A DNA stretch of 64,000 nt from an uncultured Actinomycetes bacterium (GCA_963805545.1 CAWDUU010000009.1:321741-385740), one strand, 5' to 3'. Shown: positions 1-64,000, counted from the stretch's first letter. The notes: generated from the letters alone by a model not told the origin. Numbers and translations: made by a program.

Positions 1-57
1 TCCGAGGAGGAGGTCGGCTGCTTCATGGAGCTGATGGCGGCCGTCCGCGCCGCATAG
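1..57 (+). CDS. 3' end of an unidentified gene entering from upstream (…SEEEVGCFMELMAAVRAA*)
   Basis: Open frame from base 1 to TAG at 55-57. Too short to identify. Confidence 0.25.
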   Translation, partial: SEEEVGCFMELMAAVRAA

Positions 58-248
58 ATTCGCGCGGATGTCCTCCGCGCCCGCCCGGTGGTGGACGTCC
101 AGCCGGGCGGGCGCATATCAGGGAGGCACCCCTGTCGCGGTGCGCGCCAGGGATGTAGGACGAGTCTGACGCTCGGGGCGCGCCCGGGATAGCCCCCTGG
201 CGGGGTGGTTTCCGGGGTGGGCTTGGCCCCCTTGGCTACGCTGACCCC

Positions 249-1184
249 ATGGACGACGTTCTCGACGCGTATTCGCGAGCGGTGATCGAGGTGGTCGCGC
301 GCGTCTCGCCGTCGGTGGCGAACCTGCGTGTGCGGCTCCGCTCGCGCTCGGGCGCGCGGGAGGCCGGTGGCGCGGCGGTCGCGATCGCCGGCAACGAGCT
401 GGTCACGAACGCGCACGTGGTGCCCGCCTCCACGCGCGGCGGATGGGCGTCGTTCCCCGACGGCCGGGAGCTCCGCTTCTCGGTGACGGGACGCGACCCC
501 TTCAGCGACCTGGCGGTGATCGGGGTCGACGAGGGCGGGCTGCATCCGGCGGAGCTCGGTGACGCATCGACGCTCCAGGTCGGCCAGCTGGTCGTGGCCA
601 TCGGCAATCCGCACGGCTTCGCCGGATCGGTGACGGCCGGCGTCGTCTCGGCGGTCGGCCGGTCGCTGCCCGCCCGCGCCGGCGGCACGCTGCGCATGAT
701 CGACAACGTCATCCAGACGGATGCCAGCCTGAACCCCGGCAACTCGGGCGGCGCGCTCGCAACCAGCGACGGGCGGGTCGTCGGGATCAACACCGCGCTC
801 GCGGGAATGGGGCTGGGCCTGGCGGTGCCGGTCAACGCCCACACCCGTGCGCTGATCGAGATGCTCGCGCGCGAGGGCCGCGTCCGGCGCGCATATCTCG
901 GCGTGGGCGCCGCCCCGCGGCCGCTGCCTCCGAAGGCGGTGGCGGCGCTCGGCCGCACGACGGGCATCGAGCTGATCGACATCGCGCCCGGCAGCCCCGC
1001 CGGCCGGGCCGGCCTGCATCCCGAGGACATCGTGGTGGCGCTCAACGGCAGCCCGGTCGAGACCGTCGAGGAGCTTCAGCGGCTCCTGTCGGCCGACGCG
1101 ATCGGCACGCCGCAATCGGTGACCCTGGTGCGCGAGGGAGCGGTGATGGAGATCGAGGTGCTCCCGGCCGAGCTGGCCGCGTAA
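249..1184 (+). CDS. HtrA/DegP-like trypsin-fold serine protease with C-terminal PDZ domain (S1C)
   Basis: 311-aa ORF. It has 'LVTNAHVV' (His), 'SDLAVIGV' (Asp) and 'NPGNSGGAL' (Ser) triad motifs. The C-terminal ~90 aa are PDZ-like ('GIELIDIAPGSPAGRAGL…DIVVALNG'). Confidence 0.9.
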   Translation: MDDVLDAYSRAVIEVVARVSPSVANLRVRLRSRSGAREAGGAAVAIAGNELVTNAHVVPASTRGGWASFPDGRELRFSVTGRDPFSDLAVIGVDEGGLHPAELGDASTLQVGQLVVAIGNPHGFAGSVTAGVVSAVGRSLPARAGGTLRMIDNVIQTDASLNPGNSGGALATSDGRVVGINTALAGMGLGLAVPVNAHTRALIEMLAREGRVRRAYLGVGAAPRPLPPKAVAALGRTTGIELIDIAPGSPAGRAGLHPEDIVVALNGSPVETVEELQRLLSADAIGTPQSVTLVREGAVMEIEVLPAELAA

Positions 1185-1320
1185 CCGCCCGGCCTGAAGC
1201 GCCGATAAGGAGTCTGAGATCGCCTGCGAACCGGGCACGCCGCGAGCATGTGTCCCTGCGAGAGGAGCACGTGCGTGTACTGGCAGCCTGTGTGGTTCAG
1301 CGCCGGGACGCCCGGCGTAG

Positions 1321-1746
1321 ATGCGCGACCTGCCCGACTCGGTGCGGTTGACCTCTGCCTGGGGACGCCTGGGAGGGAATCTGCTGGAGGGCCTGCTCAT
1401 GGTCGTCACGCTCTTCGTGGGATGGTTCGTCTGGAGCATCATCCTCTGGGGTCGGGGGCAGACGCCGGCCAAGCAACTGCTCGGTAAGCGCGTTCTGCGC
1501 CGGGACTCGCCGACACCGGCCGGCCGCGGGCGCATGGTCGTTCGCGAGGTGCTGTGCAAGGGGCTCATCGGGGTTCTCAGCAACCTGACGCTCGTGGGCT
1601 TCGTCGTGTACTTCTGGCTGCTGTGGGATTCCGATCGCCAGGAGCTGTGGGACAAGATGGTCGGCACCGTGGTCGTGAACGATCCCGAGAATGCGCTCGA
1701 TCCCCGGGGCAGCTGGTCCACTGTCGGACTGGCGAGCGCGGCGTAA
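1321..1746 (+). CDS. RDD-family membrane protein
   Basis: 141-aa ORF with two hydrophobic segments and an RDD-like layout ('WGRLGGNLLEGLLMVV…GQTPAKQLLGKRVLRRD…WLLWDSDRQELWDKMVGTVVV'). A stop sits immediately upstream of the ATG. Confidence 0.65.
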   Translation: MRDLPDSVRLTSAWGRLGGNLLEGLLMVVTLFVGWFVWSIILWGRGQTPAKQLLGKRVLRRDSPTPAGRGRMVVREVLCKGLIGVLSNLTLVGFVVYFWLLWDSDRQELWDKMVGTVVVNDPENALDPRGSWSTVGLASAA

Positions 1747-1785
1747 ACCGGCTCACGCTCGCCGCCGTCCTGCTTAAATCGCGCT

Positions 1786-3801
1786 GTGCGCGTCGTCACC
1801 GAGTTCCCGCGCCCGGTCCGCACGATCCCGACCGTGTGGATCGAGCTCGCCGACGGCTGCCGGCTCGCGGCCCGCATCTGGCTCCCCAAGGACGCCGAGC
1901 GCGACCCCGTCCCGGCGATCCTCGAGTACCTGCCGTACCGCCTGAACGACGGCACGGCCGTGCGCGACTCGCACCACTTCCCCTACCTGGCGGGCCACGG
2001 GTTCGCCTGCATCCGGGTTGACCAGCGCGGCACCGGCGAGTCGGACGGGATCCTGGAAGACGAGTACCTGCCCCAGGAGCAGTCCGACGCGTGCGAGGTC
2101 ATCGCCTGGATCGCGAAGCAGCCCTGGTGCACGGGCAAGGTGGGGATGATCGGGATCTCGTGGAGCGGCTTCAACTCGCTCCAGGTGGCCGCCAACCGGC
2201 CGCCCGAGCTGGGCGCGATCATCACGCTCTGCTCGACCGACGACCGCTACGCCGACGACGTCCACTACGACGGCGGCTGCGTCGGCTCGGACATGCTCCA
2301 GTGGGCCTCGTCGATGCTGGGCTGGAACGCGTGGCCGCCCGACCCCGACATCGTCGGCGGCCGCTGGCGCGACATGTGGCTCGAGCGCATGCGCGAGGCG
2401 CCGCCCTTCATCGACCCGTGGCTCGGCCACCAGCGCCGCGACGCCTACTGGAAGCAGGGGTCGGTGTGCGAGGACTTCTCGCGGATCGAGGTGCCGGTCT
2501 ATGCGGTGGGCGGCTGGGCCGACGGCTACACGAACGCCATCCCGCGCCTGCTCGAGGGCCTCTCCGTCCCCCGCAAGGGGCTCATCGGCCCGTGGGCCCA
2601 CGCCTGGCCGCAGGCCGGCCCGCCCGAGCCGACGATCGGCTTCCTCCAGGAGGTGGTGCGCTGGTTCGACCACTGGCTGCGCGGGACCGACACCGGGATC
2701 ATGGACGAGCCGATGCTGCGGGCCTGGATCCACGAGCCCGTGCGGCCGGCGGCGTGCTACACCGAGCGGCCCGGCCGCTGGGTGGCCGAGGACGGCTGGC
2801 CGCGGGCCGGCGCCCCCGCCGTGACGCTGGGCCTCGGCGGCGACGGCCGGCTCGAGCGGGATGCGACGCCGGGCCGGCTCGACATCGTGGGGTTGCAGAC
2901 GGCCGGGCTCGACGCCGGGTCGTGGTGCCCGTACGGCGAGGTGGCCGACTGGCCCGGCGATCAGCGGGCGATGGACGGGATGAGCCTCACCTTCACGTCC
3001 GACCCGCTGCCGGAGCGGCTCGAGATCCTGGGCTACCCGGAGGTCACGCTGCGCCTGGAGAGCGACCGGCCGCTGGCGCTGGTGATCGTGCGCCTGTGCG
3101 AGGTGTGGCCGGACGGCGCCTCGACCGTCGTCACCCGCGCGCTCCAGAATCTCACCCACCGCGAGAGCGACGAGTTCCCCGAGCCGCTGGTCCCCGGCGA
3201 GCCGTTCACCGCGACGGTGAAGCTCGACGCGGCCGGGCACGCCTTCGCCCCCGGGAACCGCATCCGCGTCGGCGTGTCGCCCACGTACTGGCCGTGGGCA
3301 TGGCCGTCACCCGAGCCGGTGCGGCTCACGCTCCTCGCCGGCGAGAGCACGCTGGCGCTGCCGGTGCGCGAGCCGCGCGCCGAGGACGCGGCGCTGCCCG
3401 GGTTCGGCGAGCCGGAGGAGTCCGAGCCGATGAAGAAGGAGGTGCTCCGCTCGGGGCCGGCGGGGCGCACGCTCACCCACGACCTCTCGACCGGCAGGGT
3501 CGAGCTGGCCTACGACTGGCAGGTCGGCGGGCTCGTGCGGCTCCCGAACGGCCTCGAGGTGGAGGATCGCAACTACACGGTCTTCTCGATCGCCGAGGGC
3601 GACCCGCTGTCGGCGCGCGTCCGCAGCGAGACGGCCGGCGCGATCGGCCGCGGCGACTGGCGCACGCGCTGCGAGACCGTCTCGGAGATGACGTGCGATG
3701 CGGAGTCGTTCCACGTGCAGTGCACGGTGCGCGCCTGGGAGGGGGACAAGCCCGCGTTCGAGAAGACCTGGAAGCGCAGCTTCCCGCGCGATCTGGTCTG
3801 A
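1786..3801 (+). CDS. CocE/NonD-family alpha/beta hydrolase (S15 X-Pro dipeptidyl-peptidase-like)
   Basis: 671-aa ORF with GTG start. It has 'LEYLPYR', 'DQRGTGESDG', the nucleophile elbow 'GISWSGF' and a large C-terminal beta-sandwich region typical of the family. Confidence 0.85.
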   Translation: MRVVTEFPRPVRTIPTVWIELADGCRLAARIWLPKDAERDPVPAILEYLPYRLNDGTAVRDSHHFPYLAGHGFACIRVDQRGTGESDGILEDEYLPQEQSDACEVIAWIAKQPWCTGKVGMIGISWSGFNSLQVAANRPPELGAIITLCSTDDRYADDVHYDGGCVGSDMLQWASSMLGWNAWPPDPDIVGGRWRDMWLERMREAPPFIDPWLGHQRRDAYWKQGSVCEDFSRIEVPVYAVGGWADGYTNAIPRLLEGLSVPRKGLIGPWAHAWPQAGPPEPTIGFLQEVVRWFDHWLRGTDTGIMDEPMLRAWIHEPVRPAACYTERPGRWVAEDGWPRAGAPAVTLGLGGDGRLERDATPGRLDIVGLQTAGLDAGSWCPYGEVADWPGDQRAMDGMSLTFTSDPLPERLEILGYPEVTLRLESDRPLALVIVRLCEVWPDGASTVVTRALQNLTHRESDEFPEPLVPGEPFTATVKLDAAGHAFAPGNRIRVGVSPTYWPWAWPSPEPVRLTLLAGESTLALPVREPRAEDAALPGFGEPEESEPMKKEVLRSGPAGRTLTHDLSTGRVELAYDWQVGGLVRLPNGLEVEDRNYTVFSIAEGDPLSARVRSETAGAIGRGDWRTRCETVSEMTCDAESFHVQCTVRAWEGDKPAFEKTWKRSFPRDLV

Positions 3802-3802
3802 C

Positions 3803-6025
3803 TCAGGCCGCCCGCCGCCCCGGCGAGAGGCGGCGGCAGAGCCCCGCGATCTCGGGCGCGGGCACGGGAGGCGAGAAGTGGTAGCCCTGGCCGAGCGGGC
3901 AGCCTCGATCGGTGAGGAACCGCAGCTGCTCGGGCGTCTCGATCCCCTCCGCCAGCGGGACGAGGCCGAGCGTGCGGGCGAGGCCGATGATCGCCGCCAC
4001 CATCGTCGCCGAGTGGGGGTCGCCCGGCAGGTCGCGGATGAACGAGCGGTCGATCTTGATGGTCGTCACCGGCATCTGCTTGAGGCGCGAGAGCGACGAG
4101 TAGCCGGTGCCGAAGTCGTCGATGGCGAGGCCGAAGCCGCGCTCGTGGAGCTCGCGCAGGATGCGGGTCGTGCGGTCGGGGTCGGTCATCGCGGCCGACT
4201 CGGTGATCTCGATCATGAGCTGCTCGGCGGCGATCCCGAACGTCTGGATCGTCCGCGTCAGCCGCCGCAGCATCGAGGGCTGCCACAGGATCGGGGGCAG
4301 GTTGATCGCGACGCTCAGGTCGAGCCCGGCCGCCCGCCAGTCGTGGGCCTGGCGGCAGGCGCGCTCGACGACCCACTGCGAGATCGGCCCGATCATGCCG
4401 ATGCGCTCGGCCACGGGGATGAAGTCGCCGGGCTGGACGAGCCCGTGCTCGGGATCCTGCCAGCGGACCAGCGCCTCGACCCCGACCATGCGACCCGCGT
4501 CCAGGTCCATCACCGGCTGGTAGTGCAGGACGAGCTCGTCGCGCTCGACCGCCCGCCGCAGGCGGGTGACGAACGACAGCTCGAGGCGCGCGGGCCGCTC
4601 GGCCGCCTGGCCGCCGCCGCGGTCCTGGTTTCGGCCGCGCAGCATGTCGTCGCGGGCGGCGCGCAGGAAGGCCTCGGGATCGGTTCCCTCCGGCGACGCG
4701 ACCGCGATGCCCGTCGAGACGCCGATCGAGATCTCCTTGCCGTCGACCAGGAACGGCGCCTGGAGCGCGTGGCGGATCTGGCCGGCGATGGCCTGGCTCG
4801 CCTGGGCGGAGTCGCGCTGGTGGGCGGCGTCGCCGGCCGTTCCCGTGGCCGGCTCGATGTCGGCCAGGAGCACCAGGAACTCGTCGGCCGCGAACCGGGC
4901 GACGACGTCGGCGGGCCGGGTGACGTCGCGCAGGCGCATGCCCGCCTCGCTCAGGACCGCGTCGCCCGCGGCGTGGCCGACCGCGTCGTTCACGAGCCGG
5001 AAGTCGTCGATGTCCACGTAGACGACCCCGACCGCGGCGCCGGTGCGCGCGGCGCGCGCCAGGGCGACCTCGAGGTGCTGCATCAGCATCGCCCGGTTGG
5101 GGAGGCCGGTGACCTCGTCGTGGTGGGCGACGTAGGCCAGCCGCTCCTGGGCGCGGCGGCCCTCGCTGACGTCGATGAAGGTGCGAAGGACGTCGCCGTC
5201 GCGGGAGTTCGCAAGCGGCGCTCCCGAGACGAGGACGTGGCGGGTGCCGCCGCGCCTGCCGCGAAGCTCGGCCTCGCGGGTCGCGCCGTTCTCCGACGCC
5301 TCGATCCGCTCCAGCGACCCCGTGGCGAAGAACGCCGCGTGGGGGACGTCGCTGAGATCGTCGTCCTCGTCCAGCTCGAGCAGGGCGCGCATCGAGGCGT
5401 TCATGAAGACCGTCTCGCCGGCGGCGTTCACCTGCCACAGGCCGACCGCGCTCGCGGCCAGCGCCTCGAACCGCTCCTCGGCGGTGCGGACCGCCTCCTC
5501 GGCGTGTGTCCGCTCGATGAACTGGGCGATCTGGCTACCGACGGACTGCATGAGCTCGAGCAGCGGCGCGTCGGGCCGGCGCACCTCGCGGCTGAAGAAC
5601 TCCATGACGCCGAGGACGCCGGAGGGCAGGAGGATCGGGAACGCGAAGGCGGCGTGCAGGCCGAGCCGGGCCGTGTTCCGGACGCGCTCGGAGCGGGCCA
5701 GGCGGGCGACGTCGTTCACCCAGATCGGGCCGCCCTCGGCCCAGGCCCGGCCGGGGATCCCGATGCCGATCGGGAAGGCCGCGCGCTCGCAGGCGGCGGT
5801 GAAGCCGGCGGCGTCGATGGTCTCGCCGTGCCACACGGCCGAGCAGCGCAGGCGGCCCGACTCGCGCTCGACGCACCACACGGCGCCGAGCTCCCAGCCC
5901 AGCGACCCCCCGAGTGCGGCGAGCACGCGCGGGGCGGCGTCGGCCAGCGACCCGGCCTCGGCCAGCGCACGCGTGGCCGCGTTCTGCACCTGAAGCCGGT
6001 GCTCGGCTGTGGGGCCGGGAGGCAC
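3803..6025 (-). CDS. GAF-PAS-GGDEF-EAL c-di-GMP signalling protein (degenerate GGDEF, intact EAL)
   Basis: The ORF spans 3803..6232(-). Domain order is N-terminal GAF-like, PAS-like, GGDEF, then EAL. The GGDEF domain has 'RPADVVARFAADEF', so RxxD is kept and GG is replaced by AA. The EAL domain has 'EALVRW', 'DDFGTGYSSL', 'KIDRSF' and 'AEGIETPEQ'. I placed the start at GTG 6025, the first start codon clear of the dehydrogenase stop at 6091. ATG 6232 is the maximal alternative. Confidence 0.85.
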   Translation of the reverse strand: MPPGPTAEHRLQVQNAATRALAEAGSLADAAPRVLAALGGSLGWELGAVWCVERESGRLRCSAVWHGETIDAAGFTAACERAAFPIGIGIPGRAWAEGGPIWVNDVARLARSERVRNTARLGLHAAFAFPILLPSGVLGVMEFFSREVRRPDAPLLELMQSVGSQIAQFIERTHAEEAVRTAEERFEALAASAVGLWQVNAAGETVFMNASMRALLELDEDDDLSDVPHAAFFATGSLERIEASENGATREAELRGRRGGTRHVLVSGAPLANSRDGDVLRTFIDVSEGRRAQERLAYVAHHDEVTGLPNRAMLMQHLEVALARAARTGAAVGVVYVDIDDFRLVNDAVGHAAGDAVLSEAGMRLRDVTRPADVVARFAADEFLVLLADIEPATGTAGDAAHQRDSAQASQAIAGQIRHALQAPFLVDGKEISIGVSTGIAVASPEGTDPEAFLRAARDDMLRGRNQDRGGGQAAERPARLELSFVTRLRRAVERDELVLHYQPVMDLDAGRMVGVEALVRWQDPEHGLVQPGDFIPVAERIGMIGPISQWVVERACRQAHDWRAAGLDLSVAINLPPILWQPSMLRRLTRTIQTFGIAAEQLMIEITESAAMTDPDRTTRILRELHERGFGLAIDDFGTGYSSLSRLKQMPVTTIKIDRSFIRDLPGDPHSATMVAAIIGLARTLGLVPLAEGIETPEQLRFLTDRGCPLGQGYHFSPPVPAPEIAGLCRRLSPGRRAA

Positions 6026-6090
6026 TCTGGCGTTGATCGTCGTGACAACGTCCGAATTGAGCCGGCAAACCCCGGGGCCAGGCCCCGTGG

Positions 6091-6948
6091 TCAGCCCGCC
6101 AGCACCTCGGCGGCGGCGCGGGCCGCGCGCAGGAAGGGCTCGCGCTCGGTGATGTCCGAGTACCAGGCGACGTACGGGGTCAGCACGAGGTGGTCGTGAC
6201 CCAGAAGGTCGGCGCCCGGCGGGCGCTCCCACAGGGCGTCGAACGCGGCCCGCACGTGGGTCGCCGCGAGCATCGCGGCCCGGTCGACGATCGCCGCGCG
6301 GGCCGTGTTCACGAGCACCGTCCCCGGCGCGAGGAGCGAAAGCCGGCGGGCGTCGAGGAGGCCCTCCGTCTCGGGGGTGAGCGGCATGTGCAGCGAGACG
6401 GCCTGCGCCCAGCCGAGCAGCTCGTCGAGGTCGGGCTCGCCGCCCGGGACGTACGGGTCATACCGGCGCACCTCCATGCCGAGCGCCGCGGCCCGCTCGG
6501 CGAGCGCGCGCCCGATGCGTCCGTAGCCGACGACGGCGAGCCGCGTCCCGGCCAGGCGGCGGGGGACGCCGCCCGCCAGGTGATCGAACTCGCCGGCCTG
6601 GACCGAGCGGAGCTGGGCAGGGATCCCGCGCAGCTGGGCGGCGAGCAGGGCCAGCGCGTGGTCGGCAACCTCCTCGGCGCAGTAGTCGCCCGCGTCACGC
6701 ACCTCGACTCCCGCCGCGGCGGCGGCCGCCGTGTCGATGTGGTCGACGCCGGTCGAGGCCGTGGCGATGACGCGCAGGTCGGGCATCCGCCCCACGTCGG
6801 CGGCCGTGACGGGCGAGTCCGGGCCCACCAGCAGCGCCACGACGCCCGGGCCGCCGTCGGCCACTCCCGCCCGCTCGGCCTGCGGCAGCGACTCGCGCAC
6901 CGCGTCCATCGGGTACCACTCCTCGCAGACGAGGACGCGGCCGGTCAC
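6091..6948 (-). CDS. D-isomer-specific 2-hydroxyacid dehydrogenase family protein
   Basis: This is the C-terminal 285 aa of ORF 6091..7701(-). It has the NAD-binding motif 'VVGYGRIGRALAERAAALGMEV' and 'LVNTARAAIVD…HLVLTPYVAW'. The GTG start at 6948 overlaps the upstream gene's TGA (GTGA). Confidence 0.85.
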   Translation of the reverse strand: MTGRVLVCEEWYPMDAVRESLPQAERAGVADGGPGVVALLVGPDSPVTAADVGRMPDLRVIATASTGVDHIDTAAAAAAGVEVRDAGDYCAEEVADHALALLAAQLRGIPAQLRSVQAGEFDHLAGGVPRRLAGTRLAVVGYGRIGRALAERAAALGMEVRRYDPYVPGGEPDLDELLGWAQAVSLHMPLTPETEGLLDARRLSLLAPGTVLVNTARAAIVDRAAMLAATHVRAAFDALWERPPGADLLGHDHLVLTPYVAWYSDITEREPFLRAARAAAEVLAG

Positions 6949-7508
6949 GGCATCCGCGCCGCGAGCGCGCCGGCCCGCGAGCGGGTCGCGCCCGGTCCGT
7001 TCACCAGCAGCCAGCTGACCCGCGCCCGCCGGGACACGACGGTGACGAGGATCGGGCTCTCGCGGTGGCAGCCGCAGCTCGCACCGCGGACGAAGAAGCC
7101 GGGCCGGCCCGCCGACGTGACGGGGCGGACGGACGTGCCGGGGCCCCAGTAGCTCGCCGCGTGGTCGGCGACGTACGCGACGTAGGCCGCCGCGCCGGCC
7201 GGCCGGCGGAAGAGGAGCGTGCGCGAGACGACGTCGGTGAACGTCTTCGATGCGCCCTTGAACTCGCGCTCGCGGCCGCCCACAAAGCCCCACCGCTCCA
7301 GCTCGCCGGCCAGGCCGGGAAGCGGCGCGTCGTGGGTGAGCGCCTCCGCGTCGAGCGCCCGGTCCTCGGCCGAGAGGCCAGGCACCGCGCCGAGCACCGG
7401 CAGGCTCGCGGTCGCTGCGGCGCCCGCAGGCGAGCCCCCTCCGCCGCAGGCCGCGACCAGACACGCGAAGAGCGTTGCCGTGGTCACGAGATGGACACCC
7501 CGGGCCAT
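6945..7508 (-). CDS. Putative lipoprotein of unknown function
   Basis: ORF 6945..7535(-). It has a signal peptide with a lipobox ('MARGVHLVTTATLFACLVAAC|GGGGS'). It is translationally coupled to the dehydrogenase. ATG 7535 is an alternative start. Confidence 0.6.
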   Translation of the reverse strand: MARGVHLVTTATLFACLVAACGGGGSPAGAAATASLPVLGAVPGLSAEDRALDAEALTHDAPLPGLAGELERWGFVGGREREFKGASKTFTDVVSRTLLFRRPAGAAAYVAYVADHAASYWGPGTSVRPVTSAGRPGFFVRGASCGCHRESPILVTVVSRRARVSWLLVNGPGATRSRAGALAARMP

Positions 7509-7555
7509 CCCCGGTATGTTCGCACGTGCGCGCACCCCCAGCCCAAGGAGGAACC

Positions 7556-8746
7556 ATGGCGCGGCGGATGGATAGACGACGCTTTCTTGCGAGCACCGCT
7601 GCGGCGGGCGGCACGGTGCTCATCTCGGCCTGCGGCGGCGGATCGAGCTCCGGCGGCGGTGGCGGCGGCGCGAGCGCTGCCACGCACCCCGCGATCGGCA
7701 AGGAGCCCGGCAGCCTGAGCGTGTACGAGTGGCAGGGCTACGAGGCCGCCGGCACCAAGGCCCAGACGTACATGAAGGTCCCCGGCAAGTCGTACGTCGA
7801 CGAGTTCGGGGCGAAGAGCATCAACTACACGGCGTTCCAGTCCGACGACGCGGCGGTCGCCAAGGTGCTGAGCGGCGCCCAGTACGACCTGGCGCACCCG
7901 TGCATCTCGTACGTTCGCGACTGGGTGGAGAAGGGCCTCGTGCAGCCGTTCGACACGAGCCTGCTCACGAACTTCTCGGAGCTCGACCCCGAGGTGGTGA
8001 AGGCGGGCCAGGTCGACGGCAAGCAGTACTGGATCCCGTGGGACTCCGGCTACTCGAGCATCATGTACCGGACGGACATGATCGATCCGGCCGACGCAAA
8101 GAGCTGGAACCTCTTCTGGAACCCGAAGTACGCCGGGAAGATCTCGATGTGGGACGGGTTCACGACCCCGTTCGTCATCGCCGGCCTGGTGAACGGCGTG
8201 TCGAATCCGTACGACATGTCCGACGCCGAGATCGAGGCGGCGAAGCAGAAGCTGATCGAGCAGAAGAAGGTCAACAAGTTCTACTGGAAGCTGGAGTACG
8301 ACGACATGCAGCCGGCGTTCAAGTCGGGCGACATCTGGGTGACGTACGCCTGGCCGAACGACTACAACGACATGCTGTCTGCGGGGCTGAAGACGGGCTG
8401 GATGAACCCGACGGAAGGCCAGCTGGCGTGGTACTGCGGGTTCATCATGCTGAAGAACTCGCAGAACTACTACCACTGCCACAAGTACGTCGACTCGTTC
8501 ATCGGCCACGACGCCTGCGTCGACCTCTTCAACGCCTTCGTGTACGCGAGCGCGAACACGACGGTGAAGAAGAGCGAGCTCCAGATCAAGGGCGCCAAGT
8601 ACCCGAAGGCCTATGCGCTCCCGGACGCGGCCGATGCGCTCCGGATCGGCGACCCCAACCGGCTCGCCGCGCCTGTCCACCTCGAGCAGTTCATCCCGCA
8701 GCGGGCCGCCTACCAGGCGGCCTGGGAAGAGGTCAAGGCCAGCTAG
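7556..8746 (+). CDS. ABC transporter substrate-binding protein, PotD/PotF (polyamine)-like, Tat/lipoprotein signal
   Basis: The ATG at 7556 is preceded by AAGGAGG. The N-terminus is 'MARRMDRRRFLASTAAAGGTVLISAC'. The body resembles spermidine/putrescine-binding proteins ('YEWQGYE…WIPWDSGYSSIMYRTD'). Confidence 0.8.
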   Translation: MARRMDRRRFLASTAAAGGTVLISACGGGSSSGGGGGGASAATHPAIGKEPGSLSVYEWQGYEAAGTKAQTYMKVPGKSYVDEFGAKSINYTAFQSDDAAVAKVLSGAQYDLAHPCISYVRDWVEKGLVQPFDTSLLTNFSELDPEVVKAGQVDGKQYWIPWDSGYSSIMYRTDMIDPADAKSWNLFWNPKYAGKISMWDGFTTPFVIAGLVNGVSNPYDMSDAEIEAAKQKLIEQKKVNKFYWKLEYDDMQPAFKSGDIWVTYAWPNDYNDMLSAGLKTGWMNPTEGQLAWYCGFIMLKNSQNYYHCHKYVDSFIGHDACVDLFNAFVYASANTTVKKSELQIKGAKYPKAYALPDAADALRIGDPNRLAAPVHLEQFIPQRAAYQAAWEEVKAS

Positions 8747-8764
8747 ATGGTCTCGTAGGGCGCT

Positions 8765-9688
8765 ATGAGCGAGGCGCACACTGCCGGGCGCCGGCGGGGG
8801 TTCCCCCTCCGGCGCCCGTGGCGTCCCGGCCGGGCGTGGCTGTCGGTGCCGGTGACGCTCTATCTGCTGGCGGGGCTGATCGTGCCGATCATCCTGATCG
8901 CGCTCTACAGCGTCCACCTGCTGACGAACCTGATCTTCCCGCCGGCGAAGTTCTCGGTCGACACGTGGAAGGGCTTCCTGCCCTACCTGCACGACGGCAC
9001 GTCGGTGTACTTCGACCGGTTCAAGACCTCGATGGCGATCACGCTCATCGTCTCGACGGTCGCCGTGCTCGCCGCCTACCCGCTCGCCTTCTACCTGGCG
9101 TTCGTCGCCCACCGGCGCCGCTACACGCTCCTGCTCGTGCTGCTCGCCCCGTTCTTCGTGAGCTACCTGTTGCGCGTGTATGCGTGGACCGTGATGCTCT
9201 CGTCCGACGGCACGATCAACTCGATCCTGGTCGAGCTGGGCCGGGCGAAGGGGCACCCCGTCGAGTGGCTCTTCCACTCCAAGTTCGCGATCGGGCTCGT
9301 GCTCGCGTACTCGTGGATCCCGTTCGTGGCCCTCCCGATCTTCGTCGTTCTCGAGAACCTCGACAAGCGCGTGCTCGAGGCGGCCCAGGACCTCGGCGCC
9401 AACAGGTTCATGACGTTCCTGAAGGTGACGCTCCCGCTCAGCCTGCCCGGCGTGATCGCCGCGTTCGTCTTCGTGCTCATCCCGACGACCGGCGAGTTCG
9501 TGGCGCCGTCGCTCGTCGGCGGCTCCGACGACAGCATGTTCGGCAACTTCATCCAGGACTCGTTCGTGAACACGACCGACTGGGCGCTGGGCGCGGTGAT
9601 GGCGATGTGGCTCATGGCGATCGTCGTCGTCCTGATCGCCGTGTCGGCGAAGTACCTCACCGCCGACCTGCGGGGGCCGGCGCGGTGA
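8765..9688 (+). CDS. ABC transporter permease (PotB-like)
   Basis: 307-aa ORF with about 6 TM segments and the EAA-loop region 'LEAAQDLGANRFMTFLKVTLPLSLPG'. Confidence 0.85.
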   Translation: MSEAHTAGRRRGFPLRRPWRPGRAWLSVPVTLYLLAGLIVPIILIALYSVHLLTNLIFPPAKFSVDTWKGFLPYLHDGTSVYFDRFKTSMAITLIVSTVAVLAAYPLAFYLAFVAHRRRYTLLLVLLAPFFVSYLLRVYAWTVMLSSDGTINSILVELGRAKGHPVEWLFHSKFAIGLVLAYSWIPFVALPIFVVLENLDKRVLEAAQDLGANRFMTFLKVTLPLSLPGVIAAFVFVLIPTTGEFVAPSLVGGSDDSMFGNFIQDSFVNTTDWALGAVMAMWLMAIVVVLIAVSAKYLTADLRGPAR

Positions 9689-10497
9689 GCGCGACCGCCG
9701 GACGCATCGCCCGCGGGATCCTGAGCGGCTACTTCCTGCTCATGGTCGTGTTCCTGTACGCGCCCGTCGTCGTGCTGGTCATCTTCTCGTTCAACGACAA
9801 CACGACGCCGACCCTGCCGCTGGCCGGCTTCACGACCCACTGGTACCACATCGCGCTCGGGAACGACCTCCTGCTCGCCGCGGTCAAGCGCAGCGCGGCC
9901 ATCGCGGCGCTGAACGGGTTCGCGGCCACGCTCCTCGCCATCCTGGCGGCGCTCGCGCTCTCGGCGCCGCGGGTGTTCGCCCGCCCCGCCGTGACCGCGC
10001 TCGTCATGCTGCCGCTGGTCGTGCCGTACGTCGTCCTCGGCGTCGGGATGCTGGTGCTCCTGAAGACGATCGGGCTCGACCAGTCGCTCTCGGCCGTGCT
10101 CTTCGTGCACGTCGTCGTCTCGGTGCCCTACGGCGTGCTCGTGATCCTGCCGCGGCTCCAGACGCTCGACCCCGCGATCCAGGAGGCGGCACGCGACCTG
10201 GGTGCCGGCGAGATCGCCGCCTTCGTGCGCGTCACCCTGCCGCTCATCCTGCCGGCGATCCTGTCGTCCTACCTGATCGCCTTCACGATCTCGTTCGACG
10301 AGTACGCCATCGCCTCGTTCCTCGTCCCGCCCGGCCACGACACCTTCCCGATCTTCCTCTACTCGAACGCGCGCACCCCGGCCCTGCGCCCGCAGACCGT
10401 CGCCATCGCCGGCCTCGTGATCGCCATATCGCTGGCGCTTGTCGTCGCCGCGGAGATCGGCCGGCGGACGGCGGAGCGGCGCCTGGAGGGCGTCTGA
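9685..10497 (+). CDS. ABC transporter permease (PotC-like)
   Basis: This is the tail of ORF 7729..10497. The GTG at 9685 overlaps the upstream TGA. It has 'QEAARDLGAGEIAAFVRVTLPLILPA' and multiple TM segments. Confidence 0.85.
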   Translation: MSATAGRIARGILSGYFLLMVVFLYAPVVVLVIFSFNDNTTPTLPLAGFTTHWYHIALGNDLLLAAVKRSAAIAALNGFAATLLAILAALALSAPRVFARPAVTALVMLPLVVPYVVLGVGMLVLLKTIGLDQSLSAVLFVHVVVSVPYGVLVILPRLQTLDPAIQEAARDLGAGEIAAFVRVTLPLILPAILSSYLIAFTISFDEYAIASFLVPPGHDTFPIFLYSNARTPALRPQTVAIAGLVIAISLALVVAAEIGRRTAERRLEGV

Positions 10498-10530
10498 TGC
10501 TCGGGCCGATCCACTAGGCTCGCTTGCGCA

Positions 10531-11526
10531 TTGCGCATCCTGCTCGTCTCAGGCATGTACCCCTCTCCGGAACGCCCCGAGTACGGCGTCTTCGTCGAGC
10601 GGCTCGCACTCGCGCTTCGGGCCCGCGGCCACGAGGTCGACGAGGCGGTCCTCACGAGCGGCCGGCGCGGCAGGGTCGCCACCCCCGTCGCCTACGCGGG
10701 CCTCCTGGCCCGCACGCTCGCGGCCGCGCGCCGGACGAAGCCCGACGTGGTGTACGCCCACTACCTCGTGCCGCCCGGCCTGATCGCGGCCGTGACACGT
10801 TGTAAGTATGCAGTCACTGCTCACGGCGGCGACGTGCGAAACGCCCGCTCGAGCGTCGTCATCGGCCTTCTCACGAAGGTGGTTGTCCGCCGGTCGCAGG
10901 CCGTGATCTGCGTGTCGGAGTACGTGCGCGAACGGCTGGGCGCCCCGGCCGAGGTGATCGACTGCGGCGTCGACACGGACCGGTTCCGACCGACGCCGCG
11001 GGCGCCTGGCGGCGACGGCCCGCGCTTCCTGTTCGTCGGCTCGCTCACAGCCCGCAAGAACGTGGGCCGGCTGATGCGGGCGTTCGCCCGGCTGCGGGAG
11101 GGGTCGCTCACGATCATCGGCGCCGGCCCGCTCGAGGCGGAGCTGCGCGCGGCCGCTCCGGCCGGCGTCCGCTTCACGGGCCGGAGGACGCCGGAGGGCG
11201 TGCTGCTGGCGCTCCGCGAGCACGACGTCGTGTGTCTGCCGAGCCTCGAGGAGCCCCAGGGCCAGGCGATGCTCGAGGCGCTGGCGTCCGGGCGGCCCGT
11301 GGTCGCGACGACCATCGGGGGCCCGCCCGAGATCGTGACGCCGGCGTGCGGCGCGCTCGTCGATCCCTACGACGAGGAGGCGATTGCCGCCGGCATGCGC
11401 GCGGCGGCCGCCCTGCCGGTGCCGTGCGCCGCTGCCGTGCGCGTCGCCGAGGAGCACGCGCTGACGCATCAGGCCGAGCGGATCGAGGCCGTGCTGGCCC
11501 GCGCCGCCGGTATCGTTCTCCCATGA
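10531..11526 (+). CDS. Glycosyltransferase family 4 (GT-B, RfaG-like)
   Basis: 331-aa ORF with TTG start. It begins 'MRILLVSGMYPSPERPEYGVFV' and has the C-terminal E-x7-E region 'LPSLEEPQGQAMLEALASGRPVV'. Confidence 0.85.
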   Translation: MRILLVSGMYPSPERPEYGVFVERLALALRARGHEVDEAVLTSGRRGRVATPVAYAGLLARTLAAARRTKPDVVYAHYLVPPGLIAAVTRCKYAVTAHGGDVRNARSSVVIGLLTKVVVRRSQAVICVSEYVRERLGAPAEVIDCGVDTDRFRPTPRAPGGDGPRFLFVGSLTARKNVGRLMRAFARLREGSLTIIGAGPLEAELRAAAPAGVRFTGRRTPEGVLLALREHDVVCLPSLEEPQGQAMLEALASGRPVVATTIGGPPEIVTPACGALVDPYDEEAIAAGMRAAAALPVPCAAAVRVAEEHALTHQAERIEAVLARAAGIVLP

Positions 11527-11942
11527 CCGTGTGGTGGCTGCTGGTGGCGGTGCCGGCCGCCGTGGTGGGCGCGCTGCGCCTGCGTGGGCGGCGGGCGGAA
11601 CGCCGGCGCCCGCCGGCGCGGGTCGCCGCCGCGGTGCTCGGGCTGGCCGAGTTCCCGGCCGGCGGGGCGCTCGTCCAGTTCTCGAATCCCAGCCCGGCCT
11701 CGCGGGTCGCGCTCAACCGGCTCGCCGAGGCTGTGGCCCATCACCCGGGCGTGACGGTCGTCGAGCTGCCGTCGAGCAGCCCGTGCGCGTCGATGCTCCA
11801 GGTGCGGTCGGCGCCGACCGTGCTGCTCGTCGACTCGTCGGGCGCGGTGGTGCGCCGCTGGACGAAGCCGCCCGAGCGCGCGGAGCTGGCCGCGCTCCTC
11901 GACCCGGCCGCTCAGGCCCCGGTCGCCGCGGCCTCCAGGTAG
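11523..11942 (+). CDS. Membrane-anchored thioredoxin-fold-like protein lacking CXXC
   Basis: The ATG at 11523 overlaps the GT4 TGA (ATGA). An N-terminal TM segment ('VWWLLVAVPAAVVGAL') is followed by 'ALVQFSNPSPAS…SAPTVLLVDSSGAVVRRW', which is Trx-like but has no Cys pair. The functional call is weak. Confidence 0.45.
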   Translation: MTVWWLLVAVPAAVVGALRLRGRRAERRRPPARVAAAVLGLAEFPAGGALVQFSNPSPASRVALNRLAEAVAHHPGVTVVELPSSSPCASMLQVRSAPTVLLVDSSGAVVRRWTKPPERAELAALLDPAAQAPVAAASR

Positions 11943-12898
11943 AAGCCGTTCTCGTACAGGTCGGCGACCTGATCGAGCTCGGCCTCCGAGAGGTCGGCCG
12001 TCTCGGGCGCCGCCGCGAACTCGCGCAGCTGCTCGGAGTCGTAGATGTTGGGGAGGACGGTGGTCACGGCCGGCTCGGCCAGGAGCCACTTCATCGCGGC
12101 CTGCCCGAGCGTGCGCCCCTCGGTCAGGAAGCCGAGCCGCTCGACCTTCCGGAGCCCCTGCTCGAGCCACTCCTTGGGACGGTGGCGGCGGTGGTCGTTG
12201 GCGGCGAAGACGGTGTCCTTGGTGTACTTGCCCTCGAGCATGCCCGAGGAGTGGGGGACGCGCGCCATGAGGCCGATGCCGTTCGCCCGCGCGGCCTCGA
12301 TCAGCTCGCGTCCGGGATCCTGCTCGAGCAGGTTGTGGATGATCTGGCCCGCCGCGAGCGGCCGGGTCGTGAACGCCTCGAGGCCCTCGTCGCGCCAGCC
12401 GATGGCCGGCCCCAGCGCGACCCCGTAGGCCCGGATCTTGCCGGCCGCCTTCGCCTCCTCGAGCACCTCGAAGACGGCGTCCGACCGGATCGCGTCCATG
12501 CGCGGGTTGTGGAGCTGGTAGACGTCGATGCGGTCGGTGCCGAGCCGCGAGAGGCTCTGCTCGAGCGCGAAGCGGATGAACTTGGGCGACCAGTCGTGCG
12601 GCCGCTCGACGTGGCCCTTGCGCTCCCACGGCGAGTAGATGTCATACCCGAACTTGGTGGCGATGGTGATGTCGTCGCGGACGTCGCCGAGCGCCTGGGC
12701 GAGCAGCGTCTCGCCCCGGCCCTCGCCGTAGGTGTCGGCGGTGTCGAAGAAGGTGATGCCGAGGTCGTGCGCCTCCCGCAGCAGGGCGACCGCCGACTCG
12801 TCGGAGTGCTCGCCCCACCAGCCCGTCGAGATCGTCCAGAGCCCGAACCCGACCTCGGAGGCCGCGATCCCGGACGTGCCGAAGGTGCGCGTCTTCAC
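11912..12898 (-). CDS. Aldo/keto reductase family oxidoreductase
   Basis: This is the C-terminal 328 aa of ORF 11912..13420(-). It has 'GFGLWTIS…FFDTADTYGEGRGE', 'IDVYQLHNP' and 'IRAYGVALG'. The GTG start at 12898 overlaps the upstream TGA. Confidence 0.88.
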   Translation of the reverse strand: MKTRTFGTSGIAASEVGFGLWTISTGWWGEHSDESAVALLREAHDLGITFFDTADTYGEGRGETLLAQALGDVRDDITIATKFGYDIYSPWERKGHVERPHDWSPKFIRFALEQSLSRLGTDRIDVYQLHNPRMDAIRSDAVFEVLEEAKAAGKIRAYGVALGPAIGWRDEGLEAFTTRPLAAGQIIHNLLEQDPGRELIEAARANGIGLMARVPHSSGMLEGKYTKDTVFAANDHRRHRPKEWLEQGLRKVERLGFLTEGRTLGQAAMKWLLAEPAVTTVLPNIYDSEQLREFAAAPETADLSEAELDQVADLYENGFYLEAAATGA

Positions 12899-13134
12899 GC
12901 CTCGGAGTGTAATTGGTCCAGAGATTCCAGCCGCCGCTCGATGAACGGCCGGAAGCGCTCGCCCACGCCGACCTCCTCGGCCATCCGCAGCGCCTGCTCG
13001 TAGGTGCCGCGGGCCTTGGCGTACTTGTCGTCGCCGCCCTGCTTCAGCCGGTTGTCGCCGACGATGATGAGCTTTCTGATTCGCTCGGCGGCCACGTCGG
13101 GGTCGACGTCGGGCATGGCCCAAGGATAGGCCAT
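12895..13134 (-). CDS. Small hypothetical protein, translationally coupled to the aldo/keto reductase
   Basis: 79-aa ORF with helical, charged sequence ('AERIRKLIIVGDNRLKQGGDDKYAKARGTYEQALRMAEE'). Its stop overlaps the AKR start codon (GTGA). Confidence 0.45.
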   Translation of the reverse strand: MAYPWAMPDVDPDVAAERIRKLIIVGDNRLKQGGDDKYAKARGTYEQALRMAEEVGVGERFRPFIERRLESLDQLHSEA

Positions 13135-13148
13135 CTAGAATTGGCCCC

Positions 13149-14163
13149 ATGGCGACCGCCGCAGTCCGGCTCACCCAGCTCTCGCACGGCGCGGGCTGCG
13201 CGTGCAAGCTCCCCGCCGGGTCGCTGCGCGAGGTGCTGGCGGCGCTGCCGGCCTTCGAGGCGGCCGACCTGCTGGTGGGCCACACCGGGCTCGACGACGC
13301 GGCCGTATGGCGGGTCTCCGACGAGCTGGCCGTCGTCCAGACCATCGACTTCTTCACGCCGCTCGTGGACGACCCGTACACGTTCGGGCGGATCGCGGCC
13401 ACGAACGCCTTCTCGGACATCTACGCGATGGGCGGCCGGCCGGCGTTCGCCCTGAACGTGGTCGCGTTCCCGAAGACGCTGCCGATGGAGCTTCTCGGCG
13501 AGATCCTGCGCGGAGGGGCCGACGTGGCCCTGGCGGCCGGGGCGGTCGTCGCCGGCGGCCACTCGATCGACGATCCCGAGCCCAAGTACGGCATGGCGGT
13601 CACCGGGTTCGTGCATCCCGGCGAGGTGTGGACGAACGCGGGCGGGCGCGAGGGCGACGTGCTCGTGCTCACGAAGCCGATCGGCACCGGGATCGTGACG
13701 ACGGCGGTGAAGCGCGGCGCGCCGGATCCGGAGGTGGTCGATCGCGGCGGTCGCCTCGATGACGACGCTCAACGCCGAGGCCGCCGAGCTCGTGCGCGCG
13801 GCCCGCCCGCACGCCGTCACCGACGTCACCGGGTTCGGGCTGGTCGGCCACGCCCGCGAGGTGGCCGACGGCGCGGGCCTCCGTGCCGAGATCGACCTCG
13901 CGGCCGTCGAGCTCCTGCCCGGCGTGCGCGAACTGATCGCCGAGGGACACGTGCCCGGCGGCACGCGGACGAACCTCGACCTGGCCGCCGGTTACGCCGA
14001 GTTCGGTGCCGCGCTGGACGAGGCCGACAGGCTCCTGGCCTGCGACGCACAGACGTCCGGAGGCCTCCTCGTGGCGCTCCCGCCGGAGCGCGCGAGGGCG
14101 CTTCCGTGGCCGGCGATCGGCCGTCTCACGGCGGGGCCGGCCGGGACCGTGCTGGTAGACTGA
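13149..14163 (+). pseudogene. selD: Selenide, water dikinase (selenophosphate synthetase), Cys-type, with a +1 frame break near 13740
   Basis: The N-terminal part is in frame 13149 ('LSHGAGCACKLPAG', 'DDAAVW', 'DFFTPLVDDPYTFGRIAATNAFSDIYAMGG'). The C-terminal part is in frame 13759 ('MTTLNAEAA…VTDVTGFGLVGHAREV…HVPGGTRTN…CDAQTSGGLLVAL'). The two halves join at '…PEVVD|(I)AAVASMTTLN', which needs one base removed. Confidence 0.85.
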
Positions 14164-14167
14164 CCGC

Positions 14168-14392
14168 GTGTTCACGCACATCCTCTCGGGCCTCCAGGTC
14201 ATCCTCGGCGTGGCCCTCGTGGTGCTCGTGCTGATGCACTCCGGGAAGGACACCGGGCTCTCGGGCATGCTCAATCCCGGCGGGTCGAGCTACGGCGGCA
14301 CCGCCGTCATGGAGCGCAACCTGACCCGGCTCACGATCTTCGTGGCCGTGCTCTTCACCGCCAACGTGATCGCCCTCGGTTTCCTGCTCTAG
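14168..14392 (+). CDS. secG: Preprotein translocase subunit SecG
   Basis: 74-aa ORF with two TM segments and a Gly-rich loop ('VLMHSGKDTGLSGMLNPGGSSYGGTAVMERNLTR'). Confidence 0.85.
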   Translation: MFTHILSGLQVILGVALVVLVLMHSGKDTGLSGMLNPGGSSYGGTAVMERNLTRLTIFVAVLFTANVIALGFLL

Positions 14393-14465
14393 GCCGCAAC
14401 AGCGGGATTCAAGACCGCGGCGGCGGGGCGGCCGCGAGCCGGTAGACTCCGGGGTCGCACCGCAC

Positions 14466-14551
<86 letters not shown>

Positions 14552-14557
14552 TGACCC

Positions 14558-14591
14558 GAAACCCGCTTGAATAGGCGGCTTTCGGCGTTTT
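14558..14591 (+). terminator. Possible intrinsic terminator after tRNA-Leu
   Basis: The hairpin GAAACCCGC-(TTGAATAG)-GCGGCTTTC has one C·C mismatch and is followed by GGCGTTTT. Confidence 0.35.
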
Positions 14592-14781
14592 GCATCCATC
14601 GACGGCTTGTCGTGAGCCGACTCGGGCCTAGTCGCCGTTCGGTGCGGCGGTGGTGAGCCGAGCGCCGCGATAGGCTGCCGCGGTCGTGAAGGGAGGGTGA
14701 TCGAGGCGTCGACGCCCGGGTAGGGTCGACCACCACCATCTGGTGATGTCTTCGGCCTCAACCGCTGCCGACGCCGACCAC

Positions 14782-15414
14782 ATGAGAACGATTCGCGTGT
14801 TCGCGTTGGCGACCCTGGCCGTGGTCGCCTTCGCATCAACCGCTCAAGCGGCCACGATCCGCTTTGCCCACCAGGACTGGCACCGGTTCAAGTCGACCGG
14901 CAAGCTGGGCCAGAAGTGGGATCCGGCGATGGTGTCGAAGTCGCACGGCCGTCTCACCGAGCGGATCCAGGGTGACGTCGCAGGCGGCGTCGGCTCGACC
15001 CGCTATCAGCTGCGCGGCCGCTACGACATGGACTTCCGCATCTCCGCCGGGGCCGGCAAGTTCGTGCTGCTCCTGGCCGGCCGCGAGGGCACGCCCTTCA
15101 ACGAGCTCGACTTCGCCGAGGGCAAGGTGGGCGACTCCAAGCGCAGGGAGATCATCGCCACCCGCCACTGGGGCGTCGGCCGCTCGCATCTGAAGCAGCA
15201 TCGCGTCCGCGCCAACTTCACCCGCTGGCACCACATCACCGTGGTGTGGAAGCGGCACAAGATGAACGTGCGGCTGGACGGCGTCCGCTTCGCGCACTTC
15301 ACCCGCCACATCTCAAAGACGCCGATGGCGCTCAAGATCCAGACCGCCGGCGCGAACGTAGGCGGCGCGGGACCAGACGCGCGGCTTCAGGTGGAGCACC
15401 TGAAGATCAGCTAG
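14782..15414 (+). CDS. Secreted concanavalin-A-like/GH16-like protein
   Basis: It has a signal peptide ('MRTIRVFALATLAVVAFASTAQA|A'). The internal 'NELDFAEG' fits the GH16 ExDxxE catalytic pattern. GTG 14743 is the maximal start. The family call is motif-based only. Confidence 0.55.
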   Translation: MRTIRVFALATLAVVAFASTAQAATIRFAHQDWHRFKSTGKLGQKWDPAMVSKSHGRLTERIQGDVAGGVGSTRYQLRGRYDMDFRISAGAGKFVLLLAGREGTPFNELDFAEGKVGDSKRREIIATRHWGVGRSHLKQHRVRANFTRWHHITVVWKRHKMNVRLDGVRFAHFTRHISKTPMALKIQTAGANVGGAGPDARLQVEHLKIS

Positions 15415-15478
15415 CCCTCCGGCGTCGACGGGGGCGCGCTCAGCGGGCGCTGCGGCCGTCGTCAGCGGGGTTTCGGCG

Positions 15479-16306
15479 TTACGCGGCCGGTTGCACCGCG
15501 CGGCACCGCTCCGCCAGGCGCTCGTCCCCGAGCCGCTCGGCCCATGCGGGCCAGGCGGGCGTCGGCCCGCGCCAGCGCAGGTCGTCGACGCCGCCGAAGA
15601 GGTCGACCTCGTCCCTGAGCGTCGCCAGGTCCTTGAACAGGAGCGCGAGGGCACGCCGGTCGTCGCCGAGCACGGAGGACGGGAAGTTCTCGAGCTCTCC
15701 GTGCTGGTTCACGAGCCGGGCCGCCGTGACGCGGCCGATGCCGGGCACGCCGGGATAGCCGTCCGCGGAGTCGCCGACGAGCGCGAGGAAGTCGGGGATC
15801 AACGCCGGCGGGACGCCGAACTTCTCGCGGACGCCGGCCTCGTTTCGGACCGCCTGAGCGCGGCGGTCGATCTGCACCACGCGGTCGCCGCGCACGCACT
15901 GGGCGAGGTCCTTGTCCGGCGTCCAGATGCGGACCTGCTCGACGCCGTCGTCGGCGGCGGCGATCCGCGCCGCCGCGGCCAGCGCGTCGTCGGCCTCCAG
16001 CTCGACCATCGGCCAGACGGCGATCCCCATCGCCGCGAGCCCCTCCTCGAGCGGCTCGAACTGGGCCCGAAGGGCAGGGTCGACGCCGGCCCCGGTCTTG
16101 TACCCGGGCCAGAGATCGTTTCGGAACGACTCGATGACATGGTCGGTGGCGACGCCGAGGTGGGTCGCGCCCTCCTCCACCATCTGGAGCAGCGAGTGCA
16201 GCACTCCGGAGACGGCGCCCAGACGGTCGTCGCGGGCCGCTCCGCGGCGGCGGCCGTAGAACTGGCGGAAGAGCTCGTACGTCCCGTCGACGAGGTGGAC
16301 GACCAT
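15479..16306 (-). CDS. 5'-3' exonuclease / flap endonuclease (Pol I N-terminal-domain-like)
   Basis: It begins 'MVVHLVDGTYELFRQFYG'. It has acidic clusters ('ELEADDALAAAA') and the H3TH motif 'LVGDSADGYPGVPGIGRVTAARLV'. Confidence 0.85.
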   Translation of the reverse strand: MVVHLVDGTYELFRQFYGRRRGAARDDRLGAVSGVLHSLLQMVEEGATHLGVATDHVIESFRNDLWPGYKTGAGVDPALRAQFEPLEEGLAAMGIAVWPMVELEADDALAAAARIAAADDGVEQVRIWTPDKDLAQCVRGDRVVQIDRRAQAVRNEAGVREKFGVPPALIPDFLALVGDSADGYPGVPGIGRVTAARLVNQHGELENFPSSVLGDDRRALALLFKDLATLRDEVDLFGGVDDLRWRGPTPAWPAWAERLGDERLAERCRAVQPAA

Positions 16307-16470
16307 CGAACCGGCATCGTCGCACGGCCCGGCGGACGGCGGGTACCTCAACGCGACGGTGAGGAAATCTTGCGGGCTTTTGCGGAGCAGATCCCGTAGA
16401 AATCGCGCTGGTCCGGTGCCGATGGATTCCGTACGTTCGGTCGAGCGTCAATCGAATCGGAGGAATCTGG

Positions 16471-17589
16471 ATGCTCTCGCCCTTCAAGCAGGCAATGCTG
16501 TTCGTTCTTGGCCTCGTCGCCATCTTCGTCGTCGTCACGGTGACCGTGCTGGCCGCCGTCGACGCCAGGCACGCCAACGCCGGCGGCTCCAAGCCCGGCA
16601 CCCACAGGGCGCACGGCAGCCTCGGAATGGCGGGGATGATCATGCCGACCGCGAACACGACGACCACGGCCGACGACCTCCAGAGCTTCGCGAACGCCGC
16701 GCCGCAGAACGCCTCGGAGCTGGCCGCGAAGCAGACGCCGTACGACGCGACGCTGCCGCCGGTCATGCCCGGTCCGGTCGCGCACGTCGACCTGTCGATC
16801 AACGAGCAGACCGCCCAGATCGCGCCGGGCGTCAGGTATCAGACCTGGACGTTCGGCAAGACCGCGCCCGGCCCGACGATCCACGTCCGCCAGGGCCAGA
16901 TGGTCTCGGTGACCCTGACCAACCACGGCATGATGCCGCACTCGATCGACTTCCACGCCGCGCAGGTCGCACCGAACGAGGACTTCGTCGACATCATGCC
17001 CGGCAAGTCGATCCACTTCACCTTCCGGGCCGAGCTCGCCGGTGTGTTCATGTACCACTGCGGCACCGTCCCGGCGATGGATCACATGGCGAACGGCATG
17101 TACGGCGCCATCGTCGTCGACCCGAAGAAGCCGCTTCCGCCCGCCGACCGCTCCTACGTGCTCGTCTCCAGCGAGTGGTACCTGAACTCGGACGGCCTCT
17201 CCGAGCCGGCCGGGCTGAACACCACCAAGCTGCTCGACCAGCTGCCCGACTGGGTGACGTGGAACGGGTACGCCAACCAGTACAAGACGCATCCGCTTCA
17301 GGCCGACCCAGGCGACACGATCCGGTTCTACGTCGTCGACGCCGGCCCCAACCTCGACAACGACTTCCACGTCGTCGGCAGCGTGCTGAAGCGGGCCTGG
17401 ATCGACGGCGACGTCACCCACGAGCTGAACAACATCCAGACGGCGGGCGTCCCCGCCGGCGGGGCCGGCATCTTCGACGTCCAGATCCCGCACCCGGGCC
17501 TGTACCCGTTCGTGTCGCACAGCTTCGCCGCCGTCGGGCACGGCGAGGTCGGCCTGCTGTCAATCGGCGGGGTCCTGCCGAAGTCCTGA
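16471..17589 (+). CDS. Membrane-anchored two-domain cupredoxin protein, copper-containing nitrite reductase (NirK)-like
   Basis: An N-terminal TM segment ('AMLFVLGLVAIFVVVTVTVLAAV') is followed by 'PHSIDFHAAQ' and 'MYHCGTVPAMDHMANGMYG' (type-1 Cu C-H-M spacing plus type-2 His). There is also a C-terminal 'FVSHSF'. GGAGG precedes the ATG. Confidence 0.7.
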   Translation: MLSPFKQAMLFVLGLVAIFVVVTVTVLAAVDARHANAGGSKPGTHRAHGSLGMAGMIMPTANTTTTADDLQSFANAAPQNASELAAKQTPYDATLPPVMPGPVAHVDLSINEQTAQIAPGVRYQTWTFGKTAPGPTIHVRQGQMVSVTLTNHGMMPHSIDFHAAQVAPNEDFVDIMPGKSIHFTFRAELAGVFMYHCGTVPAMDHMANGMYGAIVVDPKKPLPPADRSYVLVSSEWYLNSDGLSEPAGLNTTKLLDQLPDWVTWNGYANQYKTHPLQADPGDTIRFYVVDAGPNLDNDFHVVGSVLKRAWIDGDVTHELNNIQTAGVPAGGAGIFDVQIPHPGLYPFVSHSFAAVGHGEVGLLSIGGVLPKS

Positions 17590-18693
17590 GCGGGCTCCGG
17601 CCGTGCCGCGGCCGAGGAACGAGCGGTACCGCTCCGCGAACCAGTGCAGGCCGCTGTCCATCGCGGGGTACACGCCGTGGGTGAAGGCGCGCGATGCGAC
17701 CCCCAGCTGGACGCGCTCGCACACGGCGGCGTCCTGGGCGCTCACGAGCTCGCTGAAGTCGACGACGTCACTCGGGTCGAAGCCGTCGGCTGCGATCGTG
17801 TCGGGAGCGAACAGGTACTGAACCACGAGCTCGCAGGTGTCGACGGAGCGCGGATGGATGGTGCTGAGGGTTGCGACCTGACCGCTCACGCCGATCGTGG
17901 CGTTCGGGAAGACGTAGGCGCCGTACACCGACGCCGCTTCCTCGGCGGACAGCCGGGGGAGCAACGGGAGGACGGTGGTGCCGGATGCCGTGAGGGCGGC
18001 GGCGCCTGACTTGAGCGCGACGCCCCAGTCGGGGCGATCCGGATCGACGACGGCACCCCTCCGATACGTGGGGACCAGGTCGACGAGCTCGGGGTGGACG
18101 GTGGGGCAGTGCAGGCACTCCTCGTAGTTCTCGACGAGGATCTTCCAGTTCGCGCGGATGACCCGTGTGGTCGTGTGTCCCACCCGGAGGTTGTCGAGAT
18201 CCCACTTCCCAAAGGCCAGCGGCTGGTCGTCCTGGTCGTCGAGCCATTCGCGCAGGGTGGGAGCGTCGCCCGAGAGGTTGACGAACAGGCAGCCCTGCCA
18301 CTCGTCGACCCGGACCGGGAGAAGGCCCAGGCTCGCCCGGTCGATCTCGTCGCGGCCGACGTTCGGCGTCCCGATCAGGCGCCCGTCGAGGCTGTACGAC
18401 CAGGCGTGGTACGGACATTTGATCGCTCGTCGCAGGGTGCCCTCCCCGGGCCCGCAGAGGAGCGAGCCACGATGCCGGCAGACGTTGTGAAACGCCCGCA
18501 GGGTGCCCTCATGATCGCGAAGGACCAGGATCGGCTGGTCGACGACACCGGCCGTCATGTAGGAGCCGGGCGAGTCGACCGGGTCACGGCGGCCGATGCA
18601 GTACCAGGAGCGCGAGAAGACGCGGTCGAATTCCGACGCGAACACCTCGTGGCCGCGGTAGAGCTCGCCGGCCAAACCCTCCCGTGTCGCCAT
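17560..18693 (-). CDS. Rieske [2Fe-2S] aromatic-ring-hydroxylating oxygenase, alpha subunit
   Basis: 377-aa ORF with the Rieske motif 'CRHRGSLLC…CPYHAWSY'. The catalytic-domain region 'ENYEECLHCPTVHPEL' follows. Confidence 0.85.
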   Translation of the reverse strand: MATREGLAGELYRGHEVFASEFDRVFSRSWYCIGRRDPVDSPGSYMTAGVVDQPILVLRDHEGTLRAFHNVCRHRGSLLCGPGEGTLRRAIKCPYHAWSYSLDGRLIGTPNVGRDEIDRASLGLLPVRVDEWQGCLFVNLSGDAPTLREWLDDQDDQPLAFGKWDLDNLRVGHTTTRVIRANWKILVENYEECLHCPTVHPELVDLVPTYRRGAVVDPDRPDWGVALKSGAAALTASGTTVLPLLPRLSAEEAASVYGAYVFPNATIGVSGQVATLSTIHPRSVDTCELVVQYLFAPDTIAADGFDPSDVVDFSELVSAQDAAVCERVQLGVASRAFTHGVYPAMDSGLHWFAERYRSFLGRGTAGARSGLRQDPAD

Positions 18694-18748
18694 CGTGCCA
18701 GGATAAGCCTGGCCGGATGGTCGATCAACATCCAGGCGGCGGAGTCAA

Positions 18749-20521
18749 TCACGATCGCCGGCCGGACGGGCCGTAGAGCCGTGCGATGCGGTCGAGGTTG
18801 TGTTGCAGACAGACCTCCCGGCGGAGCTTGAGCGTGGGCGTCACCTCGCCACGATCCTGCGAGAACTCGTCCGGAAGCACAGCGTGGCGGCGGACGCGCT
18901 CCGCCGCCCCCAGCTGCCGGTTGGCCCGGTCGACGATCTCGCCGACCGCCCGTCGGGTCGCGTCGTCGTCGAGCCCGCGGCGGCGCTGCTCCGCGGGGTC
19001 GACGGTGATGAGCGCGACCACGTAGGGGCGGCGATCCCCGAGGGCGATCGCCTGCGACACGAGCGGATCGGCCGTCAACGCCTCCTCGATGCGAAGCGGC
19101 GCGACGTTGTCCCCTCCGGAGGTCACGATCAGGTCCTTCTTGCGGCCGGTGATGAAGAGGAAGCCGTCATCGTCGAACGTGCCGAGATCGCCGGTCGCAA
19201 GCCAGCCGTCGGCGGTGAACACCGCTCGTGTCGCGTCCGGGTCGCCGTGGTAGCCCGCGAACACGTTCGGCCCGTGCACCTGCACCTCGCCGTCGGCGGC
19301 GAGCCGCACCTCGACCTTCGGCAGCGTCCGCCCGACGCTGCCGAAGCGGTAGCCGCCGGGCTGCGGCAGGTTGAAGTTCGACGCGCAGGTCGCCTCGCTC
19401 AAGCCGTAGCCCTCCATGACGCGGATGCCGGCCGCCGCCAGTGATTCCGCAACGGCGACAGGAAGCGGCGCGCCGCCGGAGACGGCCAGCCGCAGCCGTC
19501 CGCCGACCCTGCGCCGGATCTGGCCGAGGACGAGGGCGTCGGCGAGCGCCAGCTCGGCGCGCCGACGCAGCGGCGGACGCTCTCCGCGCTGACGCCGGCG
19601 CTCGACCTCTGCACCCACACCGAGTGCCCACCGCGCCGCCAGCCGCGCCGGTGGCGAGCCGCCGGCGACGCGCGCGGCGACCTGCCTGTGCAGGAGCTCC
19701 CACGCCCGCGGGATGCTCGGCAGGATGTGGGGCTGCACCTCGGTCATCGCTGCCGGCACGCCGCGCAGGTCAGGGCAGTAGGCGATCGTGATGCCGACCT
19801 TCACCGCCAGGTTCTGCATCAGCCGGGCGAAGCTGTGGGCAAGCGGGAGAAAGAGCAGCACGGTCTCGCCGGGAGCGAGAAGGCCCGGGATGTCCGCCAC
19901 CAGGTCGGTCATCGACCGCAGATTCCGGTGCGTCAGGACGCAGCCCTTCGGCGGGCCGGTGGTTCCCGACGTATAGACGATGGATGCGATGTCGTCCGGC
20001 CGGACACGGGCGCGCGCCTCCTCAAGCGCTCCAGGCTGTTCGGCCAGGAGGCGGTCGCCGGCGGCGGCCAGCTCCGCGAGCGTGTCGCTCCCGTCGGCCG
20101 TTGCCTCGGTGAGCACCACGTCGATTCCGGCTTCGGCGCAGACGTCCGCGATCCGCGTGTGACCGGCAGGGTCGACGATCAGCATCCTCGCCCCGCAGTC
20201 GCGCAGGATGTGGGCCACGTCCGCGCGCGAGTGGGTCACATAGAGCGGTGCGGGTACGGCCCCGATCGAGAGGAGGGCGAAGTCGCACAGCGTCCACTCC
20301 GGGCTCGTTGGGAGGAGCAGGCCGACGCGATCGCCGCGACCGACCCCTCGGGCCAGGAGGCCGGCCGAAAGCCGCTCCACGCGTTCGACGGCCTCCTTCC
20401 ACCCGACCGGCTGCCAGTGCCGCTCGGTGCGAAACAGGAAGGCCGGCGAGGTTCGCGGTGAGCGCGCGGAATCGTGCCAGAGCTCCGCCATCGTCCCGTG
20501 GTCGTCCATGCTGGTCGGCAT
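18749..20521 (-). CDS. Long-chain fatty-acid--CoA ligase (AMP-dependent synthetase/ligase)
   Basis: 590-aa ORF with 'IVYTSGTTGPPKGCVLTHRN', 'GYGLSEA', 'TGDLGTFDDDGFLFITGRKKDLI' and 'PTLKLRR'. The start could be the internal Met at 20491. Confidence 0.9.
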   Translation of the reverse strand: MPTSMDDHGTMAELWHDSARSPRTSPAFLFRTERHWQPVGWKEAVERVERLSAGLLARGVGRGDRVGLLLPTSPEWTLCDFALLSIGAVPAPLYVTHSRADVAHILRDCGARMLIVDPAGHTRIADVCAEAGIDVVLTEATADGSDTLAELAAAGDRLLAEQPGALEEARARVRPDDIASIVYTSGTTGPPKGCVLTHRNLRSMTDLVADIPGLLAPGETVLLFLPLAHSFARLMQNLAVKVGITIAYCPDLRGVPAAMTEVQPHILPSIPRAWELLHRQVAARVAGGSPPARLAARWALGVGAEVERRRQRGERPPLRRRAELALADALVLGQIRRRVGGRLRLAVSGGAPLPVAVAESLAAAGIRVMEGYGLSEATCASNFNLPQPGGYRFGSVGRTLPKVEVRLAADGEVQVHGPNVFAGYHGDPDATRAVFTADGWLATGDLGTFDDDGFLFITGRKKDLIVTSGGDNVAPLRIEEALTADPLVSQAIALGDRRPYVVALITVDPAEQRRRGLDDDATRRAVGEIVDRANRQLGAAERVRRHAVLPDEFSQDRGEVTPTLKLRREVCLQHNLDRIARLYGPSGRRS

Positions 20522-20555
20522 GATCGACCAGTCACGCGAGAAGCGCCACCAAGTG

Positions 20556-21173
20556 TCAGAGCCCGTGCCGCCGGGCCCAGAGCCCCGCCTGCATCCGGTC
20601 GGTGACGCCGATCGCGCGGAAGATGCTGGTCAGGTGGGCCTTCACGGTCTTCTCGCTGATCTCCAGGCGGCGGCCGATCTGCTTGTTCGGAAGTCCGTCG
20701 GCAACGAGCGCGAGCACCTCGCGCTCGCGGTCGGTCAGGGCATCCAGCGGATCGGGCGCTCGCTGGGCTCCCAGCATCGTCCGCGCCGCACGGGGATCGA
20801 GCGGCGACTCGCCGCGGGCGGCCGTGCGGATGCCGCGGATGAGTTCCTCGGGCTCCGCGTCCTTCAGGAGATAGCCGATGGCGCCGGCGCTCAGCGCGTC
20901 GACGATCCGCTCCCGGTCCATGAACGACGTCAGGACGACCACCTGGACGCCGGGAGCCGCCTCCGCGATCCGGCGGGTCGCCTCGATCCCGCCGACGCCC
21001 GGCATCGAGAGATCCATGAGCACGACGTCCGGCCGCTGCTCGACGCACAGCGCGACGGCCGCCTCGCCGTCGCCCACGGCGCCGACGATCTCCAGGTCGG
21101 CATGCCCGCCGAGAAGAGAGACGAGCCCGTTTCGGACGATCGTGTGATCGTCGACGATCGCGACCCGGATCAC
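20556..21173 (-). CDS. NarL/LuxR-family two-component response regulator
   Basis: The receiver domain has 'IRVAIVDDH…VVLMDLSMPG…VVVLTSF'. The C-terminal LuxR HTH has 'LTDREREVLALVADGLPNKQIGRRLEISEKTVKAHL'. The GTG start overlaps the kinase TGA. Confidence 0.9.
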   Translation of the reverse strand: MIRVAIVDDHTIVRNGLVSLLGGHADLEIVGAVGDGEAAVALCVEQRPDVVLMDLSMPGVGGIEATRRIAEAAPGVQVVVLTSFMDRERIVDALSAGAIGYLLKDAEPEELIRGIRTAARGESPLDPRAARTMLGAQRAPDPLDALTDREREVLALVADGLPNKQIGRRLEISEKTVKAHLTSIFRAIGVTDRMQAGLWARRHGL

Positions 21174-22471
21174 GATGCCGGCACCTCGAGCTCGACCGCC
21201 GTGCCCGAGCCCGGCCTCGACGTCACGGTCAGCGTCCCGCCGGCGGTCTCCGCCAGGTCGCGGAGCATGGCGAGGCCCAGGTGTCCCTCGGCACGGCGGG
21301 CCCGCACGTCGTCGTCGTCGAAGCCCCGGCCGTCGTCGGCGACGCGCAGCTTCACGATGTCGCCCGACCGCGTGACGCTCACGGCGACGTTGCATGCAGC
21401 GGCGTGCGAGCCCGCGTTTCGGATCGCCTCCTGCGCCGTTCGGAAGACGAGCTGCTCGATCTCGGCGGTCATCTGGAGATCATCATCCATGTCGACCGTC
21501 ACGTTGACGCCGCGCGCCGAAAGCGGCGCGACGGCGTCCGGCAGCGCAGCGGCCAGCCCGTGGTCGCGCAGCGCCGGAGGGTAGATCTCAAGCAGCAGGG
21601 ACCGCAGCTGCCGGATCGCGTTTCGCGTCCCGCCGGCGGCCTGGCTCAGCACCTCGCGCAGCTCGGCGTTCGACTGATCCCGCTCCAGCGCGGCGGCCAT
21701 CTGGAACGAATGCCCGGCGAGCTCCTGCACGACCCCGTCGTGGAGCCCCGCGGCGATCAGCCGCCGTTCCCGGTCGGAGGACTCGACGGCGCGCTGCAGG
21801 AGCCGTTCGCGGTCCTGCTGCGCCCTGCGGATCCGGGAGGCCATCCGCCAGGCGAGCGGGATCTGAAACGCCGCCAGCACCAGGAGCGCGACGATTCCGA
21901 CCGGGGCGAACAGCCGCACGAGGCGGCGGCTGCTCCCCGCGATGGCGCTCGAGCGCAGGTACTCCTCGTAGAGCACCGGCGTTCCGTCCTGGGCGCGGAG
22001 CCCCAGATACACCGACGTCAGGTTGCCGAAGGCGCGCTCGTGGGCATTCTCGGGCTCCGTGAGATCCGTGTTGCGGGCCGAGGCGGTCGCTGTCCGGAGC
22101 GCGCGCAGATCCTCCGGCGCGAGCGAGTACCGGCGGCCGATCAGCGACGGGTCGTCCGAGTAGAGGATCGTGCCCTCCGCGTTCCACACCTTCACGCGCG
22201 CGACGTCGGGGGCGAGCACGCGGCGGCGAACGATCCGGTCGAGGTGTGCGATGGCCTCCGGGTCGCCGCGCACCACGGCCGTCGTCAACGCGGGCTCGAC
22301 GATGCCGCGTCCCGTCACCGTGGCCAGCCGGCGCGCGTCACGCAGCGCCTCCGAGGTGCTCAGGCTCCGCATCGCGAGCGTCCCCGCCAGGGCGACCAGC
22401 GCCAGGACGGCGAGGCCCGAGAGCGCGAAGACGGCAACCGGGCGCAGGATCGCCGCGCGCTCGGGCCTCAT
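21170..22471 (-). CDS. Sensor histidine kinase (HisKA_3/NarX-DesK type)
   Basis: 433-aa ORF with two TM segments flanking a periplasmic region. It has the H-box 'ERRLIAAGLHDGVVQEL' and an HATPase_c domain ('QEAIRNAGSHA…DDGRGF…GLAMLRDLAETAGG'). Confidence 0.9.
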   Translation of the reverse strand: MRPERAAILRPVAVFALSGLAVLALVALAGTLAMRSLSTSEALRDARRLATVTGRGIVEPALTTAVVRGDPEAIAHLDRIVRRRVLAPDVARVKVWNAEGTILYSDDPSLIGRRYSLAPEDLRALRTATASARNTDLTEPENAHERAFGNLTSVYLGLRAQDGTPVLYEEYLRSSAIAGSSRRLVRLFAPVGIVALLVLAAFQIPLAWRMASRIRRAQQDRERLLQRAVESSDRERRLIAAGLHDGVVQELAGHSFQMAAALERDQSNAELREVLSQAAGGTRNAIRQLRSLLLEIYPPALRDHGLAAALPDAVAPLSARGVNVTVDMDDDLQMTAEIEQLVFRTAQEAIRNAGSHAAACNVAVSVTRSGDIVKLRVADDGRGFDDDDVRARRAEGHLGLAMLRDLAETAGGTLTVTSRPGSGTAVELEVPAS

Positions 22472-22621
22472 GACGTGACCGGTCCGGAGGACTGCACGCG
22501 CCCAGCATGCCTCGCCCGGAGCCGAATCGCCACGGTCCTAGGACCAATGTCGCGTTGCGACCTCGACGCCCGTCCGCGCACCATGGCCCTACACCAGAAG
22601 CGACTCGGGAGGGTCAACCAC

Positions 22622-23020
22622 ATGCGCCGCACCACGTTCATCACCGCACTCATCGCCTGCCTCGCGCTGGCGGTGGCAATCGCTCCGGCGGCTTCGGCAA
22701 AGGGCGGCGGCACCGCCCGCACCATCTCGCTCAAGGGGAGCGTGTCGTTCCCCGGCGCCACCGGCAAGGCGGTCTCCAAGGTCAACGGCAGCGAGCGCGA
22801 GCTCGAGGTCGACGTCCAGCACATCCGGTCTCTGGCCGGCAAGCGCGTCAACGTGAACGTGAACGGTCACCTGCTCGCCACGCCGCGGGTCAACAGCCTG
22901 GGTCACTTCACCGTCAACCGCAACACGAGCCTCGGTCAGGCCGTGCCGACCATCAAGGCCGGCTCCACGGTTCGCGTGCGCACGCTCGGCGGCACGCTGA
23001 TCGCAAGCGGAACGTTCTGA
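22622..23020 (+). CDS. Small secreted beta-rich protein of unknown function
   Basis: The ATG at 22622 follows GGGAGGG. It has a signal peptide ('MRRTTFITALIACLALAVAIAPAASA|K'). It lies divergent from the two-component pair. Confidence 0.55.
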   Translation: MRRTTFITALIACLALAVAIAPAASAKGGGTARTISLKGSVSFPGATGKAVSKVNGSERELEVDVQHIRSLAGKRVNVNVNGHLLATPRVNSLGHFTVNRNTSLGQAVPTIKAGSTVRVRTLGGTLIASGTF

Positions 23021-23035
23021 TCCACCCCGCCAATC

Positions 23036-23065
23036 GGGTGGGCCGGAGCCTTCTCCGGCCCACCC
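23036..23065 (+). terminator. Strong hairpin downstream of 22622..23020 (terminator candidate)
   Basis: A perfect 12-bp inverted repeat GGGTGGGCCGGA / TCCGGCCCACCC has the 6-nt loop GCCTTC and starts 16 nt after the stop. The U-tract is poor (TGTTCGG). Confidence 0.45.
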
Positions 23066-23120
23066 TGTTCGGCGGCCGGATCTGGCACACTGGCCCGGTG
23101 GTGTCGACCGTCTCCCCGCT

Positions 23121-24263
23121 GTGGGCCGCGTGAGCTCGATGCCTGACCCCGCGGCCGCCACGATCGTCCGGGTCGAGGTCTACGGCTACGAGCTGACCTA
23201 CGCCCACGGCTCCTACGTCATGTCCGAGGGCCGGGTGCTGGACGCGCTTCCCAGCACGATCGTCCGCGTCGTCGCGGCCGACGGACTGGCCGGCCACGGC
23301 GAGGTGTGCCCGCTCGGGACGCGCTACCTGCCGGCGTTCGCCGGGGGCGCCCGGGCCGCGCTGCGCGAGATATGTCCGGCGCTGATCGGCGTCGACGCGG
23401 CCAACCTCGCCGCCGTCGGCGACGCCATGGACGGCGCGCTCCTCGGCCACGCCTACGCCAAGAGCCCGGTCGACATCGCCTGCTGGGACATCCTGGGGCG
23501 CCGCGCGGGGGTGCCGGTGCACGCGCTCCTCGGCGGCCTGCGCGCCGAGAGCTTCCCGCTCTACGTCGCCGTGCCGCTGGCACCGGTCGCCGAGATGGCC
23601 CGCTTCGTGGAGGAGCGGATGGCCGAGGGCGTGCGCCACTTCCAGCTGAAGCTCGGCGCCGACCCGCACGACGACGCCGCCCGCGCCGCCGAGGTGGCCC
23701 GCCTGCTCGGCGACCAGGGCCTCCTCGTCGCCGACGCCAACTGCGGCTGGCTGCCGCAGGACGCCGTGGTCGCCGCCCGGCTGCTCGACCCGCTCGACCG
23801 CGTCTACCTCGAGCAGCCCTGCCGCACGCTCGAGGAGTGCGTCGCGGTCCGCCGCCACACGACGCTGCCGATGGTGCTCGACGAGATCATCCTCGACGTC
23901 CGCTCGCTCATGCGCGCCGTCTCGGCGAACGCCCTCGAGGCGTTCAACCTGAAGCTGAGCCGCGTCGGCGGGCTGACGAACGCCCGCCTCATGCGCGACC
24001 TGGCGCAGGAGCTCGGACTGCGCGTGACGCTGGAGGACACGTGGGGCGGAGACGTCACCACCGCGGCCGTCGCGCACCTGGCGGCCAGCACGCGGCCCGA
24101 GCACCTCCTGACCGTCTCGTTCATGAACGACTGGACGAACGAGCACATCGCCGGCTACGAACCGCGATCGGCCGGCGGCACCGGCGCCGCGCCGACAGGC
24201 CCCGGGCTCGGCATCGAGGTCGACCTCGAGATGCTCGGCGAGCCGCTCTTCGTGGTCGAGTAG
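23121..24263 (+). CDS. Enolase-superfamily enzyme (mandelate racemase/muconate lactonizing family)
   Basis: 380-aa ORF with 'SPVDIACWDILGRRAGVPVHALLGG' and 'HFQLKLG'. The metal ligand regions are 'VADANCGW', 'YLEQP' and 'VLDEI'. The start may be ATG 23139. Confidence 0.85.
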   Translation: MGRVSSMPDPAAATIVRVEVYGYELTYAHGSYVMSEGRVLDALPSTIVRVVAADGLAGHGEVCPLGTRYLPAFAGGARAALREICPALIGVDAANLAAVGDAMDGALLGHAYAKSPVDIACWDILGRRAGVPVHALLGGLRAESFPLYVAVPLAPVAEMARFVEERMAEGVRHFQLKLGADPHDDAARAAEVARLLGDQGLLVADANCGWLPQDAVVAARLLDPLDRVYLEQPCRTLEECVAVRRHTTLPMVLDEIILDVRSLMRAVSANALEAFNLKLSRVGGLTNARLMRDLAQELGLRVTLEDTWGGDVTTAAVAHLAASTRPEHLLTVSFMNDWTNEHIAGYEPRSAGGTGAAPTGPGLGIEVDLEMLGEPLFVVE

Positions 24264-25593
24264 CTAGCCGACCTCCGCCAGCCCCGCGGCGATCCCGGCG
24301 GCCATCCCGTCGAGCTCCTCGGCGCTCGAGATGAGCGGCGGCGAGATCGCAAGGCAGGGGTTCACGCGATCGTCGAGGCGGACGATGACGCCGTTTCGGC
24401 GGATCGCGTCCCGGGCCGCGGGAAGCAGCGACGCGTCGCGCAGCTCGATCGCGCGGAAGAACCCCCGACCGCGGGCCTCGACGACGAGGCCGGAGCCGCC
24501 GGCCACCCCGGCGAGCAGCCCGTCCAGGTGCTCCTCCAGCTGCCGGACGTTCTCGACGACGCCCTCGCGGCGCATGATGGCGAGGTTGGCGAGCGCGACC
24601 GCGCAGGCCAGCGGGTGGCCGCCGAACGTGAACCCGTGCGCGTAGAGCGCGCCGCCGTCGAGGAGCGGGGCGGCGACGTCGTCGGTAAAGAGCATGCCGC
24701 CCAGCGGGGCCTGGCCCGAGGTGATGCCCTTGGCGAACGTGACGATGTCGGCGTCGAACCCGAGCAGGTCCGACCCGAGCCAGGCGCCGAGGCGGCCGAA
24801 GCCGGTGATGACCTCGTCGCACCAGAGCAGGATCCCGTGCCGGTCGCAGACCTCGCGCAGCCGCGGGCCGTACCCGTCCGGCGGCACCAGGCAGCCGCCC
24901 GCGTTCTGCACCGGCTCCAGGACGACGGCCGCGACGGTGTGCGGGCCCTCGGCGACGATCATCCGCTCGATCGCGGCGACCGTGGCGTCGAGCCAGGCGG
25001 CGTCGTCGGCGGCGGTCGGGTAGTTGCGCCGGTCGGTGTTCTCGGCGTGGCGCACGTCGGCGAGCAGGGGCTCGAACGGCGCGCGGGCGCCGGGGATGCC
25101 GGTGAGCGAGAGCGCCCCCAGGGTGCAGCCGTGGTAGGCGCCGCGGCGGGCGATCACCTTGCGGCGCAACGGCTCGCCGCGGCCGAGCCAGTGAAGCCGG
25201 ATCAGCTTGAGCGCCGACTCGACCGCCTCCGACCCGCCCGACGTGAAGAAGACGCGAGTGAGGTGCTCCGGGCTGAGCTCCGTCACCTGGCCGGTGAGCT
25301 CGACCGGGCTCGGCGAGGTCGCCGCCCAGTTCGGGTAGAAGCCCGAGCGTCTCGAGCTGGCGGGCGGCCGCCGCGCCCAGCTCGGCGCCGTGCGAGTAGC
25401 CGATCTGGGTCGTGAAGAGGCCGGACACGCCGTCGAACATCCGGTTGCCGTCCCCGTCGATCACGTACGGCCCCTCGCCTCCGACGATGACCGGCGGTGC
25501 GTGGTCCGTGAAGTCGGCCATCCGCGTCCACGAGAGCCACTCGTGCGAGATCGTGTCCTTCACGTGCTCGATGCCCGGGGCGTGCGTCGACAT
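24264..25593 (-). pseudogene. Class-III (omega) aminotransferase, PLP-dependent, with a +1 frame break at the C-run 25342-25344
   Basis: The N-terminal 84 aa are in frame 25593 ('…VIDGDGNRMFDGVSGLFTTQIGYSHGAELGAAAARQLETLG'). The rest is in frame 25286 ('FYPNWAATSPSPVELTGQVTELSPEHLTRVFFTSGGSEAVESALK…ITFAKGITSGQAPLG'). Removing one G (minus strand) joins them. Confidence 0.85.
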
Positions 25594-25667
25594 TGGCGTT
25601 GCTCCTCCGATCGGTGTGCCCGGAGGCTACCCGGTCGCCCCGGCGGCCGTGACATCCTGCAATCGGC

Positions 25668-26843
25668 ATGCAGCGCCCGTTCTCCGACGCCGAGTACCGC
25701 GACCGCGCCCGCCGCGTCCGGGCGGAGATGGCCCGTCGCGGCGTCGACGTGCTGCTCGTCCTCAGCCCGCCGAACCTCTACTACCTGACCGGGTTCGAGT
25801 CGATCTGGTACCCGCCGCGCGCGCCGGTCGGCGTGCTCCTCGCGGCCGGCGACGAGCGCCTGGTCTTCGTCGACTACGAGCGCCACCGCACGCTGGTCGA
25901 GCAGGTGGCGCTGTACGACGACGCCGTCTTCTACGACTACTCCACGGCGGTCGCCGACCTGTGCGCCGCGGTGAGGGCGCGCGGCTTCGGCGGCGCCGCG
26001 ATCGGCGTCGAGCGCTGGACGCAGTCGCCGGGCGCGCCCGTCGTCGAGGAGATCGCGGCCGCGCTCTCCGACGGCGGCGCGAGCGTCGTCCCCGGCGACT
26101 GGATCGTCGACCGCGTCCGCCTCGTCAAGTCGGAGGCCGAGCAGGAGTGCGTGCGGAGGGCGGGGGAGATCGTGGACGCCGCCTTCGCGTCGCTTCCCGG
26201 GTTCGTCCGCCCCGGCCGCACCGAGATCGAGATCGCCGCCCACCTGAACGCCGTCATGGCGGCCCACGGAGGCGAGGAGCCGGCGATCCGCACGATGGTC
26301 TCGGCGGGGCCCGACGTGTGGTGCCGCACCCACTCGCCGCCGTCCCGGCGCCCGGTGGAGTCCGGCGACGTCATGTACGTGGACGCCTGCGGGGTCGTCA
26401 ACCGCTACCACGTGGACCTGTGCCGCACGTTCGCGATCGGCCGCGACCACGCCGGGGCGCGGGCGATCCTGGAGCAGACCGCAGGAAGCGTCGAGGCGGT
26501 CCGGGCCGAGGTGAGGCCCGGCGATCCGCTCGACGTCGCCCAGCGCGCCGCCGAGGAGTACGTCTTCGCCCGCTTCCCGCGCGAGCGCGTCTGGTGGGTG
26601 GGCGGCTACGCCCTCGGGATCGCGATGCCGCCGAACTGGGTCGGCCACACGTACCTCTCGAACGACGCCTTCGAGACGTTCACCTGGGAGCCGGGCTACG
26701 TGACGAACTACGAGAACATCCTGTTCGACCGCGACGGCGGCTTCACGGCGAGCTACATGGAGACGCTGCTCATGGGCCCGGAGCGGATCGAGGTGCTGTC
26801 GGCGCACCCGCGCGAGCTCACCGTGTTGCCGGCGCGTCCGTAG
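25668..26843 (+). CDS. M24-family metallopeptidase-fold hydrolase (creatinase/Xaa-Pro peptidase/ectoine-hydrolase-like)
   Basis: 391-aa ORF. The creatinase-type N-domain has 'FSDAEYRDRARRVRAEMARRGVDVLLVLSPPNLYYLTGF'. The pita-bread C-domain has 'GDVMYVDACGVVNRYHVDLCRTF' and 'GYALG'. Confidence 0.8.
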   Translation: MQRPFSDAEYRDRARRVRAEMARRGVDVLLVLSPPNLYYLTGFESIWYPPRAPVGVLLAAGDERLVFVDYERHRTLVEQVALYDDAVFYDYSTAVADLCAAVRARGFGGAAIGVERWTQSPGAPVVEEIAAALSDGGASVVPGDWIVDRVRLVKSEAEQECVRRAGEIVDAAFASLPGFVRPGRTEIEIAAHLNAVMAAHGGEEPAIRTMVSAGPDVWCRTHSPPSRRPVESGDVMYVDACGVVNRYHVDLCRTFAIGRDHAGARAILEQTAGSVEAVRAEVRPGDPLDVAQRAAEEYVFARFPRERVWWVGGYALGIAMPPNWVGHTYLSNDAFETFTWEPGYVTNYENILFDRDGGFTASYMETLLMGPERIEVLSAHPRELTVLPARP

Positions 26844-26919
26844 TTCTCCGGCCCCGGTGTGGTGAGAGCCCCGATGCCGCCGGGCGAGGCATCGGGGACG
26901 CTGCCGGCCGGGTACGAGG

Positions 26920-28132
26920 ATGCGATGCACTCGGATGATCGGAGCCGTGGCTGCGGCCGCGGCGGTCGCGCTCGCCGCGCCGGCGTCCGGCGCTCGCGGC
27001 GGGGGGATGGCCGCAATACGGCTGGAACGCCCGGCACACGTTCGCAAACCCGGCGGAGTCTGCGATCACGCCGCGCACCGTCGCCCGGCTCCAGCCCGGC
27101 TGGGCACGGACGGTCGCGCGGGGTTCGTTCCTGGCGGCAACGCCGACGGTGGCCGGCGGGCGGGTGTTCGTGGTCGTCCAGGGCGGGCCGCTGGTCGCCC
27201 TCGACGCGGCCTCCGGCGCGCGCCTCTGGAGCGCCGGCGGCGACGTCGCGGGGCAGCCGGCGGTAGCGGGAGACCGCGTGCTGGCCTGCGTCGACGGCGT
27301 CGTTCATGCCTACGGCGTGCGGCGCGGCGCGCCGCGGTTCACGGCCGGCGCCTGCACCGGCGCACCGGCGGTCGACGGCACGCGCGGGTTCAGCGCGGCG
27401 CGGCGCCTCATCGCATGGAGCGCGGTCGACGGTCACCGCCTGTGGCGCTCGGCGCGATCGGTCGCGCTGCTCGACCAGACGCCCACGGTCGGCTACGGCC
27501 GCGTGTTCGCCGGCGGAGCGCGGCCCGACGACCGCAACGTCTACGTGTTCGACGAGGCGACCGGGCGGTTGCTGAACGTCCGCCGGGCGGGTTCGGGATG
27601 CCTGTCCGGCACGCCCCCATTCCTGTGCGGCTACCGCGTCATGAGCGGGTCGTCGCTCGTCGGCGGGAACCTGTGGTTCGTGCGGTTCCTGTGGTGCGGC
27701 GCGTGCGCGGACACCGACGGCAGCGCCTCGCTGCGCGCGCTCCCGGTCACACCGTGGGCCAGGCCGCCGGCTTCCGAGACGCTGGCCAGGGGCTGGGACG
27801 AGATCGCGCAGTACTGGGATCCCGCGACGCCGCCGCCCGTGGTCGGCGACCGGCATGCCTTCGTGCCGACGCTCGACGCCGGCGAGGCGGCCTACCGGCT
27901 GGTGCCCGGCGCGGCCGAGTGGCAGACGAGCGCCGTTCCCGGGACGATGAACGCCGCGCTCGTCCCCGGTGTGGCCTTCTTCGACACGTGCCGCTGTGCG
28001 GTCGCGACGGCGACCGGCCGCGTGCTCTGGTCAAGCGGCGGCGGGTGGGCGGCGGCCGCGCCCGCGGTGGCCGGTGGAGTGGTGTACTGGCCGCAGGGCG
28101 GCACGCTTCGCACCTACCGGCTGCCCGCGTAG
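26920..28132 (+). pseudogene. Secreted PQQ-like beta-propeller repeat protein with a +1 frame break in a G6 run (27001-27006)
   Basis: The signal peptide is in frame 26920 ('MRCTRMIGAVAAAAAVALAAPASGA'). The mature part is in frame 27149 and starts upstream of it ('WPQYGWNARHTFANPAES…AGGRVFVVVQGGPLVALDAASGARLW…'). The frames switch inside GGGGGG. Confidence 0.7.
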
Positions 28133-28239
28133 CGACGCCTCCTCCGTGATGCCGCCGTGACGCGATCGTGATGCGATCGGCACGCCGGGCGCCGTGATCG
28201 TTATGTGGCCGTGAGGCGTTCGGTGCGACCTTGTAGGGG

Positions 28240-30153
28240 ATGGCAGCATCCTCCCCGCCTCATCGCCCCGGGTCGCCGGCCCGGTCGCCGGTCGTGCGCC
28301 GCCGCCGCCCCCGGTCCCGGGCCTCACATGGCCGCGCCGGCCTCTTCGCGTCGGGATATGCGCGGATGGGCTCGGGGATCTTCCTCGCGCTCGGCATCGT
28401 CACGGTCCACGCGCGCGGGCTCGCGCCGCTCGCGGTGCTGGTCGCCGGGATCGTCGTCATGGCCGTCGCGGCGAGCTACGCCGAGGGCATGTCGCTCTTC
28501 CCCGAGTCGGGCGGCCCGGCCGCCCTGGCGCGCCACGCGTTCGACGAGCTCGCGAGCTTCGCGACCGGTTGGGCCGAGGGCATGGCGCTGGCGGCGACGG
28601 CGGCGCTCGCGGCGCTCTTCGCGGCCAGGTATCTGAGCGTCTTCTGGGATCCGCTCGCGTCGGGCTGGTGGTCGGTCGCCGGCGGACTGGCCGTGCTCGC
28701 GCTCGTCGCCGGTGCGGCGGCGGTCGGTCTCGAGCTCTCGGCCGGCCTGACCGGCTTCGCCGGGGTCGTCGACGCCGGACTCCAGGTCATGCTGGTCGTC
28801 CTCGGCGCGGCCTTCGCCTTCCGGCCGGAGGTGCTGGGACAGGACGTCCACCTCGGCACCGCGCCGTCATTCGGGCAGCTCGCGCTCGCGTGCGCGCTCG
28901 CCACGGTGGCCTTCACCGGCGTCGAGGCCGTCGGCGACATGGCGGCCGAGGCGCGCGATCCCGACCACGACCTCGCACCGGCGGCGACCGGCGTGCTGCT
29001 CTCGGCGGTCACGCTGGCCGCCGCCGTCTCGCTCGTCGCGGCCATGGCTGCGCCGGTTCCCGGCAGCGCGCATCCGGCCGGCCCCGCGCTGGGCATCCCC
29101 GCGACGATCCCGCTGAACGTGCTCTCGGCCGGCATGAAGGGCGTCGCCGGCCTGCTCGTGGCGGTGCTGCTCGCCCTGGTCGCGCACGCCGCCGTCGGCC
29201 GCTGGGCGCGTCTCCTGGTCTGGCAGGCCCAGCACCGGCAGCTGCCGGCGGCCCTCGCTGCCGTCGACCCCGTCCGGGAGGCGCCGGTCGCCGCCGTGGC
29301 CGCGTGCTCGGTCGCCGCCGCCGCGCTGGTCGCCGTGCAGGGCGCGAGCGGCGGCGCCGGCCTGCTGGCGGCGCTGTACGCGTTCGGCGCGCTCCTCGCC
29401 TTCGCCGGGGTGCACGCGTCGGTGCTCGCCCTGCGCTGGCGCGATCCGGACCGCTACCGCCCGGTGGCCGCCCCGCTCAACCTCTGGGTCGGGAGCCGCA
29501 GCGTCCCGCTCGTCGCGGTGCTCGGCGCCGTCGGCACGGCCTCGGCCTGGCTCGCGCTCGTGGCGTTCGACGGCCACGCGCGCCTCCTGGGCCCGGCGTG
29601 GCTCCTCGCCGGGCTGGCGGGATACGCCGCCCACCGCCGCAGCCACGGCCTTTCGCTGCGCGAGCGGGCGGCCCGCGACGTGGCGGCGCGAACCGGCCCG
29701 GGCGTCGAGGTCGAGTTCCAGACGATGCTGATTCCCGTCAACACCGCGGCGGCCGGCGTCCCGGCCGACCTGCTCGACGTCGCCGCCCAGCTCGCCGGCG
29801 AGCGGCGGGCCTCGCTCGTGCTCCTGGCCTTCACCGAGATCCCGCTGGGCGAGGAGATGGACCTCGAGATCGACGGGCTCGACGAGACGGTCGAGCGTCT
29901 CGCCGCGGCCGGCCGGGCGGTCGGCGACCGCTACGGCATCCGCGTCCACACGACCCACCTGCGCACGCGCGACGCGGCCGAGTCGATCCTCGCGGAGGCG
30001 GAACGGCGCGACACGCAGGTGATCCTGCTCCGGGCCGCGGGGCTCCAGCGCGCCGACCTGCGCCGGGTGGCGTACGACCACGCCGTGCGCCGCATCGTGG
30101 CCGAGGCCGGCCAGCGGGTGATGATCGTCCGGCCGGAGCAGGCGCCGGCATGA
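28240..30153 (+). CDS. APC-family amino acid/polyamine permease fused to a C-terminal universal-stress-protein (USP) domain
   Basis: 637-aa ORF with about 12 TM segments ('GSGIFLALG…', 'FTGVEAVGDMAAEARDP'). The tail is a USP-like alpha/beta domain ('MLIPVNTAAA…VLLAFTEIP…THLRTRDAAESILAEAERRDTQVILL'). GTG 28294 is an alternative start. Confidence 0.8.
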   Translation: MAASSPPHRPGSPARSPVVRRRRPRSRASHGRAGLFASGYARMGSGIFLALGIVTVHARGLAPLAVLVAGIVVMAVAASYAEGMSLFPESGGPAALARHAFDELASFATGWAEGMALAATAALAALFAARYLSVFWDPLASGWWSVAGGLAVLALVAGAAAVGLELSAGLTGFAGVVDAGLQVMLVVLGAAFAFRPEVLGQDVHLGTAPSFGQLALACALATVAFTGVEAVGDMAAEARDPDHDLAPAATGVLLSAVTLAAAVSLVAAMAAPVPGSAHPAGPALGIPATIPLNVLSAGMKGVAGLLVAVLLALVAHAAVGRWARLLVWQAQHRQLPAALAAVDPVREAPVAAVAACSVAAAALVAVQGASGGAGLLAALYAFGALLAFAGVHASVLALRWRDPDRYRPVAAPLNLWVGSRSVPLVAVLGAVGTASAWLALVAFDGHARLLGPAWLLAGLAGYAAHRRSHGLSLRERAARDVAARTGPGVEVEFQTMLIPVNTAAAGVPADLLDVAAQLAGERRASLVLLAFTEIPLGEEMDLEIDGLDETVERLAAAGRAVGDRYGIRVHTTHLRTRDAAESILAEAERRDTQVILLRAAGLQRADLRRVAYDHAVRRIVAEAGQRVMIVRPEQAPA

Positions 30154-30602
30154 GGCACCACACCCTGATCGTCTGCACCGACCCGCGCATCGAGCCGGAG
30201 CTCCTCGCCGGCGCCCTCGACGAGGCCCTGGCCCGCGCCCCCCGCGACGCCGTCCGGGTGGTACGCGTGCTGCTCCCGGCGGTGCTGCCGCCCACGCTCC
30301 CCATCAGCGCGTGGCCGCCGCGGCTTGTCGAGCGGCTCGAACGGCTGCGCGCCGCCGCCGACGAGCGGGGGCGCCGGTTCACGCCGCGCCCGCGGGTCGA
30401 GATCGTCCCCTGCCGCAGCATCCCGGCGCTCCTCGGCGCCTCCTGGCGGGTCGACGCGCTCGTGCTCGCCGGCAGCGCCGGGTGGAGCGTGCGCCGGGCG
30501 GCCCGGGGCGTCGCGCCCGACGTGACGATCGTGCCTTCGCGCCGCGACCGCAGCGGTGCCCGGCCCGGCCGCCCGCCGCTGCACGAGGCCCTCCCGGAGT
30601 AG
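30150..30602 (+). CDS. Hypothetical protein, degenerate USP/adenine-nucleotide-alpha-hydrolase-like
   Basis: The ATG overlaps the upstream TGA (ATGA). It has 'HTLIVCTDPRIEPELL…VVRVLLPAV…VDALVLAGSAGW'. The functional call is weak. Confidence 0.45.
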   Translation: MRHHTLIVCTDPRIEPELLAGALDEALARAPRDAVRVVRVLLPAVLPPTLPISAWPPRLVERLERLRAAADERGRRFTPRPRVEIVPCRSIPALLGASWRVDALVLAGSAGWSVRRAARGVAPDVTIVPSRRDRSGARPGRPPLHEALPE

Positions 30603-30604
30603 CC

Positions 30605-32584
30605 ATGAGCACCGACGCAACCATCGCCACCGGAGAGCGGGTGACGGCCGGGCCGCGACGGCTCCCCGGGCGGCGGCGTCCTGAGGCCGCCGACGCCGGC
30701 CACGCGGGCGCGCACGCGGCCACCGGCTGGGGCTCGCTCGCCCTCTCGCTGGGCGCCCTCGGCGTCGTCTACGGCGACATCGGGACGAGCCCGCTCTACA
30801 CGATCCAGCTGATCTTCACCGGCGACCACCCGATGGGGCCTTCGCCGGTGCGCGTCTACGGCGCGCTGTCGCTGATCTTCTGGGCGCTCGCGCTCGTGGT
30901 CACGCTCAAGTACGTGCTCCTCATCCTGCGCGTCGACAACCACGGCGAGGGCGGGATCATGGCGCTGGTCGCGCTGATCGAGCGGGTCGTGAAGACGCGC
31001 CGGAAGACCGGTCTCGTCATCGTCGGCGTGCTCGGGGCGTCGCTGTTCTACGGCGACGGCATGCTGACGCCGGCGATCTCGGTCGTGTCGGCTGTCTCCG
31101 GGCTTCAGGTCGCGTCGCCGGCACTCGCGGCTCAGATCGTCCCGTTCTCGCTTGCGATTCTCATCGCCCTCTTCGCGCTCCAGCGCTTCGGCACCGGCGC
31201 GGTCGGCGGGCTCTTCGGGCCGATCATGATCGTCTGGTTCCTGGTGCTCGGCACCCTCGGGGCCAGGGAGGTCGTGGCCCACCCGGGCATCATCCGCTCG
31301 CTCTCGCCGACGTACGCGGTCCAGTTCGTCGTCGACGACCCGAAGATGGGGTTCTTCGCCCTCGGATCGGTATTCCTGGCCGTCACGGGAGCCGAGGCGA
31401 TCTACGCCGACATGGGCCACTTCGGCCGCAAGGCCATCACCCGGGCCTGGCTCGGCCTTGCGTTCCCGGCCCTGCTCTTGAATTACCTGGGGCAGGGCGC
31501 CCTGATCCTGGCCCATCCGCAGACGGCGGCGAACCCCTTCTTCTTCCTCGTGCCGGGCGGCCAGACCGGGCAGAAGGCGATGGTCGTCCTCGCCACCGCC
31601 GCCACCGTGATCGCCTCGCAGGCCGTGATCTCGGGCGCGTTCTCGGTCACCCAGCAGGTGATCCAGCTCGGCTTCCTGCCGCGCATGAGCATCAGGCACA
31701 CATCGAGGCGGATCATGGGCCAGATCTACATCCCGATCGTGAACTGGATCCTGCTCGCGGCGGTCATCGCGCTCGTGTTGACGTTCCGCTCGCCGACCGG
31801 CCTCGCGAATGCCTACGGCATCGCGCTCAGCGCCATCTTCGCCACGAACACGCTCCTCGCATTCGTCGTCTTCCGCACGCTGTGGCGGAAGCCCCTCAAG
31901 CTTGTGATCCCCGCGGCTGCGGTGTTCCTCTTCATCGAGCTGACCTTCTTCGCCGCGAACCTGACGAAGATCGCGAGCGGCGGCTGGTTCCCGCTCGTTG
32001 TGGGGGCGGTCTTCTTCGTCATCCTCACGACGTGGCACCGCGGCCGGATCCTGCTCGGGCGGGCGATGCGCGAGGGGCGCGTCCCGCTGCGCCGGTACAT
32101 CAACCGCATGATCGACGAGCCGCCGAACCGGATCCCGGGGTGCGCGGTCTTTCTCACCACCTCGCTCGACACCGTTCCGACCGCGCTCCTGAACAACGCC
32201 GAGCACAACGGCATCGTCCACGAGCGGGTGATCCTGGTGAAGATCCACACCGTGGGCGTGCCGCACGTGCCGGAGCCGCAGCGGGTGGCGGTGAAGCACC
32301 TGCGCCTGGGCTTCGTCGCGATCGCCGTCAGCTACGGCTACCAGGACGAGCCCGACGTCGTCGCCGCGCTGGAGCAGGCGCGCCGCCAGGGGCTCGACAT
32401 CGATCTCGATCGCACCTCCTACTACGTCGATCACGTGACGATCCTGCCCACGGGTCGAGCGCGCATGGCGGCCTGGCGCAAGCGGCTCTTCGCGCTCCTT
32501 CACCAGAACTCGAACCCCGTGGCCCGCTCGTACCACATCCCGCCTGACCGGGTGTTCGAGGTCGGCGCCTACGTCGAGCTCTGA
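30605..32584 (+). CDS. kup: KUP/HAK/KT potassium uptake transporter
   Basis: The ATG at 30605 lies 2 nt after the upstream stop. It has 'LGALGVVYGDIGTSPLYT', 'HGEGGIMAL', 'GDGMLTPAISV' and 'TGAEAIYADMGHFG', plus the cytoplasmic C-domain. Confidence 0.92.
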   Translation: MSTDATIATGERVTAGPRRLPGRRRPEAADAGHAGAHAATGWGSLALSLGALGVVYGDIGTSPLYTIQLIFTGDHPMGPSPVRVYGALSLIFWALALVVTLKYVLLILRVDNHGEGGIMALVALIERVVKTRRKTGLVIVGVLGASLFYGDGMLTPAISVVSAVSGLQVASPALAAQIVPFSLAILIALFALQRFGTGAVGGLFGPIMIVWFLVLGTLGAREVVAHPGIIRSLSPTYAVQFVVDDPKMGFFALGSVFLAVTGAEAIYADMGHFGRKAITRAWLGLAFPALLLNYLGQGALILAHPQTAANPFFFLVPGGQTGQKAMVVLATAATVIASQAVISGAFSVTQQVIQLGFLPRMSIRHTSRRIMGQIYIPIVNWILLAAVIALVLTFRSPTGLANAYGIALSAIFATNTLLAFVVFRTLWRKPLKLVIPAAAVFLFIELTFFAANLTKIASGGWFPLVVGAVFFVILTTWHRGRILLGRAMREGRVPLRRYINRMIDEPPNRIPGCAVFLTTSLDTVPTALLNNAEHNGIVHERVILVKIHTVGVPHVPEPQRVAVKHLRLGFVAIAVSYGYQDEPDVVAALEQARRQGLDIDLDRTSYYVDHVTILPTGRARMAAWRKRLFALLHQNSNPVARSYHIPPDRVFEVGAYVEL

Positions 32585-32668
32585 TCGCGGGCCGGCTGGG
32601 CCCGGGATCTGTCGCGAATGCGCCGCGGTGGTGTTACGGCGGGCGTTCGGGGACTGTCCCCGGTCCGC

Positions 32669-33418
32669 TTACCGGGCCCGTCTCGCCGGTGCGAACTCCA
32701 GGATGCGGCCCAGGTCGCGGAAGCCGACCGCCGCGTAGACCCGCTCCGCCATCGGCGTCGACTGGAGGCTGGCCGTCTCGCAGCCGCGGTCGCGGGCATC
32801 GTGGACGAGCGCGGCGGTGACGGCCGTGCCCATCCCGCGCCGGCGGGCGTGCGCCAGCGTGCCGACGTTGTAGATCCCGCAGTCGCCGCCGAGGTCGAGC
32901 GCGATCCCGGCGGCGACGCTCTCGCCCGCGAGCCGGCCGACGACGACGTGGAAGGCCGACGGGTCGATCCCGTCGAGGAGCCCCGGAGGCAGCTCGCCGA
33001 TCCGCAGGTACTCCGACCAGTCGGGCGGGCCGAGCTCGATCTCGGGGCGGGGCAGCCGGATCGAGGCCAGCTCCATCCCCATCGCGCGAGTCGTCTCGGC
33101 GAGCGTGTAGCCGCGCCCCTCCAGCTCGGCCGCCATCGCCGTATCGGTCTCGTGCACCCAGGCGGCGAAGTGGCGGATCCCGGCGGCGGCGTAGGCGTCC
33201 TCCATGTGGTGCACGGCCTCGGCGCGCTCCGTGGGCGCGAGCCCGCGCCCCAGCACGGCGTTGTTGTAGAAGCCCCGTTCCGGCCCCTTGGGGAAGACGG
33301 CGGCCGTAACTCCCGGCAAGCGCATCACCGCGGCGCCGGCCGCCGCGCGGGCGTACTCGTCCCACGAAGCGACAAGCGTTGCGATCCCGCGGCGGTGGAG
33401 GTCGGCGTCGGTGTGCAT
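32669..33418 (-). CDS. GNAT-family N-acetyltransferase
   Basis: The ORF spans 32669..33502(-), and I placed the start at Met 33418. It has the acetyl-CoA motif '[21 protein letters not shown]' and '[11 protein letters not shown]'. Confidence 0.75.
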
Positions 33419-33533
33419 CGTCGCGCCGAGTCTGACAGGTAGTAGCCCGAACCTCGATTCAGCGTCCACACCGATGCGGCCGCAGCCCGGGCGGCGGAAC
33501 ACTGGAAGCCGTCACGAGCGGAAGGAGCGCGTT

Positions 33534-34304
33534 ATGGCGATCCGGGTCATGCAGGGTGAGCGCCGCGCGGCGCAGGGCGCAGTCGAGGCCGCCACCGCCG
33601 TCGACGGGGCGGCCATCGTCCAGGCTCGCTCGGTCGAGAAGCGCTACGACACGGGCGAGCTCGAGGTGCAGGCCCTGCGCAACGTGAGCTTCGCGGTCCA
33701 CCACGGCGAGATGGTCGCGATCATGGGGCCCAGCGGCTCGGGCAAGACCACCCTGCTCAACTGCCTCTCCGGGCTCGACGCCATCGACGGCGGCGACATC
33801 CTCATCGAGGGCGTCTCGCTCGCGTCGATGTCCGACGACGAGCGCACCGACTACCGGGCCCAGCGCATGGGGTTCGTGTTTCAGTTCTACAACCTGATGC
33901 CGGTGCTGAGCGCGGTCGAGAACGTCGAATTGCCGCTGCTCGTGAGCCACACGCCCGCCAGAGAGGCCCGCCGCCGGGCGCTCGCCGCGCTCGAGATGGT
34001 CGGACTCGGCGCCAGGGCGGCGCATGTGCCGGAGGAGCTCTCGGGCGGCCAGCGCCAGCGGGTGACGATCGCCAGGGCGCTCGTGAACGACCCGGCCATC
34101 GTCTGGGCCGACGAGCCAACTGGCGACCTCGACAGCGAGAACGCGCACGAGATCGTCGCGCTCATGCGCGAGCTCAACCGCTCGCGCGGGCTGACCTTCC
34201 TGATCGTGACCCACGACATCTCGGTCGGCCGCTCGACCGACCGGATCGTCCGCATGGTCGATGGGCAGATCGTCGACGAAGAGCTTCTGGAGGTGGCGAC
34301 ATGA
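33534..34304 (+). CDS. ABC transporter ATP-binding protein (MacB/LolD-type)
   Basis: The ATG follows GGAAGGAG. It has Walker A 'GPSGSGKTT', 'FVFQFYNL', signature '[15 protein letters not shown]' and Walker B '[11 protein letters not shown]'. Confidence 0.92.
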
Positions 34305-34624
34305 TCGCCCGTGTGACATTGGCGGAGATCGACGCGGTGCGGATGAGCGTTGAGCAGGCGGTGGCGCTCTTCCGCGAATCGGTTGTTCCGGCGCTTCGTG
34401 AGCAGGACGGCTACGAGGGCGTCTACGTGCTGCTCTCCGACGAGGGCAAGGTGCTGGCCCTCACGTTCTGGGAGAGCGAGGAGGCGGCCGACGCCGGCCT
34501 GGCCGGCGGCCGCAGCTTCTACCTCGAGCAGGTCGCGAAGTTCGTGACCCTGTATCGCTCGCCGCCGGGCCGGGAGATGTACAACGTCGTCCTCGCCGAC
34601 GCTCCCGCGGTCGCGATCGGCTAG
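34301..34624 (+). CDS. Small ABM/Dabb-like (ferredoxin-fold) protein of unknown role
   Basis: 107-aa ORF. Its ATG overlaps the ATPase TGA (ATGA) and it ends 4 nt before the permease ATG. The pattern '[26 protein letters not shown]' resembles antibiotic-biosynthesis-monooxygenase-fold proteins. The fold call is tentative. Confidence 0.5.
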
Positions 34625-34628
34625 CCCC

Positions 34629-37622
34629 ATGGCCAGGCTCTTCGGCATACCGATGGGCATCCTGGCGGTCGTCCTGGTGACGGCGCTCGCCGCCGCGCTG
34701 GTGTCGGTGGCCGTCGTCGCGGCTCGAAACCGCGTGTTCCTCCGACTGGGGATCCGAAACGCCGAGCGCCGCCCGGGGCGCAGCGCGCTGATCGTCGTCG
34801 GCCTGATGCTCGGCACCGCGATCATCGCGGCCGCCCTGGCGACGGGCGACACGATGACGCAGACGATCCGCTCGTCGGCCGTCTCCGCGCTCGGCCAGAC
34901 GGACGAGCTCGTCTCGGCGCGCGGCGCCACCCCGAGCGTCGAGGCCCAGAGCGGCGCAGCCACGGGCGTCAAGTACTTCCCGCAGTCCGACTACGCGGCG
35001 GTGAAGCGGGCCGTGGCGGGTTCGGGCCTGGTCGACGGGGTCGCCCCGGCGATCATCGAGCCGGTCGCGGCGCAGAACCCGGCCGCCCGCCGCAACGAGC
35101 CGCAGGTGACGCTCTTTGCCAGTGACGGCCGGGCCCTCGCCGGGTTCGGCGCGATCACGGCCGCCGGCGGGCGTACGGTGTCGCTCTCGGCGCTCGCGCC
35201 CGGCTGGGTGTACCTGAACCGCGACGGCGCGGAGAAGCTCGGAGCCTCCGCGGGCGACACGCTGCGCGTCTTCGCAGGCCGGGCGGCGGCAGAGGTGCGG
35301 GTGAAGGCCATCGTCGAGTTCGACGGGGCCGGCACCGACGGAGCCGCGGTACTGATGCCGCTCGCCGCCGCGCAGCAGCTCCTCGGCCAGCCGGGCCGGA
35401 TCAAGTACGTCCTCGTGTCGAACCGCGGCGGCACGACGTCGGGCGTCGCCGCCACCGATCGGGTCGTCGCGAAGCTGCGGCCCGCGCTGGTGCCGCTCGG
35501 CCTCCAGGCGAACCCGACCAAGCGCGACGCGCTCGAGACGGCCGACGCGATGGGCGCCGCCTTCGTCTCGCTCTTCACCACGTTCGGGTCGTTCTCGATC
35601 GCGGCCGGGATCCTCCTCATCTTCCTGATCTTCATCATGCTCGCGGCGGAGCGGCGCGGAGAGCTCGGCATTGCCCGCGCCGTCGGGACGCGGCAGCGGA
35701 ACCTCGTGCAGATGTTCCTGTTCGAGGGCGTGGCGTACGACCTGCTCGCGGCCGCGGTCGGCGCGTTCGTCGGGATCGGCGTCGCCTACGTGATGGTGCT
35801 CATCATGGCCGGCGCATTCGCCGACACGAGCGCCTTCCACGTCAGCTACTCGGTCTCCCCGCGGACGATGGTCGTCGCCTACTCGCTCGGCGTCCTGCTC
35901 ACGTTCGTCGTCGTCGGGGCGTCGGCGTGGCGGGTGAGCCGCATGAACATCGTGACCGCGATCCGCAACCTGCCCGAGCCCCCTGCCGCGCGCGGCGGGC
36001 GACGGTACTGGCTGCTCGGCGGGGCCGTGCTCCTGCTCGGCGCTTCCCTGATCGCATCAGGCGTGAGCGCCAGGAACGCGATCACGCTCGGGTTCGGCGT
36101 TTCGCTCGTGCTGCTCGGCCTGGTGCCGGTGAGCGAGCGGCTGGGCGTTCCCGACCGGGTCGCGCGCACGGCCGCCGGCCTGGGCCTGGTCGTCTGGTTC
36201 GTGCTTCCGATCAGCCGCTGGCTCCTCGGGGATCTCACGACGGACTTCTCGATCTTCATCCTGTCGGGGCTCATGATCGTGGTGGGAGCGAGCTGGGCGA
36301 TCATGTACAACGCCGACCTGCTCCTGCGCGGGCTGTCGTGGTCGCTGGGCCGCTTCCGCGGACTGGCACCGGTGCTTCGCATGTCGATGGCGTATCCGCT
36401 GCGGAACCGCTTCCGCACGGGCGTGACGCTCGCGATGTTCACGCTCGTCGTCTTCACGCTCGTCGTCGGCGCGACGACCACGACATCGTTCGTGAACGGC
36501 CTGAACGACATGCAGACCTACGGCGGCGGGTTCGACGTCCGGGCCACCGTCTCGCCGACCGCGTCGATCGCGGACATGCCCGCGGCGCTCCGGCAGGCGT
36601 CCCGGGTGGACGCCGCCGACGTCCGGGTCGTCTCGGCCCAGTCGTTCCTGCCCGTGAAGGCGCACCAGGACGGCGCCCCGGGCGGCGCTTCGGACTATGT
36701 CGTCCGCGGCCTCGATCCCGCCTTCCTCACCCACACGACGTACGGCCTCGCTGCCCGCGCGAGGGGCTACGGCTCCGACGCCGCGGTGTGGCGTGCGCTG
36801 AACGGGCGCACCGGGCTTGCGGTCATCGACGCCTCGGTCGTCCAGCGCCGCTCGAACTTCAACTTCGCTGCGCCGCAGGACTTCCAGCTTCGCGGCTTCT
36901 ACCTCGAGGACAAACGGTTCGCCCCGGTGCCGGTCGACGTGCGCGACCCCCAGACCGGCGCGCACGTGCGGCTCAGGGTGATCGGCGTCCTGTCCGAGAC
37001 GGCGCCGCTCGAGATGGCCGGCATCGCGACGTCGCAGGCGACGCTCTCGGGGGCGTTCCGGGAGCGGGCGAAGCCGACCGTGTACCTGTTCTCGCTGCGG
37101 CCGGGCGTCGACGCCGGCCGGTTCGCCAATCGGCTCGAATCGGCGTTCCTCGCCAACGGCATGCAGGCCGACGCGCTCTCGGCGCTCCTGGCCGACGCCG
37201 TCTCCGGGTCGCTCACCTTCGACCGGCTGATCATGGGCTTCATGGGTCTCGGCCTGATCGTCGGTGTGACGGCACTCGGCGTCATCACCGCCAGGTCGGT
37301 GGTCGAGCGGCGCCAGCAGATCGGCGTCCTGCGCGCCGTGGGCTACCGGCGCAGGATGGTGCAGATGACCTTCCTGCTCGAGTCGTCGTTCATCGCGCTC
37401 ACGTCGATCGCGCTCGGCACGGCTCTTGGCCTCGCGGTCTCGTACAACGTCGTCCACGACTCGCAGCGCCAGCCGAGCTGGACGAACCTGAGCTTCGATC
37501 CCCCGTGGGGCACGATGGGCCTGATCTTCGTCGTCGTGTATGCCGTGGCGCTCGGGACGACCTACGTGCCGGCGGTCCGAGCGGCTCGCGTCTACCCGGC
37601 CGAGGCGCTCCGCTACCAGTAG
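34629..37622 (+). CDS. ABC transporter permease with two FtsX/MacB-type modules
   Basis: 997-aa ORF. The unit 'TM, large extracytoplasmic domain, 3 TM' occurs twice. The FtsX motifs are 'RRGELGIARAVGTRQRNLVQMFLFEG' and 'RRQQIGVLRAVGYRRRMVQMTFLLES'. Confidence 0.88.
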   Translation: MARLFGIPMGILAVVLVTALAAALVSVAVVAARNRVFLRLGIRNAERRPGRSALIVVGLMLGTAIIAAALATGDTMTQTIRSSAVSALGQTDELVSARGATPSVEAQSGAATGVKYFPQSDYAAVKRAVAGSGLVDGVAPAIIEPVAAQNPAARRNEPQVTLFASDGRALAGFGAITAAGGRTVSLSALAPGWVYLNRDGAEKLGASAGDTLRVFAGRAAAEVRVKAIVEFDGAGTDGAAVLMPLAAAQQLLGQPGRIKYVLVSNRGGTTSGVAATDRVVAKLRPALVPLGLQANPTKRDALETADAMGAAFVSLFTTFGSFSIAAGILLIFLIFIMLAAERRGELGIARAVGTRQRNLVQMFLFEGVAYDLLAAAVGAFVGIGVAYVMVLIMAGAFADTSAFHVSYSVSPRTMVVAYSLGVLLTFVVVGASAWRVSRMNIVTAIRNLPEPPAARGGRRYWLLGGAVLLLGASLIASGVSARNAITLGFGVSLVLLGLVPVSERLGVPDRVARTAAGLGLVVWFVLPISRWLLGDLTTDFSIFILSGLMIVVGASWAIMYNADLLLRGLSWSLGRFRGLAPVLRMSMAYPLRNRFRTGVTLAMFTLVVFTLVVGATTTTSFVNGLNDMQTYGGGFDVRATVSPTASIADMPAALRQASRVDAADVRVVSAQSFLPVKAHQDGAPGGASDYVVRGLDPAFLTHTTYGLAARARGYGSDAAVWRALNGRTGLAVIDASVVQRRSNFNFAAPQDFQLRGFYLEDKRFAPVPVDVRDPQTGAHVRLRVIGVLSETAPLEMAGIATSQATLSGAFRERAKPTVYLFSLRPGVDAGRFANRLESAFLANGMQADALSALLADAVSGSLTFDRLIMGFMGLGLIVGVTALGVITARSVVERRQQIGVLRAVGYRRRMVQMTFLLESSFIALTSIALGTALGLAVSYNVVHDSQRQPSWTNLSFDPPWGTMGLIFVVVYAVALGTTYVPAVRAARVYPAEALRYQ

Positions 37623-37623
37623 G

Positions 37624-38007
37624 TCAGCGGGCGCGGCCCGAGGCGAAGAACTGCCGCAGGGTGCGGGCGATGCCCGACGAGCGCGGCGGGCGCAGCATCG
37701 TTCGAATGAGCATGCGCCGGCGCTCGTCGTCGATCTCGATGACGTCCGTCTCCGCGACCGGCGTGAGACGGACGATGAAGAGGCCGGTGACGACGTGGAT
37801 GGTGTCGAGCGGGCCGTCAAGACGGCTTGCCGTGACGCTTGTGACGACGCCCACCCTGCCGTCGGGGCCGTCGACCCGGTAGCCCTCGACGTCTCTCAGG
37901 TCGAAGGCCGGTTGTCCGGGCTTGGCGGCGACGACGTCGCGCGTGGCCGCCACCACGTCCTCGCGGTACAGCGGATGCCCCACCGGGTGAGTCTCTCGTG
38001 ACCCCAT
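37624..38007 (-). CDS. PRC-barrel-domain protein
   Basis: The ORF spans 37624..38046(-). It has 'LRDVEGYRVDGPDGRVGVVTSV…IHVVTGLFIVRLTPVAETDVIEID'. I placed the start at Met 38007. Confidence 0.55.
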   Translation of the reverse strand: MGSRETHPVGHPLYREDVVAATRDVVAAKPGQPAFDLRDVEGYRVDGPDGRVGVVTSVTASRLDGPLDTIHVVTGLFIVRLTPVAETDVIEIDDERRRMLIRTMLRPPRSSGIARTLRQFFASGRAR

Positions 38008-38166
38008 CACAGCCCTGACCCTATGCGGACAGCTCGTTCCCGGCATCGGTGCGCGCCCCTATCGGCATTCGGCGGAATCCCCGACGCGGCCCGTACGACC
38101 GTACTTCGCCGCATCACGGCTCCGTATCGGCCCCGATGCCGGATCCGGTTGCTGAGGCGATGATTT

Positions 38167-38418
38167 TTGACATGGGAAAGACACCGCAACCGCAGTCAGA
38201 GCGCTCCAAGGCGCAGCGTCGGCGACCGGCTCGTGATCCAGGGCCACCACGAGGGCGAGCCGCAGCGCGATGCCGAGATCCTCGAGGTGCGCGGCCCCGG
38301 CGGAGGCCCGCCGTACCGCGTGCGGTGGCAGGACGACGGCCACGAGAGCATCTACTACCCCGGCTCCGACGCCTTCGTGCAGCACCTCTCGCACAGCCGG
38401 AGCGGACGACGTTCGTGA
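38167..38418 (+). CDS. DUF1918-like small protein
   Basis: It has 'VGDRLVIQGHHEGEPQRDAEILEVRGPGGGPPYRVRWQDDGHESIYYPGSDAFV'. The TTG start is uncertain. An ATG at 38172 lies in a neighbouring frame. Confidence 0.6.
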   Translation: MTWERHRNRSQSAPRRSVGDRLVIQGHHEGEPQRDAEILEVRGPGGGPPYRVRWQDDGHESIYYPGSDAFVQHLSHSRSGRRS

Positions 38419-38427
38419 GGAGGAGCC

Positions 38428-38883
38428 ATGTCCACCATCGTCGTAGCCACTGATGGATCGCCGGCCGCGCGGGCGGCCGTGGAGCGAGCGGTCACCGAGG
38501 CGCGCGCGTCGAAGGCCACGGTCGAGCTCGTGAGCGCCTGGTCGACTCCGGTCAACGGCGCGCTGGGCGCGCCCACGTACATGTCCGAGGACGTCTTCTA
38601 TGCAACCCGCGACGCCATGGCCGAGCTCCTCGCCGCTGCGAAGGCCCACGTCGCCGAGGCGGGCATCGAGGCCGAGACGCACCTCGTCGCGGGCGACCCG
38701 GCCGCGGAGATCTGCCGGCTCGCAGAGGCGCGGCGCGCAGACTTGATCATCATGGGCTCGCGTGGACACGGCCCGCTGGCCGCGGCGTTTCTGGGCAGCG
38801 TCACCGCCCACGTGGTGCAGCATGCGCGTTGCCCGGTGATGGTCGTCCCGGATCCGGAGCGCGCGGCCCGTCACGCGGCCTGA
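38428..38883 (+). CDS. Universal stress protein (UspA family)
   Basis: 151-aa ORF with GGAGGAG upstream. It has 'IVVATDGSPAA', 'DLIIMGSRGHGPLAAAFLGSVTAHVVQHARCPVMVV'. Confidence 0.9.
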   Translation: MSTIVVATDGSPAARAAVERAVTEARASKATVELVSAWSTPVNGALGAPTYMSEDVFYATRDAMAELLAAAKAHVAEAGIEAETHLVAGDPAAEICRLAEARRADLIIMGSRGHGPLAAAFLGSVTAHVVQHARCPVMVVPDPERAARHAA

Positions 38884-38979
38884 TCCGCGCGACCGCCGGC
38901 CAGGCGCCTGAGGCCGGGCCGCCCGCACCCGCTACCCTCCGGGGAGTCGGAGGCGGGAGGTCTGGGCATTTCCCGAGGC

Positions 38980-39396
38980 ATGCGAAGGATGATCCTCGCG
39001 GTCGCCGTCGTGGCGGCGTCCGGGTGCGGCGGAGGCGGAGCGGCCGCCTCGCCACGGCTGCCGCATGCGCTGGGAACCCAGCTGGCAGCCCAGGCAGAGG
39101 CCGTCGCGGCCAGCCTTGGACGCGGGGACGAGTGTGGCGCGGCGGGTGAGGCGAAACGCCTCCAGCAGATGGTCGCCCAGGCAGTGGCGGCCGGCCGGGT
39201 GCCGGCGGGCTTGCGGCAGCCGCTCTCGAGCTCGGCCGGCGCGCTTGCGGGCGAGATCGCCTGCACCCCCGCACCGCCCGCCGGAGGTCCGCCCGGCCAG
39301 GATGGCCCGGCCAAGGACAAGGGCAACGACAAGGGTCACGGTCCCGGCCACGGGAACGGCAAGGGCCACGACCACGGCGGCGGAGGCAAGGATTAG
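38980..39396 (+). CDS. Lipoprotein with C-terminal His/Gly/Lys-rich tail
   Basis: It has the lipobox 'MRRMILAVAVVAASGC|GGGG'. The tail is 'KDKGNDKGHGPGHGNGKGHDHGGGGKD'. Confidence 0.6.
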   Translation: MRRMILAVAVVAASGCGGGGAAASPRLPHALGTQLAAQAEAVAASLGRGDECGAAGEAKRLQQMVAQAVAAGRVPAGLRQPLSSSAGALAGEIACTPAPPAGGPPGQDGPAKDKGNDKGHGPGHGNGKGHDHGGGGKD

Positions 39397-40465
39397 CGCA
39401 CGCACGGCACTGGGGCGGTTCCGCGTCGACGGCACGCTCGGACGGGGCGGGATGGCCGTGGTCTACATGGCCTTCGACACGGAGCTCCACCGGCCGGTGG
39501 CGGTCAAGGTGCTGGCCGACCACGGCATCGAGGACGGCGCGTTCCGGGCCCGGTTCGCACGCGAGGCGCGGAGCGCCGCCCGGCTCAGCCACCCGAACAT
39601 CGTGCAGGTGTTCGACATCGGCGAGGACGGCGGCCGGCCGTTCATCGTCATGGAGTACGTGGAGGGCGAGACGCTGGCCGACATCCTCCACCGCGAGCGG
39701 CACCTGGGGCCCGAGCGGGTGGCGGAGATCGCCCGCCAGTGCTGCGCCGGCCTGGCGTGCGCCCACGCGGCCGGGCTCGTCCACCGTGACATCAAGCCGC
39801 ACAACCTGCTCGTCACTCCCGATGAGACGATCAAGATCGCCGACTTCGGCATCGCCCACGCGCTCGACCAGACGCGGCTCACGCTGACCGGAAGCATCGT
39901 CGGCACGGCGCGCTACCTGGCTCCCGAGCAGACCGACGGCAGGGCCGTCACCACCGCCGCTGACGTCTACGCGCTCGGCGTCGTCATGTACGAGCTCCTC
40001 ACCGGCCGCCCGCCGCACCCGGGCGACTCGCTGCCCGAGCTCGTGGCGGCGAAGCGCACGAAGGCCGTGAAGCCGCCGCGGGCGCTGCGGCGCGAGATAC
40101 CGGTCGAGCTCGACGCGGCGGTGCTGGCCTGCCTCGATCGCGAGCCCGGGGCCCGGCCGACGGCCGCGGCGCTCGCCGAGCGCCTGGCGGGCGGCCCGGC
40201 CGCGGTGCTCCCGAGCGACGCGGACACGGCCCGCACCACGGTGCACGCGGGCTCGTCCCGGCGCACGTTCCGGGCCCGGCGGCGGCGGGGCCGGGTGGCC
40301 GCCGGAGCGAGCGTGCTCGCGGCCGCGGCCGTCGTGGCGCTGCTCGCGGGGTCGCTCGGCGGCGGCTCCTCGCCGCGTCCGCACCCGGTCCGGACGCCGT
40401 CGGGATCGACGCCGGGCGAGCACGCGCACAACCTGGCCCACTGGATCCGCGGCCACACCGGCTGA
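39302..40465 (+). CDS. Hanks-type Ser/Thr protein kinase with C-terminal TM anchor
   Basis: It has 'LGRGGMAVVYMA…VAVKVL', 'HRDIKPHNLL', 'DFGIA' and 'GTARYLAPEQ', then a Pro/Arg-rich linker and the TM segment 'VAAGASVLAAAAVVALLAG'. The start is uncertain. The first ATG in frame (39302) overlaps the lipoprotein gene by 95 nt. Confidence 0.85.
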   Translation: MARPRTRATTRVTVPATGTARATTTAAEARISARTALGRFRVDGTLGRGGMAVVYMAFDTELHRPVAVKVLADHGIEDGAFRARFAREARSAARLSHPNIVQVFDIGEDGGRPFIVMEYVEGETLADILHRERHLGPERVAEIARQCCAGLACAHAAGLVHRDIKPHNLLVTPDETIKIADFGIAHALDQTRLTLTGSIVGTARYLAPEQTDGRAVTTAADVYALGVVMYELLTGRPPHPGDSLPELVAAKRTKAVKPPRALRREIPVELDAAVLACLDREPGARPTAAALAERLAGGPAAVLPSDADTARTTVHAGSSRRTFRARRRRGRVAAGASVLAAAAVVALLAGSLGGGSSPRPHPVRTPSGSTPGEHAHNLAHWIRGHTG

Positions 40466-40489
40466 CGCCGCGGACGCGCCAACCGGCGC

Positions 40490-40509
40490 TCCGGCCGCTT
40501 TCGGCCGGA
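40490..40509 (+). terminator. GC hairpin after the kinase gene (terminator candidate)
   Basis: A perfect 8-bp stem TCCGGCCG/CGGCCGGA has the CTTT tetraloop and lies 25 nt after the kinase TGA. There is no clear U-tract. Confidence 0.35.
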
Positions 40510-40614
40510 TCCCCTTTCCGCGGCATGCGCGGATCCCCTCGATGACCGATGTTGAGAGGTGATCCGCTGCCCGAGCGGACAACGTGCTCCCCTTCCCCCC
40601 AAGAGGATCTCACA

Positions 40615-41100
40615 ATGACGCGTACTCATCTGTCGCGCCTCGGCGCGGTCGCCGTGACCGGGCTCCTGGTCGCCGGCGTCGCCGCCTACGGCGCATGGTC
40701 CGTGAGCGGCAGCGGCACCGGAGCGGCCTCCGCCGCGACGGCCGCGAATCTCACCCTCTCGCCCGGCACGCCGGCGAGCGCGCTCTACCCCAGCGGCACC
40801 GCCGACGTGGCGACCACCATCGCCAATGACAACCCCTTCCCGGTGCACCTGTCCGCGATCTCACTGGACGCAGGTCAGGGAACGGACGGCTTTGCCGAGG
40901 ACGCCGGCCACAGCGGCTGCGACCTGAGCACGCTCTCGTTCGATGCCCAGACGAACGGCGGCTCCGGCTGGGACGTTCCGGCGAACGACACCCTCGACGT
41001 CGATCTCGACGACGCCATCGCCATGAGCGGAGCCGCCGACGACGCCTGCCAGGGCGCCTCGTTCACGCTCTACCTGACCGCGACCGCCGCGAGCAGCTAG
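40615..41100 (+). CDS. Small secreted TasA/camelysin-like protein (paralogue 1)
   Basis: The ATG follows AAGAGGA. The N-terminal anchor/signal is 'LGAVAVTGLLVAGVAAYGAWSVSGSGTGAASA'. The body has 'ALYPSGTADVATTIANDNPFPV'. The C-terminal part has '…HSGC…DDACQGASFTLYLTATA'. Confidence 0.6.
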   Translation: MTRTHLSRLGAVAVTGLLVAGVAAYGAWSVSGSGTGAASAATAANLTLSPGTPASALYPSGTADVATTIANDNPFPVHLSAISLDAGQGTDGFAEDAGHSGCDLSTLSFDAQTNGGSGWDVPANDTLDVDLDDAIAMSGAADDACQGASFTLYLTATAASS

Positions 41101-41110
41101 GCCTGACGCC

Positions 41111-43370
41111 GTGCTTCCGGCCCGCCTGAGGGGCGTGGCCCGCCCCCGATTCCTCGTCGCCGTCGCCGTGGCCCTCGTGGCCGCGGCGACGCCGGCGGTG
41201 GCATCGTGGACCGTTCCCGCGAGCGGGAGCGGCGGGGCCCAGGCCAGCCCCGACTTCCACGCCCCGAGCGTGAACAGCGCGACGATCGCCCCTGCCGGCA
41301 TGACTGCGGCGGGCGGCGGCGTGCGGGCGGGCGGCCAGTTCGTCGTCTACGCGAACGTCACCGACCCGGGCGGGACGGGCGTCGCGTCGGCGAGTGCCGA
41401 TGTGTCGGGCATCGCGGCCGGTGCGGCCGCGGTGGCACTGAGCCCGTGCGTGTCCTCGTGCACGATCGGGTCGACGACGTACACCTGGTCGAGTTCGCCG
41501 ATCCCGGCCGACGCGGACCTGACCGAGGGCGCGAAGTCGTTCTCGGTGTGGGGCACCGACAATGCGTCGAACACGGGGTCGCCGAAGGCCTTCTCGGTCA
41601 CGGCCGACAACACCGACCCGACCGCGTCGGCGGCCGTCGTCGTCGCCTCGGCCACCTCCGGCGTGGGCGTCGTCCGTGAAGGCGGCACCTACGCCGTCTA
41701 CGCGTCGGCGTCCGACGCGGGCTCCCCGGCCACCGGGATCGCCGCCGTGACCGCCGACGTGAGCGCGCTCAACGCCGGCCTCGCCGCCCTGGCGCTCCCC
41801 AAGTGCACCAGCAGCTGCAAGGTCGGAGGCGTCACCTACGGCTACAAGAGCGCTGTGACGACGGCCGACTCCTCCGTCTCCGAGGGCGCATTCTCGTTCA
41901 CGGCGACGGCGACCGACAAGGCGGGCAACACGGGATCGTTCACGGCGGCCGGGACCGTCGACGACACCGCCCCGACCGTGAGCGCCGCCCAGATCGTGTC
42001 GTCGAGCACGCCCGGCTTCGTAAGGCCGGGGGGCACGTACATCGTGTACGCCGCCGTCTCCGACGACGGTTCGCCCGCGAGCGGCATCGCGTCGGTCAAG
42101 GCGGACGTCAGCGCGCTGACCGCGGGCCAGACGGCGCTGTCACTGAGCGCGTGCAGCTCGGGCTGCACGGTCGCCGGCGTCACCTACGGGTACAAGAGCA
42201 CGAGCAAGACCGCGGACGCGCTCGGCCCGGGCCAGGTCGGCTTCACGGTCACGGCCACGGACAAGGCCTCCGGAACGGTGACGGCCACGTCGTCCGCGAC
42301 GGTCGACGACGCCGCGCCGGTGGTGACCGAGGTCGCGGTCGCGACGACGACCACCGGCGTCCCGGGATGGCTGCGCAAGAGCGGCGCCTACAACGTGTAC
42401 GCCAACGCGACCGACGCTGGAAGCGGCGTCTCCACGGTGAAGGCAAACGTCTCGTCGATCACGAGCGGCCAGACGGCGCTCACGCTCTCGGCCTGCACCA
42501 CGGGCTGTACGGTCGGCGGAGTCACCTACGCGTACAAGAGCGGCAACAAGACGGCGGCGTCGACGATCGCAGCCGGCCCCGCCGCGTTCACGGTCACGGC
42601 GACCGACAGGGTCGGCAATGCCTCGACCGCCGCGGGCGGCGCCACCGTCGACAACACCGCTCCGCTGATCTCGGCGGCGGCGATCGCGACCGTGGCCACC
42701 GGCGTGCCGGGCTACGTCGGCCAGGGCCGCGACTACGTCGTCTACGGCGACGCGGACGACGCCGAGAGCGGCATCCTCAAGCTGACCGGGAAGGTGAGCA
42801 GCCTGACCACCGGCCAGACCGCAATTCCGCTGGCCGCCTGCTCGCCGGCGTGCACGGCGGGCGGCGTCTCGCACGGGTACGCGAGCGCGACGACCACGGT
42901 CAAGGCCACGCTCAGCGCGGGCTCGAAGACGTACACGCTCACCGCGACCGATCTCGCCGGGAACACCAAGACGACCACCAACCAGACGGTCGTCGTCGAC
43001 AACACCGCGCCGGCCGTCTCCATCTCGTTCCCCACGGCCGGCTACGCCGGCGGCTGGGCGGCCGGATGCTCGACGGCGGGCGTCGACGACGTCTGCGGCA
43101 CGGCGACCGACGCGAGCGCCGGGGTGGCGAAGGTGCAGGTGAGCTTCCGCCAGGCGGGCGCGCCGAGCCTGTACTGGGATCCGCTCCCCGCCACGTTCTC
43201 GTCGGCGGGCGAGGTGCTCGCAGACGCGACGCCCGCGCTGCCGGCGTGGTCGTTCCCGATGGCAGGAATCGGCCTTCGCGAACGGCGCGGCATACACGCT
43301 CAGGGCGCTCGTCACCGACGCCGCCGGGAACACCGCCACGACGTCCACGACCTTCACGTTCTCGCCCTAG
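41111..43370 (+). pseudogene. Large secreted protein: TasA-type N-terminal motif, five tandem Ig-like modules and a distinct C-terminal Ig-like domain; +1 frame break near 43260-43272
   Basis: The GTG start is 10 nt after the upstream stop. The N-terminus is 'FLVAVAVALVAAATPAVASWTVPASGSGGAQAS'. Modules are delimited by 'D(N/D)TAP'. The last 32 aa ('AFANGAAYTLRALVTDAAGNTATTSTTFTFSP*') lie in the +1 frame and end at TAG 43368-43370. Confidence 0.7.
41252..42997 (+). repeat. Five tandem coding repeats of ~345-354 bp (115-118 aa Ig-like modules)
   Basis: Module starts are at about 41252, 41606, 41960, 42305 and 42650. Each contains 'G.Y.VYA…D.GS…V.A.VS…G…L..C(x3)C.VGGVTY.YKS…F.VTATD..GN'. Confidence 0.8.
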
Positions 43371-43372
43371 CC

Positions 43373-43814
43373 ATGCGCCTCCTTGCTCCCATCCTGGCCC
43401 TCGTCGCCGCTTCGGCCGCCGCCGCGGCGGTGACGCATGCCCGCCAGCCGGCGCCGCGCGGCGACGCGGAGCTCGTCGCGTCGGTCAAGAAGCGGTTCGG
43501 GATCGCCTCCGTCCCCGTGACGGGGCTCTATCCCGGCGCGACCCGCGCGCTCACGGTCAAGGTCGAAGAACGTCTACGCGTTCCCGATCAAGGTGGGGCC
43601 GGTCAAGGCGAAGGTGAAGTCGAGCAACCGCCAGGGCTGCACCGGCGCCGCCGCCAACCTCGCCGTGGCCTCCGCGGGTACCCGCAGCCTTCCGATCCGG
43701 GCGCACAGGACGAAGACCGTCGTGCTCCGGGTGACCATGCCGCGCACCGTCGCGAACGCCTGCCAGGGAGCGAGGTTCTCGCTCTCGTTCAGCGCCCGCG
43801 CGACGCGGGGCTAG
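43373..43814 (+). pseudogene. Small secreted TasA/camelysin-like protein (paralogue 2) with a +1 frame break near 43562-43568
   Basis: The ATG is 2 nt after the upstream TAG. It has the signal 'MRLLAPILALVAASAAAAAV'. '…GLYPGATRALTVKV' is in frame 43373, and 'KNVYAFPIKVGPVKAKV…RQGC…ANACQGARFSLSFSARATRG*' is in frame 43593. Confidence 0.6.
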
Positions 43815-44572
43815 CGGGGGCGCAGCGCGGCGACGCCGTCGCGGAGCGCGCGCTCGAAGACCCAGACGTCGGCGAAGGCCAGGAGCTGGAACCCCTGGTC
43901 GGCCGCCGCGGCGCCGGCCTCGGCCGACGCGACCAGCTGACCGAGCGGCGTGTCGTGCCGGCGGCACGCGTCCAGGAGCCGGTCGACCGCCTCGAGATAG
44001 CGGGGGTGCTCGAGCTCGCCCGGACAGCCGAGCGACAGCGACAGGTCGAACTGACCAACCCAGGCGGCGTCGATGCCGGGCACCGCGAGGATCTCGTCGG
44101 CGTGCTCGACCCCGGCCGCCGACTCGATCTGGGCGACCACGACGGTGTCGCGGTTGGCGCGCTCGGCCGCCGCCGCCGGCCCGGCGGTCAGCTCGTCGGA
44201 CATGATCACGCCGAAGCCGCGCCTGCCGAGCGGCGGGTAGCGGGCCGACTCGACCAGGAGCCGGGCCTCGTCCGCCGACTCCACCATCGGCGCCATGACG
44301 CCGCGCGACCCGGCGTCGAGCGCGGTCGCCACCAGCGGATACTGGGCCCTGACCACGCGCGTCACCGTGTGGATGCCCGTGTCTCTCCCCGCGGCCAGCA
44401 CCCGCCGCAGCGACCCGGCGTCCCAGGCGGTGTGCTCGAGGTCGAAGAGCGCGAAGTCGACGCCGGCCGCCGCCAGGATCCGCATCACCCGCGGCGTGTC
44501 GAACTCGAAGAGCATGCAGCCCACGGCCACGCCGCGCTCGGCGATGGCTCGGAAGATGGCGTTCTCGGTCAT
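43811..44572 (-). CDS. HpcH/HpaI-family aldolase (2-keto-3-deoxy-acid aldolase)
   Basis: 253-aa ORF with 'VGCMLFEFDTPRVMRILAAAGVDFALFDLEHTAW', 'VTRVV…', 'APMVESADEARLLV' and 'VVVAQIESAAGV'. Confidence 0.85.
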   Translation of the reverse strand: MTENAIFRAIAERGVAVGCMLFEFDTPRVMRILAAAGVDFALFDLEHTAWDAGSLRRVLAAGRDTGIHTVTRVVRAQYPLVATALDAGSRGVMAPMVESADEARLLVESARYPPLGRRGFGVIMSDELTAGPAAAAERANRDTVVVAQIESAAGVEHADEILAVPGIDAAWVGQFDLSLSLGCPGELEHPRYLEAVDRLLDACRRHDTPLGQLVASAEAGAAAADQGFQLLAFADVWVFERALRDGVAALRPR

Positions 44573-44597
44573 GAGCGGCGGCCTATCCTAGGTCGCG

Positions 44598-45175
44598 ATG
44601 CCCGGCTCTCGTCACGGTCCGCCAGGCGGTCGGCGGAGGACGCCGAGGCGATCGCGCGCGTCCAGGTCGAGACGTGGCGCGCTGCCTACAGCGGCAGCGT
44701 CCCGGACGCGTTCCTCGACGAGATCGACGTGGCCGAGCGGGCCGCGCGCTGGCGGCAGGGCATCGGCGATCCGCGGGCCGCATGCACGTGGGTCGCCGAG
44801 GCCGGCGGGAAGGTGGTCGGGTTCGTGGCGTTCGGGCCGTGCTCGTGACGATGATGCCGCCGTCGCCGTTGGCGAGCTCTACGCGATCTACGTCCTCGCC
44901 GACCGGTGGCGCGGCGGGATCGGGACGGCGCTCCACGACGTCTGCATGCGCGAGCTCCGCGGATGCGGCTTCGAGGAGGCGACGCTGTGGACGCTCGACG
45001 CCAACCCGGCGGCGAAGGCGTTCTACGAGGCGCTGGGCTGGGAGGCGGACGGCGCCACGGCGCCGCACGACTTCGCCGGCACCGTGCTGCCGGTCGTCCG
45101 CTACCGGCGGCCGCTCGCGGACTGCAGGCCCAGCGGGGTCAGACCCCGGCCGGCCCGCCTACCATGGAGCGGTGA
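44598..45175 (+). pseudogene. GNAT-family N-acetyltransferase disrupted by at least three single-base insertions
   Basis: Removing one base at about 44604, 44632 and 44840 gives 'MPALVTVRQAVAEDAEAIARVQVETWRAAYSGSVPDAFLDEI…WVAEAGGKVVGFVAFGPARDDDAAVAVGELYAIYVLADRWRGGIGTALHD…ANPAAKAFYEALGWEADG'. The 3' end is unresolved. A TGA at 45173-45175 overlaps the next gene's GTG but lies in another frame. Confidence 0.7.
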
Positions 45176-46095
45176 CGGCTTCCGACCAGCCGCTGATCGA
45201 GGCCGCGGGGGTGACCAAGCGGTTCGGCCACGTGACGGCGCTCGACGGGGTGACGGCCGACGTCACCAGCCCGGCGCTCGGGCTGCTCGGCGCCAACGGC
45301 GCCGGCAAGTCGACGTTCATGAAGGCCATGCTCGGGCTCGTGAAGCCGGACTCGGGCCGGGTGCGCGTGCTCGGGATGGACGCCGCCCACCAGGCCCGCG
45401 AGATCCGCCGCCTCCTCGGCTACATGCCCGAGAACATGTGCCTGCCGATGGGCATGACGGCGCGCGACTTCATCGTCCACATGGGCGAGCTCCGCGGGCT
45501 GCCGCGCCGGATCGCGGTGCTGCGCGCGTCGGAGGTGCTCTTCCAGGTGGGCCTCGAGGAGGAGCGATCGCGGCTCATCCGCACGTTCTCGATCGGCATG
45601 AAGCAGCGCACGAACCTCGCCCAGGCGATCGTGCACTCGCCCAGCATGGTCATCCTCGACGAGCCGACGAACGGCCTTGACCCGTCCGGGCGCGAGGAGA
45701 TGCTGGCGCTCGTCCGGCGGCTGTCGGCGGAGCTCGGGATCGCGGTCATCATGTCGTCGCACGTGCTCGAGGACATCGTGCGGACGTGTGATGCGGTAAT
45801 CGTGCTGCGCGCGGGCCGCGTCGCCGCGAGCCGCGACCTGGCCGGCGCCGCCGCCGCCAGCGAGCGGGAGGCGCGGGTGGTCGTCTCGGGTGACCCGGCC
45901 GCGTTCGCGGCGCACCTCCAGGCGGCCGGCGTCTCGGCCGCGGTGCGCGACGACCACGTGCTGGTGTCGGGCCCCGACGCCGACACGATGCTGCGAGCGG
46001 TGCGCGACGCCGCAGCCGACACCGACGCCGGCCTGCGCGAGCTGCGTCCGGCCGGCCCGACGCTCGAGGACGCGCTGATCGGAGACCTGACGTGA
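45172..46095 (+). CDS. ABC transporter ATP-binding protein (ABC-2 subfamily), copy 1
   Basis: GTG start. It has Walker A 'GANGAGKST', signature-like 'FSIGMKQRTNLAQA' and Walker B 'VILDEPTNGLD', plus a ~90-aa C-terminal extension. Confidence 0.9.
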   Translation: MTASDQPLIEAAGVTKRFGHVTALDGVTADVTSPALGLLGANGAGKSTFMKAMLGLVKPDSGRVRVLGMDAAHQAREIRRLLGYMPENMCLPMGMTARDFIVHMGELRGLPRRIAVLRASEVLFQVGLEEERSRLIRTFSIGMKQRTNLAQAIVHSPSMVILDEPTNGLDPSGREEMLALVRRLSAELGIAVIMSSHVLEDIVRTCDAVIVLRAGRVAASRDLAGAAAASEREARVVVSGDPAAFAAHLQAAGVSAAVRDDHVLVSGPDADTMLRAVRDAAADTDAGLRELRPAGPTLEDALIGDLT

Positions 46096-46958
46096 TCGAG
46101 GCACGCGTCCACGACGTCCGCTTCCACCGCTACGACGGCGAGCGCAGCGGCCGGCTCGCGGCGTTGTGGTCGATGACACGCTGGAGCGCGCTTCGGGCGC
46201 TCGGCGCCAAGCGCGGCTGGAAGGCGAAGGTCATCCCGATCGCGCTCACCCTGATCGCCTTCTTCCCGGTGCTCATCGTGCTCGGCCTGCGGGCGCTCTT
46301 CGCGTCGAGCATCAACGACAACCTCGCCACGGTGCTGCCCTACAGCGACTACGCCGGGATCGTGGGGATTGTCATCCTTGTGTTCGCGGTCGTCGTCACG
46401 CCCGAGCTGCTCTGCCCCGACCGCCGCGACGGAACGCTCGCGCTCTATTTCGCGACGGCGATCAGCCGCACCGACTACGTGATCGGGAAGGTGCTCGCGG
46501 CCCTGCTGCCGCTCATGCTCGTGACCGTGCTCCCGGTGGTGATCCTCTACGCCGGGAACGTGCTGTTCGCGACCCACCCGCTCGGCTACGTCCAGGATCA
46601 CCTCCATGACATCCCCCGCATCGTCGGCGCGGGAACCGCCATGGCGCTCTACTTCGCGTTCGTCGGGCTTGCGATCTCGTCGCTCACAGGACGCCGGCCC
46701 TTCGCCATCGGGGGCTACCTGGCCTTCCTGATCGTGCCGACGATCGTGGGCGGCATCCTCTCCAACAACATCGAGCACGGCGACAACTTCCGCCTGATCG
46801 CGTTCGCCGCCGTCCCGATCCACACCGCTGAGGCCCTGTACCCGGTCACACCCGACCCGGGCGATCCGTCGAACACCGCGTGGGTCGTGACGTGGGCCGC
46901 GCTGATCGCCGTCTCGGCGCTCGTGCTCGCCTGGCGGTTCCGGGGGGATGAGTCGTGA
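46092..46958 (+). CDS. ABC-2-type transporter permease, copy 1
   Basis: 288-aa ORF. The GTG overlaps the upstream TGA. It has about 6 TM segments. Confidence 0.8.
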   Translation: MIEARVHDVRFHRYDGERSGRLAALWSMTRWSALRALGAKRGWKAKVIPIALTLIAFFPVLIVLGLRALFASSINDNLATVLPYSDYAGIVGIVILVFAVVVTPELLCPDRRDGTLALYFATAISRTDYVIGKVLAALLPLMLVTVLPVVILYAGNVLFATHPLGYVQDHLHDIPRIVGAGTAMALYFAFVGLAISSLTGRRPFAIGGYLAFLIVPTIVGGILSNNIEHGDNFRLIAFAAVPIHTAEALYPVTPDPGDPSNTAWVVTWAALIAVSALVLAWRFRGDES

Positions 46959-47896
46959 CGGACGTCCCGGCCATCGAGTTTTCCGGCGTCTCGCGCTGGT
47001 ACGGCGACACGGTCGCGGTGGCCGACGTCACGTTCGCGGTCGGGCCGGGCGTCACCGGCCTGCTCGGCCACAACGGCGCCGGGAAGTCCACGACGCTCAA
47101 GCTGTGCGCCGGCTTCACCTCGCCGAGCACCGGGGCGGTGCGCATCTTCGGCGTCGAGCCGCGCCAGAACCCGGCGGTGTACGAGCGCATCGGCGTCGTC
47201 CCCGACCAGAGCCCGCCGTGGCCGTTCCTGACGGCGGCCGAGGTGGTCGGGCTGTGCGCGCGCCTGCACCGCGTGGACGATCCCGCTGCGGCCGCAGCGC
47301 GCGCGCTCGAGACGGTCGGCCTCGCCGACGTCGCCGGGCGCAAGGTCGGCGGGTTCTCGCACGGCATGCGCCAGCGGGTGAAGCTGGCCCAGGCGCTCGC
47401 GCACGACCCCGACCTGCTGCTCCTCGACGAGCCGCTGAACGGCCTCGACCCCGCCCAGCGGCGCGAGATCATCGAGGTCCTTCACCGGCTCGGAGACGAG
47501 GGGCGGACGGTGATCGTCTCGTCGCACGTGCTCCACGAGGTCGAGCGGATGGCGCCGCAGGTGCTCGTGCTCGTGAACGGCCACCTCGTCGCCGAGGGAC
47601 AGACGAGCGCGATCCGCCAGCTCATCAGCGAGCGGCCGCGCACGATCCGTGTCGCGGCCGGGGCGGACGGCCGGCCGCTGGCCGGCGCGCTCGTCGACGA
47701 CGGGGTCGTCGACGCGGTCCGGTTCGAGGACGGCATGGTGGAGTTCGAGACGGGCGACGTCGACCGGTTCAGCCGGGCGCTGCCGGCGATCGCCCGGCGC
47801 ACCGACACGCTCATCCGCCGGGTCGAGCCGGTCGGCGACGATCTCGAGAGCGTCTACGCCTATCTGCACGAGCGCGCGCGGGGGGCGGGCCGGTGA
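46955..47896 (+). CDS. ABC transporter ATP-binding protein (ABC-2 subfamily), copy 2
   Basis: The GTG overlaps the upstream TGA. It has 'GHNGAGKSTT', 'FSHGMRQRVKLAQA' and 'LLLDEPLNGLD'. Confidence 0.9.
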   Translation: MTDVPAIEFSGVSRWYGDTVAVADVTFAVGPGVTGLLGHNGAGKSTTLKLCAGFTSPSTGAVRIFGVEPRQNPAVYERIGVVPDQSPPWPFLTAAEVVGLCARLHRVDDPAAAAARALETVGLADVAGRKVGGFSHGMRQRVKLAQALAHDPDLLLLDEPLNGLDPAQRREIIEVLHRLGDEGRTVIVSSHVLHEVERMAPQVLVLVNGHLVAEGQTSAIRQLISERPRTIRVAAGADGRPLAGALVDDGVVDAVRFEDGMVEFETGDVDRFSRALPAIARRTDTLIRRVEPVGDDLESVYAYLHERARGAGR

Positions 47897-48612
47897 TCAT
47901 CGGCCCCATCTACCGGCTGACGCTGCGGGCGCTCCTCCTCCAGCGGCGCACGATCCTGCTCCTGCTGCTCGCGCTCGCGCCGGTGCTGGTGGCGTTCGTG
48001 TACGCGGTCGCCGCCAAGCAGGGCGCCCACCACTTCCGGTTCTACTCGCACATGATGCAGGAGCTGTTCGTGCCCACGATCGCAGCCGTCGTGGCGCTCG
48101 TGATCGGCGTGAGCGCGATCGGCGACGAGCGCGAGGACGGCACGATCTACTACCTCGTCGCCACGCCGCAGTCGCGGATCGGCCTGGTCGCGACGAAGCT
48201 CGCCGCCGCGTGGACGGCGACGCTCGTCCTGCTCATTCCGAGCCTCGTCATCTCGGCGCTCCTCATCCTGAAGGGCGGCGCCGACGCCTCGTCGATCCTG
48301 TGGCCCGCAGCCGGCGTGGCGCTTGCGACGCTGGCGTACTGCGGCGTGGCGGCGTGGCTCTCGCTTCGGACGCGCCGGCCGATCGTGATCGGCGTCCTCT
48401 ACATCCTGCTCTGGGAGGGGTCGATCGCGACGTTCGCCGCGTCGGCGTCGAAGCTCTCGATCGCGGCGTACGGCCGGGCGCTCGTCGCCGAGCGGCTGCC
48501 CGAGGCCGCTGCGCCCGTCGTCGGGCCCGCGCCGGCCGTGGTGATCCTCGCCGCGGTCGCCGCGATCACGTGCTGGCTGGGTGCGCGCGCGCTCGTGCGG
48601 GTCGAGCTCTGA
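47893..48612 (+). CDS. ABC-2-type transporter permease, copy 2
   Basis: This is the tail of ORF 46948..48612. The GTG at 47893 overlaps the upstream TGA. It has about 6 TM segments ('VIIGPIYRLTLRALLLQRRTILLLLLALAPVLVAF…'). Confidence 0.8.
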   Translation: MIIGPIYRLTLRALLLQRRTILLLLLALAPVLVAFVYAVAAKQGAHHFRFYSHMMQELFVPTIAAVVALVIGVSAIGDEREDGTIYYLVATPQSRIGLVATKLAAAWTATLVLLIPSLVISALLILKGGADASSILWPAAGVALATLAYCGVAAWLSLRTRRPIVIGVLYILLWEGSIATFAASASKLSIAAYGRALVAERLPEAAAPVVGPAPAVVILAAVAAITCWLGARALVRVEL

Positions 48613-49763
48613 CCTGCCAGCCCGCGCCGAGGAGCGCCGTCGCCGCGAGCACGAGCGCGACCAGGCTGACGGCGATGGTGAGCGACACGCGCACGTCGAG
48701 GAGGCCGCTCGCCAGGACGGCGCTGCCGACGAGCGCATAGATGCAGCCGATGAACCCGGCAGTCACCTCGCCGCGGTGCTCGGGTGGCGCGATCCGGTTC
48801 AACTCGTCCTGCGCCTTCAGGAACGCCACGCCGTGGCCGGCGCCGACGGCGACGGCACCCAGGAGCAGCACCGCCAGCGAGTGGAGGTCCGACGCGGCAG
48901 CCAGCGCCAGGAGGCCGGCGGCAAGGACGGTGAGGCCGGCCGACTGCGCCGAGCGCGGCTCCCAGGTGCGGCGCTGGGCGACGAGCTGCGCTGCGCATGA
49001 GGCGGCGAGCGCCACCGCGGAGACCGTGCCGAGGAGCGCGAGGTTCCCTGTGTCGAGCAGGTCGGCCGCGTACGACGGGACGATGGAGAGGCAGAGGGCG
49101 ACGCTGGCCCACACGGTCGCGGCGGTCAGGCTCACCCGGGCGAAGTCGCGCCGGATCCCCTCCGGCACGCGCGGGCGCTGGATCCGCCATGGCTCGCGGT
49201 CGGCGCCGGCGGGCTCGGGCAGTGTCAGCATCAGAAGGCCGCCGGCGACGTTCACCGCGAGCAGCACGAGGTAGGAGAGCCGGATCGGATCGGGCGCCCA
49301 CTCGGCCAGCGGGCCGCAGACGAGCGGCCCGAGCGCGCTCCCGGCCGCCTGCGCGAGGCCGGCGAGCAGGGCGGGGCGGGCCGTGCCGGTTCTCGGATCG
49401 AGCTCGACCAGCGCGGCGGTCGCGGCCCCGCTCACGACTCCGACGGCGAGCCCCTGCAACGCGCGGGCGACGAAGAGCCAGGCCGTGCCCTGCGCCGCGG
49501 CGAACACCAGGAGGCCGATGGCGCCCGCGGCCATCCCGGCGACGATCATCGGCCGCCGCCCGAACCGGTCGGATACTCGCCCGAAGATGAGGAGCGTCGG
49601 CACGAGCACGACGGCGTAGGTCGTGAAGATCGCCGTCAGGACGAGGCTGGAGAACCCGAAACTGGTCGGCGTAGACCGCATAGAGCGGCGCGGCCACGTT
49701 CGCTCCCGCCATCAGGGCGAGCCAGGCGCCCCAGACGGTGAGGAGCGGGCGCAGGTCTGACAT
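48566..49763 (-). pseudogene. MFS transporter with a +1 frame break at about 49655-49662
   Basis: The first 35 aa are in frame 49763 ('MSDLRPLLTVWGAWLALMAGANVAAPLYAVYADQF'). The rest is in frame 49681 ('GFSSLVLTAIFTTYAVVLVPTLLIFGRVSDRFGRRPMIV…'), which contains the MFS motif 'GRVSDRFGRR'. The break lies in a TTT/GGG stretch. Confidence 0.8.
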
Positions 49764-49894
49764 CAGTGGGCGCTACCACGCCGCGGCCGGGCGCAAACAC
49801 CTGCGGTGGTTGGGCGCTCGTCGGGCCGGGGCTCCGCCAGATGGCGGTCGGGTGAAACGACATTCGGTGTGTTCTGTGACCGGCGCGTGACCTA

Positions 49895-52885
49895 ATGTTG
49901 CGGGCCGTGCAGCGCCACCCCCGGTATACCCGCGACCGCATCGCCCAGGTCGGCGAGCGCATCCGCGCCCTCATCCATGCGGACGCGCGCGATCCCGACT
50001 CGCTCCGCGTCGCGGGGCCGGTCGACCGCATCTCGCACGACGAGGCCGAGCGGCTCGACTATCGCGACGCCGAGCTCGGCGAGCGGTTCGGGCCGCTGTG
50101 GGCCACGTACTGGTTTCGGGTCGAGGCCACCGTCCCGGAGGAGTGGGCCGGCGGGCGGGTCGACCTGCTCTGGGTGAGCCACAGCGAGGCGACCCTCTGG
50201 ATCGGCGGGCGCCCCGTCCAGGGCCTGAACTCGAGCCCGGAGGGCGCCCGGGTCGACGCGCCTGTGCTTGACCCGGCGGCCGGCGGCGAGCGGCTCGACC
50301 TGCGCGTCGAGCTGGCGTGCAACGGCAAGTTCGGCGAGCTGCCGCGGGTCTATGCCTCGCTCGAGCCGGTCGTGCTCGACCGCTGTGCGATCGCCCGGTT
50401 CGACGGCCGGGCATGGGATCTGCACCACGACTTCGACGTCCTGCGCCGCCTCGAGGCCGACGCGGGAAACGGTCTCGACCCGTCGTGGGCCGGCGAGCTC
50501 CTCTCCGAGCTCAACCGCTTCTGCAACGTGTGGGTCGAGGACGACCGCTCGACGTGGGACGAGGGCGAGGCGATCCTGAAGGCGCTCCTCGACAACCGAA
50601 ACGGGTCGCACGTCCACGAGATCGCGGCGATCGGCCACGCCCACATCGACACTGCCTGGCTCTGGCCGCTTGCAGAGACGCAGCGCAAGATGGTGCGGAC
50701 GTTCAGCTCGCAGACCGCGTACATGGACCGCTACCCGGAGTTCCGGTTCGCGTGCTCGCAGGCCCAGCAGTACGACTGGATCCGGACGCGCGTGCCCGAG
50801 CTCTACGAGCGCATCCGCCGCCATGCTGGAGGCGGGCCGGTGGGTGCCGGTCGGCGGCACGTGGGTCGAGCCGGACTGCAACCTGCCGTCGGGCGAGTCG
50901 CTCGTACGCCAGTTCCTCCACGGGCAGCGCTTCTTCGAGCGCGAATTCGGCCGCCGCTGCCTCGAGTTCTGGAACCCGGACGTCTTCGGCTACAACGGCC
51001 AGCTCCCGCAGATCATGCGCGGCGCCGGCATCGGCCGCTTCCTCACCCAGAAGCTGTCCTGGAACCGGTTCAACCCGCCGCCGCACCACACGTTCACGTG
51101 GCAGGGGATCGACGGCTCCGAGGTGCTCGCCCACTTCCCGCCCGCCGACACCTACAACGCCACCGCCGACGTCGAGGAGCTGCGCCGGAGCGCGCGCGAC
51201 TACAAGGATCACGACCGCTCGGGTCAAAGCCTGCTCGTCTTCGGCTACGGCGACGGCGGCGGCGGGCCGACGCCCGAGATGCTGGAGACGCTGCGGCGGG
51301 TGCGCGACCTCCAGGGCGTGCCGCGCACGGCGATGGCGACCTCGGACGAGTTCTTCGACGCGCTGGAGGCGGACGCCAAGGATCTCCCGACCGTCGTCGG
51401 CGAGCTCTACTTCGAGTACCACCGGGGGACGTACACGACCCAGGCGGCGGTGAAGCGCGGGAACCGGGAGGGCGAGCGGGCGCTCCACGACGCCGATCTT
51501 CTGGCGGCGCTCGCCGTCGCGGATCGCCGGCGCCGAGCATCCCGGCGCGAGGCTTGCCGAGCTGTGGCGGCTCCTGCTCCTGAACCAGTTCCACGACATC
51601 CTCCCGGGATCGAGCATCGCGCTGGTCTATGAGGATGCCGCGCGAGACCACGCGGCGATCGGGGCCGGTGCCGACGCCGATCGCCGACGATGCGCTGGCG
51701 GCGCTCGTCGGCGCGGAGGAGGGCCGAACGCCGTTCAACACGATCGGGTTCGCGCGCGCGGAGGTGGCCGCCGGCCCCGACGGCGGCCTGGCGTGGGTCG
51801 AGGCGCCGGCCTACGGGTTCGGCGCAGTCCGGGAAGCGCCGGGCGCGGTCACGGCGACCGAGACGACCGACGGCGTCGTGCTCGAGAACGGCATCCTGCG
51901 GGCCGAGCTCGGCCGCGACGGCAGGCTTCGCTCGCTCGTCGAGCTCGACACGGGACGCGAGGCGCTGGCGGGGCCCGGAAACATGCTCCAGCTCTACGAG
52001 GATCGCCCGACGCAGTTCGATGCCTGGGACGTCGACCCGTTCCACCTCGAGACGGTGGCGGACTGCCCGCCGGCCGAGTCATGCAAGGTGCTGGCCAGCG
52101 GGCCGCTTCGGGCCGAGGTGGCGTTCGAGCACCGCGTCGGCCGGGCCAGCTCGATGCGCCAGGTCGTGCGGCTCGACGCCGGCTCGCGCAGGGTCGAGTT
52201 CCACTGCGAGGCCGACTGGCACGAGTCCCACGCCATGCTGAAGGTGCTCTTCCCGGCCGACGTCCGCAGCTCGAGCGCGACCTATCAGATGCAGTTCGGG
52301 CACACCGAGCGGCCGACGCACTTCTCGACGAGCCACGACCTGGCCCGGTTCGAGGTGCCCGGCCATCGCTTCGCCGACCTCTCCGAGCACGGGTTCGGGG
52401 TCGCGCTCCTCACCGACTGCAAGTACGGCTACTCGACCTACGGGAACGAGATGCGGATCAGCCTCCTGCGCGCGCCCAAGGTGCCGGACCCGGAGGCTGA
52501 CATGGGCCGGCACCAGTTCGCCTACGCCGTCATGCCGCACGCCGGCGGCTGGCGCGACGCGGGCGTGGTGGGGGAGGCGGCCAGGTTCGAGACGCCGCTT
52601 CGCTGGGCGCCGGGCGCGGCTGAGCCCGGATCGCTCTTCTCGGTCGACGATCCGAACCTGGTGCTCGACACGGTGAAGCGCGCCGAGGACTCAGACGCGC
52701 TCGTCCTTCGCCTCTACGAGGCCCACGGCGCGCGCGGCACGGCCCGGCTCCGGGTCGGTGTGCCGTTCACCGGGGCCGTCTCGTGCAACCTGCTGGAGGA
52801 TCCGGGCGAGCCGCTCGAGACGGACGGCGACGAGATCGTCGTCGCGTACCGACCGCACGAGATCGTGAGCCTGCTGGTGAGATGA
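49895..52885 (+). pseudogene. GH38 alpha-mannosidase interrupted by three +1 frame breaks
   Basis: There are four segments. Frame 49895 runs to '…PELYERIR'. Frame 50670 carries 'AAMLEAGRWVPVGGTWVEPDCNLPSGESLVRQ…YFEYHRGTYTTQ…'. A third frame carries 'IAGAEHPGARLAELWRLLLLNQFHDILPGSSIALVYEDAARDH'. Frame 51629 carries '…IADDALAALVG… to stop 52885'. GH38 hallmarks are 'IGHAHIDTAWLWP' and 'NQFHDILPGSSI'. The breaks are at about 50813-50820, 51519-51525 and 51676-51682. Confidence 0.88.
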
Positions 52886-53240
52886 CAGAGCCGATCCAGA
52901 TCATTGCTGATATCCCGACGCGGTCTCCCGGCCTCGGCTTCGAGGAATACGTCGAGGCTCTAACAGACGCGATTCGAGGCGGTGACCCTCCGCAATTCAC
53001 CATCGGGCTGTACGGCCCGTGGGGGTCGGGCAAGTCATCGCTCCTGTCCGCGATTCACGCAAGGCTCGAGAAATATCATCCCGAGGTCGTCCCTGTGGTG
53101 TTCGAGGCATGGCGCTACGATCAGTCGCAACATCTCGTCGTGCCTCTGCTCCATAGGATCGCCGCGGGCGTCGCCGCGGCCGGCCCTCCGCAGCTCGCCG
53201 ATGCAATGCGAAAGGCCCTCGCCTCTGTCGTCTTCAGCGT
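52882..53240 (+). pseudogene. KAP-family P-loop NTPase, N-terminal fragment only (about 120 aa), truncated by the IS630 remnant
   Basis: The ATG at 52882 overlaps the GH38 TGA (ATGA). It has 'LGFEEYVEALTDAI…FTIGLYGPWGSGKSSLL' (Walker A) and 'VVFEAWRYDQSQHLVVPLL' (KAP 'F.AW.YD' motif). The reading then runs into transposase-derived sequence. The DNA is visibly less GC-rich than its surroundings. Confidence 0.65.
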
Positions 53241-54065
53241 CAATGGCGCGACGGTTCGCCGCCCACGGCCTAGCCGGCCTCGCCGCTCGGCCTCGCAGCG
53301 GCCGGCCGAAGACAATCGATGACGCCCACATCATCGCCGCTACGCTCCAGCCGCCGCCGTGTCGTGGCGGTCACACACTGGTCGTCTGGCTGTTAGCCAA
53401 GCATCTGGCATCGGCGACGCGACCGTGGCCAGGGCGTGGCGCGCCTACGGAATGCAGCCGTGGCGCAGGGCACGTTCAAGTTCTCCACCGACCCCCAGCT
53501 GGAGGCCAAGGTCCACGACCTGGTCGGTCTCTACCTGGACCCGCCCGCAGAACGCGTCGTGCTGTGCGTCGACGAGAAGTCTCAGATCCAAGCGCTCGAC
53601 CGCACCCAGCCGATCCTGCCCGCCGGCTAGGCCTGCCCGAGCGGCCACCCCGACTACAAGCGCAACGGCACCACGACGCTTTAGCCGCTCTGGAGCTCGC
53701 GACCGGCACGGTCACGACCGCTGCTACGACCGCCACGGCAAGGCCGAGTTCTTGGACTTCCTGAAGCGCGTCGCCAAGGCCTACCCGCGCCGTGACCTGC
53801 ACGTCGTGCTCGACAACTACCACACCCACAAGCACGACGACATCAACCAGTGGCTGGCCAAGCACCCGCGGATCACGCTGCACTTCACGCCGACCTCGGG
53901 CTCCTGGATGAACCTCGTCGAGGTGTTCTTCGGGATCATCACCCGCCAAGCATCCGCCGTGGCTCCTTCGACAGCGTCAAAGCAGCTCGTCGTCGCGATC
54001 AGCGCTTCATCGACGCCTACAACGTACCGCTGCAGACCCTTCTCTGACAAGACCGCGAAAATTGA
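53240..54065 (+). mobile_element. IS630-family (Tc1/mariner-like) transposase remnant, 5'-truncated and heavily frame-scrambled
   Basis: Recognisable pieces are scattered over all three + frames. They are 'RRFAAHGLAGLAARPRSGRPKTIDD', '[20 protein letters not shown]', '[51 protein letters not shown]', 'DYKRNGTTTL', 'AALELATGTV', 'DRCYDRHGKAEFLDFLKRV…VVLDNYHTHKHDDINQWLAKHPRITLHFTPTSGSWMNLVEVFFGIITRQA' and 'IRRGSFDSV…RFIDAYN'. There are in-frame stops at about 53628 and about 53681. I did not identify terminal inverted repeats. Confidence 0.8.
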
Positions 54066-54079
54066 CAACGTAAAACCGG

Positions 54080-55168
54080 CTAGCGGATCGCCTCGCCCGT
54101 CTCCGGGTCGAAGAAGTAGAGCCGGTCGCGGTTGACCGCCAGGCGGGCCATGTCGCCCTCGGCGATGCCCGCGCCGCGCTCGAGGCGGGCCGTGATCTCG
54201 GCTCCGCCGTCGCCGCCGTCCAGGTAGGCCATGAGCTCCGAGCCGAGCGACTCCATCCGGTTCGCCCTGAGCTCGACCGTGCCGTCGCCGGCCGCGCGGA
54301 AGTCCTCCGGCCGGACGCCGACCACCAGCTCACGGCCGGTGTACCCGGCGAGGCCGGGCCGGGCCGCCAGGGCGCCGTCGGGCAGCTCGATCCGCGTTCG
54401 CCCGAAGATGACGCCGGTGCCGTCCATGCGGGCCGTGATCAGGTTCATCGACGGCGAGCCGATGAAGCCGGCCACGAAGACGTTCACGGGGTTGTCGTAG
54501 ATCTGGTCGGGCGTGCCCAGCTGCTGGAGCACGCCGTCTCGCAGGATGGCGACACGGTCGCCCATCGTCATCGCCTCGGTCTGGTCGTGGGTGACGTAGA
54601 GCGTCGGCGCGGCGATCCGGCGCTGGACGCGGATGATCTCGCCGCGCATCTCGACCCGCAGCTTGGCGTCGAGGTTCGAGAGCGGCTCGTCCATCAGGAA
54701 CGCCGCCGGCTCGCGCACGATCGCCCGCCCCATCGCCACCCGCTGGCGCTGGCCGCCGGAGAGCTGGCGCGGCTTTCGGTCGAGGTAGTCGGAGAGCCCC
54801 AGCATCTCGGCCGCCTCGTCGACCCGCCGCTGGATCTCGGCCTTCGGCATCCGCGCCATCTTGAGCCCGAACCCCATGTTGCCGCGCACCGTCATGTGCG
54901 CGTAGAGGGCGTAGTTCTGGAACACCATCGCAATGTCGCGGTCCCGCGGCGGGAGCTTCGTCACGACCTTGTCGTTGATCCTGATCCGGCCCGCGGTCAC
55001 CGGCTCGAGGCCGGCCACCATGCGAAGCGCCGTCGTCTTGCCGCAGCCCGACGGGCCGACGAGGACCAGGAACTCGCCGGGCTCCACCTCGAGGCTCAGG
55101 TCGTCCACCGCGACGACCCCGCCCGGGAAGTGCTTCGTCACGCCCTCCAGGCTGATCGTGCCGCTCAC
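54080..55168 (-). CDS. Sugar ABC transporter ATP-binding protein (MalK/UgpC/MsmX type)
   Basis: This is the C-terminal 362 aa of ORF 54080..55777(-). It has 'GPSGCGKTTALRMVAGLE', 'MVFQNYALYAHMTV', '[16 protein letters not shown]' and 'FLMDEPLSNLDAKLR', plus a C-terminal TOBE-like regulatory domain. The GTG start overlaps the permease TGA. Confidence 0.92.
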   Translation of the reverse strand: MSGTISLEGVTKHFPGGVVAVDDLSLEVEPGEFLVLVGPSGCGKTTALRMVAGLEPVTAGRIRINDKVVTKLPPRDRDIAMVFQNYALYAHMTVRGNMGFGLKMARMPKAEIQRRVDEAAEMLGLSDYLDRKPRQLSGGQRQRVAMGRAIVREPAAFLMDEPLSNLDAKLRVEMRGEIIRVQRRIAAPTLYVTHDQTEAMTMGDRVAILRDGVLQQLGTPDQIYDNPVNVFVAGFIGSPSMNLITARMDGTGVIFGRTRIELPDGALAARPGLAGYTGRELVVGVRPEDFRAAGDGTVELRANRMESLGSELMAYLDGGDGGAEITARLERGAGIAEGDMARLAVNRDRLYFFDPETGEAIR

Positions 55169-56025
55169 GACGACCCCGCCAGCATGCCCGCGATCCGCTT
55201 GTTCAAGAGGAGCGCCACGACCGCCGGCGGGATCAGCGCCAGCACGCCCGCCGCGGCCAGGATCGGATAGTTGGTCGTGTACTTGCCGACGTACTCGGTG
55301 ATCTGCACGGTGACCGGCTTCGCGTTCATGGTCGAGGTGAGAAGGAGCGGGATCAGGAACTCGCCCCACACCGACAGCACCAGGATGGCCGCCACGGCCG
55401 CGATGCCCGAGCTCATCTGCGGGATGACGACGCGCACGAACGCCTGCCAGCGCCGGCAGCCGTCGATCAGCGCCGCCTCCTCGGGCTCGGGCGGCATCTC
55501 CTTCACCTGCGCGTAGAGCAGCCAGGTCGCAAGCGGCGTGAGGGTCGAGACGAAGACGATGACCAGCCCGCGCTTCGTGTCGATCAGGTGCGCGTCGGCG
55601 AGCACCTGGAAGAGCGAGATGACGATGACGAAGATCGGCACGACCATCGTGCCGACGAGCAGCGCCAGCACCGCGCCGCCGAACCGGAACCGCAGCCGTC
55701 CGAAGGCGTAGGCCGCCATCGTCGAGACGACCAGCGTGACCGCGGTCGTGATCAGCGCGAGCTGGGTCGAGTTCCACATCGAGCGGGTGAAGGTGCCGGC
55801 CTCGGTGACGGTGCCGCCGATCGCCCGGCTGTGCGATCCCTGAAGGAGCTCGCGGTAGGCGGTCGTCGTCGCGTCGTGGGGGAGCCAGTGCGACGGGACC
55901 GACGCCACGTCGCGCTGCGTCGAGATGCTCGTGAGCACGCCGAGCACGATCGGCGCGACCGACCAGGCGACGATGGCGAGGATGGCGACCGTCTTCAGGA
56001 TCCGGCCGCCGAGCGTCGACGTCAT
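55165..56025 (-). CDS. Carbohydrate ABC transporter permease (MalG/UgpE-like)
   Basis: 286 aa from Met 56025. The ATG overlaps the upstream permease TGA. The EAA loop is 'EEAALIDGCRRWQAFVRVVIPQMSSG'. Confidence 0.9.
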   Translation of the reverse strand: MTSTLGGRILKTVAILAIVAWSVAPIVLGVLTSISTQRDVASVPSHWLPHDATTTAYRELLQGSHSRAIGGTVTEAGTFTRSMWNSTQLALITTAVTLVVSTMAAYAFGRLRFRFGGAVLALLVGTMVVPIFVIVISLFQVLADAHLIDTKRGLVIVFVSTLTPLATWLLYAQVKEMPPEPEEAALIDGCRRWQAFVRVVIPQMSSGIAAVAAILVLSVWGEFLIPLLLTSTMNAKPVTVQITEYVGKYTTNYPILAAAGVLALIPPAVVALLLNKRIAGMLAGSS

Positions 56026-56927
56026 ACGGTCACCCTCCGCAGGAGCAGCGCGTAACCGCCGCCGAGCACGGCCGTCAGCGCCGCGAGCAGGAACGCCAGC
56101 GCCGTCCCGTGTGCGAAGTCGGCCGTGACGAAGGTCGTGTTGTAGACCTGGATCAGGATCGAGCGGGTGTTGAGCGCCGTGCCGTTCAGGACGTAGATCT
56201 CGTCGAAGATCGAGATCGCGAGCAGCGTCCCCACGGTGAGCGCGATGGCGATCGACGGCCGCAGCAGCGGCAGCGTGACATGCCGGAACTGCCGCCACGG
56301 CCCGGCACCGTCGACGGCGGAGGCGCTGTAGACCTCGTCGGGGATGCTCTGGAGCCCGGCCAGGAAGATCAGGCTCACGAGCGGCAGGACGCCCCACACG
56401 TGCACGAGGGTGATGTAGACGATCGCGCCCCGCCCGCTCGCGAGCCACACGTGCGGTTCGCTGATGACGTGGAGGTTGAGCAGCACGCTGTTCAGAAGCC
56501 CGTTGTCGGGGTCGAAGACGCGCCGCCAGAGAACGCCCGAGACGACCGACGGCAGCGCCCACGGAAGGATCAGGATCGCGAGCACCACGCCGCGGCCGCG
56601 GAAGACGCGATGCAGCGTGACCGCCACGAAGATGCCGAGCACCAGCTCGAGCGACACGGCCAGAAGGACGTACTCGACCGTGTGGCGCATGGCGTCGCGG
56701 GAGGTCTGGTCGTTCAGGACGTCGCGGTAGTTGCGCGTGCCCACGTAGCCGGGCAGCTCGCCGAACAGGAACCCGCCCGAGCGGATGCTCTGGCGGAACC
56801 CCTGGGTGAGCGGGTAGAGGACGAGTGCCGCCACGAGCAGCATGGCGGGCGCCACCAGGATCCAGCCGAGGATCTGGGTCTCGCGGGCGGCCCGGTCGCC
56901 GCCCTCGCCCCTGCGGCGCAGACGCAA
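56022..56927 (-). CDS. Carbohydrate ABC transporter permease (MalF/UgpA-like)
   Basis: 301-aa ORF with the EAA loop 'YSASAVDGAGPWRQFRHVTLPLLRPS' and about 6 TM segments. Confidence 0.9.
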   Translation of the reverse strand: MRLRRRGEGGDRAARETQILGWILVAPAMLLVAALVLYPLTQGFRQSIRSGGFLFGELPGYVGTRNYRDVLNDQTSRDAMRHTVEYVLLAVSLELVLGIFVAVTLHRVFRGRGVVLAILILPWALPSVVSGVLWRRVFDPDNGLLNSVLLNLHVISEPHVWLASGRGAIVYITLVHVWGVLPLVSLIFLAGLQSIPDEVYSASAVDGAGPWRQFRHVTLPLLRPSIAIALTVGTLLAISIFDEIYVLNGTALNTRSILIQVYNTTFVTADFAHGTALAFLLAALTAVLGGGYALLLRRVTV

Positions 56928-56931
56928 CGCC

Positions 56932-58224
56932 CTACTGGTTGTGCGACTCGGCCTTCGACGCCAGCTGACTGAGCGCGTCGCCCACGCTCATATCGCCCTT
57001 CACCGCCGCGTTCAGGAGCCCCTGGGCGTCGGAGCTGAACTGCGAGTACCAGATCGGCGCGCCGGCCGAGAAGAGCGGCGAGACGTGCGGCAGCTCGGCG
57101 TTCAGGACGTCGCCGCCCTGGAGCTGGCCGCTGTCGGCGAGCTGCTTCACCGCCGAGGCGCCGCACGGCAGGCTGCCCTGGGTGTTGTAGATCTTGATGG
57201 CGTTCTCGGGCCGCTCCCACCACTCGATGAACGCGGCGGCCGCCGCCTTGTGCTTGGCGGTCACCGGGATCGAGAGCCCCTCCGGCAGGCCGAACGAGGC
57301 GCCCGGCCCGTCCACGCCGGGCACGAGGCCCAGCGCGGCGTCCCCGGCGATGTTCGACTGGCTCTTGTCGTTGGCGGTCGCCATGTTGCCGGGGCCGGTC
57401 GCCAGCACGATCGCCGTCTCGCCGGCCGTGAACTTGTCGAAGGCGACCGAGTCGTCCATCGACACCGAGCCGGGCGACACCCAGCCGTTCTTGACCGCGT
57501 CGGCCTCCCACTGGAGCGCCTGGTAGCCGGCGGAGCTCGGGTCGGAGAACGTCGGCGCGAGCTGGTCGTCGAAGAGCTGGCCGCCCATCGCCAGCGTGAG
57601 CAGGTACCACGGCGTGACGCCGCCCTCGGTGGCCGCCATCGGCACCGAGAGCGGGTACTGGACGCCCGACGCCTTCAGCTTCGAGACGTCCTGGCCGAGC
57701 TCGTCGAGGGTCTGCGGGAACGAGGTGATCCCCGCCTTCGCGAACATCTTCGTGTTGTACATCGAGACGCGGAAGTCGTTCGAGTAGCAGGCGGCGTACG
57801 TCTTTCCGCCCGAGATGAACGCCGCATCGGTCGACTTCAGGTCGTTCAGCGTCTTCGCATCGACGAGCCCGTCGAGCGGCTCCACCCACTGGGCGCCGGC
57901 GAACTGGCCGGTGAACGACCAGTCGAACTCGGCGACGTCGGCGATGTAGGTCTTGGCCTGGTTCGCCACGAGGAGCTTGTTATGGGTCGCGTCCCAGCCG
58001 GTGCGCACGTAGTTCACCTTGACGCCGGTCTCGGCGGTGAACCCGTCGAGCAGGCTCTTGGGCATCGCGTACGGCACGAGCACGGTGATCGTCTGCCCGC
58101 GGATCGACTCGCTGGTCGCCCCTCCGCCGCTTCCGGCCGACCCGTTGTCGCTTCCGCCGCAGGCCGCCGCGAGGGTCAGCGCGACGGTGGCGAGGGCGAT
58201 GAGGACGCGCCTGGTTCGGAGCAT
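56932..58224 (-). CDS. Carbohydrate ABC transporter substrate-binding lipoprotein
   Basis: 430-aa ORF with the lipobox 'MLRTRRVLIALATVALTLAAAC|GG'. The size and pattern match family-1 extracellular solute-binding proteins. Confidence 0.88.
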   Translation of the reverse strand: MLRTRRVLIALATVALTLAAACGGSDNGSAGSGGGATSESIRGQTITVLVPYAMPKSLLDGFTAETGVKVNYVRTGWDATHNKLLVANQAKTYIADVAEFDWSFTGQFAGAQWVEPLDGLVDAKTLNDLKSTDAAFISGGKTYAACYSNDFRVSMYNTKMFAKAGITSFPQTLDELGQDVSKLKASGVQYPLSVPMAATEGGVTPWYLLTLAMGGQLFDDQLAPTFSDPSSAGYQALQWEADAVKNGWVSPGSVSMDDSVAFDKFTAGETAIVLATGPGNMATANDKSQSNIAGDAALGLVPGVDGPGASFGLPEGLSIPVTAKHKAAAAAFIEWWERPENAIKIYNTQGSLPCGASAVKQLADSGQLQGGDVLNAELPHVSPLFSAGAPIWYSQFSSDAQGLLNAAVKGDMSVGDALSQLASKAESHNQ

Positions 58225-58244
58225 TCCGCGATACTACGGACTGG

Positions 58245-60194
58245 ATGGACGGAACACAACACGCCTTCGCCGGCCATCCGCTCGATCCCCTGGCGGCAGC
58301 CGAGGTCGCCGCGACGGCTGCCGTTGTCCGCGCCGGCGACGCCTTCCGCGAACGAGCCGGCGGCTGCCGGTTCATCACGATCGCGCTGCAAGAGCCTTCC
58401 AAGGAGGCCGTTCTGGCATGGGAGGCCGGCGGTTCGCGGCCGCCCCGCGAGGCGGAGGTCGTCCTGCTCGACCGCAACCGCGCCGAGACCGTGGAGGCGG
58501 TCGTCTCGCTCGAGGCAGGGGCGATCACAGCGTGGACCGTCCGCACAGGCGTCCAGCCGATGGCGGTCGTGAAGGAGCTGATGGAGGCCGAGGAGGTGCT
58601 GCGGCTTCACCCCGAGTTCCAGGCCGCCCTCGCCCGCCGCGGCGTCACCGACCCCGGCCAGATCCAGGTCGACGCCTGGCCGGCCGGCCACTTCGGCCGC
58701 GAGGAGGAGTCCGAGCGCCGCCTGGCCCGGGGCGTGGCGTTCGTGAAGCCGGCGCCGGGCGACAACGAGTGGGCCCACCCGGTCGACGGCGTGATCGCCC
58801 TCGTCGACCTGAATACGCTCGAGGTGCTGCGGGTCGACGACCACGGCGTGGTGCCGGTGCCGCAGGAGAGCGGCAACTTCGACCCCGCCGCGGCCGGCCG
58901 GCTGCGGACCGACATCGCCCCGATCGAGATCACCCAGCCGGACGGGCCGGGCTTCACCGTCGACGGCCGGGTCGTTCGCTGGCAGCGCTGGCAGGTGCAC
59001 GTCGGCTTCACCCCGCGCGAGGGCCTCGTGCTGAACCGGATCGGCTACGAGGACGGCGGCCGCCTGCGGCCGATCATGCACCGCGCGTCGCTCTCGGAGA
59101 TGGTCGTCCCGTACGGGGACCCCAGCCCGACGCACTACTTCAAGAACGCCTTCGACGCGGGCGAGAACGGCGTCGGCGTCTCGGCCTCGCCGCTCACCCG
59201 CGGCTGCGACTGCCTGGGGGAGATCGTCTACCTGGACGCGGTCTGCAACGACGCCGCGGGCGAGCCGGTGGTGATCCGAAACGCGATCTGCATGCACGAG
59301 GAGGACGTCGGCGTCCTCTGGCGGCACATCGAATGGCGGGACGGGAGCGGCGAGGTGCGGCGCTCGCGCCGGCTCGTCATCTCGTCGTTCTCGGCCATCG
59401 GGAACTACGACTACGGCTTCTTCTGGTACCTGTATCAGGACGGCTCGATCGAGTTCGAGGTGAAGCTGACGGGCGTGCTCTCGACCGGCGCGGTCGCGCC
59501 CGGCGTGCGGCCCGAGCACGGCGTGCTGGTCGCGCCGGGCCTGAATGCGATGGTGCACCAGCACTTCTTCAACATGCGCCTCGACCTCGACGTGGACGGG
59601 GTCGAGAACGCGGTCGAGGAGGTGTGGACCGAGTCGCTCCCGCCCGGGCCGGGAAACCCGGTCGGAAACGCCTTCCGGCCGGTGCGGCGCCGGCTCGAGA
59701 CCGAGCTCGGGGCGCGGCGGCGGCTCGACCCGGCCTCGGCCCGCTGGTGGGAGATCGTGAACCCCGGCGTCCGCCACCGGCTGGGCGAGCCGGTCGCCTA
59801 CCGGCTCGTTCCCGGCGAGAACGCCGTGCCGTTCGCCCAGCCCGACGCGCCGGTGAGCAGGCGGGCGGGATTCATGCACCACCACCTGTGGGTCACGCCG
59901 TATGCGCCCGACGAGCGCTACGCGGCGGGCGAGTACCCGAGCCAGCACCCCGGCGGGGCCGGGCTTCCGGAGTGGACGCGCGCCGACCGGCCCGTCGCCG
60001 GACGGGACATCGTGGTCTGGTATACGTTCGGCCACCACCACGTGCCCCGGCCGGAGGACTGGCCGGTGATGCCGGTGGCGACCATCGGCTTCATGCTGAA
60101 GCCGGTGGGGTTCTTCGACCGAAATCCCGCCCTCGACGTGCCGCCGCCTGAGCCGCACGGCGAGAGCTGCCATCAAGGAGGAGCCGACCCATGA
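58245..60194 (+). CDS. Copper amine oxidase (topaquinone-dependent primary-amine oxidase)
   Basis: 649-aa ORF with the TPQ consensus 'IGNYDYGFFWYLYQDGSIEFEVKLTG'. It also has His ligand regions 'HQHFF' and 'YTFGHHHVPRPEDWPVMP' and the N-terminal 'HPLDPL'. Confidence 0.92.
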   Translation: MDGTQHAFAGHPLDPLAAAEVAATAAVVRAGDAFRERAGGCRFITIALQEPSKEAVLAWEAGGSRPPREAEVVLLDRNRAETVEAVVSLEAGAITAWTVRTGVQPMAVVKELMEAEEVLRLHPEFQAALARRGVTDPGQIQVDAWPAGHFGREEESERRLARGVAFVKPAPGDNEWAHPVDGVIALVDLNTLEVLRVDDHGVVPVPQESGNFDPAAAGRLRTDIAPIEITQPDGPGFTVDGRVVRWQRWQVHVGFTPREGLVLNRIGYEDGGRLRPIMHRASLSEMVVPYGDPSPTHYFKNAFDAGENGVGVSASPLTRGCDCLGEIVYLDAVCNDAAGEPVVIRNAICMHEEDVGVLWRHIEWRDGSGEVRRSRRLVISSFSAIGNYDYGFFWYLYQDGSIEFEVKLTGVLSTGAVAPGVRPEHGVLVAPGLNAMVHQHFFNMRLDLDVDGVENAVEEVWTESLPPGPGNPVGNAFRPVRRRLETELGARRRLDPASARWWEIVNPGVRHRLGEPVAYRLVPGENAVPFAQPDAPVSRRAGFMHHHLWVTPYAPDERYAAGEYPSQHPGGAGLPEWTRADRPVAGRDIVVWYTFGHHHVPRPEDWPVMPVATIGFMLKPVGFFDRNPALDVPPPEPHGESCHQGGADP

Positions 60195-60898
60195 GCGGAG
60201 TGGAGGGGCGCGTCGCGCTGGTGACGGGGGCGACGAGCGGGATCGGCGCGGCCACCGCGCGGGCGCTCGCCGCGGGCGGAGCACACGTCGCGCTGGCCTC
60301 GCGGGGCGGCGGCGACCTCGGGATCGAGGGCGCCCATGCGCAGTCCTGCGACGTGCGCGAGCCGGATCAGGTCGAGGCGCTCGTCGCCGCCTGCGCCGAG
60401 CGATTCGGGGGGCTCGACATCCTGGTCGTGAATGCCGGTGTGGGCGCCTACGGCGACTTCCTCGACCTGAAGCCCGAGTGGCTCGACGAGATGGTCGACA
60501 CCAACGTCAAGGGGTTCCTCCACACGATCAGGGCGGGCCTTCCGCACCTGCTCCGCAGTGACTCCGCCGACCTGGTCGCGGTCACGTCGATCGCGGGGCA
60601 GCGGGCGCCGGAGGGAGAGGCCGTGTACGCGGCCACCAAGCACGCCCAGATCGGCTTCATGCGCTCGCTCGACCACGAGCTCCACAAGCGCGGCGTGCGC
60701 TGCTCGATCCTGGCCCCGGGCGGCGTCGAGACCGCCTTCGCGATGGGCCGCGGACGCACGCCCGAGGATCCCGACCTGCCCGGGATGCTGCGCTCCGAGG
60801 AGGTGGCCGACGCGGTGCTCTACGCCGTCACCCGGCCGCGCACCGGGCGGATCTTCGAAGCCTCCATCCTGCCCATGGCCGACGACTCGATGGGATGA
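60191..60898 (+). CDS. Short-chain dehydrogenase/reductase (SDR)
   Basis: The ATG overlaps the upstream TGA. It has 'VALVTGATSGIGAATARAL', 'NAGVG' and the catalytic 'YAATKHA'. Confidence 0.9.
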   Translation: MSGVEGRVALVTGATSGIGAATARALAAGGAHVALASRGGGDLGIEGAHAQSCDVREPDQVEALVAACAERFGGLDILVVNAGVGAYGDFLDLKPEWLDEMVDTNVKGFLHTIRAGLPHLLRSDSADLVAVTSIAGQRAPEGEAVYAATKHAQIGFMRSLDHELHKRGVRCSILAPGGVETAFAMGRGRTPEDPDLPGMLRSEEVADAVLYAVTRPRTGRIFEASILPMADDSMG

Positions 60899-62235
60899 GC
60901 CCCATGACCAAGGTCACCATCATCGGCGGCGGCAGCTCGAGCTTCGTGCCCGTGCTCCTGCGCCGCCTCATCCAGTCGGGCCCGCTCGGCGACGCGACCG
61001 TCACGCTGATGGACATCGACGAGCGCCGGCTGGGCGTCATGCAGGAGCTGGGCGACCGGCTGGTGGCCGGCGAGGAGAGCCCGCTCAAGGTCGAGAGCAC
61101 GCTCGACCAGCGCGAGTCGCTCGAGGGCGCCGACTTCGTCATCGCCGCGATCTCGGTCGGCGGGTTCGATGCCTGGGCGCAGGACCTGGAGATCCCCGGC
61201 CGCCACGGGATCGTCATGCACGTCGCCGACTCCGTCGGGCCGGGCGGCATCATGCGCGCCTTCCGGAACGCGCCGGTGCTGGCCGAGGTGGCCCGGAACG
61301 TCGCCGACGTCGCGCCAGACGCCCACGTCTTCAACTACACGAACCCGGCGCCGACCGAGGCCATGGCGATGCTGGCCGCGGCGCCGTCGGTGAAGACCTA
61401 CGCGCTGTGTTCGTGCACCGGGCACCCGTCGAGCGCGGAGTGGCTGGCCGAGCAGGCCGGCGTGGAGCCCGGCCAGATCGCGATGCCGCCGGTGGTCGCG
61501 GGGATCAACCACTGCGCGTCGGTGACCGAGCTTCGCCTGCGCGACGGCAGCGACGCGATGCCGCGGGTGCGTGCGCACGCCACGAACCCGATCGTGCGCT
61601 GGGCGCTTGAGACCTACGGGGTGCTCCCGTACTGCTGGAGCCACTGGGTCGAGCACTTCCCGCAGATGCAGCGGCTGGAGGGCGAGTACGCCGGCACGGC
61701 CCAGGGCGTCGCCATGCGCTACGGCATCACGACCCACGACATGGCCTACGAGAAGGCCCGGGTCGCCGAGCTCGAGTCGCTGGCGGCGAAGTGGACGGCT
61801 CCCGACGCCGGCCGTGTCACCCTCGCCGACCTTCCGCCGGGCGACGAGGACTGGGGGATCGAGGTGATCGACATCATCGAGGCGATCGTCGAGAACCGGA
61901 ACCGGACGTTCGTCGTGAACGCCCCGAACAACGGCGCGATCCCCAACCTGCCCGACGACGCCGTCGTCGAGGTGAACGCGTCGGTGAACGGCTACGGCAT
62001 CCGCCCGATCGCCGCCGGCCCGCTGCCCGAGCCGCTGGCCGCCCACCTGCGCGGCTTCGTCGACTTCGAGCGCCACGTCGTGAAGGCCGCCCTCTCGGGC
62101 GACCGCGACGCCGCGATGCACGCGTTCCTGCTCGACCCCAACATCCAGTCCCGCCTGGAGCTGGAGCAGATCGGCGAGCTCCTGGACGAGATGCTCCGCG
62201 CCAATGCGGAGTGGCTGCCGCTCTTCGGCGGCTAG
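60895..62235 (+). CDS. Glycoside hydrolase family 4 (NAD+/Mn2+-dependent glycosidase)
   Basis: The ATG overlaps the SDR TGA. It has '[20 protein letters not shown]' (Rossmann), '[10 protein letters not shown]', 'VFNYTNPAP' and 'LCSCTGHP…VAGINHC'. Confidence 0.85.
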
Positions 62236-63407
62236 ACGGGCCGGCCGAGCGCGAGCGCCCGGGCCACGTCGGTCATCGAGACGATGCCGACGAGCTCTCC
62301 GTCCGAAAGGACGAGGCCGCGGCCGGTGCGGCTCGCCGCGAGCTCGTCGAGCGCCTCGGCCGCCGGCGTCGACGGCGAGAAGCACGGCACCTCGGAGGCG
62401 CGGATGACGTAGTCGCGGACGCGCCGCGACCAGAGGCCGGAGCCGCCGTTCGGAGCGAGCGCGTGCAGCGGCAGGAGGCCGACGACGGCGCCGTGATCGA
62501 GCACCGGGTAGGCGGTGTGGCGGGCCGTGCCCGCGAGCCGGTCGGCCACCTCCGCGAGCGTCTGATCCGGTCCGACGACGATGGGATCCCTCGTCATCAG
62601 CGCCGAGACCGTGACGCCCGCCAGCACGTGATGGGTGTCGACGCGCTGCTCCTCGGCGCGGCCCGCCTCGAGGATGAACCAGCCGACCACGGCGAGCCAG
62701 AGCCCCCCGGTCGCCCCCGCGAGCGCCTCGAGGACGCCGGCGGCCACGATGATCGTTGCGAGCACCGATCCGATCCGCCGAGCCCGGTGCGTCGCCTCCG
62801 GCAGGTCGCCCGAACGCGACCACAGCGCGGCCCGAAGGACGCGGCCGCCGTCGAGCGGCATGGCCGGCAGCATGTTGAAGACGAGCAGGACGAGGTTGAT
62901 GTAGCCGAGCCATGCGAGCTCGGTCGGCACGGCCCCCGAGCCCGGCCAGACGGCCGCGGAGGCCACGAACACGACGCCGAGCGCCAGGCTCACGGCCGGT
63001 CCTGCGAGTGCCATCCGGAGCTCGGCTCCTGCCGACGGGAACTCACCCGCGATCTTGGCCACGCCGCCGAAGAGCCACAGCGTGATCCCCTCGATCTGCA
63101 CGCCCTCGCGGCGGGCCTCGACGGCGTGTCCCAGCTCGTGCAGGATCAGGCAGCCGAAGAAGAGGATCGTGGCCGTCGTGCCCATCGCGGCGTACGTCTG
63201 CCAGTCGCGCCCCGGGAGCGCGTCCGGGAACTGGACGGCCGCGAGCGACCACAGGATCAGCCCGAACACGATGATCCAGCTCCAGTTCAGGCCGATCTCG
63301 ACACCGGCGACCCGTCCGAGCACGATCGTCGACGAGAAGACGGTGCGCGGCCGCTTCGGCGGCCGGCCGGCGGTGACGCCACCGAGGCTGTGCGCGTTCG
63401 AGCCCAT
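62232..63407 (-). CDS. M50-family (site-2 protease-like) zinc metalloprotease with C-terminal CBS pair
   Basis: It has '[16 protein letters not shown]' (HExxH) and '[14 protein letters not shown]' (LDG motif). Two CBS-like repeats follow ('[14 protein letters not shown]…', '[14 protein letters not shown]…[18 protein letters not shown]'). I placed the start at Met 63407. The ORF extends to 63509. Confidence 0.85.
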
Positions 63408-63477
63408 GGCCAGGCCAGGAGCATCGCAGCGATCCGCCGTCCGCGCGTCCGGGAATTCCCGGCTCTTCTCCAGGAAC

Positions 63478-63506
63478 TTGACTAGACAGAATCTATCTAG
63501 TAATGT
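63478..63506 (+). promoter_or_regulatory. Sigma-70-like promoter (TTGACT-17 bp-TAATGT) with an embedded 19-bp imperfect palindrome, probable PadR operator
   Basis: The -35 TTGACT is at 63478-63483 and the -10 TAATGT at 63501-63506. The palindrome CTAGACAGA-A-TCTATCTAG at 63482-63500 matches 8 of 9 arm positions. The PadR ATG lies only about 9 nt after the -10. This is the most AT-rich spot in the window. Confidence 0.5.
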
Positions 63507-63514
63507 CATGACTA

Positions 63515-64000
63515 ATGACGAAGAGATCCCCTCAGCCCTCCTCGCTCGGCCTGATCGTCCTCTGGCTGCTCGTCGCCCGGCCCATGCACGTCTACGGCAT
63601 GCAGAAGCTGATCGAGACGTTCGGCAAGGACAAGGTCGTGAACGTCCGCTCGCGCGCGAGCCTCTACCAGGCGCTCGAGCGGCTGGTTCGAAACGGCCTG
63701 GTCGAGATCCACGAGACCGTGCGCTCGGAGGGCTATCCGGACCGGGTCGTCTACACGATCACCGATGCCGGCCGCACCGCCGCGTCGCAGTGGCTGCGCG
63801 ACATGCTCCGCACCACCGGCACCGAGTACCCCGAGTTCATCGCCGCCGTCTCCGTGCTCTTCGGGCTCGCGCCCGACGACGCGCGCGCGCAGCTCCAGGA
63901 GCGGGCCGACCGGCTCGCCGGGGAGCTCGCCGAGACCGAGGCGGTCTTCACCGAGAACCCGCACGTGCCGCGGCTCTTCCTGCTCGAGGAGGAGTACCGG
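63515..64000 (+). CDS. PadR-family transcriptional regulator (3' end beyond the window)
   Basis: I translated it by hand because it is absent from the ORF track (it has no stop in the window). It reads '[87 protein letters not shown]…', a PadR winged-helix pattern. Confidence 0.8.

Follow-up and report, generated by a model that had tools for sequence, protein, structure and literature searches.

A widespread exported three-gene module of actinobacteria with small, putatively TasA-related subunits and a giant Ig-repeat partner

Donor-strand fibers of the TasA type give biofilms their structure in Firmicutes as well as in various archaeal lineages, and to our knowledge the Actinomycetota have no characterized equivalent beyond proteins that carry automatic "TasA family" labels. 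A 64-kb stretch of DNA from an uncultured Actinomycetes bacterium (the window) raises the question of whether such a system might be found in this phylum. The original prediction read three tightly packed genes in it as a TasA/camelysin-like fiber operon with a large Ig-repeat partner and without a dedicated SipW-type peptidase.

The three genes, their reading frames, and their distribution

All features described here are on the plus strand. The first gene, P1 (40615 to 41100, ORF call), codes for an exported small beta-sandwich protein of 161 aa, the motif-bearing small subunit. P2 (41111 to 43370) codes for a large exported Ig-repeat protein of ~752 aa and P3 (43373 to 43814) for a 146-aa paralog of P1, in both cases after removal of a frame break (at 43269 and 43564, respectively). 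The genes are packed as tightly as had been described, with the P1 stop codon ending at 41100 and P2 starting with GTG at 41111 (10-nt gap), while the TAG of P2 (43368 to 43370) is followed by the ATG of P3 at 43373 (2-nt gap). Each protein has one N-terminal hydrophobic segment, no further transmembrane (TM) segment, and no LPXTG, and the exported three-gene unit is conserved, with synteny in ~27 Gaiellales loci. Promoter and terminator scans across the operon were uninformative. The lipoprotein proposed upstream is plausible, as this small ORF has a signal peptide and Cys16. The upstream Ser/Thr kinase is also present (95% identity to a PF00069-annotated gene of the related locus L001), but its association with the module did not hold up. 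Only the window and five close relatives have it next to the module, and loci L006 and L023 lack it, so we rejected it as a part of the system and regard it as a lineage-specific neighbor of the module.

The original prediction counted a single frame break. Comparison with L001, a 97%-identical relative, by blastn and three-frame translation reveals two, an extra T at 43269 in P2 (GGAATCGG vs GGAACGG of L001) and an extra C at 43564 in P3 (GGTCGAAGAAC vs GGTGAAGAAC), and the 750-aa length given for P2 arises solely once the first of them is repaired. The genes are intact in L001, L003, L006, and many other loci, with 752, 754, and 745 aa for P2 and 146 to 148 aa for P3. Because close relatives are intact, and because the window and sibling Nanopore-style assemblies contain further single-base indels (e.g., a G-run of the window at 44002), both breaks are probably long-read assembly errors. 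If both were real, the locus would be defunct in the source organism, with P2 and P3 a decaying pseudogene pair and the module nonfunctional there. This would fit two single-base insertions that are <300 nt apart, neither of them inside a long homopolymer, and that both truncate or alter the conserved C-terminal strands. Nevertheless, we consider decay unlikely, as both the 97%-identical relative and all short-read MAG orthologs are intact, and the sibling long-read contigs L002, L007, and L012 are broken differently in the same genes, L002 in unrelated genes too. Moreover, isolated single-base indels with respect to L001 occur elsewhere in the window, including the G-run of a neighboring aldolase gene, and the codon bias (GC3 of ~0.87 to 0.94) runs on through the breaks.

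The module is widespread in actinobacteria, with thousands of relatives, and uncharacterized. The P1 profile matches 3,422 representatives of 50%-identity clusters at an E value of ≤1e-3. A second family, P0, encoded upstream in other actinobacteria and homologous to P1 (hhalign, 99.8%; E value, 1e-29), comprises at least 2,483 clusters, and GTDB species genomes contain relatives at 205 loci. Despite its thousands of members, the superfamily has no Pfam or NCBIfam name. The carriers are soil actinobacteria (Gaiellales, Solirubrobacterales, Nocardioidaceae, Actinoplanes, and Microbacteriaceae). Gene order is permuted, from P1-large-P3 in Gaiellales to P1-P3-large in Gaiellaceae and P0-(motif-less small paralog)-P1-large in other Actinomycetota, but the component set is conserved and consists of motif-bearing small subunits, one motif-less small subunit, and a large motif-bearing protein. 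The latter is highly variable, with Ig, FN3, or LamG domains and 400 to 2,000 aa. No conserved neighbors were found beyond the module, be it a sortase, chaperone, ATPase, or peptidase.

The small subunits and their relation to TasA

P1 and P3 are paralogs, as had been proposed. BLASTP aligns them with an E value of 1e-9 and 24% identity across 106 aa, the P1 family aligns with P3 in hhalign at 95.9% (E value, 6e-9), and the P1 profile matches intact P3 orthologs at ~25 loci with E values of 1e-6 to 1e-11. All of the motifs quoted for the pair were found (LYPSG/LYPG, N..FP(V/I), xxGC, and the C-terminal ACQGA(S/R)F(T/S)L). P1 has two conserved cysteines (C102 and C145) and the C-terminal strand ACQGASFTLYL, and G34, P59, N71, C102, W119, C145, and Q146 are invariant in the alignment of its family (A1). 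Its AF2 monomer model has an all-beta core with a pLDDT of ~88.

The Pfam and NCBIfam searches went against the TasA assignment, with the TasA, camelysin, and SipW-signal models all missing P1 and P3. Neither P1 nor the repaired P3 matches PF12389 (Peptidase_M73) at an E value of ≤1, and the same applies to P1, P2, and P3 with TIGR04088, TIGR04089, and TIGR04090. Within the P1 family, just 1 of 41 members matches PF12389 (E value, 0.12). For P0, 5 of 36 members match it at an E value of ≤0.01 (best, 8e-6), with the match in the listed P0 member confined to the N-terminal part of the profile, and 1 of 36 matches TIGR04090 (E value, 0.004). The structural comparison by Foldseek also failed to bear out the likeness. 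The P1 model retrieved Ig-like, MG, and PapD-like sandwiches (weak matches including Caf1M:Caf1 and SafA/SafB complex entries), i.e., generic Ig-like folds and not the jelly roll of a PF12389 control, which retrieved CanA and jelly rolls. TasA was absent from the top 50 of both. Searches of PDB sequences with the A1 and A3 profiles (A3 being built from PF12389-positive actinobacterial "TasA family" proteins) did not find TasA either, and hhalign of the P0 profile with the single TasA sequence gave 2.7%, aligning only the L-x-P-G…N stretch.

On the other hand, A3 searched against 15,091 six-frame ORFs of the same high-GC genomes gave nine matches (E values of 0.002 to 0.007), all of them in the module superfamily. 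Among the nine is the C-terminal half of P3 in the window (43521 to 43811; E value, 0.004), with the Cys and the last strands aligned. In the reverse direction, the P3 HMM matches PF12389 proteins (E value, 0.0035), and A2, a profile from the module side, matches 33 of 103 of them. By hhalign, A2 and A3 align at 88% (E value, 3e-6) and A1 and A3 at 55% over the full length, while the mature domains alone, with signal and motif removed, give a nonsignificant 0.8% and 11%. The original claim of TasA likeness therefore stands in part, as the A3 and reverse profile matches and the cleavage register described below speak for it, and the curated models, mature-domain hhalign, and Foldseek against it. 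From these profiles, the small subunits appear to be very distant relatives of TasA/camelysin (PF12389), a relationship that is distant but reproducible. Common to both are the signal/cleavage region and one conserved Cys, along with the opening strands (L-x-P-G … N-x-N) and the final pair of strands (…C-Q-G-A-x-F-x-L), whereas ~50 central residues of TasA/camelysin are missing from the small subunits.

A common N-terminal segment and a possible assembly mechanism

The predicted signal peptide of P1 (40615 to 40692, aa 1 to 26) contains its one hydrophobic segment and ends at an AxA-type site. Cleavage at A24-Y25-G26↓A27 is what we infer from the register and the family consensus, A(-4)-Y(-3)-A/G(-2)↓A/Y(-1)-W(0). 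The segment that follows, AWSVSGSGTGAASAATAA (40693 to 40746, aa 27 to 44), is a candidate donor strand or linker. Conservation after cleavage in the P1 family is 100% for the Trp, 89% for G(+4), 94% for G(+6), and 72% for G(+8), and P0 has the same Trp/Gly pattern. The segment has a pLDDT of <50 in the AF2 monomer model. It is Gly/Ser/Thr rich, whereas that of TasA alternates hydrophobics (F29, I32, and F39), and it might just as well be a linker, either flexible or glycosylated. In P3, the signal peptide is of an ordinary kind (…VTHA↓RQ), and no W-T-x-x-G-S-G segment is present.

In P2, the signal peptide and a segment resembling that of P1, SWTVPASGSGGAQAS, occupy 41111 to 41245, with the predicted site at A29-V30-A31↓S32. 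The original prediction that P1 and P2 have a post-signal segment in common was confirmed, with the pattern A(-4)-aromatic(-3)-A(-2)-[A/Y/S](-1)-W(0)-[T/S](+1) and then a run rich in G; A(-4) and W(0) are conserved at 94 to 100% and 92 to 100%, respectively, across families. The P2 score with the motif HMM is weak (4.4 bits vs a background 99th percentile of 1.5 bits), and a 20-residue motif HMM (P0 plus P1) retrieved no large protein at an E value of ≤1, enrichment being seen only in the score distribution test. The cleavage site itself is an ordinary AxA one, an outcome that the original prediction had itself named as counting against its reading. The rest of P2 consists of five tandem Ig-like repeats of ~115 aa (41246 to 42997), with boundaries at D[ND]T[AD]P and one CxxxC pair each (aa 113, 232, 348, 462, and 577), and a sixth, distinct C-terminal Ig-like domain of the Big_13/Big_3_3 type (42998 to 43370), which holds the frame break. 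P2 passes the Pfam gathering scores for bacterial Ig-like domain proteins and is a member of that group, with Big_13 at 6.6e-14 and 52.7 bits (cutoff, 27), Big_3_3 at 1.8e-9 and 37.9 bits (cutoff, 27), and Big_3_2 at 23.8 bits (cutoff, 23.3), the best stretches being at aa 592 to 642.

Several other export and assembly routes were considered and rejected. P1, P2, and P3 have neither an L[PA]x[TSA]G motif nor a hydrophobic segment at the C terminus, which speaks against a sortase pilus, and no conserved sortase-like neighbor was found around the module loci. Tad/Flp pseudopilins and type IV prepilins were discarded for the lack of a G/xxxxE or G|F motif in the three proteins, and Tat export for the absence of a twin Arg from their N termini. 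As predicted, there is no SipW-type (S26B) peptidase within the 64-kb window, and LepB was not found there either. An S26B peptidase (TIGR02228) lies within ±10 kb in only 1 of 85 loci (L005, with two copies). In Nocardioides sp. InS609-2, a cluster with two SipW-type peptidases and with TIGR04089 and PF12389 proteins comes immediately before the module. In just five related loci, LepB is found ~9 kb upstream, a position that we judged incidental.

In known systems, TasA residues 28 to 38, right after the cleavage site, are the donor strand, which the TapA N terminus mimics (PMC9674648), the archaeal ABP is processed by a generic peptidase (PMC9245690), and tafi combine tip, adaptor, core, and anchor subunits with unrelated proteins that have only the N-terminal ~40 residues in common (PMC11821415). 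The component logic of the module (motif plus sandwich, motif only, and sandwich only) is compatible with a donor-strand mechanism, and a chaperone-free, TasA/TapA-like donor-strand assembly is the reading that we tentatively prefer, at a confidence somewhat short of even. The module would then be self-contained, Sec exported, and extracellular, made of the P1 sandwich (core of ~115 aa), the six Ig-like domains of P2, and the paralog P3. A type I signal peptidase would cut at A-x-A, one residue ahead of the invariant Trp; a dedicated SipW would be unnecessary and the general signal peptidase enough. Once exposed, the N-terminal segment of P1 would act as a donor strand entering the sandwich of the next subunit, giving a chaperone-free polymer or chain comparable to those of TasA, archaeal bundling pili, and tafi. 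P2, with a P1-like segment and no P1-type sandwich, would be a donor-only nucleator or tip that displays an adhesive Ig array, the counterpart of TapA for TasA, and P3, with a sandwich and no segment, an acceptor-only end subunit, either cap or base. The label "fiber system" is one that we infer, and the module may build a surface fiber or an adhesin complex. Rather doubtful is the wider proposal that the locus is the minimal form of a hitherto unrecognized, phylum-wide actinobacterial class of chaperone-free donor-strand surface fibers, in which ~115-aa "mini-TasA" proteins are the building blocks, a motif-less paralog is the end subunit, and giant adhesins (Ig, FN3, or LamG) dock interchangeably via the common N-terminal strand, with no need for a dedicated signal peptidase.

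Among the alternatives, a nonfilamentous adhesin complex seems somewhat unlikely but has several points in its favor. P2 would be an Ig-repeat adhesin, and P1 and P3 accessory proteins such as stabilizers, docking or wall-binding partners, or secretion chaperones. The motif would be no more than a signal peptidase c-region specific to the family and, with it, a Ser/Thr/Gly linker that may carry O-glycans, as many exported actinobacterial proteins do. The ordinary AxA site, the low AF2 confidence of the Gly/Ser/Thr-rich segment, the generic Ig-like fold matches of P1, a large partner as variable as modular adhesins, and the lack of assembly machinery encoded nearby all agree with it. Against it, Gly +4/+6/+8 and the Trp hardly vary among three protein classes that diverge elsewhere, which is not what one would expect of a linker alone; the component logic is kept despite permuted gene orders; and the module has remote homology to a fiber-forming family.

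In a further alternative, the TasA likeness would not be homology, and P1, P3, and P0 would form an independent actinobacterial family of small disulfide-bonded Ig-like secreted proteins with a different role (e.g., enzyme inhibitors, metal or ligand binders, or spore or sheath components), whose matches to TasA profiles come from signal peptide style and Ala/Thr/Gly-rich composition. The curated models, the mature-domain values of 0.8% and 11%, the PDB searches, the differing Foldseek fold classes, and cross-family E values that are all marginal (1e-3 to 1e-6, in small databases) point that way. We nonetheless find it improbable, for nothing outside the superfamily matched among the 15,091 decoy ORFs, the P3 match lies in the C-terminal half, without the signal peptide and with Cys-Cys and QG-QG aligned, matches are colinear at both domain ends, and the module adjoins a SipW/TasA cluster in one genome. 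If the subunits do polymerize, as the donor-strand reading has it, the module would offer a testable model of surface fibers and adhesion for soil lineages that are abundant and for the most part uncultured, and the TasA superfamily would gain a far smaller subunit; if not, it is a large unnamed family that deserves a family model and is of modest interest.

Comparison with known systems

Close parallels exist with the tapA-sipW-tasA system of B. subtilis. Both have a secreted beta-rich subunit, the cleavage register small-aromatic-A↓x-aromatic-polar (T-W-A↓A-F in TasA, with the mature chain starting at A28 in 8AUR), a conserved segment straight after the cleavage site (the donor strand in TasA), a larger accessory protein whose N terminus mimics that segment (TapA there, P2 here), and L-x-P-G…N and C-terminal Q-G-x-x-x-f-x-f in the same order. 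In contrast to TasA, the mature domain is ~115 to 130 aa instead of ~230 aa and has two conserved Cys, PF12389 and TIGR04088 miss it, and Foldseek fails to retrieve TasA. Besides, neither the operon nor the window contains sipW, the partner has six Ig domains and no relation to TapA, and there is an extra motif-less paralog, P3.

The actinobacterial proteins labeled "TasA family," "SipW-dependent-type signal peptide," or "alternate-type signal peptide" (PF12389, TIGR04088, and TIGR04089), such as those of the Nocardioides sp. InS609-2 cluster, belong to the same phylum. They resemble the module in having …G-x-F-A-Y-W-T… in the N-terminal part, a pair of conserved Cys, and a Q-G strand at the end; HMM matches run both ways and are marginal, and in one genome the two are adjacent. 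However, these proteins are ~200 aa, pass the curated models, lie beside S26B peptidases, model as jelly rolls with CanA as the top match, and have D-D/E after the Trp, whereas P1, P0, and P3 are shorter, fail those models, are peptidase linked in 1 of 85 loci, and contain GSGxG.

With the archaeal donor-strand filaments of the TasA superfamily (AbpA/AbpB bundling pili, the tafi TafA/C/E/F, threads, and cannulae), the module would have in common chaperone-free extracellular assembly, as proposed here, several subunit types (core, tip/adaptor, and anchor), unrelated proteins with only an N-terminal segment in common, and, as for ABP, processing by a generic signal peptidase. It differs in coming from a bacterial, high-GC Gram-positive lineage, with no direct sequence or fold match detectable, and in Sec export vs the Tat export of tafi; the archaeal filaments are polymers, while for the module polymerization is a proposal. 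Chaperone-usher pili (Fim, Pap, Caf1, and Saf) also combine Ig-like subunits and an N-terminal extension with a tip adhesin and a terminating subunit, but the module has no chaperone, usher, or outer membrane, and the likeness is one of logic. Last, unlike other bacterial Ig-like surface proteins, P2 has no wall or membrane anchor and carries a module-specific N-terminal segment and one CxxxC per repeat, although its domains match theirs (Big_13, Big_3_3, and the OmpL47-type barrel) and it has the same tandem-repeat, adhesin-like architecture.

The three-gene unit and its frame breaks

P1 is an intact ORF of 161 codons that starts with an ATG at 40615 and whose stop ends at 41100. P2 begins 10 nt later, with a GTG at 41111, and reaches a TAG at 43368-43370; its frame is clean to ~43268 and then continues in the +1 frame. 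P3 runs from an ATG at 43373, 2 nt past the P2 stop, to a stop at 43812-43814, with a frame shift near 43564. Each protein has one N-terminal hydrophobic segment, and inspection of all three sequences revealed no LPXTG or C-terminal anchor. P1 and P3 are paralogs (BLASTP E 1e-9, 24% identity over 106 aa; hhalign 95.9%), as the original prediction held, and all the P1/P3 motifs that it quoted are found; intact P3 orthologs are also matched over their full length by the P1 family HMM. The AF2 model of P1 (41 homologs) has an all-beta core with a pLDDT of ~88 and low confidence for the signal helix and residues 32 to 43. A C102-C145 disulfide is predicted for P1. In P2, a signal peptide and a short conserved segment precede five ~115-aa repeats, all of which contain a CxxxC pair, followed by a sixth Ig-like domain; P2 matches Big_13 (6.6e-14) and Big_3_3 (1.8e-9) in Pfam, and its NCBIfam matches include an OmpL47-type barrel. 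Antisense ORFs within P2 (minus strand, 41347-41688, 41842-42183, and 42742-43041; GC3 0.93 to 0.97) are most likely artifacts of the Ala/Thr/Gly-rich repeat coding sequence and not genes.

The closest named relatives of the window (GC ~72%) are Gaiellales MAGs. A single frame break had been reported for the trio, and comparison with L001, a contig 97% identical to the window and with a 99% identical P1, shows two, an extra T at 43269 in P2 and an extra C at 43564 in P3. A rival reading is a decayed locus, in the window's genome only. The genes are unbroken in the related loci L001, L003, and L006 (752, 754, and 745 aa for the large protein and 146 to 148 aa for P3). Further isolated single-base indels separate the window from L001 at 44002 (a G-run), 38013, 38215, 46469, and 47880, some of them in G-runs and some within neighboring genes, such as an HpcH/HpaI aldolase, a pattern suggestive of noise in the long-read assembly of one of the two contigs or of both. 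The sibling long-read-style contigs L002, L007, and L012 have the same genes broken elsewhere, and in L002 unrelated genes are broken too. Because of these scattered indels and differing breaks, we consider the two frame breaks to be, quite probably, assembly errors and not decay.

Composition and genomic context of the module

The P1 family is widespread. We found 166 word-indexed relatives, all of them "hypothetical" and none with a Pfam domain, and a full HMMER scan gave 3,422 cluster representatives (50% identity) at E≤1e-3. GTDB species genomes encode relatives at 205 loci, of which the 78 retrieved belong to Gaiellales, Solirubrobacterales, Nocardioidaceae, Actinoplanes, Microbacteriaceae, and Mycobacteriales. 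The trio is also carried by the complete MAG chromosomes OY969568.1 and OY969804.1, and cultured carriers include Actinoplanes sp. TFC3, Nocardioides sp. InS609-2, and Symbioplanes lichenis TISTR 2343. In lineages other than Gaiellales, P1 is preceded by a further small paralog, P0; P0 has the N-terminus …GGAAFAYWTxxGSGTGxAxTGT, its family comprises at least 2,483 clusters, and its alignment (A2) is clearly homologous to that of the P1 family (A1; hhalign 99.8%, E 1e-29). P1 almost always precedes a large protein (400 to 2,000 aa), often with an ATGA overlap, that has the N-terminus …AATAWAYWSAGSxPGGxGAAAA…VNQGATPTA and a variable body of FN3-like, LamG, or Ig domains. The order is P1-Large (P2)-P3 in Gaiellales, including the window, P1-P3-Large in Gaiellaceae, and P0-(motif-less small paralog)-P1-Large in other Actinomycetota. 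The gene order is permuted, but the same components recur: small subunits, of which one or two bear the motif and one lacks it, plus a single large protein that bears it. Clustering of the module neighbors gave no further conserved partner (sortase, chaperone, ATPase, or peptidase).

In L040, L044, and L050 (each with two copies within ~7 to 10 kb) and in L056, the whole P0-mid-P1-Large module is duplicated in tandem, with a different large protein in each copy. Four representatives from the P1 scan (P0351, P0361, P0368, and P0369; 560 to 610 aa) carry the P1 domain at the N-terminus and could represent either natural fusions of P1 to Large or artifacts of read-through at the ATGA overlap.

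Upstream of P1, the window codes for a plausible lipoprotein with a signal peptide and Cys16 (…VVAASGC; 38980-39396) and a Ser/Thr kinase with a C-terminal TM segment (39449-40465). The kinase does adjoin P1, as had been noted, but beyond the window it does so in just five close relatives, so we do not count it as part of the unit. A LuxR-type regulator of ~675 aa (C-terminal HTH …SPRTVESHRAHITSKLG) occurs near the module in 11 non-Gaiellales loci (clustering window of −7/+9 kb), among them L042, where it lies downstream (11484-13262). The window's sole Rfam or ARAGORN match is a tRNA-Leu(GAG) at 14466-14551, and its GC content dips to 0.66 at 8001-10000, versus ~0.72 elsewhere.

The N-terminal motif and signal peptidases

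We aligned the three motif-bearing protein classes (P0, P1, and large) on an invariant Trp (position 0; W in 92 to 100%). Position -4 is A (94 to 100%), -3 is Y/F/W, -2 is A (72 to 92%), -1 is A, Y, or S, and +1 is T or S, and G is near-invariant at +4, +6, and +8 in P0 and P1. A 20-residue P0/P1 motif HMM stays below significance on the large proteins, although their scores (4.4 bits for P2 and 12.3 bits for the L013 protein) are enriched over background (99th percentile, 1.5 bits). The original prediction suggested a shared noncanonical signal or processing site; the motif is instead a canonical AxA signal-peptidase site, with the predicted cut between -2 and -1 (A24-Y25-G26↓A27-W28 in P1 and A29-V30-A31↓S32-W33 in P2), so that the mature proteins would begin with A-W-S/T (P1) and S-W-T (P2). 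The register is identical to that of TasA, G-T-W-A↓A-F-N-D, whose mature N-terminus is A28 (checked against PDB 8AUR). After the predicted cleavage, most of the conserved motif would be retained on the mature protein.

As an ordinary AxA site, it would be open to cleavage by any signal peptidase of type I; such an ordinary site is among the findings that the original prediction had named as refuting it. The 64-kb window contains no LepB and, as first reported, no SipW-type (S26B) peptidase. In Nocardioides sp. InS609-2 (L005, CP060034.1, 6284-15096), a complete SipW-type cluster lies immediately upstream of P0-P1-Large; it is made up of a TIGR04089 protein, a sigpep_I_arch, a PF12389/TIGR04088 "TasA family" protein, and a second sigpep_I_arch, and the large protein has 1,538 aa and LamG. 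Among the 85 loci, no other has an adjoining SipW/TasA cluster, and the components that define the module do not include a dedicated peptidase. Archaeal bundling pili, too, rely on the generic signal peptidase (PMC9245690). A LepB-type (S26A: SPSM … GDNRxxSxDSR) signal peptidase I gene, absent from the window, lies on the minus strand at an equal distance of ~9 kb upstream of P1 in five Gaiellales-type loci (L015, 440-1060; L021, L022, L025, and L030), which is probably incidental synteny.

Relation to TasA and a putative donor-strand assembly

The reading of the trio as a TasA/camelysin-like operon stands in part: the trio and the paralogy are real, but curated TasA models and Foldseek miss P1. 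PF12389, TIGR04088, and TIGR04089 match neither P1 nor P3, a search of PDB sequences with the P1 profile gave nothing relevant, and the Foldseek matches of the P1 model were confined to generic sandwiches of the Ig-like, MG, and PapD-like types (E≥0.012). P1, P3, and P0 are not TasA-family members under any curated definition, and an unrelated Ig-like secreted family is one of the main rival readings. As a control, the AF2 model of the actinobacterial TasA family (A3, built from PF12389-positive proteins of Nocardioidaceae) matches CanA, a TasA-superfamily cannula subunit, and viral jelly rolls; that of P1 matches Ig-like sandwiches. The mature domains alone, with signal and motif removed, gave no significant hhalign match (0.8% and 11%), and A3 itself did not retrieve TasA from PDB sequences.

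Other, indirect comparisons point weakly to a relationship. PF12389 matches 5 of 36 P0 proteins (best E 8e-6), and in hhalign A2 aligns with A3 over the signal end, AYWT, and first strands (88%, E 3e-6), and A1 aligns with A3 over the full length, with Cys on Cys and QG on QG (55%). Against a decoy set of 15,091 composition-matched six-frame ORFs from the window and the 85 loci, the A3 HMM matched nine ORFs beyond its own family (E 0.002 to 0.007), all nine in the P0/P1/P3 superfamily; one is a C-terminal fragment of the window's P3 without a signal peptide (43521-43811, E 0.004). Reverse searches of PF12389-positive proteins with the module profiles also match. The link to TasA that these tests give is consistent, though weak. 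Probably, the actinobacterial TasA family has very remote and shortened relatives in P1, P3, and P0, with conservation at the two ends of the domain.

In TasA, residues 28 to 38, right after the cleavage site, form the donor strand, and the N-terminus of TapA mimics it and nucleates fibers (PMC9674648). By analogy, the module could be a chaperone-free donor-strand assembly, a tentative reading to which we give slightly less than an even chance. Since P1 and P0 combine the N-terminal segment with the sandwich, they could serve as donors and as acceptors; P2 and the remaining large proteins, with the segment and no P1-type sandwich, would be donors only, perhaps a tip or nucleator carrying the adhesive domains; and P3 and the mid paralog, with the sandwich and no segment, would be acceptors only, as a cap or base. 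A main rival is a nonfilamentous adhesin complex, whose N-terminal segment would be a mere linker or c-region.

The donor-strand model, in which both function and polymerization are putative, is directly testable, and the family is large and unannotated. In tafi, subunits for the tip, adaptor, core, and anchor occur together, and unrelated proteins have only the N-terminal ~40 residues in common (PMC11821415). The module resembles TasA/TapA and tafi in component logic, and would represent a TasA-superfamily-like logic in an unnamed family of much smaller subunits with modular giant partners.
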